Assembly: GCA_002104905.1 (NCBI GenBank)
Contig: MCFE01000376.1
Coordinates: 1 to 64,000 of the forward strand
From: Basidiobolus meristosporus CBS 931.73
Lineage: Eukaryota > Fungi > Basidiobolomycota
Length of the DNA stretch: 64,000 nt
Direction: 5' to 3'
Shown: positions 1-64,000 of the stretch, one piece after another
How the letters are laid out: each line of letters starts with the position of its first letter
How positions within the stretch are numbered: position 1 is the stretch's first letter
Notes under the pieces: generated by a model
The model's database searches: none
What the model was told of the DNA's origin: nothing
The model's input: only the letters and a program-made list of their open reading frames with translations
Translations under genes and position numbers: made by a program

Positions 1-916
1 TCAATTCCAAATCTCCAAAACTCTTACAACATAGGAGATTCCCAAAAGGTTAAGCATGGTTCTATATTTGCAATGTACCAAGCAAAAGGAGTGGAGTAAG
101 CCCTGCTACAAACTCATCTGGAGCGCAGTCCACAACTCTTAGAACATCTGCCCAAAATCTTTATTTGGATTTATTTGGAAAATTATACTAAAATATATGG
201 TATTCAGGAAATGAGAAATATCAGAGCTGTGCAATGAGCAACAAGCTTTGTGCACATGTACTTAGGACATACCTAAGCATATCTCATGATATTTCTTGAA
301 ACAAGCATTTAATTCTTAAATACCTTTTTCTACACAATATATCATTAAGTGAGAAATGTATTACCAATTTGTTATATCAATCAACTCCAATATCTTCAAG
401 ACTGTAACAATGTTTTGCAATTATCCAAGTGACAATTAAGTCAAAAGTGGTAGCAACAGGGCATATGCTTACAAGAAGTAGGTGCTCTAAACAATACAAG
501 GCATACAGCAACCTTACAAGTATTACATTGAAAAACTAACAATTTCAGGTGTTACAAGTATGTCAGTGGCAGTAGGTGAGCGCATATGCTCGGATTGATA
601 AGCAAGAGGCCAAAGTATTCTTTGGTTCAAAATATAAGCGGAGTACCCATGGTAGTAGCGGGTAAAATGATAAAGAGGAATGATTTCATAGTACAATACA
701 TAAAGGGTATGGGGGAGGCAAAAAGGTGTTTTGATAGTGTCTTGGTGGAATCCCGAGGGTCTGATCCGGATTGCATTATTTTCATAGGGAACGGCAGCCT
801 ACTGTAACACTTTCAATAGAGAAGCTTGAAAATTGCATAATGCTGTATCACCAAGTGGAATCCAAATTCTTGGGATATGAATAAAGAACCTATTCTATAA
901 ATGCCAGTTTACAAGA

Positions 917-2212
917 ATGATTATATATATGCTTTTAGGGTTTGAAGATGCGTCCAGAGTTCGGAGGCTTTGGATCAATTTGGAGCTGTTGCTCATTCCT
1001 AGGACATCTATAGTCCTAAGAATTCACCTTGCATGTCTTCCGGGCCATAGATCAATGGAAACTGGATTGAAAATTCAACCATGCAAATGTGTTAAAGAAA
1101 GTCAAGGTGAAGTGCGGGCAGAGCCTGGGGTATTCCCCAATAGCTCCAAGTATTTGGACAAAATCACCGATGGCTTGTACCAAAATGACGAGATATAATG
1201 TGATGATACATGAATGATTTGGAGCGATCGAATTATTTAGTCAAATATGGCCCTATACGAGTCCCCAATTCCTCTTGTGTTGTTTGGCTGACGAAGAATG
1301 GTTGCTCAAAGTTTGCAAAGGCTCCCGCATAGGAATAACGATCCTAGATTCATTACACATTCTTGAAACCATTCCCCTGATGTAGAGAGAGGTTTGGGAT
1401 ACTTCACAAGGAGCAACGAAATTGAGGACTTCGAGCCTTTACATTTCGTAAGAAACCTCCACCATGTAAGACGGGATTCAGCTCCAGAATGGCTCACTAA
1501 ATATCATTGCTATGTTGACAGTTTTGGGAATCGTCAGGTGGATCGGCCAGTCCAAATTCAGCTTCATCTACTAATTAGGAAATGATGAGATATGAAGCAT
1601 CAGGTGCCGCACAAAACACTTGCTGCATGAGAATGGAGCCACCACGGAGTTTGAGAACAGGTTTGCTGATCATTCTAAGAAAGCACAAGCGCTGGAAACT
1701 GTGCAGAACGTCCAAACAACTTGACGATTATGTGTTGGGTTGTGAAGTATGTCTTCAATGCAATGGGTTGGGGAGTTTGGTTTCGACGCTCACAAATCCG
1801 GATAAGGTAAGGTTGTCCCAAAAGGGAATAAATTGCTGTATGATGACAGGCCCATGCCCTCAGTATCCGATCAGAAAGCTTGGCAATGAAATGATTATTT
1901 TAGCATTCAGCCATTCAGCCGATGGAAACAAGGATTAGGAGATATTTGATGAGTGTTCGACTAGAACTTCATAGTCATCGAACACCCCTCCGGTGTGTGT
2001 ATGTCCAAATCAACCTCAAGCGCACGATGGAGACCGACATATCACAAGGGATGGTTCATAATAGCGTATGTGAGAACTCTTGTAGGACTGTCCCCATGGC
2101 TACGCGTTGGCGGTTCAGACCATCAAGAGAAGGGAGAACAAGGGGTAGAGCAATGAACGGACTCGGGACCTTGAATATTCCACTAATCAAGCCGAAAACA
2201 GTCGGTGCGTAA
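917..2212 (+). mobile_element. Heavily decayed Ty3/Gypsy-type LTR retrotransposon pol relic (RT-RNaseH-integrase order)
   Basis: Fragments across shifting frames with many stops: MLLGFEDAS (cf. MPFGLxNAP) and GLKIQPCKC at ~1064-1090 (cf. RT GLKLxPxKC); DVERGLGYF...EPLHFVRNL at ~1378-1460 (cf. RNase H DASxxGLGAVL...PIAFxSRKL); LDDYVLGCEVCLQC at ~1720-1760 (integrase CxxC); MMTGPCPQ..KLGNEMIILAF at ~1840-1905 (cf. DFxGPLP..GNxxILV). No LTRs found; boundaries approximate. Confidence 0.55.
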
Positions 2213-3222
2213 AGTTTATTTTTCAGAATGGGAATGCCACGTACGCTCTAGACAAACTCATGATTGTCCGCACTACCACCCACACCAATCAACCCTCCAA
2301 GGCTTGTTAAGTCAATAATTACCGATGATAATGGTAACAGCGCTCTCATAGGTGTCTGGAGGGACGTTGGTGGTAATCATTTCTTAATTTAAAACGCATC
2401 AGCATGTGTTACCAGGGCCGATTCAGGCAAAAGTGCCATTTCAAAATAGGGCCCATCCACTGATTACATGGCGCATGAGAACACCGTTGTGCGAATGGAA
2501 GTTCCGGGTTTCGTGGGTCGCCCTTCCCCAGGTCTCGAAGGAAGATGGTTTAGGAAACGCTGAATATTCATCGAACTTTCCGTCGGTCGCACCGCCGAAA
2601 GAACAGGGCCCAAATCAGAGGATTTTTATCAAAGCCCTTTCCTTTTTCTACGGTTTGGGTTTGAAACCGAATTCAACAATTAGGTTTGTCCAAACCACCA
2701 CACCACCACACCGCCAAAATAACCTGGATCTCCGTGGTTATGGCATTTAAGGTATTGGTCCCCTGTACTGCTCATTTATCCAATAGAGGCATCGCTTGTT
2801 CGGGAAATATTGCATTTTAAATCATCACAGTGTCAATCGCACCCAGGGATTGGTCCAAGTTCGGCCATCGCGAAGCTTCGTTGAAAACACGCGATGGATC
2901 AATTGGCTATTTCGCCTGATCGACACCAGCTGACACTAACTTCATTTACAATCAAATAGGAATCATTTCACGGCACAAATAGACGATTAATTGATTCTGG
3001 AACATCTCAAATACCAACTTTATCTTAAACCGTTTTGCTAGGTCCAGTTTTGGTAAATTGCCAAAGTAATTTTTCTTAAAACATATGATAACTAGCGCCA
3101 GATGCCACAGCCTCGATAATGCTTAAAAGGACGTTTCCTCCCTAGTCGAATAGCTCATAACTAGTTCTAATCACTCTTCACCACTCTGCTCATTCCCTCG
3201 ACTCCTCCTCTATTTGGCTAGT

Positions 3223-4281
3223 ATGAGCTTTCCCGCTAACTCTGCAAATAGTCCCACACAGTATATTCAAGCCACCCATAGCACCTCACTGCCAGCAGTG
3301 AATTATATGCAAACCGCCACTCCACCCCCTCAAGTCAACAACATGAACTCGATAAGCAGTCCAACCTCAGCCAAGCCGTCGGCCGACAAAAACTCGCTAC
3401 AAAGCAAAATCATCAGTCGAAAACTAAAAGGCTACCTATTTGAAGACTCCATCCGCGAGTTCAACCCGGAGAAGCTGTACAAAACCAAAGAATCCCGCAA
3501 GCGGGAGATATACAAGGTCCAAGGGGTGAATCTTCTGAACCGCGACGATATCGACAGCAAAACCGCCATCGAACGGCTGCAGAAGAGAAGAGCCCAGCAT
3601 AACCGTGTTGAGCGTAGGAGACGCGATATGATCAACAGCGCGATCGAAGAATTGTCCGAGATCATTCCCAACGCACAACAAGACAAATTCGCCCGGAGTA
3701 ACGTACTTCGTCTAGCCATCGAGTACATCAAGGAGCTTCAGGTAGAGGCTCATAACTTACGCAGCGAAAATGAAACCTTGAAAAACCCACAAACACTAGT
3801 GCCCCGCCTTGATCCCTCCAAAAAGCCGCCCACCATCATCGTAAACTCGAATGGTCAGAACACTTCCCAATTCCAGCCTACTCTATCGGCTGGCTGGGTG
3901 CAGGAGCCAAAGGCCCCTTTTACAGCGTCCTATGGGCTTCCTGCCAGTCCAGGCGATCAAATACACATGACTTCGCCTACAGGATACCCCTCGCCATCGT
4001 CAGCCAGCTATTTTGATAAGCCTCGACACCTTTCTCTTCCTAGCCAATTTTACTCGCATCCTTCTACCCCACCGATATCTATGGGCCAGGCAACCATTGA
4101 TTCCCAGCCTGATAGCATGATGCACAACCACTACCACACTCGGCATATGTCCATTCCCAACGTTTCATTACCAAACCCCGGCCTGGCCCCACCCATGCCA
4201 GCACATGGTGGATTTCATTCAGCACCTTCCTCACCAAGTGATGCCTCGCAGCATCGTCATTCAAGCTACTTTTCGCAGTAG
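3223..4281 (+). CDS. bHLH-ZIP transcription factor, CACGTG E-box class (Cbf1/USF/Rtg3-like), single exon
   Basis: QHNRVERRRRDMINSAIEELSEIIP...RSNVLRLAIEYIKELQ followed by a leucine-zipper-like stretch. H/E/R basic-region residues are present and the SREBP Tyr is absent. First ATG at 3223; the ORF track starts at an upstream TTG. Confidence 0.92.
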   Translation: MSFPANSANSPTQYIQATHSTSLPAVNYMQTATPPPQVNNMNSISSPTSAKPSADKNSLQSKIISRKLKGYLFEDSIREFNPEKLYKTKESRKREIYKVQGVNLLNRDDIDSKTAIERLQKRRAQHNRVERRRRDMINSAIEELSEIIPNAQQDKFARSNVLRLAIEYIKELQVEAHNLRSENETLKNPQTLVPRLDPSKKPPTIIVNSNGQNTSQFQPTLSAGWVQEPKAPFTASYGLPASPGDQIHMTSPTGYPSPSSASYFDKPRHLSLPSQFYSHPSTPPISMGQATIDSQPDSMMHNHYHTRHMSIPNVSLPNPGLAPPMPAHGGFHSAPSSPSDASQHRHSSYFSQ

Positions 4282-5159
4282 AATCCAACCCATGACCCCT
4301 CATTGAGGCGGAACTCCAGCGAAAGAGTTGGTACGTATGACGGGATATTTAGATTATCGTCGTGACACCAACATTTCCCAGACACGCATCATTGTAATAT
4401 AGTAAGGCTGACTTCCACCATCACAATGTATAAATTGCCAAACAACAATATAAATTAATCATCCCGATTCAACCAAATATCTGCCCACATTGGTGCTTGT
4501 GCCAAAAACCCACCATTGTACAGCTCGGCTCTTTGACAAAGATGCGGAAGGTTCCATAGAGCTCATTGAATTTAACCCATTCCGAAACCTTAACTTGCAA
4601 TATTCAATACCGCTACTAGCCTAGTCTAAATAGAGCTAATAAGATATAGTTTGGACATATGGTTCCCATGGACAACCTGATTGCTGCTCATTTCAGTAGT
4701 TGAAGATATTGCTGTACTACTATGCCAAGCCGAAGATAACTCTAATGCCGGGAATATTCGGAAGCGAACGAAGAATCAATCAGACCAATGGCTAAAGCAG
4801 CTCATAGGCCAGCCGAATTGAGTTAGATACCCCTTCATTCGCTGCCAATATTCTGGGTGCAATGAGTGATTTTCAAGATAGCCTCTATATCCGGATGATC
4901 CGATTCTTCCAAACCACAGAAAATAGCCAAATTACAGTGGCTTGATGAAAAAGGTTCTTAGATGAGCGATTTGTGTGTAAACAATATTAGTAATATGCTT
5001 TAGATTCACCATAAGTTATGATGATAAGTTGGCTGCGATGACAAACAGGTGATACGAACAAACTGATCGATAAGTGTCTCCATTTCCGACTTTTTGTACT
5101 CTTCCCAAATCACTTGGCATTGCCTGTCATTGTATGCGATTATTCTTTAAACAACCATA

Positions 5160-7115
5160 TTGCCAATGGTCCTTATCAATGGGATTAAATATGCATGCGA
5201 AACATGTATTCGAGGTCACCGCTCGTCGTCCTGTAGCCATCTGAAACGACAACTCTTCGAGATCAAAAAGAAAGGTCGACCGGTTACCCAATGCGAACAT
5301 TGTCGTGAGCTGAGAAAAACCAAAAAGATCCACGTCAAATGTATATGTGTCAAAGCCGAGCTGGAAGGTATTTCCCATACAACTCTTCCCCTCCCCCGAA
5401 AAAATCTCTTGAACACTTGAGCTGACGTTAGCCGAACACTTCTTATAGATAAACCCGAACCGGGAAAGATCACCTTGGATTTGGAAAAGACAACCAAAGG
5501 CTTGAAAAAGAACGAGAAATTCCAGGGTTTGCATTCCCGTCGTTTTGACAGTTGCCGTGAGTGCGGTTGTGTTAAATTCTGGTTTGATTTAGTCACTTCC
5601 CTTCTGAATCCTTGCCGCTGCTCCGAAGGTTTTCCTTGTAGGTGTTGCACCGTCGACGAAGGCTTTTACTCCGACATGATTGCCGCTGGTATGGACTCGG
5701 CTTCTATTAAAGCCACTTTAGACAACGCAAACTCGTGCTCGACCAAGTGCAAATCTTGCAAGTCAGGTTGCAAATCCCGGTCAGAGACTGCGGACCATCG
5801 TGAACCCACCCATTCTCAACCAAACATAGCTCTCCCATCTAATACCAGCTGCTGTTCGTCTGCAAAAAACAAAGAGCCAAGTGAGGCCAGGCCAAATAAC
5901 GGGTTGACAAAAAAAGTGGAGCCGACAGTTGGTCAAAATGACACGACAATTACAAGTACACAGCCACCCAGCTGCTGCTCCCGGAAAAAAGAATCCCAAG
6001 AGGAACCTCCAAGTGCGTCTGAAGTTGAGACAACTAAAATCGACCCTAAAAGTGAGTGGTACCGTAATAGACGACGTTGTCCATACATTAACAAAGCTTC
6101 CCTTTAACTCAAAACAGAGTCGGAAAGAGCTAAGCTCATCACGAGTTTGCAGCAGAGCGTTCGTAAACAAGAGACCAATCACAAAATAGCCTGTAAGTTC
6201 CAACATATCGAAATGCATCCGAGGTGTTTTATGAGTAACCGTTTCGCCCATAGTGGAATCGTTGATGAACCCCTGTCGTTGCGGCGAAGGCTATGGATGT
6301 ACATGTTTGAGCATTCCAGACAAATACACCTTCTTTGCCGAGTTTGTTGGGACTGGAATTGATATGGAAGCACTTGAACTCAATTTGCAGTGTGGTAGCT
6401 CATGTGGTGTGAAGTGCAAATCCTGTAGTACCAAATGTTGCGGAAAATCATCTAAGCCGCCCAACAATATAAACCCAACCCTTGACACCAACGAATCCGA
6501 CTGTACATCAGCAGATAAACTCCCTCATCCCCCACTCGATCAAGATCCAATAGCTCATGGCTCTTCAAACGATCAAGCGATGAATTCTAATCCAACTTAT
6601 CCCAAGCGATCCGCTAAGGAGGCTAATCTTGATGATCTTGACTCCGTTGACAATAGCCGACTCATACAAATGGTGTATAACAGTGTTCAGCCAGGTAAAA
6701 CCTGCTGCCAACCCCAAGATGAGATTGGTCAACCCAGCAAAAAGCCCAAGGTCGAGGCTGCACCGGTGAAAAATTGCTGCGCAAGTCGTAGCGATGATAA
6801 AGACTCTAAGAAGGACACCGTTGCTTCCAACTCATGTTGTGGGGGCAGTGACAAGAAAAATTCCAGCGGCTGTAGCTGCTGTTTCGACCCAGAAAACCCA
6901 ACCTTCTACACGGACACAGATGGGATTCGAACATGTGGCTGCGGCTGTAACAAGCCAGCCTTGGATTGTAGTCATTGTCTCAAAGATTTGTGCGAGGGTA
7001 AGTGCATCCAGTCTTCCAACAAATTTCCACATCTGGTAAGCTAATATGTTCTCACACAGAAATCATCCTCAAGCCACCGTCTTCATGTCGGGTCTCGCAT
7101 TCTCTTGGTGAATAG
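5160..7115 (+). CDS. Copper-fist (Ace1/Cup2/Mac1/Haa1 family) transcription factor with extensive Cys-rich C-terminal modules
   Basis: N-terminal ACETCIRGHRSSSCSH...KKKGRPVTQCEHCRELRK..HVKCIC. Predicted introns 5368-5448, ~5527-5592, 6052-6117, 6193-6253 and 6998-7059 give a continuous frame ending LGE* at 7115. Confidence 0.9.
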
Positions 7116-7261
7116 CATGTTGATTAGTAAATAGAACAAATAATGGGGGATTAATGATGGGAATTGTAATACGGATAGATTCGCAGAAAAGGGAACTAGA
7201 ACATCAGTTTATTGAAATATATATAACAGGCATCGCTTGTTTAGAATAAAAGCCGCCTTCT

Positions 7262-9489
7262 TCAAATCTTCGACAAATCGCGACCAAATAGAGCTCGCTT
7301 GGTCCAGTCCATAGATAGAAGAAGTCTGGTTCGTGTGGACACCTGTTCACTCCAGTAGATACTGCGCCACAAGTACACCGCACCAAATCCGCTGATGTGA
7401 TGGCCTTGACCAAAATCTGCCACCGCCGAGCCGCCAATATAGGCTAGAGAGCCCAAGTGTGAGTAGTGGAAAGGCGGATATTGATCGTCAGCCTCGACAC
7501 CAAATGGGGCGTTGTCGGCGCGTGAGGCCAGCGAATTTAATTTCCGAGCCATGTACTTCCCCTGCTGACTTGCTACTTGTGCAGTAGCAGGGAGAGTCGT
7601 CAACTTGGAATCCACGTACTGAAGTAGCTTCTTCAGCTCGTCGAGATCCAACTCCCCAGATTCATCCTCGTCGTACTCATTGAAGAGGTCGCGCAACTTG
7701 AGCAGATGTGCTCGCGTCTGGGGGTGCTTCACACTCATTTCCTCAGCCATCAAGCGGAACTCCTCGAAATCGATGGTTCCCGAATGATTCCTGTCGGCCG
7801 CTTCGAAATATTCTATCATGTGCTCGACGAAATTTGGGTTCTCTACAGTGCTACAATCGCCCAAAGCGTATACCGAGCCATCGGGAATGCCCTTGACACG
7901 GAGCCGATTGTCAGTCTCGAGTGCTCGCTTGTTTTTTTGCGCCTCCAAGCTCTCACAAAGCCTCCTGGTGATGGGCTTCATATCTGCAACGGAGCGTGAG
8001 TATGTGCATAAAGTGTCAACCATATGGGCGCTGATTCCTACCAATTCCTGTAGACCAGAGACACACACCAAATGGCAAGGTCTTTTGAACAGTTGTGCCA
8101 TCCTTCTGCTTTAGTGTGTAGACTATGTGATCTTCATGGACGGATTTCACGCGGGCCAGCGTTATGACGTTGATACCACTGCGCTGAAAGTGCTTCTCTG
8201 TGTAGGTAGATATCTTCTCATCGTAAGTGTTGAGGATGTGGTCACGCGACTGGATGACTGTGATTTGGACTTTTTCCTTCAACTCAGGCGCGAACTAAAA
8301 GGAGGTGGTTAGATGCCGGACACTTTCGACGAAGCATGCAAACCCATACATAGCTCACTAGATCCTCCTCGACAAAATCGTACAGCTCTGCGGCAAATTC
8401 GACCCCGGTAGGCCCTACAGCAACAAAAGTGAGCACCGGTGGTTTAAATTCCGCCTACACACCAAATACCTCCGCCGCATATAACGAAGCTAAGCAGCCG
8501 TCTTTTCTCCTCGTCTGAGGTGGTTGGCAAGGCGGCTTTTTCGAAATTGCTCATGATTCTCTTTTTCAGGTCGCGCGCGTCGTCAATGTTCTTTAGAAAG
8601 TTACAGTGCTCGATCCCCTCCACTCCAAATGTCATACTCTGGGAGCCGACTGCAATCACCAACTTTCACGGGGGTGAGTACGCCATTGGTGAAATGTCGT
8701 GGCAACTAAGATCAACTTGCCTTATCATACGGAAGGTAAAACTCTTTCCCGTCAACACCCTTGGCCAGGACCATCTTACTGTCATAGAGAATATCCTGTG
8801 CCTCGGCCTGAATGCGCATTAGTTGGCTTGATATGGAATCGATGGGTCGGCTCCCCTACCTGAACGAATAATGCCTTGAGAGGTTGAATGATTTTGCGTA
8901 CCGGCTCAACCAAAGAGCTGAAGGGAGGTATAAGCATACTTGTTTGCGCCCAGGGTTCGCGGCGTCCCACTTACCGTAGCTCTAGAGTTCCGACCGTAGC
9001 GCTCGGCAGGAGAGGAGTGAAAAGAAAGTAGTTATTGGGGGAGACAACTGTTACGTCGTATTTCTCCGTGTCCAATTCCTTCAAAAGAGATATAGCCTAT
9101 GGGTTGAGAGTGAGCACGCTTTAGCTTCAGTCGTTTCTCCCAAAAACTGACGGAAATCGACTTACCCCCCAGCCGGAGCCTAGAACGACTAAACGTGGCT
9201 TAGCTTGCTCTTGCCGATGCACTATTGGCACAGCCGCTGGCCCTTGTTCCAGATAAGTCTTGACATTGAGCATGGGCCGTTTGTGTTCAAGGAAGTAAGC
9301 AAGAAGTCCCACCCCGAGTACTGAAGCGGAGGCTAGCTTAAACCAAAGAGACTGGAAGAAGGGTTTATGGCCAAGGGAAGACAAGGGAGCTGGAGCCTGC
9401 TGGCGTGTTTGTGCACATTTTGCTGGGGAAAAAAACCTCTTGGTTTGCTGGAGGGGGGTCTGGACTTTCTGGAGGCCTTGACGAAACAT
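7262..9489 (-). CDS. Type II (alternative, external-type) NADH dehydrogenase with two EF-hands, multi-exon
   Basis: Mitochondrial-like presequence; [10 protein letters not shown] and FVICGGG Rossmann motifs; EF-hand loops [12 protein letters not shown] and [12 protein letters not shown]; [14 protein letters not shown]; C-terminal [35 protein letters not shown]. Confidence 0.95.
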
Positions 9490-10094
9490 AACTTGGTAAA
9501 GGATGGTTTATTTCAGCAGCATGAAGTGGAAATGGCATGAAATCAACGGACTGCAGCTACGTATTGAAGCTTAGGTCATCATGCTGTCAATCATAGGTAT
9601 CAAGAAAGGCTTGAAACTCGCATATTAATCACATCGCAATGATACAGGCAGTATTTTGAATGGTCGGGCAAACTTGTTCAGGAAAGACTGTCTCGGAAAA
9701 GGATTGTTCTCGTGTAACACGCCAGTACTAGACTGTATTCTAATCCGGTCATCCCAACAGCGTAGAACCATGCGTATAGCCAATAGCCTTCCGGCGAGCC
9801 ATCTTCCCAACCATCGATATGTTAGCCTATATATGGGCATGATTAAAAGGGAGAGTATAACCATAGATATATCACACTCTGGCCGAAAGTGGATTATTCC
9901 ACCATTTTGATGTGACGATCTGACCAACTCAAACATTGTTAAGAGTACCCTCCAGCAAAAAGTTAAATCCCGTTTCAATTGGATATATTGAGAAAATTTC
10001 GGAGAATCAAATAAAAATCTGGAGGTGGAAAAACTTGCTTCAAGTTATAAATTGCATGGTACACTTTGGCTTCTATCCACCCTTAACTCCTATA

Positions 10095-11733
10095 ATGCGT
10101 AAACTTCTTACTACCCTCCTTGTAACCCTATCTCTGACTCTTGGCAGCGAAGCTGCGAACAGTTGTTCCGTAGCTGGGGACAACAAATTTCCGGAGCAAA
10201 TAAGCGCGGACCTGTTGAAGCCGATTTCTTCCTTCAGTGTGGAATATTTTCCCAGCTACAAGATTGTCACCAACAACAACAACAAAGTCTCATATCGAGT
10301 CGATTGCAACGAGAACACCGGCAATGCGGAACATTTTGTTTCGTTAAACAAGTTGGGCTCTATCAGTGCTAACTTGAAGACCATCGGCTTCCTTGAGGTA
10401 GGCTGTTCTCCCCATTCATAGCAGTTTCGCCGATTTTAATGTGAGTTTCTTTCTAGCTCCTTGGTGTTGAGCAAAGAATTGTTGCCATAACCGCCCCGGA
10501 TGTAGCCAACCAAGTCACTTCCGCCTGCGTGAGAGCAAGCCTGTCACGAGCAACCGGCAGCGCAGAATTGACATTCTCCGAGAATTTAAGTCAGCCCAAC
10601 ACGGTGGCCTTCGCTCTAGATGACAACATGACGCCTTTGCAGGTAAAATACGGCCATTTCATAGCCCAAGGAAAGCGCTAAACCATCTTCTATAGAAAGC
10701 ACAATGGATTCTTTTCGTGGGTGCGATTCTGAATCTCGATAAAGAGGCGGAAGAGATCTATCGTCAAATCGAAAGCAGCTACCTTTGTCACAGGAGCAAT
10801 CTCAGTAAAGTCAATAAGCAAAGCATCGCGTGGATCCAACTTGTAAATGGCAAATACACGTTCAAGAACAGCTTCTACTACGAGAACTTGATCAACGATG
10901 CAGGTATGAAAGCATCCACCCACCATTGTCCGAACGCAGAAATACTAACCGCGAATTTATCAGCTGGAAAGCCAGTCAAACCATCTCAAAATCCAATCGG
11001 CGACGTGGCCACCTTTCAAAAGGAGATGGGAGATACCCCACTTGCTGTAGATGAAACATTGTTGGATGATATCAGCATGAGCACCTGGCTCACTAAATAT
11101 GGCATCGATGCGAAAGACAAGCCGTATCTCAACAACCTTTACCGAACTGACAAACTGATCGTCAATGCCAACAAAACCATCGTATCTGGTACTGCGCTTG
11201 TCTTGGCTTTGGTTTTCTACGATATGTACTGACTGACCTCTGAATCATTAGATTGGGATCAAGTTGCACCAAGTCGCCCTGATCTTGCCATCCAAGGTAT
11301 CCATTGTTCATGTCCGGTCTCGCCTATTCCTTAACTCACCCAAGTATTTTATTCAGACCTAATTTCGGTGCAGTATGGTGATTACCAGCCAACATACTCG
11401 CCTAGATGGTTCATGAAGCTCAACACTGGATTCCAGAGAACGAATCTTGAGAGTGCTACCTGTGATGCCAGTCGTAACCAAATCCCGCAATGCATGGTGG
11501 CTGAGTACAGTGCCATCAATATCCCAGTGGTCGGAGGATCTTCGGGCAAAAAGAGTAATGCTGGAGCTATTGCCGGAGGAGTAGTGGGAGGAGTGGTTGG
11601 CGTACTTGCTATCGGAGGAATCGTTTTCTACGGGAGAAAGAAGTACCGCCAAACCGGCACACAGGACGGCAAAAAGCAAGGTTGGGACTTCATCAGCCTC
11701 AAGAGTGGCCGCTCCACTACCTCCTTGGCATAG
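10095..11733 (+). CDS. CBA1: CBA1-like (cobalamin acquisition protein 1) / periplasmic-binding-protein fold type I membrane protein
   Basis: Signal peptide MRKLLTTLLVTLSLTLGSEA. Spliced motifs FSVEYFPSYKIVTN, FLE|LLGV, VTSAC, TPLQ|KAQWILFVGAILNLDKEAEEIYRQIESSYLC, DWDQVAPSRPDLAIQ|DL and YSPRWF. C-terminal TM AIAGGVVGGVVGVLAIGGIVFY followed by a basic GRKKYR tail. Introns ~10398-10456, 10643-10695, 11189-11251, 11297-11356. Confidence 0.7.
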
Positions 11734-12139
11734 AGAAACCATGCCCACCTCCAACTGTTTATACCCATGCATTTCATTGTTGCACTTTCAGTACTTAGCT
11801 TTTGTCACTAGACGTTCGGAATCTCTATTACATAGCATTCTTGAAGATTCGATTGGATATATTACAATAAACCATTGATATCCCAATACGGCTTAGGGGC
11901 TGGAATCATTTATTAGAAGTAACGTCTCTATTTACATCCCTCTGCGTGCGAAGGACAGCAAACAACAAACACATTGGTAACTTGGTAAGGCAAATCTATG
12001 TGTATCGCGAAAAAAGGTTTATAAAAGTCTCGTTGATATCTGGGTGAACGTATCGAAGACCACACCATAGGCTCATCGAAATATGCGTGACATTTGCTAT
12101 TTGGTCGACATTTGAATGGGAGATGGGTATCCATCAGGA

Positions 12140-12865
12140 CTATGGCATCACGGATACGTAGAGCGTCTCGACTGCATCCTGTATCAGTTCAGTGTCGGCA
12201 GTTGAAATCTCCCACCAAGCTTTCCCGCTTTTAACCTCGAACAGAGTTTCCTGCATAACTTGGGAGCTCAGGAAAACCGACACCCCGGCCAGGACTTGGG
12301 GTGGGTACATCAGACATAGAGGGGTCTTGATGAAATCGTTTGTGAATGCAATTGCCGACAAAGCCTGCTTTGGGGTGGCAGCGCACCGAGCAAGGATCTC
12401 AAATAAAAAGCTGTATGGTAGCTCCAAATTCAAATCGAAGCACAACGTCTCCAAAACCAGCTCTTCATGGTACAGAATGGTCTCTTTCCACCGACGGAAA
12501 TCATCCGAGTTCTCGTCCACCTTGTACGCGTCGTCTTTACGAGCTTTGCGCACCGATATAGTCACCACGTCTCGTAATCTACGCCCCGTTTCCTCTTCCT
12601 TGGATGCCAAAAATAGGCACGTTCCTGCCAGATCATAGTGGTGGTAGGTTCTAAAGCTGTGCCGCATGTAAAACCGCTGGAAATAGATTCCGGCTGTGTA
12701 GATTGTTGTGGGTGGAAGCTTGAGCGTCATTCCTGCGTTAATGATGAAATTGCCCCCTTTCGCACGAAGAATCCGCTCATTTTCCCAAGGCATCCCATCA
12801 AGTATAGTTGGTGTTTTTGCCATGTCATTCTGCGAGAAAAGCCATTGATTGGATTTCGAGCTCAT
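12140..12865 (-). CDS. Transcriptional cyclin (cyclin K/T, Pch1/Bur2-like)
   Basis: QWLF..TPT..DGM...ERILRAKGGNFI...YFQRFYMRHSF...AGTCLFLASKEEETGRRLRDV...EELVLETLCFDL cyclin boxes. The extreme 3' end could include an extra exon. Confidence 0.9.
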   Translation of the reverse strand: MSSKSNQWLFSQNDMAKTPTILDGMPWENERILRAKGGNFIINAGMTLKLPPTTIYTAGIYFQRFYMRHSFRTYHHYDLAGTCLFLASKEEETGRRLRDVVTISVRKARKDDAYKVDENSDDFRRWKETILYHEELVLETLCFDLNLELPYSFLFEILARCAATPKQALSAIAFTNDFIKTPLCLMYPPQVLAGVSVFLSSQVMQETLFEVKSGKAWWEISTADTELIQDAVETLYVSVMP

Positions 12866-13693
12866 CTCCTAATAATATGATAGGAATAACCGATCACCCT
12901 GTTGCAGGGTTTTTTCATCAGCCAATAGAACCAAAAGTACATAGCCAGTAGGGGGAATTACCTCGCTTCGAAATCAATTGAGAATCCAAATGCCAACAAT
13001 AGCTCTAAAAGTAGAAGAAAGTATGCTGGGAATACGAAAGAGGTTACTTCAAGAGGAAAATGGACAATTATGTCGAGGCTTGTACCTACCTCAACACTAA
13101 CCAGATATTGGACAAAATACGCCCAAGTACATAGATATCAAAGTGTGCAAACGTAGCTCTAACTTGGAATTACCAAGACTAGAGGGACCAGCCCTAGATT
13201 CCTCATGAAAAAAGTAACTTGAGTATCTTGTTGTTTAGTCTAATCCGATCCAAGCGTCCTAATCATTCGGTATGGCGTCATAGAATCCCACATTTGAGGG
13301 CCCCCTTGGTCCCAGCGTCAAGGCTAGTTCTCGATTTGAGCACCATTCCTCACATGATTCACAACAATAAATAGTAATACAATGCAGGCAGCTCACAAGT
13401 GTTGCAGGCATTACACTAATTGATTTTCCTCTCTTTATAGAGCTGAGAAGCTCGTTGGGTAACCTGATTTGCATCATACCTTCGTCATCCTACTCTCTGG
13501 AATCGGATCACTGGAAAGAATACTTGATTTTACAGGAGCAGGATGCATGCTAGTTTGACAGTCCAGATTAGAAATTGTTGATTTGAAAGTTACCCTTCTT
13601 TTTAAGGATCAACATTATATCTACCCAATGAATTTTTAACGACTGCTCTTTGAGGTTGCTTTCTCAAATCTGTTCCGTTAATTCCATACTGTT

Positions 13694-15517
13694 ATGATCC
13701 CGCCAAAAGCTAGAGATACCTCAGCACTTGTTGAAGAGAGTTCCTTACATACCAGTCTACTCGGCAGTCCAGTGATATCCATACCGGATTACAGATCAGT
13801 TGCTGATGGGTCTAGCTTTTCCGGAAGTGTGCACGAAAGTGTTGACATCACTGCTAATGATCTCGATCTCACCAATCCAGGTGCCTCGGTGACTTATGAC
13901 ATTTACAAGAACCTTGAGGGCGGTGGACTGACCCGATCCCGAAGCTCTTCTTGTGTGCCTAGCCTGGCTGAAGTCAAAAGGATTTCCAGTTTAAAAGAAC
14001 CTGGTGGTTTTCGAAGAGGCTATATTGCTGAGCAAGCCAAAATTGTGGGCCGTGAGCCACCAAAAGTCGTTGAAAGAAGCTTCTTGGACTATTGGTCTCT
14101 GTATGATCACTTCGCTGGCGAAAATCTAAGCGACAGCGATGAGGAAGAAGAAGAAGAGGAGGAGGAGGAGGAAGGAGAGTCCAGGCCAGGACAAAGCTCT
14201 ACTACTCCGTTGATCCCACGGAGGTCTTCACAAAAGGTGGTTCCTCCCGGGAACGCTTCCCTATCCAAAACGTTCTTCTTGTTGATGAAGTCCTTCATCG
14301 GAACTGGTGTTTTATTTTTACCAAAAGCGTTTTACAATGGCGGCTTGCTGTTCTCCTCCATTGTTCTGATTCTGGTGTCGGTAATTTCCTTGGTCTCCAT
14401 TCTAAAATTGGTCAAGGTACGCTCCATTGTCCCAGGCGGTTTTGGTGAGATTGGTGGAGTACTGTACGGAAAATGGTTGAGATACGTCATTCTGTCTGAT
14501 ATTGCGGTCTCTCAGGTATGTGAAGGCAGCGATTCTTAGCATATATCCACAAGCTAACCCACCTACTACTCTATTTAGATGGGCTTCACCTGTGCCTACT
14601 TCATATTCGTAGCCAAAAATATCAGTGATCTTATATCAACCTGGTCGGAATGCCAGATCGAAGTATCCGAGCATACCTTGATTATGCTCCAACTGTTGGT
14701 CTACATTCCGTTCTCTTTTTTGCGCAAAATGAAGAGCTTTTCCAATGCTGCACTGATCGCTAACATAGCCATCATGTTTGGGCTCGGCTACATCTACATG
14801 ATGGATCTTGGAGCTCTTTTTACTGCTGGCCCGGCTGAAGTTCAGATGTTCAATAGCAAAAGTTTTGGGTTGTTCTTGGGAACCGCATCATTCACCTTCG
14901 AGGGGATAGGGCTGGTGCTCCCTATCGTGAGCTCAATGAAGGAGCCTGAGAAATTCCCAAGATTGATGACAATGGCAATGGCCATTATCTCGATGATCTT
15001 TGTCTCCATTGGTGCGTTATCTTATGCTACATTTGGTGAGAAGACCCAGGCTGTCATCCTACTGAATCTGCCGCAAGTCCCTGCTACGCAAATCACTCAG
15101 ATGCTTTATGTGATTGCCATCATCTTGACCGTCCCTCTGATGATGTTCCCTGCGGTGCGTATTATTGAGCAAGCCGTATTCGGAAGAAAGACCGGAAAGT
15201 ATTCAACAAAAATCAAGGCCGAGAAGAACGTGCTTCGCACACTCCTTTGTCTAGTTGCCTCTGGCATTGCTTACGCTGGCTCTACTAACTTGGACAATTT
15301 CGTTGCGTTAATCGGTGCATTTGCATGTATCCCACTGGCTTTCATATTTCCAGCACTGTTCCATCTAAAGGCAATAGCCAGCAGCCCGCTCGCTAAGCTA
15401 GGCGACTTGAGTCTGATCCTAATCGGACTTTGCACGATGGTATTTGTCACCTTCAACACATTGGCTACTTGGTCTACAGCAGAAGAAGCAAATCGCTGCA
15501 CCCCAGGAATCCCATAA
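13694..15517 (+). CDS. Vacuolar amino-acid transporter, Avt3/Avt4 family (Aa_trans)
   Basis: SLKEPGGFRRGY, YDHFAGENL plus acidic tract, LLMKSFIGTGVLFLPKAFYNGG, FTFEGIGLVLPI; about 11 TM segments; one intron ~14516-14579. Confidence 0.93.
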
Positions 15518-15643
15518 TTCGTTTGAAGAACAACCCGTCGACATTTCACTTCATCTACTTTGTTTAATAACTGCACAACCATATCCATTTAGATTAAAGT
15601 CTGTATTAGATCAAGCAAGTAGTTTACTACAATATGATATTCA

Positions 15644-16890
15644 TCAACCGTGTTGCCAGAAGCTGTAGGTAGTTCCATCAAAGCTGTGTGTATCCAGGAG
15701 ATCAATATCAGCATCGTCCATGCGCCACCCCAAGGCCCCACAGTTTTCTTGTGCCTGCTTTAGATTCTTGGCCCCAGGTATAGGGATGACTCCTTCGCGA
15801 AAGTTAGCATTGATCGACCAAGTCCATGCGAGTGAAAAATACCTTTGCATATCACCCAATTGAGAGCAATCTGGGGGACTGTCTTTTCGTATTTCAACGC
15901 CAATTGTCTTAATACATCCAAGAGAGGCTCAATATCGTTCATCGAGTAATTGCCAAATTTACGTCCGCTCGGGGGCGGGTTGGTGGCGCTATATTTACCC
16001 GTCAACCTTCCCATACCTGAAGTTACAATGCGATTAGTGAAACGGACGCAAAGCGGGTAGCGTTCAACGTACCTAGAGGCGAATAGGCCAAGACTTCAAC
16101 CCCCATCTCCCGGCAGGCACGGATCAATCCATTTGTTTCTGGATACCGACGGAGTAAACTGAACTCAATTTGATTGGTTGCCAATTGAATCCCTCTTTCC
16201 TTCAATGCCTTGTACATCCGGGTTGTCTCGTCAATTGAATAATTGGAGACACCAACCGTTCTTACCAAGCCAGCATCCACAGCATCAGCCAGTGCATCCG
16301 CAAGAACCTCGATTGATCTTAGGTGAATAGGCCCGTGGATCTGGTACAGATCAATTTGCTTCACTCCCAGCCTCTCCATGGATTGTTGGAGGGCAGAAAA
16401 TAGTGAGGAAGGATATCTAAAACGCCAAGGAAGCGGCAGAAATTTCGTGGCTATAACCATACTTTCCCTCTCGGGCTTGCCTTCCCAGTGGGTCAGCAGA
16501 CGCCCAACGATCCTCTCACTTTCACCCTGACCGTATATCTCTGCAGTGTCGAAAAAGGTTATCCCGCGTGTAACCAACTCGTCAAAAGCTTGCTTTATGT
16601 CATTCTCGGTATGTGTAATAGAATACCCCCTGATTGGAAAGAAGAAATGTTGGTTGGATTGGCTTAGAGCTGGACGCAGTTCGACGATTACCATTTGGAT
16701 TCATCTCCCCAAGACCAAGTTCCAATTCCTGACAAAAAAAGTTACGCTCAAGTCGAAGATAGGTTTTGTAATATGGTCTAGTACCCATGGGTGGCACCTG
16801 AATCTTATTTCCCAAAGCGATGGTGGTTGTTGTGGTGGGGATCAGGTTTTCACCACTATAAGCGCCCTCAGCGGAAGTGGAGGAGGACAT
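15644..16890 (-). CDS. Aldo-keto reductase (pyridoxal reductase-like subgroup)
   Basis: Spliced VPPMG|IGTWSWGD..W|GY...FFDTAEIYGQGESE, IATKF, IDLYQIH, VGVSNYS, LAYSPL, QIALNWVICKG, IPIPGAK; ends SFWQHG*. Confidence 0.93.
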
Positions 16891-17146
16891 GAAGCTTGCA
16901 GTGAAGCGTAAAGACTTACGAAGGTTGCTTGTGAAGAAGAGACGAGAAGGGCCAACAGGTTTGGGGAAATGCGAACGTGCAGAGCTTAACAGCAAGTTCA
17001 TTGACCGTATTGAAATCCGGGACGACCGCATATACATTAAGACGAATGATTTCGAGTTTATTGGATATTTCCAGCTGATTGCAATCACTATACATTGAGT
17101 AATTTACATGGATCGTATAAAAATATGGCATTTCTTTGGGGAAATG

Positions 17147-18723
17147 TCAGAGTGGTTCACTATGGTAATTTGCAAGGTATTCGGCAACATACATGGGCGC
17201 ACTCATGCAACGGTCTGATTCGCTGTCGTACTTGGCATTAATACGGGAGTGTGACGTTGGGTCTTCAAGACATTCCAGTAGTTGACCTGCACAGTAAAAT
17301 AAGGACGTTTCTTCGTAACCCGAGTAATGTACATGTGTTAAGGTCTTGAAGTGACAGTGGGTTAGTCAAGTGTAGATGGGTAGGGACCGAGGAGAAAACA
17401 TACCCATTCGTCCTTTTCTAACATCTTCATGGCAACATAATAGCAGCAAGCAGCTATCAATGATGCCGGATAGGAAATAAAGTACTCATACATAATGGTG
17501 ACCTCGGTCAGGTATTCTCCTAAAGAGTAAACACTAGGGTCGTATTTGTCGCACTTGGCGATACGTCTCAAGAAATTCAAAGGCCCAGGAAACCCTAGCT
17601 CATAGTTAAGCATGTTGACCATGAACCGCTCGGCTTTCTGAAGCTCTTCACGAGCATACGTATGGCCAGTCATATACACCATGGAGCTAACAGTAGGCGC
17701 ATCTAATTCTTCATACTTGGCTGCAATGAATAATGCAGTTATTCCAACAAGCTGCAATTTATCGATGGAGATCTCTTTGACGGATAAGAATCTGTCTATA
17801 TAATTGACGCACAAATACAACGTTTCCGGTAACATTCTAAATCGCTCATGAACTTGTATTATCCAGTCAAGCAAGATCCGTCGCATCCGCCATTCAAGCT
17901 CCGGTTGATGCTCCATATAATTGTCGCTAGGAAGCATCTTTAGCTATATCAGGGTAGTGCCAGTTAGTACCGGCTGATCCGAAGAACAGTTGGCCCCTTA
18001 CCTCCAGTTCTTTCATATACATAAATATATCATCGGAGTATTCGGAAACCATTCCTATGTCGCCCTTATCCCGCTCCTCGATGGATTCAATGGACTGGCT
18101 ATGCTGGGGAGAGATCGCGCCTGGCGAGACTGGGGTCATGATTTCACTACTAGGCTCTGGCGAGGTAGGGATCATGACTTCACTATTGGATGCCGGGCAG
18201 ACTCGCTCTTCCCTAGGGTGCGATTGTGGCGATGGAAACTGAAAGTCTGCAGAACGCGATTCGTAATCCGAAATACTGTCCACCGTATCCCCATCAGTGA
18301 GTAGAGGACTCGAACTCATGTGTCCTTCATGTATTGGCTGGATATAATGGCTTATATTTTCCTCCCTTAGCTGCTCCTCGTAATCGGGAATATAACTCCT
18401 CGAATCCGAGCCAATCCCGTCGGCAGTGGCAACATGAGGGAGTGAGCTATTTGGGGTTGGAAAAGGGCTTGTAAGGTCAGAACATGGTGGGGAAGGTTCA
18501 ATGGATGTAGCTTTGATCGGAGAGGCATATTCATGATTCCCATTTGCGCCCTAAATATATACATACATCAGTAAGCATGTTCTACCTCTGAGGTGTATGG
18601 CATAAATACCCTAGTATTGCTTATATCTTGTAGTGCTCTTCGCGTGGTCGCATTGATACCACCTATATTCCCGGCAAGAGTAGAGTCGTCTGGTGCTTGG
18701 GAGGTTGGTACAATATCCACCAT
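17147..18723 (-). CDS. B-type (mitotic) cyclin
   Basis: Destruction box RRALQDISN near the N-terminus; VSEYSDDIFMYMKELE; QPELEWRMRRILLDWIIQVHERFRMLPETLYLCVNYIDRFLS...LQLVGITALFIAAKYEE. The last exon, after intron ~17344-17404, ends HSEPL* at 17147. Confidence 0.93.
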
Positions 18724-19789
18724 TCCAGAAATGTATATACTATTAGCAAGTAGAGTCCAATACAAAGAAGCAAATATCCAGGGCACTGGTAAAGCAAAGA
18801 TGATACGTAGGAAGGGTGTAAATAGGTGATAATGATAAAGGCGTACTAACGAGTCAAAGATCTACAAGACTGCATTAAATAATGGGGGGCGAAGGCGTTT
18901 TGTCAACAAGCTAGACCTACAGAGAATATCCACCATGGGGGTTTTAAAGCACAGCGATACCTCGAATCGAAGATTAGATCATGTATCAAACAATACCCAT
19001 TAACGATACTCGCAGTAAACAATAAGGGGAATCACAGTTTAAGGATGCCCACTATATCGCCTATGTTGATCATGACGGGAAGATCAAAGAATCTTTTCCG
19101 CAACGTTCGACCACATAAGGTGAGCAGCATTCCTCGATGAAAAGTAGCCAAGAGGTGCTTAAACCATGCGTATTCTTCTTGAACCGCTGCTAGTATACTG
19201 GACACAAGCCACCTCCTACTTTTAATTAATAAGAAACGCAATGATCGGTCAAGATATCGGTTTAGATCTTTTGGCAGGCTGCAAGCAAACTCTTCAGTCG
19301 GCTAAATCCCGCGGCACATTTGGAGGCGTTTCAAGTTTGCCAATATTTTGCGAAACCGAATCCAGATGAAAACTATCCTTTTTGGAACGATGCAATTCAT
19401 TTATTTTCCACCACATTGATCCTTGTCATGATTACCCTCGAATTCCTGATTAGTTTCCCAGCAGGTGTTGCTGCTTACGTTGGTGCTGTCGATGCGCGGA
19501 GATTGCTCGGGATTTCACATGGGCAGAGTAAACACAGCTGTCTCGTTTGAAACTATATCACAAATAATCCAACCTGCTTTCAATTGAGAGGATGCTATAT
19601 CACAGCCTACTCCAGATTGAGGGTAGTCAGTATGACACTGCTTCTGCGATTACGTTGTTTCGATTGTTGCAGTATTTATTAATCAAAGTGTTTTCCACGA
19701 GATCAACGGTATCCATCTGATAAATCTGAAGAGATCTCGGTTACAAGCACATGCGCAGATGACGAAGCGGTGGCTTTGGAGGCACACGA

Positions 19790-22387
19790 TTAGGCAGAAG
19801 TATCGAACAGCATATCAATATACTGTTCCAAGGAATCCCTGTCGTATTTGATGTATTTGCTTGGGTTCTTACTAAATTCAGTCTGCCGATACCTATTCAA
19901 CACACATTAGCGATAGGCCAGGCGCCAGAAGAAGTCGGACGACAGTACTTCTCTACGAAACGTGAATACATCGGTAATACCAAATTCTTGATGTTGCGAA
20001 TGATATGTTGACGTAACTCCGGATCGGGGATGGAGTAGGACTTCTGCATACGGAAGAGCTCTTCGAAATCGTTGTTGAAATTCTACGGAACAGTGCTCAG
20101 TATTTCGGATCCTACACCACCTGAACACTACGCTGATTTACCTTGAACTTTTCTTTAATCGCTGCTCGTTCGGAACCTGTTAAATTACTTTTCAAAACTC
20201 CTCCTCGGACATATGTTACATCCATGAGGTATTCGACGACCGACTTCCAACTGCAGCATGGAACCGCTATTAGTGGGCTGATGAGGTTTCAATGTGATCT
20301 CTGGTTGGCGTTACCATTCTTGATATGCATCTTGCTGCTTCTTGTTGAGTTTCTCATATTTCGAAACCATTTCTGACCCTAGGATGCTTTCCAACTTGGT
20401 GCTACGGATTACCTTGAGCAGATAGTGGTAGTTGTTCATGAGAAACACCGTCCCTAGGTATGGCTTCTTGTAGCCCTTGGCTTTTTCATTGATGTTGGCG
20501 ATGACCACATCCAACACATTCGCTAGTTTGTTTTGCTGATGTCAGATAGCGGAAGTGGAGTCAATCAGCCAAGCCCAACTAACCAAAATACTTGCGAACT
20601 ACGGCTTGGTCAGCCAATGCATCTTGGACGAGCCCGTTCGTCAACAGCGATACGACGGTTTCTTGGTAGTCCAGCAAGCGCTTGCAATGGTTCAGAACCT
20701 GGTACAGAGTAGCATGAGTACAATAGCGGTGTAAAGCCTAGGCGTGCTTACTCACATTACTGGTTAATTCATGAACAGTACCGTCCTTGGATAGCTCGAT
20801 TTGTCTAGCAGCAGAGTTCTGAGGGGGAAGAGGACGTTAGGATTGGTTCCCTGGGGGGGGGGAATACACACATACTCGAATATCTTCCAAAAATTCTTCA
20901 AACGAGCGGATGGCCACTGTACGGAAGGTCTTCCACAAGTCATTGAGTGAGTTTTGCTGGCTTCCCGTTTTCTGGCAGAGCAATCTTGGTCACCAAGGTG
21001 AACTGGGGATGATCGGAAGATAGCCTACTTACCGCGAGAATGCGCTCAAATTGCGGCATCTCACTCTGGAAGTTTTCAATCACATCCAAGAGCATGAATA
21101 TTCCGGCCTGGATATTTCTTCGAACTTGAGTTACCAGGGTCTCTCCTGTCTCTATGTACTGCTTCAATGAAGGAGCCACAGTGTCGCGGAAAGTGTTTTG
21201 GATGAAATTCTCTGGCATCAGCTTCTGGACAAGTATGTATTCTGTCTATAGAGCATGGTGTGCGTGAATCTCTGTGTACGTACACATCCTCAAGCGAACA
21301 CAAGACAAACCTCTAAAGCCTTGATGAGGACTTTGGTCATTAGGATCATTGGACTCGTTCCTTGTTGGTATGTTTTGGCTGATTCTCTAGAGCCCGAGCT
21401 GACAGTTTGACTAATGGCCGAGAAGGATTTTACCAAGTAGTTCGAACGGATGTCGGAATATATCTTGGATAACTCCACTCTCATGTCTATGTCAGACTCT
21501 GAGTTGGAAAGGTATACGCAGAGATTCGAGAGTTTCTGCAATTCGCTGGGTGCGATAATGGGAATGTCTGGTTACGGAATATCAGTAATCTCTCAGGTGG
21601 CTATATGAAGTTCATGGAAACAACCTTGGTCGACGTACTCCGTTGGATCGATTTCAGTGGTATTTGCTTGTAGTCCTTTGCGAAATAGTTCCTTCAGTTG
21701 TTGAAGTGCGACTTTCAATAATTGTTTCTACACAATGCTCGTATCAGAGTAAAAGACTAGTTTGGTATATTGCACAGACTCTACTACCAATTGAACCATC
21801 ACTTTTTCAGCACTCTTCAGTCGAGTTTGGGAAAGAAAATGAAGGGCATTCTTGACATTGTTCATAGATTGGTAGTATGGCATAAGATTGTTGTCATCGG
21901 GACTGTTCAATATCGAGCAAACGGTTCAGAATAACTTTGCCCATTGCGCAGCAGTAGGAAACTTGCTTACCCAGCCAAAATAACTTTCTCTTCACGGACA
22001 GCTAGGTCGAAATATTGCAGGATGTTTTCTACCGAGTAAGTGGTCCTGTCGAGATCTTAAACAAGGTCAAGAATGTTATTTCCTGTAGTCAGTGTGATGA
22101 TGAGTAAAGAGCTTCTTCGTAAGGATACTGTCCACAACGCGGGAGAGTTTTTGTGTGGATTTGTGAATGGGCAATATCGAAGCCTCAAGTTTAAGGAGTC
22201 TATCGTCGAAAGACCGTAACATTCCAACCTTTCAGTTCACGTTGAGTTAACTGCTACAGGGTAGGTAAACAAATGAGAGTACCGTAGTGTCAGTCAATAG
22301 GTCTGCGCGACGTAAGCTATCTTGGAGAAATTCCAACTCCGCTACATCCTCGTCAATTTTTCGTTGTTGCTCATGTTTATGTTTCAT
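19790..22387 (-). CDS. EXO70: Exocyst complex subunit Exo70, many exons
   Basis: IDEDVAELEFLQDSL; SFDDRLLKLEASILPIHKSTQ; LSKDGTVHELTS; FLMNNYHY; RSAIKEKFK|NFNNDFEELFRMQKSYSIPDPELR; FSKNPSKYIKYD. Start codon uncertain. Confidence 0.93.
22056..22128 (-). other. Candidate U12-type (minor spliceosome) GT-AG intron in EXO70
   Basis: Minus strand: donor GTATCCTTAC, branch-like TTCTTGAC ending ~11 nt before the AAG acceptor, no polypyrimidine tract. Splicing restores VVD|NLDRTTYSVENILQYFD. Confidence 0.7.
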
Positions 22388-22736
22388 CTTTATCGGATGA
22401 TGCCAAGTCCAAGTGTCGTGAAAATCGAATACGTTTTTCTCTATCAAACAGTGTTGAGAAACTCAGTCACGGCATGGCTCATCATTTCTTAGGTGATAAT
22501 TGGACCAATGCACGAGAAGCAGTAAACGTTTTGTGTAAACTACGCTGTAGCTGCTTAAGCAAGATCAACCACACAAATTACCAAAACTTGGTTTCGAGCA
22601 TAATATTTATTCCGAAAATCCGAATATAACCGGTCTCTGGATTTTGTTACACCATTCGGTAGACATAAAGAGACCTTCGCCTCCTCATGACATGAATCAT
22701 ATCCTCAGTATTGAACTAAACCAGTACTAATAGCAG

Positions 22737-23999
22737 ATGGCTCTTCTTCAAACTCGTAGGGTTTTTCGACTGGTTCTCGCTGGGTTGCATAATTGGTGTC
22801 GGTTGATCACCCTAGACATTGATGTGAGCAACCCAGATTACGGAACTGAATATCTTTATTTTGGCCCGTTTCTGGACATTCAGATATCCACCTCTGCTCA
22901 GAGCCTCTGGAGCGAGATGCCGGTCACTCGAACATTCAGTAAAGGCCTCATTAAGAGTATATCTGCCAACAATGCCTAAAGTATGTTAACAGGGGAGTCG
23001 GGCACGGTGTTCAACTCCAAACTAAACCTCCGCACATCGTCCCTGAAACTACACAAATCCTCCGGCATGGACTCATATGCATTATCGTTTACCTTCGACA
23101 CGAGAGATGAGTGCTGCATTCAATTGCACTGGGTAGCAAAGGAGTGTCAAAGTCCCCAGGCAGGAGCCTAGTATGGCAGGATCAAGATATTTTTTATTCA
23201 ACCCATTATAGTAACCAAACCCTAGTCTCGAGCAGAAATACCCGGATTCACCCTCCTCAGTCACCTACTCCTCAGGAATGGCACAGCAATTTCTGTCCTC
23301 GGAAGATCAATTGTTGCAGGTGAGCAAATACCGATTCGACGAGCTAGTAATGCAACCCAAGATCAGCGATTTCCGAAACCCCCCTGTTCTAACGGTGGAT
23401 AACCAAGACATATCCGAATCCGTGGATCAGGTCTGCCAGGAGCTTGGGGATGTCTGGTACCCACTCGTGATAACTATGGTGACAAAAGGTACAGCAACCC
23501 TACACATCCCCGCAATCCCCAAACGCCGCTAATGACATAAATCAGACACGCCCCATATGGCTCTCCTGACCTTTTGCAACCTCGTTGCAAACGATGAGCA
23601 TGAATATGAGATTCAGCCATTGAAGCAAAAGCTCTATGTACTTTTCGCAACCTCCTCCGGCGCGCGTTTGTGTACTAACTCTTATCCTTAGATCGAAGAT
23701 ACTGCCTTTCTGGTACAAAAGATATATGGCCGGTCACAGGCCGACCAAAAGGATGAGTTCGTAAGAAACGAGGCCAATGAATGCACCATTTGCTTGTCCG
23801 ACGAAATCACCACTGCTCTACTCCCTTGTCGGCATTCTTGCCTATGTAAGGAATGCGCTGAAGATCTACGATCTAGATCCAATCGTTGCCCTATATGCCG
23901 TCGAAGTAAGTCCGTCCGTCCATATGCCCTCCATGTGCGATGTCGCCAACCTGGTTTCTCAATCTAGCCTTTCATTCCATGTTGCTGATCACTCCCTGA
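22737..23999 (+). CDS. MGRN1: MGRN1/RNF157/LOG2-type C3HC4 RING E3 ubiquitin ligase
   Basis: LNLRTSSLKL, FTFD, YSSGMAQQF, PLKQKLY|IED..FLVQKIYG and RING ECTICLSDEITTALLPCRHSCLCKECAEDLRSRSNRCPICRR|TFHSMLLI after splicing. Confidence 0.88.
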
Positions 24000-24147
24000 T
24001 CCTCGAAGCAACAAGATGTATGACGGATTCAAATGCAACGGATATTTTATTAGAAAAATGCAACAGTCGAGTAAATAAACAATCTGCAAAGAGGAAACGG
24101 ATGACTGGTATATATACTCTTGGACCTCTTATTGTTCGTGATCATGT

Positions 24148-24910
24148 CTATGCAGATGGCTTCTCCTTGGACTCTTCCTCGGCTTCAGGGGAAATGATGT
24201 TCTCCTTGATAAGAAGTTGCTCCAATTCTCCGGATTGATGCATGTTCAGCATAATGTCGCATCCGCCAACGAACTCCCCTTTGATGTAGACTTGGGGGAT
24301 GGTTGGCCAGTTGCTAGATTAAATCTGTACTTAGTTTTGAATGAACCAGCTGAACTACTTGGATGATGCTTACGAGTATTCTTTAATGCCATTTCTGAGC
24401 TCAGGATCCTCCAAGATATTGAAGGATTTGATGTTCTTCACGCCTAGAGAGTAAGGTTGTCAGTTAACCAAACGAATTGAACTAGACCACAAGTATATTT
24501 ACCATGAACATCAAGAATAGCTGCAACAGCCCGGCTGAAACCGCACTATAGACTGGACTTTAGTAAACAAGCCTGAGAAAGGTGTAGCAATTGAGTGGCT
24601 TACCATGGGCTCAGCAGGAGTACCTTTCATGAAAAGACAAACATCGTTTTCTTTGATGGCCTACGGTTACAAAGCTTGTGTTGGTCGGGAGAGGGCAGCA
24701 CGTGTGGTGTACTGTTCTTACCTTGTCGATAGATTGCTTGAGATCGTCAGAGAGGAATCTAACAGAGACTGCAGATTGGGGGCCAACAAGGAATTGCTTG
24801 GTGAAAAGGCTGGGGCGAGCAGCCTAGAAAAGGGAATAAGTTTACGGAGTACCCAAGTATGACCTACAAATTGCGCATACCAAGCGAGAAGTCAGGCGGA
24901 GGGCGTTCAT
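24148..24910 (-). CDS. GRX5: Mitochondrial monothiol glutaredoxin
   Basis: Presequence [10 protein letters not shown]|AARP...; [10 protein letters not shown]|CGFS; [15 protein letters not shown]|[20 protein letters not shown]; split over several short exons. Confidence 0.95.
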
Positions 24911-24937
24911 GGCAAATGTACTGCAAGGTGTACGTTA

Positions 24938-24964
24938 GGAGTGACGGGGAGTGACGGGGAGTGA
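24938..24964. repeat. Short 10-bp tandem repeat (GGAGTGACGG x ~2.7) just upstream of GRX5
   Basis: ggagtgacggggagtgacggggagtga read directly from the sequence. Confidence 0.8.
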
Positions 24965-25439
24965 ATGAGGGATAAAATGCTTTTACCATTCGGCCAACTG
25001 GGGTGGAAAATCTCTGCATGGGGCCGAAATTTTGCGGATTTCCATCTCAGCTGCGGACAGATTCGAGATACCCCATACTAATTTAGAGTCGTGGTCACAG
25101 AAATCGATGGTTGATCTTACAAGGAATCAGGGATTGAACTTGAGGACAGCGCATGAAATGAAAAGCGCAACATGTAGAGAACACCACAGCAGGTCACTGG
25201 TGAATTTTCGGCCACTAACGAACCTTCAATCATAGGTTTCACAATTAAGACAACTTTTGTCTATGTTCCACAATATCATTTGCTTCATAATGTAGGCTCC
25301 CATCACTTTGCATGAAGATCCCATTGCGATTGGTAATGAGATCAAATAGAGTCTGACACGAGAAGGTCGCAGGGCAAAAGAGTGCACAGCTATATATTCG
25401 CACTTCCTCCTGGCCTGTGGATACCAACCTTTCTTCCAA

Positions 25440-26396
25440 ATGGACGACGACGCAAACCTCGCTAAATTCTCGAAGGAATGGTTTGTGGCCATTAATTCCG
25501 CCATGGTTGTCTATTCCTTCACGATGGTCGTGCACTTCAGCAATGCAATTGTTGCCCTAAAATTGTTGATGAAACATCCCAAAGAACTACTTTTCATTCT
25601 TTGCTTTCTGCAGGGCTTCTTCGCCATCATGTGCCATCTATCCCGTATTACTGATTACCTTACAGTCACGAATTGTGCGTTCAAAGCCTATTTCAACCCT
25701 TTCATCTACTTTGTAAATACCTCCTTGATCTTGGTGATTTTTTATATGCGCTGCTATTCCTCTTTCACGAGACTCCGCTCGTTTTTATTGATTGTGGCGC
25801 TTTCAGCACTCATGGCTAAACTGGCCACCATGGTCTTGTACCTGGGAACTGTAGGATCTACCACCGGGCCGTATAGGGAATGTATCTATAGCCCCTCCGT
25901 ACTAGCGCTCAGGTCGATCATCCTGGTAGAGCTCGCGAACAATGTGTTTCTACTACTGTGGTGGAGTGTCTTTGTGCTCTATGCCATTTTTGGGCGCAGC
26001 CAACCTTGCTTTGAAGCGTTTTCGAGCCATGGCGCTGGCTACACGATGCTAAGCAATGCTTTTTCAATCATAGCTTTTGGGCTGATGATGACCGGCACTC
26101 CACCTAACCTCAATCCCGAGGTTGTTTTCCAGCTAAGATGTAAGTCAGCACTTGTTGGTTGAATATAGCTACTCTGGTTATAACCCTTCTATTCCTTAGG
26201 GGCGATAGAGTCCAAGCTTTGCACAGAGCAGATAACGGCCCTTCACCGCCAGATGCGCGATGGCGTTCTTCTTCCCACTTCATCGTTCTCTACCGCCTCC
26301 GGCCCGCTCACCACTTTCAATACAACTAATATTGGCAATAGATCTCATATTCACATCCAGCCATTTAGCTCACAAATCTCCGCATTGAAATCGTAA
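25440..26396 (+). CDS. Orphan seven-transmembrane, GPCR-like protein
   Basis: About 7 hydrophobic segments; Cys before TM3 (VTNCAFK) and in the second extracellular loop (YRECIY); one intron ~26140-26199; Ser/Thr-rich C-tail ending ALKS*. Confidence 0.7.
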
Positions 26397-26507
26397 TCCG
26401 AAAGCACCGTTGTTTACTTTTGTCATTTTATCTTATTAAAATCGATAAGCAAGCGTCTAGGTTCTGGTGGTAACATTTGTGGCAACATTTACAATACTGA
26501 GTGCCAC

Positions 26508-28178
26508 CTATTCTGATTCGTGGTCACTCATAGACACGGAGCCGTGTCGGTGCGTCTTCTCCTCTCCATCTGAACCCGATTCAGTCTCAGAGGCATAGTT
26601 GGTAATCCTGATATTAGGGATATCGCTCTGATCCTTATGTCTCTCATTTCCCGAATCAATCCAGCGCTGCATCACGTATTTTGAGCACTTCTCGGCGCCA
26701 GGCAGCTCCTAAAAACAATTACTTATCTCAACCGAAACCACGGTCACGTTGCGGAAAAGTACCTGGATGTGTTTCGTAATTCCCAGATTGTTAATGCCGT
26801 ACAGTTGCGGCCCGCTGGCATGGGTCTTGGCCCCGAATCCTTTCGCCATGATCTCATCAAGCACCTGCTTCCATACGCCACTGGCTGAGTTTGCTACAAA
26901 CTTACGACCTGGCTGATCCTCAGCCGTGACTTGAAACTGGATTCGTATGCAATGTTATGATTGAGTGTCGGTGTCAGGAGATGATTTGAGACTGACCACA
27001 GGTGCTTCCCCGCCGTCCAGTATCTCAGATACGTAAGTGGTTTTCTTGTTTCCATCCAGCATGCTGGTGTAAATCTTCTCACTGTGGAATCCTACGGGCC
27101 AGATGAACCGGGGCGTATGGTAGGGCTCTCTATCCCAAACCACTTTGCCTGAGTAAATGTTACTACGGGTGTTTGGAGATTCGCGCGAACTTGACGTCTA
27201 CCCACCAATGTTAATAATGGTAACCTCATCTCCCCCTTTGCCTACAGTTACTGGCAATATAAGCTCGCCTTTCTCGTTTTTGGGGAGATGCTAATAAGTT
27301 GGCATTTAAAAAACCAGGTGAATATGACCTGGCAGCTTGGCTTGTAAGAGACACACAACGGTTACCTCAATAGGCTTGGCATCGGTTCGGTCGTCACGTT
27401 TCTAATATTGTGGGGGCGATTTGGGTCAAGTACAATCCGCTGATACGCATGCTAGCAGCACTTACTCCGGTACGTCTTTTGCGTTTCACACTAGGGTCTA
27501 TACTTCTCCTTGTCTGTGTCTAAAGATAGATGAATAAAAATCCTATTCGATATTGGACTATTGCTAAATTACACTCTTTTTCTCTCGTTCGTGTTCAGCC
27601 TTATGGGCGCGCGTTTTGTTTCGTGGATCTGGACAAGCAAAGTGGCAGTGTTTAGAGGGTGCTGAGCTATGAGGGGAGCTGGAAAACCCTACCAAGCGAA
27701 GGGAATATGGCCTCTTCCTCGCTTTCGGTGTCAACCTCTGCTTGCTTTTCCGAATCGCTAGAATCTACGCTTCCTTCACTCAAGATTTCCTCCGAGGAGG
27801 AACTAACAAAATGTCAACCTTCATGGAAGATTCGGTAGTAAAAAATAAAGCTCTGGTTTACGAGAGATCTTCACCAATCTCGGGTCTCAACTCCATCACG
27901 AGGTCGAGCAAATGGCTGCAAGATTGGGGCTTAGCTTGGGAAGGAATAAAAGGGAGAAACGATGGCCAAGTATCCAACCTATTTTCATGGGAGATCTTTT
28001 TCAATTTCCTCCCGATTTTTTTGTAGGTTGCCGTTAGCGCGTCATTCTCCTTGATTCAACAAAGTGAGTCGCTCCGAGGTTTGGAAATTTGACCGCAAGG
28101 GTCAGCATAGTGAGCCATTACCTCGGCAGCAGTATAAAAACGACTCCTGATCTTTTGGTATTTTTCTTTATACGCCAT
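26508..28178 (-). CDS. TBRG1: TBRG1/NIAM-like protein: N-terminal coiled coil plus FYRN and FYRC domains
   Basis: Spliced MAYKEKYQKIRSRFYTAAE|ENDALTATYKKIGRKLKKISHEN|..LLDLV; LPVTVG...IINIG|KVVWDREPYHTPRFIWPVGFHSEKIYTSM...YVSEILDGG; SASGVWKQVL...SGPQLYGINN..ITKHIQ|ELPGAEKCSKY. Confidence 0.8.
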
Positions 28179-28375
28179 TTAAAGAGTTGTGAGTGTCTAG
28201 GGGTGAAGCAGGGACCAGTATAATGTTAAACTTGAATAAAAATTTCTTGACTAAGGTTGTGCTGTGCAAGTGGATAAATCATGCAAACTGCCAGATACAC
28301 AGAGGATGGCTTTATTTAGAAATCTATAACAAAAATACCGTGGAAATCCTGATAATGATGGAGGTTGCTCGGGCC

Positions 28376-30949
28376 CTATAAAAGGAATACCTCAAGGAGC
28401 CCTTCAAGCTCCAAAGGTGGCTCGATTGCCACAACATGATGATCGGGTATCTGCTTTGGGTGCTCTCCGGATGGGAATACCGAGCGCAGCACTGAGGCTG
28501 CTTCATATGGTTTAACTTCGTTCGAGATGGTGCCCACTGTGATATGCAGAAGTTTGCTAACTGCTGGCATATTCTCATGGCGAAGTCTGGCCTTCAAAAC
28601 CATCAATTTGTCATTCCAAATCAAATGACTCGCTGTCACCGTCACTGACGGCTTTGCATTGTCTTTCATAAAATTCTCGTAATAATCAAACAATTTCTGA
28701 TCTTTCAGCGATCTTTGCCCATCTCTTCTATGGACCAAAGTGATATGGTGGGGAATCTTGATGCGATCCTCTGATACCAGCTTGTGGAAAAACGTAGCAT
28801 CAACATCAGGGTGCTGAGTGAAATACACCCGAAGTACATCCGGAATGTGATTCAACAATATGGCGAAATAGCCGATCTTCAGGCTCGTAAATGAGTTTTG
28901 ATCTTTCCTGAAATTTGGCTTGTAATGAATAGCATGGTGTAGAGCTGCCTTGATCTTTGCTCCTCCAGGCTTCTGTCTATCAAGAAGTGGGCAGAGGGTG
29001 TCAAGTGCAGTCTGCAAATTAGTCTCGGCGTCCGCAAAGGGGTCCAGCTGAATTACTTCTGTTATTAAAGAGTCTGCATCTTGGTTAGGATCCACTGGCA
29101 CATATTCGTTCAAAAATCGGCCAAGGATAGACGGGAATCCTTTGGTTCGCATTGGTGTAAGTGATTGGTGGTTTTCCCCACGCGAAAGCAGTCTTCGATA
29201 GACAAGGTCGTATATTTTGTCGGGGGGATTCGCTCCAATAGACCAATGAACAGCTATAACGCTGGAGCCTGGATACTTGCTGAGAAAAACGTTGGTGAGG
29301 CCTTCTCTATTTCCAGGGATATGGTTGTTTCTACACACAAAATTGTGACTCTTGAGTAACATGCTCAGGTGGATCCGAAACAAGCCAATGCATACTTGTC
29401 CGCAAGAACGATGTCGTTTTGTTCAAATTCAGCCATGACCGCCTTTTCGAAGGCTATCTTTTTCTTTTTCTTCGACCCCAGGTTGTCGTTCTGAACACAC
29501 TTGAATCCAAACAGCTTGGACAGAGCCAAGAACAAGGTTGTCTTGCCTAGAAAATACCCTTTCAATACACTGCCATGGGGAATCGATGCTAGCCTTTGTA
29601 TTGCAGTTACCACATCCCGGAATCGCGACAGAAAAGATGAGGGTTTTCTTCGGCCCCTTGGGTTTCTCCACCACCAACGACATATTCGGGTTCTTTTTGT
29701 ATTCCAAAAACATATTTCGGATCTTAATGATTCCGATCCCTTGAGTAAATGTCGTGAAAAGCTCCGGCTCCGTGTCAAGCATGTATTTCACCCAGATACC
29801 ATAATCCTTCGTGAGCTCGTATCTATGTTTGTAGGGCTGTCCTCGGATGATACGAAGAGTAACCTCTCGCCACTCTCGGTACATGAGATATGGCTCATCG
29901 TATTTCACCTTAAAGAAGTGGACCTGGTTCTTATCGGTTCGTCTGCATCTCACAACAAACCCTTCTATAGCGCGACCTTGGTACACTCCACTCTCTCGAA
30001 TCTCGTCTACGAAAGCGCGAACCTCACTTACTTGCTCCTTTGTTACCGAGCTCACTTCAAGAAACCCGAACTCCTGGGCACAGGCCCTCACCTCAGCTGA
30101 AGTCCACGTGTTGAGCTTCACCGAGTTGGAGTTAATTCCATGCAGATACATCCCAGAGCTTTCCATCGGATACTCAAGTACATGCTCTTCGAAAGTATCA
30201 TCACAGAGCTAACAAGTTGAATTGTTAATGCGGCTTTTCATATTAGTCCCGATAGCCAAAGCCGTATCTCACCTCGAATACTGCAGTGATGTCGTGTTGG
30301 TGGAGAAAATCGTCGAAGTCGTCCAGTGTTTTCCCCTTAGTACGTAGATGCTTTAGCAGCCACTCCTGACCTTTTTCCGAATGAGATATGGTTCGATTCT
30401 CATTAGGTCCCCAGGCGTGCTTGCTTGTTACCAGTAAGCCGCCACTCGGGAGGCTTGAAACAAAGATAATGCAGCCATTCTCTTTAATAGTGACTTCATA
30501 TGGACCTTGGGTATTTTGTTGGATCCAGTCCCACTACATAATGTTCGTTATTGACCGTTTCTACACAGGGGTCGCAATGCATATTTTGCTGCGGAATGGT
30601 TTGGGAATTGCATTTGCCATCATACCTCAGTTTGCTTAACCTCACCGATGTTGAAAAACTTATCGTAACCACGAATGACTATTTTGTGATGACCCTCTAG
30701 AGTGGTGGTGAATAGCCCACGGGCCAAGGTTGGAAAGGGGCAAGGATCTTGAGAGTAGAGGTACTCGGTAAACTTCCAACTTGAGATGGCCGTCCCCGAA
30801 GGGAGCTCATAAGTTTTACACCGAACAAAGCGTTTTTCCTTTTTCCCACCAGAGGTTTTTGGCTGACTGAGCTCAAGCAGCTCGTTTATCAGTTTATCTT
30901 CCTCGTCGAAGAGCGTAAGCTGTTCGGCACTCCTTACAATACCATTCAT
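28376..30949 (-). CDS. TRL1: Fungal tRNA ligase Trl1 (adenylyltransferase + polynucleotide kinase + cyclic phosphodiesterase)
   Basis: ARGLF, RGYDKFFN, motif I KENG, EGFVVR, FFKVKYDEPYLMYREWRE; P-loop AIPGC|GKTT; 2H motifs HITL and HITVGT. Confidence 0.95.
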
Positions 30950-31236
30950 GGTTGTTAAACCATTGTGCACAGCCAACCTATTTTATAGCAATGATCGATT
31001 CCAGCTGACCAATCACTCCAATGGGAAAGCTATCATCAAGCTCATTCCATGTGGTGCGCAGCCATCCCAACGCGATAATGGTGAACTATTTAGACTCGTT
31101 ATATGTAAACAAATATATATCGATGATTCTGAAGGATTTTCAATATTCACCTGTATATATTTATGTATATTTGGAAATATCAGACCTGCGCTTGTCAACA
31201 TTAAGCCATAAGCCCTTACCCTAAGACTTGTGGAGC

Positions 31237-34158
31237 ATGAGAAGAAGTCGTGAACTGTTTGAATCCGATTTTGAGGTTTGTCCACGTCTTATTGTCTGAT
31301 CATATCACGAGATTAACACCGAACTCCGGTTACCATTTGTACCTCGTAGAGCTGCATCTTGATCCATCCTCCGCAGAAGAAAGGTACCGAATTCACATTA
31401 TAAACATTGAACGGAGCGCCGAAATTATCATACTAAGAACACATTCAGAGTATCGAATCGAGGATGGAGTGTCCCATTTTGAATTCGAAGGATTTCGCAA
31501 GCTATTGGGTGGACGTGAGGCTTGGGCGAACGTGAAGTTTCGATACCAACGCTATCTTAAGACCTGGAGTCTAATCAGGAACAAGATCCAGGTAACTACT
31601 TCAAGTAGATTAAGCTCCTTTCGTGTGCTGACCTTTCTTTTCTATCAAGAACACATACACCCAGTACAATAGCTACAATATCAGTCAGCTTTATGAGTTT
31701 GTGAGAAATAGCAAAAATACCGCCCAGACATCCAGGTACCTTCTGTTCACCATCGATCCTAGGGATTGCTATCTAACAGAGCCCTCCTCGACTTAGACTT
31801 CCAGTGGGCTTGATCACTACCGGTATATACTGTCAGGCACATACACAAAACCATATCGGCTAATGGCTTTTTTCAGAACATATTGAGGACGACGAATTCG
31901 TTATGAACAGCATTGCCACCACACTGCAGGAGAAATATCGAGCTCGCGTTGCCAGCATCAACCTTAGTTTTCTAAACAACCCAGCCACTATAACCAAAGC
32001 AATCATAGATCAGTTTGAAAACTCGCCCGTTAAAAATGTACTTCTGGCTGTGAACTCACTGTGTTGACGAAATCTGACAATGTTCTATATGGAATAGGTT
32101 TTGTCAAAGAAATTGTCGGCCAGTTCTTCGTCCAACATGACGCTATCCGAATGGTATACGAAAAAAGGGAAGTCTAAGAAACAAAGTGAAGGTACCTTCA
32201 ACCAATGAAGCCTTAGATATGTTGAGACCCATGTTGTAACGAATTCTTTCTATCCAGAGCGTGGAGATCTGGTCGTGCTGGTCAACTCCCACCCAACAGA
32301 TTTCAATCGGATAGAAGAGTTCCTTAGATCATGCAAGTAAGTACTGAAGTACCTTATAACATCCTCACAATTCGTAGTTTTGGGTTTTTATTAATTCATA
32401 CCGCACAACCTTAGAAAATCCTTGAGCCAAGTTCCGCTTTCGATTCTGGTGTGTAGCACAATCCCTGGAAATGAGTTAACTTCCAATCTTTCCTCGGACT
32501 TGGCCAACTCTTTGTACACGGATACTTTTTCTGTACCAAGCACAATGAAATTCCTAGGCTATGCACTAGAGGAGGTATGCAGCATATGAAATCACGTGTG
32601 TCGCTCATCAACTAAGCCCACAACTTTCACACTTCTACCAAACTTTAGATATTTGTATCTGATCCCAATAGCTTCAAGCTGGGACTGGGACCGTTCAAGC
32701 TTTTGATCGATTTGGTCACAAATCAGAAAGTTTCTATCAGGGACTTTGGCAATCATATCAAGGTAACGTTCACCCTTGATAACCGTTGCATAATGTAGCC
32801 TGGTTAACAGCGATGATATAGTACGCAGTAATGACTCAGTATTACTCCAATCCTCTCTCCATATTTTCTCTGGACAGAGATGACTTCCCTGATGTACACA
32901 TGATATCTGATGATCACCTAGAAATACTCCGGATGCAGCCCTCCTTTCGAAGGTATGTGATGCTCTTGCCGTGACTTGTTGCTCATGGAGTGCTAACGTT
33001 CTTCCAGATACCTGGAGTGCATTCAAGACGGGCAGGAGGTTATTCGCTTACTTGAAGAGGACGACTATATGATCTCGCGGATACCAGATTTCATCAGAGA
33101 ATTCGAAGAGCATAGCATTCGGTATTTTGCCGGTATCAAATGCGTCAGTATACTACAAGATAGCATCGGTGCGAGAACGTTCAAGAAGCCTGTGTATCTG
33201 CTCTATTTAGAGGGATTAAGCACCAATCTCTCGGACTCGCAGCACGTAAAGCTGTTGCTTATATTACTGAAGTAAGCTAGCCGTCATTCATAATGCTCAT
33301 GACATCGAGTACTAACAGAACTCTGCGCCAGGACCATAAAGGAGGAGGAGCTAGCCCCATTCTTGAAGAAGATGTATGAATTCTTCAGCCGGTCATCCCT
33401 ACTTTCAGATGTGTTCAAGAACGACATAGTGGCCTTAGCAAAGCTACATGAAAGCTTTCAAAATCTCAAAAATGAGAAGGATCCACAAGATGCATTGGAA
33501 TCGATAGTCAACCAAATGCATGAATTTTGTGCGCGCTTGCTCAGGTATTTAATTTTGATATCCACGCTAGCACCGGGCGGTTACCCTAACCAGCCATACC
33601 TTTCGCAAGGGAGAGCTTCATATGCTATGAGCACATGCCACTGTATGAACTATTCTACTTTTCCAATAGAGAGATTCTGAAATGGGTAAGTGTTGATCCT
33701 CGAATCAATCCGTAGCTTTGTTTCCCAGCATTGATGTTTGTGTGATTGAACCAGAATTTCAACCCGGACTATTTGAGTCTCGTGAACAGTGGGTTGGAAC
33801 GACCAAGCTGCTACATTAATTGCACCTGTTGTGAGGATAAATTCAGCCCGGCCCAGCACGATACATGTATTCTCTACAAGGTTTATTCGGAAAGCTCGGA
33901 ATCCATCTTTTTAGACGACTGGTACTTTGCATTCCGAGCGATAGTCAACCAGCAGGTGACCTTTGGTGAGCCCGAGCTAAGGTAGGCTGTGCTTCGTTTC
34001 CACCACGCTGTATCTTCTAACATCGACTTGCCGTTCACTGCTCCAGAGCACGATTCAATCAAGCATTACGCGAGTTTCAATTCTTCGGGCTGGTTCAGCC
34101 TGTCGAAGAACAACCAGGAACCTACATCAAAGTGTCTTTCCCATCAAGCAACCAATAA
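31237..34158 (+). CDS. ORC3: Origin recognition complex subunit 3, many exons
   Basis: FRKLLGGRE..NVKFRYQRY..TWSLIRNKIQ; LPVGLIT; VPLSILV...; QYYSNPLS; winged-helix C-terminus DTCILYKVYSES...LDDWYFAF...FNQALREFQFFGLV. 5' exons are approximate. Confidence 0.85.
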
Positions 34159-34429
34159 TTAAATCAACCATGTACTATAACTGCTGTCTCTGATGTCTCT
34201 TCGTTAGCGTATTAGCAAAAGCATTGCAATGTAGTTGGATTCTCAGCCTAGTCGTGTTGAACCTTTTCTCATTTACCACACCCACCACTGAATCAATGTC
34301 TAGAAAAATAGTATCCTAAAATGGAGGAATAACTTGTGCTGATTTGCTCCGCAATTCATCCATGATAAATTTAGACTCTCCAGGATTGTTGGGACGTTCT
34401 CAAATATTTCCGTTAGCAAGGACTCTGCA

Positions 34430-35084
34430 ATGTCTGGTATTTCAAGTGATTCTCGACCAACAGTCCCTCGTAGCTCCACAGGGCCAATTCACCAACAAAC
34501 GCGCCCTCACGTTACCTCCGCTCAGCCAGACCCTACTCAAGAGTATCCACCCGTCCCACAACACCAACCCGGTAAAGCAGTTTGAAGGAATTTATTCGGA
34601 CTCACCAAGCCTAATTAGCGGGCTCGCTCCATAGGTTTTTTTGGACAACAGGCTGCATCGACTGCTCGTGTTTCTATCGTGAGTGTTTCTCCCAAACCAA
34701 CCACCGCTGACAAACCCCCAACACTAAGAAACATCTAGGGCCATTCGTTGGGACGTGCTTTTGCAGGCTTAAGTGGAGCTGAAGAAGTACCGGTCGGCTA
34801 CGACAGCGAAACCGGAGAATTGATTACAGAACCCTCCAGATTTGGAAGCCGTGCGCTTGGGTCGGCGGCTTTGTTCGGCTTAGCTGGGGCTGCTTGGAAT
34901 TACCGTTCAAAGGTCATTCGACGAGCAGGGCTTCCCTCCCTTGCTGGGCCTATGATGCCTTTAATGACCATTATCACAGTCAGTAAGTACACCAATCGAA
35001 TATACCATGTGCTTTTAGCTATTAACAGTATTCTAACCACCAACAGCAACTGGTTTCCTTGGAGTCATCAATTTGTCCAATTAA
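34430..35084 (+). CDS. Small protein with Mix17/CHCHD2-like N-terminal/hydrophobic motif but no CHCH domain
   Basis: Spliced QHQPG|FFGQQAASTARVSI|GHSLGRAFAGLSG resembles Mix17 QPGLFGQMASTAAGVAVGSxIGH. It is followed by two hydrophobic segments and has no Cys pairs. Introns ~34572-34634, ~34680-34740, ~34983-35046. Confidence 0.5.
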
Positions 35085-35436
35085 ATAAATAGAGCATTTG
35101 TAATGGCTAGTCACCCTCTGCCTTAGTATTGCTCATTGATTGAATGACCTAATTTTGTCGGTCCACTACCAACACACGCACACACACACACATTATGTAC
35201 ATCATAGGGACCTCTGGTGGCCAAGCCAATCAAAAATTTTGTTTGATATGTGGTGGCCGAATATCACGGAGATTCCTCAGCATCACTGCAATCCACCACA
35301 GCGTAAAAAGAAAAAGAAATCCCGATCACAATAAACAAACTTGAGTAGTTTATTTACCGTTTCTTCTACCTTTCGTAACTCTCAGTTTTGTGTTGAGGCA
35401 GTACCCCATTTCTTGTATTACTCTCTAAAGACTAGT

Positions 35437-36819
35437 ATGAGTTTCAACGTGCGGTCCAACGAATCCCCCATGGAATTCGAATACCAATCTCCCAACCCGA
35501 ATACCGAGGATGTCTTTACTCCAAGCAAAAAGAACGATACCAAAGATCCATGTACTATCCTTTCCTAAGCTGACTGTTTGATGTGCTACATTGCTTCACT
35601 GCTCTAACCGTTTGTTTTTCTACCACAAAGTCATTTGCTTTCGTACGGTTGCACCCCAGACTGGTGGACTGTTTTCCACGCCTGTCAAACAACCCCTCTC
35701 GAATATGAACTTTGCGTTCAACTCTCCCGAGCCAGTTACCCCCAACAAATCAGAACCGGCCGACTTGGACAAACCTTCACTCCAAGAACACGACACTCCA
35801 CCACCAACGGAGAAAGATGGTCAATCTCGTTCTGTACAATTATCAAAGCGATCTGTAAGAAAGCGTAAGGCTGGCGAAAACAACCATTGGCGGGCGAAGT
35901 CTACTTCAGATCTGAGCGAAAGTGAAGAGGAGGTTTGGTTCCTTTCGTTCTAGCATCTCAAGAGGAATTTACTCTAACCTTCAACCAGTTGGTAACAAGC
36001 AATTCACTACTGGATAGTGTCACCTATAACGCGGATATGCCATATATCATCTCAGGGTTCGAATTGGTGCTCCATGTTATCTCAATGGGCCGTCTAATAG
36101 TGAAGCGTTTTGTCAACGATTTAGGTGGTTACAACTGTTCTTCAATCTCTTTCTGATAGCGGTGATTCTTTACATTATCCTGCAATTCATTTACACCGTG
36201 CAGCGAGACATCGATATCAAAGTAGAGGAATATTCGATGGGTACGGTGACTGGATCGATGCCAATTCACTCACGCTGAGCACTAACACCATGACAGCTAT
36301 TTTGGAAGAAATAGGAAAGTGCTCCAAAGATTACATCACCAACCAATGCTCCCCCGTGGAGCTTCGTCTACCAGGCCTGAAGGACTTGTGTAATACGTGG
36401 GAGGCTTGCATGAAGCGAGACCCTACGGTTATCGGAAGGTATTTCGAGATAGTAGATTGACACGCACAGAGATTTTCTCAAGCTTCCCTTATGACGATCT
36501 AGAGCGAAGGTATCTGCCGAGACATTCGCAGAGATATTGAACAATTTCGTAGAACCGATTTCCTACAAAACGATGGTACAGTATAGTGCTCCATATGGCA
36601 GGGCAAAAACGCATGGTACTGAAGCCTTTCTTTGGATAGATCTTTTTCACTCTTTTGATATTCGGCTCCCTGTTCCTATCGAACTTCGCCTTTGGATTTC
36701 TACGCTCTCGGACCCGCAGCGATTATCAATATTACTTACAAAACGAAGCGTACCACCAACCCGCTAGAACGTGGACCACCCCGCGTCGTACCAGCTCTCG
36801 CTACATTAAGTCTCGTTGA
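35437..36819 (+). CDS. BRR6: Nuclear envelope protein of the Brl1/Brr6 family
   Basis: ESPMEFEY; DMPYIISG|WLQLFFN; RDIDIKVEEYS; four-Cys luminal motif CSKDYITNQC...CNTWEACMKRDP; AKVSAETFAEILNNFVEPISYKTM; second TM segment. Confidence 0.92.
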
Positions 36820-37538
36820 GCCGCACACACATCTCCCTTCATGGAACCAACATTAGTTAACACTCATCCTCATTTGTATTCTTACCAAGCGACTCGCCTC
36901 TCGTACCTTGGATTTCCCTTTATTTTAACCCGGCCGAACCTTGTAATATCGAACAATCCCCTTTTGATTCCTATATCACGATCCTTACTCATCCACTGAT
37001 TAAAGTATTCGTATCTGAACCTCCAACAACCTTCCAGGTCCCAACTTTTCCCCGCCACTCCACATCGTCAAGCCATGAACGTCTACTTGCAGACGCATCC
37101 CAGGTGATGCCCGAGTCATCATGGAGTCAAAGTTACCTAGGTGGACGCACAAATAAGGGACCATTGCACTATCCATCCCACCATCCCACCATGCTAGATC
37201 ATCTGAAAAGAAACAAGGGTCTTGTGATCATAACTGATGTAAAGCAACTGATTTGGAAAGCCATATGATTAGTAGATGGCTGGCATCCCATCTCGTACAT
37301 GGATTTCCTTTTGACAGTCATGTGAAAATCCCCAACTGAAACAGTAACAAGTGCAGGCATCTCGCTCATTGGTCTTGGCTTTCATCTACCTTTACGGCTT
37401 GGGATGGATTTAAATGCTGTGCGGTCAGCTCCTAGGTTTCGCCTAATCTTCTCCTCATCGTCTTCCCACACTTCATTGGATCTCACCGCCCCTTTGCTTC
37501 CACTTAACAAATACCACTATTCCTTGGAGCCCGATATC

Positions 37539-38510
37539 ATGAAGTGTGCATCACGGAAGACTGCCCTCCTATCCTCAATAGCCTCTGGGATTGTTCTCGT
37601 CGCCTCGGGGGTTTACTGGTGGTATACGAGCAGCATGTATGTCTCGGAAGAGGCGATTTCCCATGAGGAGCAAGAAATCGTCAGCTTCGTGCACGAGGTA
37701 GGTGGCAACCTAGTTCACCCGTCCCGATGGGCCAGTTGATTCATAGGACGTTCTGTCGGTTAGGTTCAACGCCAGAGAAATTCCCTCGCCAACCTCCTGA
37801 ACCCCGTCTCGAAGACCAAACCCGTCATGACCATCTCTTTGAAGAATGTAAGTGCAGGTCGATGTCACCTACAGCCTGGATTTTCACTAAGATTCCCGGA
37901 TTTATCTTAGATCGTCGTATGGAGCCCATCCCCGGATCCGAAGTCTCCCAATTACGCATTTCTAGAGGGGACAGTCCCGATGTTGCGCACACTGTCACGC
38001 CTGTATGACCTGTATCTTTTGATGCAGATGTCCAGCCCAGAAGAGCGACAACAGATCATCCACCTGTTCACATCAGCCGGGCTGTTCAGGGCCTCGAAGC
38101 CCGGGAGGGAGGATTGGATCGACCGAAGCCGTCTGGTGTTTTGCCAAAGCCCGGAAGGGAAGGAATACATAGCTCGGAACCTTTGCTCCTTTGTACATAT
38201 CGACGACGACCTAACAACCATCCGGAACTTGACCCCGTTCGTAAAAAGATTCATTTGGGTCAGGCGGACAAGCCGGGATCGTCAATACAACTCGTTTGAT
38301 ACGAAGCCCTATTCGCCTCTTCATGCCAAGAATGAGCCGAAGGCTCTCAACTCGGGCCTGATGCTCGGACACGTGTCAGCCAAGTCGGTCTGGTCGGAAG
38401 TCCTGGCCTCCAATCTGGACCATCTAGAGATATGTGATGATGTAGTCAAGAGTAGCATAAACCCTAACCGATCCCTCCAGAAAACCGCCCCTTTTTACCA
38501 TTCATTGTAA
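37539..38510 (+). CDS. PEX22: Peroxin 22, plant-type (Pex4 anchor)
   Basis: N-terminal TM GIVLVASGVYWWY; spliced MTISLKN|IVVWSPSPD..PNYAFLE; YDLYLL...AGLF...DRSRLVFCQSPEGKEYIARNL...HIDDD....NLTPFV resembles plant PEX22 (CDLYLM...AGVF...KDKVLFCSTENGR..FVRQL...HID). Confidence 0.72.
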
Positions 38511-38798
38511 CATTGTAAAGTTGTCCATAGATTGCCGAAGTACGTTTGGTCAGCGCCTCCCTCCAGAGTTCTTCGTGACGAAGAGGGTGCCGAAACAATC
38601 GCTTTTGTTCATTGATGATGAAATAAATGTACACAGTCACACTTCAGAAGACTAGGAAGCGAGGATCGCTTTTTTCATTTACGAATGTACTCGAGGTCAG
38701 ATGTTTGGTTGATGTTCATCGAACAAAATCAGAGAGTTTATGTTACATAGTGAGTGGGTCGTGCTCATAGAATATGTTTACAAAACAGATGAACCACA

Positions 38799-38843
38799 CA
38801 CGCACACTTACACTTACACACACACGCGCGCACGTATATATGT
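38799..38843. repeat. Alternating purine-pyrimidine microsatellite (CA/CG/TA) in the convergent 3' region
   Basis: cacacgcacacttacacttacacacacacgcgcgcacgtatatatgt. Confidence 0.7.
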
Positions 38844-38898
38844 AGAAAGAAGCAGACGAACTTGGTAAGAATTACAAGTACTATATATATCACCCAAG

Positions 38899-40257
38899 TT
38901 AAACCCGGGGTCGGATCTTCTCCTTCTGCACCTGATCCATGGAGGATAACTTAGAGCCCATGGCTTGCACCGAGTCCGAGAGTAGAAGTGGTGAGCATTG
39001 GCCCTGGCTGCCGACAGGCAGTCTACCTGATGAACCCGGGAAATGGACCATCGGTGAAGTTGGGTCCTTAAGAACCAACGGAGACAAAGAAAGGTCGTTG
39101 TTCTCTGGAAGAGTCCGGAGTGAAGGCAAGGAGGTATGACGCAAAGGGTCGTCAGATCCTTTGTTCGACGGGGTTTCTTCTGGAATCAATGGTGGCGGTA
39201 GTATTAATGGGTCCATGCTTGAAGGGTTCATTTGCAGGCTTTGTTGATAAGGGAGTGGTGAGATCCCAGGGCCCTGCAAGGGAGTGATTGGCGGCAGTTG
39301 AACCGACTGCGGTGAATGTGTAAATGAAGATAGTGGGGTGTGTGCTTGAGTGAAAACAGGACTCCAACTGGGAGGAAAGGCTATGGGAGAATGTGAGCTA
39401 GCAGAGTGTAATGGTTCTATGGTCGTCGTGATTTTGGACACCGGGGTTGCTGAGAATGGTGGGGAAAATAGGAAGGCATCTTTGGACAACGAAGGGATTG
39501 TCCTGTCGATGAATGTTGTGCTGGGTGTCTCCGGAGTAAGGGGTACCGGGTTGGAGTGATCCGATAGATCGCTAAGCCGCCTTTCATCCTTAGGACCTCG
39601 ACCATCATTGATTGCGGATGGTACTGACTCTGAAGTGATGCGCGATTGGCATGTGAGTGATGGGATGTTTAATGAGAAGGACTTTCTACGCTTGTACTCC
39701 TGGACGACATCCTCCTGACTAGGATACGTCCAGGGCTTTTTCTTGCAGAGCAAGGATGCCTCTCCATCCGCATTTAACTGAGGGGATTTTTTGGGGCCGC
39801 CGTGCCAGGATAGCTGAGGGCGCTTGACTACGCGACAGTCAGAGATTTTGAGGATTGTGAAGCCAGGGCCTTTATCTTCGTTTTCGTCCTCTTGTTCAGA
39901 GTCGACAGGAACGATCAGCGGCTCCGCCTTCTTCTTCTTCAGGGTTTGGCGCTTGTTCTGGAACCATATCTGTATGGCCCTGGTACTCATCCCAAGCTCT
40001 TTGGCAAGCGACTCGCGCGTGGCAATGTCTGGGCGTTGGTTGATTTTGAAGGAAGACTCAAGAATGGCTTGTTCTTGCTTGTTCGTGCGTCTCCTTGTCT
40101 TCCGGGAAACGGAGCTGAGATCGACACTGGCGAATTCGTCGTAATTTGTATTTACCCAGTTAAGGCGCTCTGGGTTGGTTTCTTCTATGTCAACACCATC
40201 GTTCTCTACTGCCACTTCTGACTCTATGGGTAATGCATGGTTGCTCGGTTGACTCAT
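38899..40257 (-). CDS. Homeobox transcription factor (Yox1/Yhp1-like), single exon
   Basis: RKTRRRTNKQEQAILESSFKINQRPDIATRESLAKELGMSTRAIQIWFQNKRQ; Pro/Ser-rich C-terminus. Confidence 0.93.
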   Translation of the reverse strand: MSQPSNHALPIESEVAVENDGVDIEETNPERLNWVNTNYDEFASVDLSSVSRKTRRRTNKQEQAILESSFKINQRPDIATRESLAKELGMSTRAIQIWFQNKRQTLKKKKAEPLIVPVDSEQEDENEDKGPGFTILKISDCRVVKRPQLSWHGGPKKSPQLNADGEASLLCKKKPWTYPSQEDVVQEYKRRKSFSLNIPSLTCQSRITSESVPSAINDGRGPKDERRLSDLSDHSNPVPLTPETPSTTFIDRTIPSLSKDAFLFSPPFSATPVSKITTTIEPLHSASSHSPIAFPPSWSPVFTQAHTPLSSFTHSPQSVQLPPITPLQGPGISPLPYQQSLQMNPSSMDPLILPPPLIPEETPSNKGSDDPLRHTSLPSLRTLPENNDLSLSPLVLKDPTSPMVHFPGSSGRLPVGSQGQCSPLLLSDSVQAMGSKLSSMDQVQKEKIRPRV

Positions 40258-41799
40258 GGAGAGTGTTTGGAATTAGGAACTTGCAACAGGGTAAAGACCG
40301 GGGAGTGCTATCGGTACAACAATTCGAAAACCCAGGCTAGAAGAAATGAGCTGAAAATTGGAGTGCGGGCACCATCGACCGATATATATACCAAGCAACA
40401 TGTATCTAATTGGTGATGGAGAAAAGAATCACCCTTTATTACTAATTTATATTGGATCAACTCTAATCGAGGATAAGGTTCCCTAACTTCAAATCCAATA
40501 ACCAAGCAATATAAGCCATGAGTCGATGGAAGGCACTGGATTTACTTCATTTGGCATGTAGCCACAACCATAGTGTATGCTTGGATGTTTATATCTACCC
40601 GATCAAGTGTTAAGGCCTCATCGCCATTGCGTGATTCCTTCAAAGTTCACCACGCACCTTCCATAATCGCATCAATTTACTCGTTTTATCAAGAACCCTA
40701 CTTCCATGCTGCATGCACGGGTGGATTCATTGGACACGAGCTCAGTATCTTGGAAACAGAATCGATCAATCCCCATTAACTCAACTTGGCACTATTACAA
40801 CGTGATTGAACAATTCGCTGCTATGGCGCTAGGTTGGAGTGAACGATGTGCTACAGCAAAAAGGCTGCATTGTGGAATCTACGTTGTTTTCAATGGCTGT
40901 GGAGATGCCTACCAAGTAGCTATGTTCCCTGGGGGTATCACTCGATCCAGATAGGGGCGGCCTAGGGTTAGGACAGCTACATGGATTCGGTCATCATTGA
41001 AAAATACATGCAGGGGCAGGCCCAGGGTGAGGAAATGTAGACTGTTCGACATGACCAGATTCTCGGACCATACACATCAAATGGAGGTAACATGTGTGAA
41101 AACGATAGGTGCAGAGGCGACATGTATGTGACACACACATAACCCGCCCAAATTGCTCAAGTGGCCATTCACAGGAGTGTAAATTGTCACGAATGGTTAT
41201 GTTTCGAATATTTATGGAATCTCGAATTCCCATCACCGATAATCCTAACCGAATCTGCTCTAGTGAAGAGGCCAGTCGGGTAGTACCAACCGTCTGAGCC
41301 TGGTGAGCTTAAATGAAAAAAGTCAGTAATATTGCCAGTTTGGATAAATCTCTTCTCGATTCCGCCCTGTGCCCGATACGACGATTAGTTATTCAACCAT
41401 TGAGCTCGCTTGATTAAATTTAACCCACCTGCGATCAATGTTGGCAATCATGTAGATGCCAACACGAGGCTATGTGAGGATGGGAAAGTTACACTGCACT
41501 ATTCTAAACGGCTGATATTGGTTGCCGTCCATTGTTGCCTTTTACTGGACATTAATGTGGAAGCTGTGGCTGAACAAGGGAAACATGACATTCCATTATT
41601 GATCGAAGAGGAATGAGTATCCGGAGAAAACATGTTTCTATGAAACTGTGGATCCTTCCGTATTGTATATAAAGATGACCTCGGGCCACGTTGGTTCAGA
41701 TTCTGTAAAGTCCTTTGATATCCTCACCCACAAATTCGCTTTCGACATTCGAGCAGGTTTTGTTACACGCGTGATTTTGTAGTAACGGAGTTGACCCAA

Positions 41800-42354
41800 A
41801 TGATCATTCGATTGGAGGGTTACTGGCCGTCGTTGTTTATCGTAACTTTACTCAGCCCATGTTACGTCGTAGCCGCCTACGTATTTCCATCGGAAAAGCG
41901 CTTCGATACCACCGGAGATGCGACCATGGCCTTCCTTGAAGATTGGGGCCAACCTAAGGCCCGCATCGCCATCTCTAGTTTTCAACTTGGCTGCAGTATT
42001 GTCATACCAGTTATTGCGCTGTTGACCTGTGGCTATCTTGCGTGGAAAAAGTGGAAACAGGGTCACGAAACCAAACGAAGAATCAAACTAGCCATCAAGT
42101 ATTACTTCTCTAATGGAGGAAGCGGGCACGGGACTGTTGAAGAACCCCCTGTATATTCAAGACGTAGCTCTCAACCAGTACTACCGGCCCCAATAGTGAA
42201 AAAAATCGACGACGCCATCTACAATGAGATAACAAGTACTGAACGGCCACCTAAGGCCCGAATCCTTGATAGAAATGACCCACCAATGTATACACCACCC
42301 CCAACATCACCCTCTTCGACGGCCACGTTGCCCTACAGGGGCAGCTCAATATAA
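41800..42354 (+). CDS. Small single-pass membrane protein with cytosolic PY motifs
   Basis: Signal-like N-terminus, TM LGCSIVIPVIALLTCGYLAW, basic stop-transfer KKWK, then PPVY, PPMY and LPY motifs. Alternative start at 41926. Confidence 0.7.
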   Translation: MIIRLEGYWPSLFIVTLLSPCYVVAAYVFPSEKRFDTTGDATMAFLEDWGQPKARIAISSFQLGCSIVIPVIALLTCGYLAWKKWKQGHETKRRIKLAIKYYFSNGGSGHGTVEEPPVYSRRSSQPVLPAPIVKKIDDAIYNEITSTERPPKARILDRNDPPMYTPPPTSPSSTATLPYRGSSI

Positions 42355-42420
42355 GGATAGCATTGTAATTTACTTTATTGTACGAACCAAATAAACAACC
42401 ATGTACATTAAAAATCTCCT

Positions 42421-43339
42421 CTACAAAGTAAATCCATCTGATTCACTGTTAATCAACCCTTCCAAAATCATCCTGATTTCATCGATATTACCAAAAGTGC
42501 TTGGCTTGATGGGACAGGCAACCTTCACGGTGTTGCTGATGGTTGGTTTGAAGCCGGTCCAACTGATCAACGTTATATCAAGCTTGGCCTTATACTCCAG
42601 TGGGATCTTTTCCTCTGAGGCTGATTTGGTGAAGCCACAATCCTGCAACAGTCCCACTAGGGCCTCGCGAGATTCAGAACTGGCTGCGCCAAACGATAAA
42701 TGGAAGGGAAGGGTGAAATTGGTGGGTCCCCGAGCTCTGAACGAAACTGAATGGGCCAATGCACCCTGGCCCACTTGAATAGCTACGCCATTCGGAGTCT
42801 TATAGTCACCCTAAATTCAACAATCGGTTAGGTATTTGCTGACGGGAGTTTTGCAATAAGCCTATACTTACAACTACAGTGATGTTCTTCATTTTAATGC
42901 TAATGTAGTTGGGATTGGTCACTTGAAAATGCAAATCGGTATCTATATCGATCTTGAGATCATTAAGGCTTGTAGGATTCTCAAGCCACTCGGTCAATTG
43001 CTTCTCGGTTTTCGCTATCGTTGGGAAAGTAGGATCTAGGAATTCAACCTTTGGCATGCCACGAGGCCAGCAAAAGAATGCAGCTATTCCAATAGCAATT
43101 AATATCAGGACAGTGATCATGCCGCAGACTATTTTGGATGTCCGGCTACGACAACAGCAACAGCAGCACCGTTTTCTTGTCTTTCCAGAAGGCGGGGTTA
43201 ATGTGTAGGGTTGCTGTGGGGCGTAGTAGTCGTCATTGTGGTTACTGGACGGGTCAATATGGTAGCTTTGATATTGTTGTTCGTAGTCTCCCTCTGATAG
43301 AGTTTGAAACCCTTTTCTATTAGGCTCGAAATGGCTCAT
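42421..43339 (-). CDS. Type II membrane protein with LEA_2/TMEM106-like beta-sandwich ectodomain
   Basis: Cytosolic N-terminus, RKRCCCCCCR, TM VCGMITVLILIAIGIAAFFCWPR, then FQVTNPNYISIKM motif and SFRARGPTNFTLPF; one intron ~42801-42861. Confidence 0.8.
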
Positions 43340-44218
43340 TCTGGTGAAATGAAGGTAATATACAGGTTGTATGGAGGATGTGGTCGAGGGCTATCGGGTT
43401 ATCTAGCTATTTAAAACGACTACGGACGGCTTTGTCAAAAAATTACAAAAGTATGAACACTGAGCCTGTTGTTGCGGAGCTGAGTGCCTTTTAACCTAGC
43501 AGTATTCAAATTGATCTCCGACAACCCCTCGAGATCATTGGCCTTCCTAACTTGGTTAGAGTATTTATGGTAAACTAATGGTTGTTGATTTATATAGTCA
43601 TCTATTCTTTCTATAGAACTGGCCCGACTCTTCCATTGAACAAATACATCTTATCGTAATCTCGGAATGGTCACCATGTTCTGAGCATTCAGTATTCAGC
43701 ATACCAAATGTCTTCATGTTATTTATGACCGCGAATGAACGCCAACTTCTATTCAACAAGACACTCCTATTCCTATATAAGGGATACATAGTCGCTTTTG
43801 ATTGGTTTCGATCGTCTCCATAAGTACCGCACCGACTCCTACTACCTCTGACCTTTCTGGTGCGTTTCGTTTAAGCCTCATTGACTTTCCAACTAGAAGG
43901 TCTATTGTTAGCACACTCCTTAATGATTAGATGAGGGATAAGCCTCAACCATCAATCCTAGCATATTTAGTGTAAACATTCAATCGCTGGTACTTTCTGA
44001 CTTGAGACAGATCTTGGCAAAAATAGCTGTTACAACTCTTATCGATCCATCATGTCGTAAAAAGTCTCGCAACAGGGATTTTGCCAAAAGGCACTTACCC
44101 TGATCGTGAAAAATAGATCGTGCGTGCCGAAAAGGTTTCTTTATATCATTGGGTTCCTTTTATGTGGGAGGAAAACATCCGCACAATCAATGGTCCGAGA
44201 TTACCATATGCATTCTTT

Positions 44219-44872
44219 CTACTGTTTATTCTGAGTTTTTTCAAAGTACTCGCGCCAGCTTCCTGGATAATTACGGACACTGGTGGGGCACCCGATGGAA
44301 ATGTTAGTAGATATCCCACAACTTGACCGTACCAAGTCCAACACGGAATCCACTACTTACTTGACATAGCCGGATTGCTCCATTATTTGCTTTGCCATGG
44401 CACTTCTCATGCCAGCGTGGCAATAAACAACCAAGTTGTTGTCTTTGGAAAACTTTGGAAACCCGTAGGCAGCCACGAAGTCACTATCGTCCAGCTGTAA
44501 AGCCTTTGGGATCTCCTTCAAAGGTAGGTTGATGGAGGTGGGGATTTTTCCGGACTGCACCTCGCTCCTTTCCCTGACATCGACCAGAACAACGCCCTAC
44601 GGTGAGAAGCGGTAGTTGAGAAACCGTTCTTGAGAGAGCCTATTCGAAACTGAGGAAAACACTACCTTGGCCTTCTTATCTTTTACCAAGCTTGTAAGCT
44701 CCTCATATGTCACGTCCCCAGAATCAGCCCAAGTAGAGTAATTTGAGACAAACGCTGCAGAAGGAAGTGGTTTGACACGAGAGACGGAGGACAAAGTGAA
44801 GCTGGCTGAGACCCTAGGGAGAGCGGTGCCAGACAACCTAACTTTGTTGAGTATCTTATTTCCGACTTGCAT
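44219..44872 (-). CDS. Single-domain mitochondrial rhodanese / thiosulfate sulfurtransferase (Rdl2-like)
   Basis: Presequence; LVDVRE..EVQSGKIPTSINLPL; FxxxYGFPK; active-site loop YCHAGMRS; last exon VRNYPGSWREY. Confidence 0.9.
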
Positions 44873-45848
44873 AACGTATTCAGTAGTTAGAGAGGTGTCT
44901 CAATGCTGCTGGGGGGGGGACTAAAATAATTGTGGTATGGCGACTAGTCAAACTTTTCCATGCATATATTTGAATGGCCATTAGTTTATTGAACATTTGT
45001 GACGAAGTATATCGACGATTCAGACTAAGTCATTCTTGATCCATGAAGTCACTTTGAAGAAGCTTCAAGTAGTCAATGCGATCCATCATCTCCACCTTTG
45101 AAACCGATTACTTGACCACGTAACTTCAATCGGCTATCTAATCATTGTCTCCCAATCAATCAACCTGATATCGATCAGGATTACGATAGCTGTACATTCC
45201 AGGACCTCCCATCTCCTCAGTCAACCTCTAGGCGAAGCCAATCCAGAACACTATGATCTGGAAAAATTAAGTTTGGCTAGTCTGCATGCGAGACGTAAGG
45301 TAACCGGATGCGATCAAAAATTATTGTCACGAAGGTTCATGAGGATTATTGCTATTTCAGTAGAATTCGTCTTACACCCGTTCTTCAGGGATTGATCGCT
45401 TTTATTCTTGACAACGATTAATCGAATGTGATGCGGAGTACGGCCGCTGTATAGAGCTGTAGCACACCTACGTCATGATTATGGCTGGGCAGAGGTTACC
45501 ACTACGTCAGTTTCCAACGGGTTGGCAAATCAGTGATGAGAATGAACATTACTTGTTCTACGTAACACTCTAGGATAAGTAGGCTTAGGTCACCCAAAGC
45601 GTGTATACATGCATATCTTGGACCGGTTTTAGAGTAAAACAATTGTGAATGATTCGACTATGATGTCATTTGACTAAGATACAATGTTACAGTGTGGATG
45701 ATAGTCACACCACTGCCCTTCAAGCTCCAAGGCATCCTCGTTCGTATCTTGGCTCGTCATACATGTTACTTCATATGGACGTTGTTAATATAAATGGATT
45801 TGTGATGGGTAAGGTCGCGGTTGTTATTTCAGCATTATTTTGTGGCGG

Positions 45849-45897
45849 TGAGGAGGAGGAGGAGGAGGAAGAGGAGAAGGAGAAGGGAGGAAGATGT
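45849..45897. repeat. GAG/GAA purine-rich microsatellite downstream of the phosphatase gene
   Basis: gaggaggaggaggaggaggaagaggagaaggagaagggaggaag. Confidence 0.8.
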
Positions 45898-46136
45898 CGA
45901 TGATGGCTATGGCGGGCGTGAAAGATAAATACTTGGAATTGGGAAAATTACAACCATAATAGTAATCAGACTGTATGCAGAATGAATGGGGCATTTAAAA
46001 TGCAAAAGAAGATTGGAATAAAGCATCATAAACAAGACAACCAATGCATTATATAGAATAGAGGAGGTGATAATTCAACATAATAAAGCATAAACGAAAT
46101 AAGGCACAGGTGTTCCACGGAGGTACCCTCTTGCCA

Positions 46137-48416
46137 CTAAAAGTACGAATCGCGTCTACTATCATCAAGTGACAATGCTGAAGTGGTTCCAAGCGGAGTG
46201 AAGTAGGGTGTGGGTGTAGGGGACATTGCGGGCAGCTTGAGCTCGAATTTGGGATTTGAGCCAGTGGTGCTTGTCTTCAGGATCGGTCCAGGCGTTTTGA
46301 CGCTGGTACTAGCCTGCACGAACAGGCCAAAGTTGCCCTTAGGATGGTCGAAATCGATCTCCGTTACCGCTTCGCAGCATTCCGGAACTCCCAATAATCT
46401 CCACAGCACAGCCTCGTAGCAGAAAACGAATTGTCGGAGCGTTTGCACCATTGAAAGCCGTTGATCACGAAGTTGGTCGACTACTTGAACAACAAAGTCT
46501 TCGCTTAAGGCGAACAGTTCTCGATTCATCTCATACGTTGCAACAATGGTATCAATGGTGCAGAAAGCGCCTGTTCGACCGCATCCTGCGCTGCAATGAA
46601 CCAACATTGGCCCATGATTGTGCTGGGTCTGCAACTTGTCCGCCAGATCCCGAAGGCGCAAGACACTAGCGGGGCTATCAGGGATTCCAAAGTCTGGCCA
46701 GCCAACAAAGTGTAATTGAAATATCTCGCGGGTTTCTCCGGTGCCACCGTGGGTGAGCAAAAATCGACGGGCCATGATGGTGGGCTCAGCGTCTACAGGC
46801 ATGGTTTCTCCAGAGAGCTTAATATGGAATGTATCATCCACTGTTATGGACTGGTCGGGAAAGCTCGGCCAATAGCGATGGCACTTGATCTGTTGCGCGA
46901 TTAGCTCATATTAGCAAGTGCCTTGAAGCGTTCCAAGTCGTGGTACTTACCCTTCCAGCTTCCTCCTCTTTGGTCAACATGACAATTACTCTAGTGTTTT
47001 GCTCCCAAACCATCCTCCAAAACTCCCCGAACGTGGATGGAAGAGGTGCCTGGGTGGCTATATAACGGTATTTCGATTGCTTCGCCCCAACAAAGCTAGC
47101 ATTGATGTAATCCGATTCATTCATTCTAACGTTATGTAACTTCACCCGTGAATGCTCATAAGGCCAGATGTTATTGTATCTATTTTTCGACCCTTTCTCG
47201 ATCCCAGCAGCAATGCAATAAGGGTTTGGCTGGCTTGGGTGACGGACCTGAGTCACCATGAGGGATTGCAGCCTCTTTTGCTCAATCCTGTCCATTTTCT
47301 AGTGGTAGCGAATGTGAATACTCATCCAACGAAAACCACTCAACCGCCGGGCCCTTACCTGAAACTGCTTGGATATTGTGTGCTTGCCATCCGGTGAATA
47401 TGCGATATCGATGAGAAAGTGCGGCAATCTGGAAATTGGCTTTTTGGCAACGGTTGGTGTGCGGATGGCCACGATTTCGCCAAGCTCACAAGTGATCTCA
47501 TGATGTGGGCGAATGCTATTGAAGAACGGGCTAGCCATACTTTCTATCATAGGCGTGGGACATGTAAGTGGCGCAGATAGAAAGTTCGAAGGCGAGGGCA
47601 GTGCTTTGATCCTGGGTGCAGGTGATTTGGAGCCTTCTGAGCTCTCGCATAGAGAGGGGTGATTTGTTTGAAAGGCATCAAACCCGTCTAAGTTGGGGTA
47701 GGTGAAGGATTAGGCTCGAAGATGCTTTGAATTTAGTAGTAGGAATGGGAAAACTCACCTTTCATCCAACCAATGTTGACCGAACTATTGGCATTTTGGA
47801 ACTTTTTTATCAGGTAGTAGATGGGTGAGGTATCCAACACCACATCCGATTCCGTGCCATAGATCACGATGTACGAGAAGGTAGACCAACGGCGCCATAC
47901 TTCGCGGTCCTTTTCGGCTAAGGAGCTGCTGATCTTCTCAAGGTTGAACGAGTCTCGCTTCAGCAGGGTGTTTGGTATACATACGTTAACAGATCCTCTG
48001 ATACGCCCGCGGCTGTACTGCGCGAAGGAACGAACGTCTAGCAGCAACATCGAATCTTTATTCGGTCCATCTTTCAAATTGGAAGATATTACGTCGACAA
48101 TAAAGTCAATGGAAAAAGACTTTAAGGAGGGGCTATTTACAGAAGATTGTCCAGAGTTGGTAGGCTTTCGAGTAGTTGGTGGCGGCTTCAGGTTGCTCTC
48201 CTGAAAAGGCAGCTTGAACGAAAAACTGCCTGGCGAATAGGCAGCACCGTTGTTGTTGAAGGGGCCCATAGCGGAGCCATTGGGTGAGTTGGGTTGTGAG
48301 CCGTTGGGACCGCTAGTATTGTTTCTTTGCGCGGAAGCTTGCGTGTTGGGTTCAATGGGTAGTGAAAAGTACCCGTTTGGCTCCGGAAGAGATTTGAGTG
48401 AAAATTTCGAACTCAT
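46137..48416 (-). CDS. Protein tyrosine phosphatase with N-terminal non-catalytic rhodanese domain (Ptp2/Ptp3/Pyp1-like MAPK phosphatase)
   Basis: LLDVRSFAQY...GSVNVCIPNTLLKR; KNRYNNIWPYEHSRV; DYINAS; YIATQAPL; WPD loop; signature VHCSAGCGRTG; QRLSMVQTLRQF. Confidence 0.95.
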
Positions 48417-49121
48417 TTCGAAGGATCTTTGCTTTAGTGCTGCGTTTCTCGTCGAAACGGAAAAGGGGGTTTTGCCTTAGAGGTATTATATAAGAAGGAC
48501 CTAAGGAAAACCTGGTCGAAGTATGAAATCTAAGAAATGCAAGTAAGAGAATATCTTCGAGCGACTATATACGGGAAAACAGAATAGTGAGGTAAACTAA
48601 AAACTGGACTCTGGTAGGGAACGAGACGCTTTACAACTATATATCACAAGCGAAACGAAAAGACACAGAATAAGAGTCAAACGGTTTGATTAAAAGGAAA
48701 TGGCCGTGGGGTAGCCAGGATAAGATTGGACCAAATATAAGTGTCATCTACGAAAATTCACATATTATTCCAACCTATGTGAATTAGTAATTGATGGTTG
48801 GAAAAACCAATCTGAAAATAACTGCACCAAGATATCTAAAAAAAATTCTTCAATGTAGGGGAGATGCATCCATCCCTCTTTTGAAATATCATGTTTCGCT
48901 CTGACACCTTGTCTCACCAGTTTTATTCTGTGTGTGAGTATTCTAGAACTCGTGCATCCTCCATCGATCGATCCCTACTGATTATTTTTCGATTAATCCG
49001 CTTGCCACTCCCCTGATCATTCGCTTAACGATCAGAGTAAAAAAAATCTACGGCAAACCCCGACATCTCGCTAGTTGTTCATCAGCAATATTACCAATAT
49101 TTTTATCAAGTGTCTAATTAG

Positions 49122-50957
<1,836 letters not shown>

Positions 50958-51150
50958 CCAACGGCCTTTTGGCCGTTTCCTTCTTTTCAATACCAACATC
51001 ATGCTTTATTGTCAGCAAGGACAGAAAGCACAATCTTCGATGTAATAAATCGGCGGTTTCTTGTATAATAAAAAACTGTATAAAGTCGTTCACTTGGGTG
51101 GAGTTCGTACCTTCAATGACTATAGTTTATTGGAATTTATTTGAGAATGG

Positions 51151-52788
51151 TCACACCCTTGTCTTCGAAAACTCCTCTGTAATAGACGATACTTGGTTTG
51201 AAGATGCAGGAATTTCGGTAGCAGTTGTGGTTTGCTCCGTCGCGAGTTCTTCTAAGATATCCTTTGGTTCAGTATCATCATTCGATGAACCGGTCGGAGG
51301 TGAAGCAACAATTTCTGATTTTACTGGCGCTGAGGATACTATGGGCTCCACAGTAGTGTTCAGCGATTTCTCTTCAGTTCCTTCAGGCAGAGTAGGAATG
51401 GCTGGTGCGAGAATGGCTGAAGCTTCAGGTGCACTGAAGGCTGAGATGGTTTTGTCAGATGCACTAGGTGCGACAACGGCCGAAGTTTCAGGAGGGTTGA
51501 TTGGCAACGAGGGTTCTGTAGCAGTAAGCGAGACGGGAGTATCAATGATATCTGTGTTCGAGGAAGTAAGTGTTGCGACAGCTTCTGAGGAAGAGGTTGG
51601 CTTCTTGGTGGCAGGCGTGTTCAGTTCATCTTTTAGCTCGTTTGGTTCACTACCTTCGATCGATACAGTCTCGAAGCCCGTACTATCTATTTTGTTACGT
51701 GGTGGAGGGGGAGGAGGAGTGGAATCTTAAAAGCCGCATCAGCATAGGGTGTTCTATTGACCAAAAACAACGACATGGTAGCGCTTACTTTGGAAAGGCG
51801 AGTCAATGATAGATGCAGATCTCATGTCATCAGGATCCTCCAAGAAGTCAGTGTGATTGTATTGTGCTAATGAATAGGAAAGGGTATCAGCCCACAGATA
51901 TCTATGACGTAGTAGTCATGTCGTAACCATTGTCCAACATACATGATTCATTACGGTTCCACCTAGGAGTTTGATTTTGATTGCCGGTTGGGTTTTGACT
52001 GGTGTTTTGCCTAGAGATGAGATGCTTAGTTTCTGTCAATTCCTACAAATGCTACACTACTTACTCATACTGCGCGTGCGAGGGCATTTGTTGACCATAC
52101 AAGTCCTCGTATTCCGGCATCAAATAACGATTGTACAAGTCCTTGATCTTTTTCACCGTGTCTATTGTTCGCAGTGATAATGTAAGTTTATGATAACTAC
52201 CTCATTACCATTAACCAGAACTTACTATCGGTGAAAACATTGATTTTTTCTTTGATTTCTTGGAGAGTTGGATCCACTAAATAAGAAAAGAAATGGAAAG
52301 GTTAAAAGCTGTCTTGTATGGCCTTATATATCTATAGAGAGAGGATTACTGTCGCTTGAGCTAGATCTGCGGGCAGGTAGCGGTGGGCGATTGGCTTGTT
52401 GAGCTTGTGATGCTTGTCTTTCTTCTTCGGCCATTAATGCTCTGGCTAGCTCCTCGTCTGCCTTCATCTGTTGCTCGGAAGTTGATGTAACAGAAGTTGG
52501 CTATAAGAATGATAAGTTAGCTGTATTCATTACCGGAAAGAATTAGGTGTATAAGCAGCTTACATCCGGAGCTGTAGGTGTTTCAGATGGTGGCAATGAA
52601 TCTTGAGTGAATGGGGGTACTTCATCGGGTATATAGCTGGGGTCAGTAATGGAAAGCATGGCGTTAATGCTGGCTTCCAAATCCCCGGCATGAGATTCGT
52701 ACACAGCCCGGCAGACCTCCTCATCTGCCTCTGGGAAAAGCTCGCAGAGTTGTTTGAGCTGCTCTGGATTTGGTGTATTCGTGGTCAT
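51151..52788 (-). CDS. CUE-domain ubiquitin-binding protein (Cue5-like) with low-complexity C-terminus
   Basis: LCELFPEADEEVCRAVYESHAGDLEASINAMLSI CUE motif; QMKADEELARAL; Ser/Thr/Pro-rich final exon (ORF 51151-51507). Internal exons only partly resolved. Confidence 0.82.
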
Positions 52789-53797
52789 TTTAGGATGCTT
52801 ACTGAAGTTTGTGCCAAGTGTCAATAGGCTTTTATATGGGAGATTTAGATTTGTTCTTGGCAATATCCAAGATTATGTAAATTCTTGGTAACCTATCTAC
52901 ATCTATCAATGCAATCAATGTAGGAATGGTCACATACACGTAGCCAAGTACATGTACGATTCGCGATCAATCAATGCGCACCTCCACCAATCAGGGAATT
53001 CTGCTTAAAGGATGGTTATTCTAAACAACATTCAGCGGTAGACGCCAAGAATAACCAGGTTCAGAGATGGCTAGCGATGGTTGGAATTACAGTACTGAGC
53101 GTCATAGTCCTATTCCAGGAATCGTTTCGGGATTAAATATCCCTTCTTCGATAACTTGATTTCAGCAGCAGCTCAATTGAATCCCCCATTCCTCGGATTC
53201 CCTTTGAAATCATCCGGAACGTGAGAAGACTGCTGGAAGGTGACTAGCATCCTCTAGGGATGTAGAGAGAGTTGAATACAAATGCCCAAGGAACGGATGA
53301 AAATTTTCCACGCCAAATTTCTGTCACTGGGTTGGAATTGCGCCCAAACTCCACCCAAGAAAGCCTTGTTTCCTAAGTGCAAAATATTCGGTTCAGCTGA
53401 TGAATCGCGTGAGTGCTATTGGTATTAGACGAGTTCTTTTTAACCGACAGGTTGATCACAAGGTTCTTGAGGAATTGAACCGAAGGGCCAATCGCCAGAT
53501 GGCAGTAAATAATTGTTTAGTGTTGCCTCTTTGGATCAGAAGGTTTATCCTTGTATAACCGATTACAATGTGTCAAGCAAATCCTGTGTTCCCCCACATT
53601 ATCTGTGTTTTAGCTCATTGGGGAGATCCAGGATTTGCCAGTGATTTGACAGCGGCTTGACGTTCATATGTCAGTCTATATGGGAGTTTCGGAAAAATTA
53701 TTCATCATGGAATGCCAGTCAAGGCGTACTATAAAAGGGCGCTTGGGTTTGCTTGCGGATCTCCATATTCCAACTTGCATTTATTCTTTTACCTTTG

Positions 53798-55437
53798 ATG
53801 AACTCTTCAGCCCGATTACCCTGCGAAATACTAGAAATCATATTTACTTTACTAGCGAATGACCCGAATGAGATTGTGTCTTTGTATCAATGTACCTTGG
53901 TGTGCAAGGAGTGGAGCAACATAGCTAATAGTGTACTGTGGAGGAAGCCTGTGGCCGCCACCAAAGAATCCAAGGAGTTATGTTTCAACATAATCAAACA
54001 AAACCCTTTGCGTAAGTATCTTTGCTGCTCTTTTCATACTCTAGAGTATTGGCTCATAGGTTATTTGTTTATCCAGTCGCATCTTACATTAAGGAGTGGA
54101 CTTACGAAACAAAATCCCTCACTGCTGAATTGCTGCCGCTTCTACCTAACCTTCGCAATATTGGGTATATGATAGCGCGTACCTTGAGACCAGAGAAATT
54201 CTCAAGGCCCTGGCACTTGCGCCGTATCGACCATTTGGATTATTGCGCCACTGATGGCCCAGCTTTATTTCAGAATCTGGTGGAGCTCTGTCCAAATTTG
54301 GAGAGGTTAACCATTCGAATCAACTCATTGAACGGAGTGACTGACTTTACTGATTGGTGCAACATCCGGAAGGTGAATTCCCTCAAACACCTCAAAATCA
54401 TCAATTCAGAGTATGGGGTTGAACAAAGCCAGCCTTTGTTCATCCAGAGCTTCACATCGAGGTTTCCTAACCTCCAAAGTTTAGACATCGAGAGCTTTAC
54501 ATTCAACGGTCACGAGCTTGATGGGCTCTCCACAAATTGCCGTAAGTTAGACTCGCTAAGTCTCGCAACCAACACTTTGGATCAGCACCAGATTGACTGC
54601 CTTGCAAACGAATTGCAAGTAGGCGTGGGTGAGCGTGTGAACAAGCTGCAATTGAGTGTTTCACGATTCTCCAAGGATGATCTTAGCCTGCTGAAAATCT
54701 TCACCTCTCTGAAATCACTATCAGAGCTATCTCTGCACCGCTTTGAGCTGGATGATGAAGCTTTGGAGGCCCTAATCGAATGCACACAAGGAACCCTAGC
54801 AAAATTGAGACTTGGGTTTATCAGCCCAGCCTCAAACCGGTTCTTCTTCTACCTTAGAAGTGCCCAACTTTGGGACAAATTCTTTGCAAGAGCCGCCAAC
54901 TCATTGACCGACATTGCCTTCAATGATAGCTTTGGTAATTTCCGGGATATGATCTCTTGTGGTGTAGCCAAGCACTGTTCCCGGCTGCAAAGGCTTACTA
55001 TTAAGCACCACGACGATAATTTCGTTTGCCCCATTATACGTGGGTGTGGAAGAAGTTTGAAATACTTCGAGTATTCTGAATGCTTCGTTACCGAGAATAT
55101 CCTGTCCACCATCTTTGATTATACTTTCGATCTAGAGAGTCTAATCATCACCGAACATAAGCACAACACACATAGACCCAAAGCAATGCTATTACGCTTC
55201 CATGATTTCATGGTTCGTTCAGCGAAAACATTGCATCACTTGGTACTAACTGGAGTCGAAGTCGAGGATAGTTCCATAGCGGAGATTGCGAAGTACGCAC
55301 ACAGGCTAAACTTTTTGAGCCTAGGCAGAGTCAACTCTACCCGAGACGAAGGCACCATCATCCAACAACTGCGTGCTCAGCGATCGAATCTGCGCTCAGT
55401 TCACATATCCATGGTAAAATCATGGGAGCACAAATGA
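53798..55437 (+). CDS. F-box protein with RNI-like leucine-rich repeats
   Basis: LPCEILEIIFTLL...LYQCTLVCKEWSNIANSVLWRKP F-box; repeated LxxLxL motifs (CPNLERLTI, FPNLQSLDI, CSRLQRLTI); one intron ~54011-54071. Confidence 0.9.
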
Positions 55438-56340
55438 ATTTACCCAGTAGTGGTAAAATACCCGATCCCTACCATCGTTCCCTGTACATTTCCTTAAACC
55501 ATCATGAATTGATGACTGTTATATAAACTACGCATATTCACCAAGCCAATCGGAACACTCATCATATAAATACTGAAACACATTCTATATCTGATGCAGT
55601 CCTATGGTTCAATCTGAGATTTCAGGAAATCGGCATCCGCCCGACACAAAAAGCCCAATTGGCCCACCGTATGAATGGAATTTTCTCAACTCCAGCAACC
55701 ATCACTAAGCAAACTTGATGTCTCATTCACTTCGCCGTGTGAAAGTCGGTTTGTGCGTGAGAAACAATGCACTAAAATTCTCCGGCTGTCATACGGTTTG
55801 AATACACTGATCTTCATGAGAATCCAACGGATTTATTTAGAAGCAGTCCAGAACTTGGTCATTCATGCATATCTGAGAGGTGTAGTTGCCGCATTTACTG
55901 GCTTTCAAATCCATAATTCAGGTCACAGAGACGATACCTGTTCGACTAGTTAAAGCTGACTGATATAGAACGACGATTCCAATCAGCATACATCTAGCTT
56001 ATGTATATATATAAATCATAACTCAGCTTTCCACTGGTATTCGGGTTCGTACTTCCTGAGGTTTAGGGATTCGGATGACGTTAAAAAGGTATTGATGAGT
56101 TGGTGTATTTAATAGAGTCGCTTAACGTTCAATGTCATGATGGTGGGTATTTTCTGGCCTGTGTAAGAAATATCGTAATCATGAACAACTTTGGCTAAGT
56201 GCACTATATGACCACATACGATACATTTCTATATCAAAATGCTGGGTGGATATTAATCGATGTTGATGATAATTTCATATGCTACTCACTAATCCTTCGA
56301 TATTGTAGAAATACTAGAAGTTACCAAAAGGCCCCAAACT

Positions 56341-57566
56341 TTGCACACAACCTTCTGGGACATTTGTCGTTTACAAAATTCACTCAAAAGTATAAACACT
56401 TTGTTTCAACATGATAAATCAACGAACATGAATACTCCAGATCACTTCCTGATTCCCGCTGCCAATTTCAACAGCTCAGAAATATACATTATATATACAA
56501 GCGCTTTAGATATATTCATGAGATATACCGTTATAGATTTCATACTTACATTCCCTAATAGTCTCAGGCCAAGACCAGTTGACTCTCTATGTGTATGGCT
56601 ATTATGTTGTAGCTTTTGTATTCACACTGACACAGTCGCTTGGATTCTATTCTATGAACTTCATTATTTTCCTGACCAAATTCTCTGTCAGGATTTACTT
56701 GAAATATTTTTCACCAAATTATCAGGTACACAGAGCATAGCATTTCTTTTGCCCCTTTGCTCCCATGCTCTTAAAGGCATTCTTAGACCTACTTTACACG
56801 TTTTTTCAGCAAGATCTTGTAAAAGTGTACATATCGTATTTGTTGCTGACTTTGCAAAACTCACTGGGAAGTGCATTGACATGATTAATCAGCAAACGTG
56901 AAAGCCACACTTTCTTCTAAATACTCCAAATCACTTCCAGATTCCCACTGCCAATTTCAACAGATCAGAAACCCCTGTGACATCAAGAGATGAACAGTTG
57001 TAGATTTTATATTACATCTGAATATTCACATCAACTTGATCTATGAGTGTTATTATTCCCTGATCAAATTCTCCGTTGAGATTTAAAATATTTTTCACCA
57101 AAACTAACATGGTACAGGTACCTATTATCATCTTTAGCTATTTCTTACTAATTGTATAGTCATGCACGTTTATTTTCACAAGGCTCTACAAGTGACAATC
57201 ATGCACTCTTCTACATCAGAAGTTTTCTATTTCAATTGGTTTAGCAAGACCCTTGATTCCATGCGATGGACTTCTCGTTTAGTTAATATCCCCGATGACA
57301 ATCCCTACGAACATCTGCATCATTTGGAAGCCCCACACCCTACACTAAAGAATAGCACTGCTAGCCAGAGCTTGTCTATATTGAGCCTTAATGTGATATG
57401 GTGTTGGATTAGGCGAAGTGAAGCTTTATTCCAAACAATACTCCGCACCATCATGTGTTGCCATAAATCACAAGCATTTAGATGCTTGACAAGATCCCAT
57501 CAAAATATTGGAAGAAATAGGTTGACGATATCGCTTCATCACCTTACCTCGAGATCTCCCTTCTAG
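56341..57566 (+). pseudogene. Decayed, internally duplicated segment with LRR-like peptide remnants
   Basis: Diverged direct repeats (56431-56482 vs 56920-56971; ~56661-56730 vs ~57051-57117). Translations such as LPDSRCQFQQLRNI, LHYFPDQILCQDLLEI and LVNIPDDNPYEHLHHL occur in different frames with stops. Confidence 0.35.
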
Positions 57567-57718
57567 TACTTGCCAGAACATAAGGATAGTAACAAATAGC
57601 AGGGCAGAAACGTCCGATATTCATGTTTTATTAATAATGTTTGCTAGAAATGTGATGTTACAATATTGAACTAATGCGGAAGGAGAGCCGCGGCTGAAAT
57701 GACAGCAATTGCTTTTCC

Positions 57719-58234
57719 CTAATTCCATAGAGTGCACACAAAGGCAATTACAATTGACAACCCTGACATACTCAATACATTGGCACTGGATGGTGTAACG
57801 CTAGGAGTGGCAGGTGAATTGGTAACCTTAGTAGTTGAGGTGGGGGTACTTCCGCTATTGCTGGCGCTTGCCGAAGAGGCCAAGCTGTTGGATACGGAGG
57901 CCACGGCCGAAGAGACGGATGCGATTTGGGAAGATAGACCGTTAGTAACCGAGGCGATTTGGGAAGAAAACCGGGAGGTAGCAGAGTCAATTTCCGATGA
58001 AAATCTGGAGGACAAGGAAGCAGCTTCGGTGGGGAGCTGGGAGGTGACCGAGGCGAAATCGCTGCCAAGGAAGGTGGAGGCTCTTGAGATCAACGAGTTA
58101 ATGTCTGCGGACGGGCTTGCGTTTGAGATGGCGCTTTCAATGCTTTTGATGGCATCCGAGGGGATGTTGGTTGGGTTTTGAGCAGCAGCTAAACCAACAC
58201 AGCTAAGAAGAACAGTGGAAGTAGAGAATTTCAT
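57719..58234 (-). CDS. Secreted Ser/Thr-rich, probably GPI-anchored cell-surface protein
   Basis: Signal peptide MKFSTSTVLLSCVGLAAA; Ser/Ala-rich amphipathic repeats (SQIASV); C-terminal SSANVLSMSGLSIVIAFVCTLWN GPI-like signal. Confidence 0.85.
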   Translation of the reverse strand: MKFSTSTVLLSCVGLAAAQNPTNIPSDAIKSIESAISNASPSADINSLISRASTFLGSDFASVTSQLPTEAASLSSRFSSEIDSATSRFSSQIASVTNGLSSQIASVSSAVASVSNSLASSASASNSGSTPTSTTKVTNSPATPSVTPSSANVLSMSGLSIVIAFVCTLWN

Positions 58235-58881
58235 TTTTTTTGCCAGATGATTGACAAACTTCGAGATGTTTGACGCCGTTATATAGTTGCTAGAGAGATA
58301 ATAGACTCAGCCATGCATGATGGGAATTTCCATTTTTATCCAGGGAACACGTCCACTTGGCATTAACTATTCATGGACTAGTAGATGAATACAAAAGATT
58401 GGCATCTGGAGGAGTGACAAAATCTATATTTAGGGAGTCGCTTGCTTGGTGTGTGAGTTTCGATGGATGTACTCACCAGGTTCCTAATACGTACTCTTGG
58501 TGTCGCAATCGTGTTTTCATTGTTAATGTTTGGTGAGCCGGATCTCTATTATGGTCCGCCCTGAACACAGGCCTTGATTGGGTGGATAAGGGCGAGGGGT
58601 TGTATCGATGTCACTTATGAGGTCATATCGATAATTGGTCGGGGCCGGGGGCATCTGAGTAGAAAAGGTGCTGTCTCAGTCGCCATGTGAATTCTGATGG
58701 AACAAACGCCGTAAATACAGGGAGATCCTGATCAATTATGACAAGTAGAGTCACATTTAATTATCAGACTCAGTCACTGATACTCATTTCGTAATGCTTC
58801 AAGAATAATGCGGATAAAATACAATAACATATTGTTGGCATTTGCTTGTTCCTTGAATATACCAAACATACATCCTTGCAA

Positions 58882-60634
58882 ATGCTTAGTCGTCTTCTTA
58901 CTCGCCAACCATTATCGAGACTGCCAACAGCAGTTTGTAAACCCTTGTCCAATAGTCTCGTCAGATGGCACAGCACCTCTGAGAATGTTCCTCCACTTAC
59001 CGGAATAAAGGTGTTAGATTTGACAAGGGTGTTAGGTACAGTTTGCTCTTTAGACACCTTTGCTATGTTCTTTCGTGTAGTATGGATTCTAACCCTCTCC
59101 CCATCTATTACATACTTTAGCTGGTCCGTACTGCACGATGTTGCTCGGAGACCTGGGGTAAGGTTTAGTGTTACGTTTTAGGTGGAGATTACCCCTCCTA
59201 AGCAAATACCAAACACTCAATTTAGTGCTGAGATCATTAAAGTTGAACGCCCAAAAGTGGGAGATGACACTCGCTCATGGGGCCCTCCTTATGCGACAAA
59301 CACTGACGGTACTGTCGGCGAAAGTGCGTATTTCCTGTCAGTAAACCGCAATAAAAAATCCATCACAGTGGACTTCAAGTCGAAGCAAGGCCTTGAGATT
59401 GTCCACCGGTTGGCCAAGGAAGCTGATGTCTTAGTTGAGAACTACGTGCCTGGCACATTGGACAAGCTTGGACTTGGTTATGAGGAGCTCTCGAAGTTGA
59501 ATCCACGCTTGATCTATGCATCGATTACTGGTATCCAGATCATCTTATCATCCACATAAGTGCTTGATTTGACACATTATTCAGGCTACGGCCCAACAGG
59601 CCCTTATGCTAAGAGACCCGGATACGACGTAATTATTGAGGTATCGAATGTAGCCCAACCTGTACTATGAAACGCCACATTTATTCTAAATCATCGCCAG
59701 GCTGAAGCCGGATTAATGCATATTACCGGAGAAACGGATGGCCAACCTGTAAAGGTTGGTGTGGCGATCACAGGTTCGTTGGCTATTCCCTCGCCTGCCG
59801 TTCATTTATACTGACTCCTCTCCCAACTCCCTTGAATAGACTTGACCACAGGTAATCGGACAATACCGTAGAAGTAAACATTGGTGTGTTTCTAACAAGT
59901 TCACAGGTTTGTACGCGCATGGGGCGATAATGGCCTCGCTGTTGAATCGGATGCGTACCAACCGCGGCCAGAAGGTGGATCTCTCTTTATTGGAGTGTCA
60001 GGTGGCCTCATTAGCGAATATCGGCAGTAACTATCTAATAGGGGGAAATGAGGCAACTCGTTGGGGCACTTCGCACCCATCTATTGTTCCATATCAGGTG
60101 TTCCCCACACTGGATGGATACATAATGATCGGTGCGGGGAACGATGGCCAGTTTCGCTCGCTGTGTAGAGCCATTCGGCAAGAGGAGCTCCTAGCCGACT
60201 CCGAATACCAAACCAACTCATTAAGAGTCAAAAACAGAAGCAAGCTTATAGAAACTCTGTCGGATATCTTTCGCAAACAGCCAACACAGACATGGCTTAC
60301 TAACCTGGAGGGCTCAGGAATCCCCTTTGGTCCCATCAATAACATGAAGCAAACGTTCGAACATCCTCAGGTCGTTCATCGTGAGATGATCCAAGAGGTA
60401 AACCATCCGAAGGCTGGAAAAATCAAAGTAGCTGGTAATTTTCTGACCAATTGTTTCGTACTTTAACCACGGCCAGCTAACCGTCCTTTAGGTGTCCCTG
60501 TCAAGTATAGTGAGTCCAAGGCCACCATCCGATCGGCCCCGCCATTGCTTGGCCAGCATACGGAGGAAGTTCTGGAGGGACTGGGCTACTCTAAAGATGA
60601 GATTCGAAAGCTCTACGAAACAAACGCCATATAG
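58882..60634 (+). CDS. Family III CoA-transferase (CaiB/BaiF; SUGCT-like), mitochondrial
   Basis: [14 protein letters not shown]|[13 protein letters not shown]|[21 protein letters not shown]; [12 protein letters not shown]; GYD; [10 protein letters not shown]; ends [12 protein letters not shown]...ETNAI*. Confidence 0.95.
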
Positions 60635-60990
60635 GCCTTATCCATTGAAATAAACAATCTGCACACAAACTCATCAAGGTGGTACAAAATAATGAATCAA
60701 GTAATCTCACCAATCGGCGAAAGATACAGAAATTAGGAGGAGTTCATGACATTTCGGGTCTATTACAGAGTCATGACATCGTATACAGATATCCACCATT
60801 GATGCTATTTCCGGTCTATTAGATATCTACTATTGATACCATTTCCGGTGTAAGGGGCAATTCCACGAGTCTATTACAATTAATTATTACCGCTGTCTCC
60901 CTTCTGTAACTTTCTTTCACAGACACAGACGCTTTGGTGTCCCCTCACCGTTAAATTTCACTCAACCTTTAATTGTTAAATAGCGCCCGT

Positions 60991-61507
60991 ATGTCAGCCG
61001 TCCCCTCCGCAGAAGCAAACGAAACTACCCCCCTAGTTAGGAGAAGTTTGCCATACGTTGGCTGGGAATCGTTGATTCTGGAGAACCGAGGAAGCACAGC
61101 ACGAGATCACCTAGGTAAGTCTTGCTCGTCGAGGATGAAGCCTGAATGCCAAGCTAACCGTTCCTTATTTCGTAGGGAATGAGCGTACCTATCTAGCTTG
61201 GTTTCGTACTTCCTTTACTCTTTTCGGTTTGTGCTGTGCCTCTCTTCAGCATTTCGATCCTGATGGGTTTTCTACTGGGCCAGGCAAAACCCACCAGTAT
61301 CGAGTGGAAATCGGTGTCACCATGGCTGTACTTACATTTGTTTGTATTGTTGTCCCGTTGATAAAGTACCTGAGCACTCAGCACAAGCTGGCCTACGCTC
61401 GGAACCCCATGCGCCCGAGCCGCAGTCTATCGACTATATTCGTTTCTATATCGGTGTTTGCGGTCTTAATGACCTTAATGACCATTGAGTTAGAAGAATT
61501 CGACTGA
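60991..61507 (+). CDS. DUF202 (YidH/Vtc1-like) three-TM membrane protein
   Basis: LENRGSTARDHL|xNERTYLAWFRTS hallmark after one intron (~61114-61176); three TM segments. Confidence 0.9.
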
Positions 61508-61900
61508 TATGCAGCCGATACCTTGTGTATATATAATCTGGAACTTCCATAATCCTGTTAAAACCACCATTAAACCGTTCTGTATATGCCAGTAACCGCT
61601 ATATGCTGGAAAATACTCAGACAACCTGCTACGAATGGTACAGAATGCCTGACAGTCAACCATTATCCTTGAGAGTGGCTGGCCAATGGCTTCGATAGGC
61701 TATTCTGTTTGTATCTGTTACCTATCGTGGGCTTGTGGAAACTCAATTCTACCAAATTAGGAACTAGGCCGGCTTTTTTTGCTATCTGTCATGTGGGGAA
61801 AAGGAAAATTACAGTGCTCGTTATCAGGCTCATCAATATTGTTGAAGCCCTCCATAACGTAGCTGACTCTTCTTTCTCTCTCCCCTACTCACCCACGAAG

Positions 61901-63731
61901 ATGACTCTAGGTCCGAATTCCTGGACGCCTGTTCCTGGGGCCTTTATTCAAAAAATTGGAAAAGGTATATCCACGCTTACTGAACGGAAGGACAAGAGTC
62001 TAACTTTGGTATCACCATAGACGTTCATGCTTATAAGAACGAAATCGGTCCTAAGGCAGTGGTTGTCATGGGTATGCATTAGTGCACATAGAACACTGCA
62101 GCAAAGCCCCCACTAACCCCTCTATTAGTCGGCTTGCCGGCTCGAGGCAAAAGCTACATAGTCAAAAAGCTCAAGCGTTATATATCCTGGTTAGGCTTTA
62201 AAACCAAGGTAGACACGCACCGTTGGCCTACTAGTGTCTGTGGGGTCGGGTCTAAAACATTTCTTGCGCAGGTGTTTAACGTCGGGAACAGAAGGAGAAC
62301 ATGCGCAGCGGAGACTCAAGTGAAGACCGGCTGTGTGCAGAACCATACTTCAGATTTTTTCAACCCCAACAATGAAGACGCAAGGTCTTTGCGGGATCAA
62401 CTTGCCATGGATACCCTGGAAGAAGTGATATCTTGGCTAAACGACGGAGGAAAAGTGGGGATCTTAGGTTCGGGCTATTGAGAATGCCTTCCCTCCTTCC
62501 GTGAGATACTGACGATTTGCTTCGATAGATGCCACGAACTCCACCAAGGAAAGAAGGTAAGCATATCTGCAAAGTGTGTGGCGGCTGTTGGAAACTAATT
62601 GGTCGATCACTTGCCAGACAAAGAATCATGGATCGCTGCTCCCGGGAGAGCGATATCAACATTTTGTTTGTGGAAAGCATATGCACCGATCCGGAAGTGT
62701 TGGCTAGGAACATGCAGCTCAAGCTCTCCGGGCCCGACTATAAAAACCAGCAGTCAGACTCTGCGCTCCGAGACTTCCAAGCGCGTGTAGCCAACTACGA
62801 GCGTGCCTACGAAACCATCGACGACTCGGAGGATGAGGATATCCAATACTGTAAAATTATTAATGTTGGCAAGAAGGTACGACCTGGAGTGGCTGTCCTT
62901 TCGGACCGTTTAATAATTTGGCAGTTCTAGGTCATCGCCCATAATATCCAAACCTTTTTGGCTGGTCAGTGTGTATTTTATCTTATGAATATGAATTTGG
63001 CAGCCAGGCAGATCTGGCTAACCCGTCACGGCGAAAGTCTGGACAATCAAGTTGGCAAGATTGGTGGAGATGCCCCGGTAAAACATACAGCAGCCAAAAT
63101 TATCCGATCCAACCGTCACTTACATTTACTTTTATGTCAGCTCTCTTCCGCTGGTCGTGAATATGCGGAAGCGCTGTCTACATTTATGGCTGAGCAGCAG
63201 CGGGATTTCCGATGCGCAGAAACCGGGAAACCACCCCAGTTGACTGTCTGGACCAGTATGCTGCAGCGCGCCATCGAGACTGCCGAACACTTCAATCCCC
63301 ACGAATTCGACATCAAACATATGAAATTCTTGAACGAAATCTACGCCGGGATTTGCGAAGGCATGACCTACGAAGAAATCCAGCAGACATACCCCGAGGA
63401 GTTCAAGGCCCGCTCGGCGAACAAATTTTACTACAGGTACCCGGGCATGGGCGGCGAAAGCTACTGTGATGTCATTCAGAGGCTCTGTCCAGTGATTGTG
63501 GAACTGGAGCGCACAAGAAACAGCGTCCTTATCGTGACACATCGGGCGCTTATGCGCACTTTGCTGGCCTACTTGATGGACATCCCGCTTAGACAGATGA
63601 CCAAACTGGATATCCCCCTGAATACTGTGTACTGCATAGAGCCCAAGCCTTACGGGAACGTGTTGACCAAGTATCAGTATTCACATGACACAAAGACATT
63701 CCATCAACTTGAAAGTGACGAAACAATGTAA
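61901..63731 (+). CDS. 6-phosphofructo-2-kinase / fructose-2,6-bisphosphatase
   Basis: VVM|VGLPARGKSY P-loop; VFNVGNRRR; DATNST; FVESICTD; KLSGPDY; phosphatase RHGES; LNEIYAGICEG; GGESY. Confidence 0.96.
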
Positions 63732-64000
63732 ATACCCGCGAATCCTCTCATCTTGTCAACGCACGGATAAATCATTTTTGCTGATATGATCCATTTGTGT
63801 GTTGTCCCAAGTGTTGTCCGTGCCAAGTAAAAACATTCGATGATGATCCACCCAGGGTTTCCTAAACAGTATCGGATCATGGTAACATGCGGACGGCCGA
63901 ATTGATCCTATGCTCCGAACCACCATCTAGACACTTCTACCCAAGTTAGTGGATTGAATTGCTAATCATTCGAGTGCTATAACCGGATTATTTATTAAGT

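Follow-up and report, generated by a model that had tools for sequence, protein, structure and literature searches.

An uncalled gene of Basidiobolus meristosporus for a predicted membrane-anchored protein of the CBA1 family

How vitamin B12 is taken up by non-animal eukaryotes is largely an open question, and early-diverging fungi are among those that use the vitamin. CBA1, cobalamin acquisition protein 1, reportedly goes back to Bertrand et al. 2012. In Chlamydomonas and Phaeodactylum, B12 uptake requires it (CrCBA1, Cre02.g081050; PtCBA1, Phatr3_J48322). It combines a BtuF-like fold with a single transmembrane (TM) helix, and CrCBA1 begins with a signal peptide and has its TM helix at the C-terminal end (Sayer et al. 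2023, PMC10828217). The window analysed here, a stretch of 64,000 nucleotides from B. meristosporus CBS 931.73 (positions 1 to 64,000 of contig MCFE01000376.1), contains at 10095-11733 a locus that an earlier note, made from the DNA letters, had read as a CBA1/BtuF-like surface protein and as a candidate receptor for B12 import in fungi. Is there an intact gene at this position, does its product belong to the CBA1 family, and what would such a protein bind?

The reading frame at 10095-11733 is interrupted by five GT-AG introns of 53-63 nt each, all of them canonical, and the spliced DNA reads as an intact gene of six exons on the forward strand with a 447-aa product. Exon 1 (10095-10397, aa 1-101) holds the signal peptide (10095-10157, aa 1-21) and the beginning of the N-lobe with its FSVEY..YKIV motif, and is followed by intron 1 (10398-10456, 59 nt, phase 0) and by exon 2 (10457-10642, aa 102-163), which supplies the remaining N-lobe with LLGV...VTSAC. 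After intron 2 (10643-10695, 53 nt, phase 0), exon 3 (10696-10903, aa 164-233) encodes KAQWILFVGAILNLDKEA, followed by the backbone helix between the lobes and by the strand that opens the C-lobe (SIAW, with W209); beyond intron 3 (10904-10963, 60 nt), exon 4 (10964-11188, aa 233-308) carries the C-lobe onward with AVDET and YRTDK. Intron 4 (11189-11251, 63 nt, phase 1) precedes the short exon 5 (11252-11296, aa 308-323; DWDQVAPSRPDLAIQ), whose motif also occurs in plant and bacterial relatives and in which W309 corresponds to W394 of CrCBA1, and intron 5 (11297-11356, 60 nt, phase 1) precedes exon 6 (11357-11733, aa 323-447 and the stop), in which the C-lobe runs out at about 11424 and is followed by a cysteine-containing stalk, the TM helix (11560-11634, aa 391-415) and a predicted cytoplasmic basic tail (11635-11730, aa 416-447).

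The splice junctions are placed by comparative evidence only. An exhaustive search with exon 1 gave one true relative, the annotated protein K7432_001110 of B. ranarum (P0003, 450 aa), in which aa 6-103 align with the exon. Three other proteins from that search (P0001, P0002 and P0004) were set aside as repeat proteins in which a stretch of about 35 residues matched 4 to 17 times, a repeat-driven similarity. The 447-aa model is collinear with K7432_001110 over the full length at 48% identity, rising to 62% in exon 3 and 93% in exon 5, and all five introns occupy the same alignment columns and phases in the two genes. We regard the gene model as strongly supported because of this end-to-end match to an orthologue with identical intron positions and phases. 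Intron 3 is in frame and stop-free, and its retention would leave the frame of the gene unbroken. We take it to be spliced, since a TACTAAC branch-point consensus lies at 10943-10949, 13 nt ahead of the acceptor AG, the DAGGSP of the orthologue aligns to DAAGKP, and the position of the intron is shared. At the other end of the model, an alternative in-frame ATG upstream (10056-10058) would add 13 aa; B. ranarum lacks a matching ATG, which makes 10095 the better-supported start.

The adjoining 241-aa cyclin matches a protein of assembly GCA_002104905.1 exactly, and over the 2.5 kb compared the locus on contig MCFE01000376.1 is 100% identical to the window. The public annotation of this contig leaves the interval from the cyclin to NDH2 without a gene call. 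A second genomic copy lies on contig MCFE01000552.1 and is 99.8% identical to the first; the two differ at 5 nt, with both exonic differences synonymous, and the second copy likewise has no called gene. A word search with the B. ranarum orthologue returned no B. meristosporus protein. Given the missing call in both contig copies and the lack of a protein match, the gene is unannotated in the collections searched, and we read 10095-11733 from its sequence as a real, intact gene that has gone without annotation. Its setting is common to both species: the order in B. ranarum is bHLH, copper-fist factor, NDH2, K7432_001110, cyclin, amino-acid transporter (Aa_trans), aldo-keto reductase (AKR), cyclin and Exo70, and from NDH2 to Exo70 the same genes are found in B. 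meristosporus.

What the spliced frame encodes has the outline of a membrane-anchored surface protein. Its signal peptide, read from the sequence, consists of MRK, a 13-residue hydrophobic core and GSEA/A, and a hydropathy scan finds a single hydrophobic span, Gly-rich, at aa 391-415 (peak 2.28), with a glycine zipper GGVVGGVVG...GG. The 32-aa tail has 7 K/R (R416 included) against 2 D/E and contains WDFISLKSGRS at 11683-11715. Six cysteines and four N-glycosylation sequons are found in the ectodomain, and in our reading of the alignment each of the six has a cysteine at or beside the equivalent place in the B. ranarum orthologue. The signal peptide, single C-terminal TM helix and basic tail described in the earlier note are thus borne out by sequence reading and hydropathy, and every motif that it quoted is found in the spliced product: FSVEY..YKIV.N at aa 47-60, VTSAC at aa 121-125, YLC and YSPRWF, together with TPLQKAQWILFVGAILNLDKEA, which straddles the exon 2/3 junction and was therefore spliced correctly by eye. 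Only the spacing of the DW/RPD/D motif has to be amended, to DW-(6)-RPD-(4)-D at aa 308-323, that is, 6 and 4 residues where the dots had implied 4 and 3. The divergence that had been flagged is also real, as YRVDCN is present in the spliced product where Y.L.QCG is usual.

We judged membership in the CBA1 family by a proxy profile built from plant CBA1-like proteins (P0007-P0009), whereas Sayer et al. used an HMM of their own at E<1e-20. These three proteins are Logan-derived and, by eye, near-identical to the Arabidopsis CBA1 homologue in the Sayer et al. supplement (PMC10828217). The spliced model scores 69.2 bits against the plant profile (E 1.6e-23, Z=1), as against 33 bits for a bacterial Peripla_BP_2 (PF01497)-like HMM, and reaches 181 bits with an HMM of non-Basidiobolus fungal proteins. 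At the level of profiles, hhalign matches the fungal to the plant CBA1-like profile at 99.8% (E 2e-29, 327 columns) and to the bacterial profile at 98.6% (E 7e-16). In a search of 5.8 billion database proteins, the orthologue matches P0007 with E 2e-15. Its relatives form three groups, namely TM-anchored proteins of Dimargaris, Apophysomyces and Absidia, the Logan-derived P0007-P0009, and bacterial-type PF01497 proteins. A word search with the profile contributed two of the bacterial-type PF01497 proteins, one of which its source names an iron-complex substrate-binding protein, and did not reach algal CBA1. Structural neighbours in the ESM Atlas are clusters from Streptophyta, Zoopagomycota and Mucoromycota (TM 0.68-0.79), then bacterial PF01497. 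Pfam, queried exon by exon, gave only exon 3 against Peripla_BP_2 (15.1 bits, E 0.016, profile positions 98-163); P0003 matched the same family with 23.5 bits (E 4e-5), both scores being short of its gathering cut-off of 27.5 bits. Neither exon 3 nor the family profile drew a meaningful match when the PDB was searched by sequence. As proposed in the earlier note, then, there is homology to the CBA1 family. To judge from sequence, the 447-aa protein groups with eukaryotic CBA1-like proteins, the bacterial Peripla_BP_2 proteins being more distant, and we conclude that it is a predicted type I membrane protein of the CBA1 family.

The fold was predicted on the 48% identical orthologue P0003, standing proxy for the 447-aa protein. 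Its AlphaFold2 model, from a 7-sequence alignment, has a pLDDT of 73 overall and of 80-93 across residues 50-360, and Foldseek against the PDB returned class III binding proteins only (CeuE, YiuA and 4hn9; E ~1e-8). Aligned with VIA-align, the model matches the haem binders PhuT (Z 16.1, rmsd 3.6, 241 aligned), RhuT (Z 15.3) and ShuT (Z 15.2), the siderophore binders YiuA (Z 15.6) and BauB (Z 14.9), and BtuF from V. cholerae (Z 13.6) and E. coli (Z 13.0), with haem, siderophore and other iron binders together at Z 14-16. Among the best 45 representatives (Z 10.7-16.1), nearly all have entry titles that name an iron, siderophore, haem or B12 binding protein of this fold, and beyond these the score falls to Z ~8 at FpvC and ZnuA-type proteins. 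The modelled ectodomain is thus of the two-lobe class III periplasmic-binding-protein fold, and the BtuF-type fold proposed for this locus holds on the orthologue. The ranking was rejected as uninformative on the ligand, all class III binders falling within ~3 Z units. The bacterial class III (cluster A) proteins of PF01497, which include BtuF for B12, PhuT, ShuT, RhuT and IsdE for haem and CeuE, YiuA and FhuD for siderophores, share with the model two Rossmann-like lobes and one long joining helix (Z 13-16, 215-262 residues aligned). They differ in having only ~8-15% sequence identity, and the 447-aa protein has in addition a TM helix and tail of eukaryotic type as its predicted anchor.

With algal CBA1 the protein has in common a signal peptide, a predicted BtuF-like two-lobe ectodomain, one C-terminal TM helix and the presence of MetH in the genome, as well as the motifs F.V.Y..YK.V.N, SPC, PL..A.W....,.AW, DAGG-like, DET, DW and RPD/QP.L...D; YRVDCN is one point in which it differs. 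Other members of the family have a V-P-[IL] strand where the 447-aa protein has a short N-lobe deletion. The same TM-anchored architecture is found in Dimargaris H4R33_003271, Apophysomyces DFQ28_006979 and Absidia repens BCR42DRAFT_189717, which are 27-37% identical to the 447-aa protein in local matches and likewise have a glycine-rich TM helix and a basic tail, the motif F-I-x-L-[KR] being shared with Dimargaris. In its N-lobe, however, the Basidiobolus protein is more diverged than other fungal CBA1-like proteins. Fungal CBA1 homologues are already known from Allomyces, Spizellomyces, Rhizophagus, Rhizopus, Phycomyces and Conidiobolus, and Sayer et al. 2023 proposed testing them for B12 uptake (PMC10828217). 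The interpretation in the earlier note stands as regards family and fold, but overstated the novelty: the idea of fungal CBA1 in B12 uptake is already in print and the gain is incremental. Basidiobolus does not appear in the part of the Sayer et al. supplement that we consulted. New here are the six-exon model of a CBA1-family gene of B. meristosporus that annotation had passed over, and its orthology together with its membership in a TM-anchored form common to Kickxellomycotina and Mucorales.

Would a protein of this kind have B12 to serve? For B. meristosporus CBS 931.73, the same strain, the published inventory lists one MM-CoA mutase, two MetH, five class II RNR, three CblAdo transferase and one each of epimerase, MeaB and CblD (Orlowska 2021, Table S1). 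The B12-dependent enzymes, on whose presence the proposed B12 role had been made to depend, are hence listed for the host (MetH, MM-CoA mutase and class II RNR). Dimargaris and Absidia repens, both with the TM-anchored form, each have MetH in the same table.

The binding domain itself gives a mixed picture. Sixteen residues are conserved in CBA1 (Sayer et al. Fig. 8A): K78, P118, L136, E206, F214, F215, N216, E218, P251, V253, W255, G289, W394, F395, E396 and D408. We mapped them by visual comparison with CrCBA1, whose sequence is given in the supplement of PMC10828217. By this mapping six are identical (K56, which is K78 of CrCBA1, L103, N176, W209, W309 and D323), five are conservatively changed (I174, L175, D178, I207 and Q311), and five are lost, namely P118 (no proline), E206Q, P251, G289A and F395D. 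Around the modelled B12 (W255, W394, F395 and E396) both tryptophans are kept by the same by-eye mapping. The F and E of this putative B12 cluster are D and Q, a further difference from algal CBA1, at positions that are variable in other fungal and plant members too.

B12 is a plausible ligand. A CBA1 protein would be expected to bind cobalamin or be required for its uptake, and to have its expression repressed by B12. The B12 reading is weakened by the haem and siderophore binders that stand slightly above BtuF in the fold ranking and by the loss of five of the 16 conserved residues. Taking the evidence together, we lean slightly towards the explanation that the product of this intact, unannotated gene is a CBA1-family protein of type I membrane topology that serves as receptor for a large ligand, most likely a corrinoid. 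The signal peptide would direct the protein into the secretory pathway; the two-lobe class III domain, with its rigid joining helix, would face the outside or a lumen; the cleft between the lobes would hold the large ligand, most likely a corrinoid; and the glycine-zipper TM helix and F-I-x-L-[KR] tail would couple the loaded receptor to a transporter or to a sorting or endocytic partner.

Another way to view these data is that family and fold are as described and the ligand is a different one, a fast-evolving copy having shifted to another large tetrapyrrole or chelate, be it haem, a xenosiderophore or another metal complex from the gut. We think this unlikely, though it deserves to be weighed with care. 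It would account for the higher ranks of PhuT, RhuT, ShuT, YiuA and BauB relative to BtuF, for the five lost residues, F395D beside the modelled B12 among them, and for an N-lobe that is only 32% identical between the two congeners (dN 0.69) in a gene that has diverged further than any other in the syntenic block (protein identity 48-55%, against 63-98% for its neighbours). A role other than B12 has also been inferred by Sayer et al. for the plant CBA1 homologues (PMC10828217). However, gaps of at most 3 Z units among class III proteins do not separate ligands, F395 and E396 vary also in fungal members from species that contain MetH, and the copy matches the TM-anchored form of Dimargaris, Apophysomyces and Absidia, which an ancestral role fits better than a derived one.

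The receptor reading that we favour gains a further element from the uneven rate of change along the protein. Saturation of synonymous sites against B. ranarum (pS 0.76-0.82) prevents an estimate of omega and confines the comparison to contrasts in dN. To the N-lobe value given above can be added a C-lobe that is 57% identical to the orthologue (dN 0.35) and a stalk that is 33% identical (dN 0.73). The TM helix is 81% and the tail 77% identical, the two together having a dN of 0.11; for comparison, the adjoining cyclin has a dN of 0.019 between B. meristosporus and B. ranarum. Alone in the syntenic block, the gene has no blastn match. The tail core F-I-x-L-[KR] of WDFISLKSGRS aligns with FINLRNRNS of the Dimargaris protein (P0005). 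Since a plain membrane anchor requires hydrophobicity only, the near-invariant glycine-zipper helix and the tail motif point to specific protein contacts. A TM helix and tail far better conserved than the ectodomain would suggest a partner protein. More speculatively, and with doubt on our part, the helix and the F-I-x-L-[KR] motif might form a docking surface for a CBA1 partner, either a membrane transporter or an endocytic or sorting adaptor. The constraint on the helix and tail, set against a fast-changing binding domain, is the third new element here, a testable hint of partner coupling; if the docking reading holds, the TM-anchored fungal form would offer a direct handle on how CBA1 brings B12 into eukaryotic microbes. 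In both species, the genes called within ~6-10 kb offer no transporter or cobalamin gene as a candidate partner. Over the remainder of the window, the long ORFs that were scanned either belong to housekeeping genes or lack a Pfam match, and neither set contains a BtuCD-type ABC transporter gene. Linkage of a receptor gene to its importer is not expected in eukaryotes.

The same contrasts bear on whether the locus is decaying or silent, uncalled because it is unexpressed or no longer functional. This would explain why neither contig copy has a called gene, and the fact that no other protein of the syntenic block has diverged as far could be taken the same way. We nevertheless consider it very improbable. 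The frame stays open through all six exons and the splice sites are canonical; an intact orthologue keeps its introns at identical positions even though synonymous sites are saturated, and it has cysteines at or beside the places of the six in the ectodomain; and the uneven dN (0.11 for TM helix and tail together, 0.69 for the N-lobe) bears the mark of selection rather than of decay.

The least credible account, which can be all but set aside, is that horizontal transfer recently brought in a bacterial Peripla_BP_2 gene with no relation to eukaryotic CBA1: Basidiobolus lives with gut bacteria and bacterial PF01497 proteins share the PL.RAEW, DAGGS and RPDL motifs, but B. ranarum has the same five spliceosomal introns, eukaryotic CBA1-like profiles score above bacterial ones, and other early-diverging fungi have the same eukaryotic-style topology, with signal peptide, stalk, TM helix and tail. 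Elsewhere along the block, a 416-aa product without a Pfam match is found in B. meristosporus where B. ranarum has the bHLH and copper-fist factors.

The assembly contains two copies of the segment that carries the CBA1-like locus and the adjoining cyclin and NDH2 genes. Aligning window 9600-12140 with the second copy on contig MCFE01000552.1 (L003:2814-5354) gave 99.8% identity, with 5 differences in 2541 nt; the doubling probably reflects either a haplotig or a duplication of very recent date. Upstream of the gene, window 3214-9489 aligns collinearly at the nucleotide level with the corresponding block of the syntenic B. ranarum locus (L001:2775-9320), annotated in that species as encoding a bHLH factor, a copper-fist transcription factor and an EF-hand NDH2-type NADH dehydrogenase.

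Within the gene itself, intron 3 (window 10904-10963, forward strand) is exactly 60 nt long and contains a perfect match to the TACTAAC branch-point consensus (10943-10949, forward strand). The intron is also in frame and free of stop codons, so that its retention would add 20 residues while leaving the protein unbroken.

Turning to the family as a whole, the CBA1-typical motifs PL.RAEW.K, DAGGS and RPDL..L are common to three bacterial or metagenomic PF01497 proteins (P0011-P0013); eukaryotic CBA1 may have its bacterial sister group in these proteins. Searching with exon 1 also matched three repeat proteins of 243-1409 aa (P0001, P0002 and P0004). These carry a unit of ~55 residues, present 4 to 17 times and reading ...PVFSVEWMPTKSL.SNSSTSVQCRMDA.KVSLQQQLNQ..., which lines up with query residues 20-74; the likeness of exon 1 to these proteins is probably driven by the repeats.

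In the rest of the window (25440-63731), ten long ORFs were scanned with Pfam, two of them without a match, and they look like ordinary housekeeping exons. The matches suggest a tRNA ligase (28376-30166, reverse strand), a homeodomain protein (38899-40257, reverse strand) and a DEAD-box helicase (49167-50957, forward strand), as well as a tyrosine phosphatase, a rhodanese, an F-box/LRR protein and a histidine phosphatase within the same interval.
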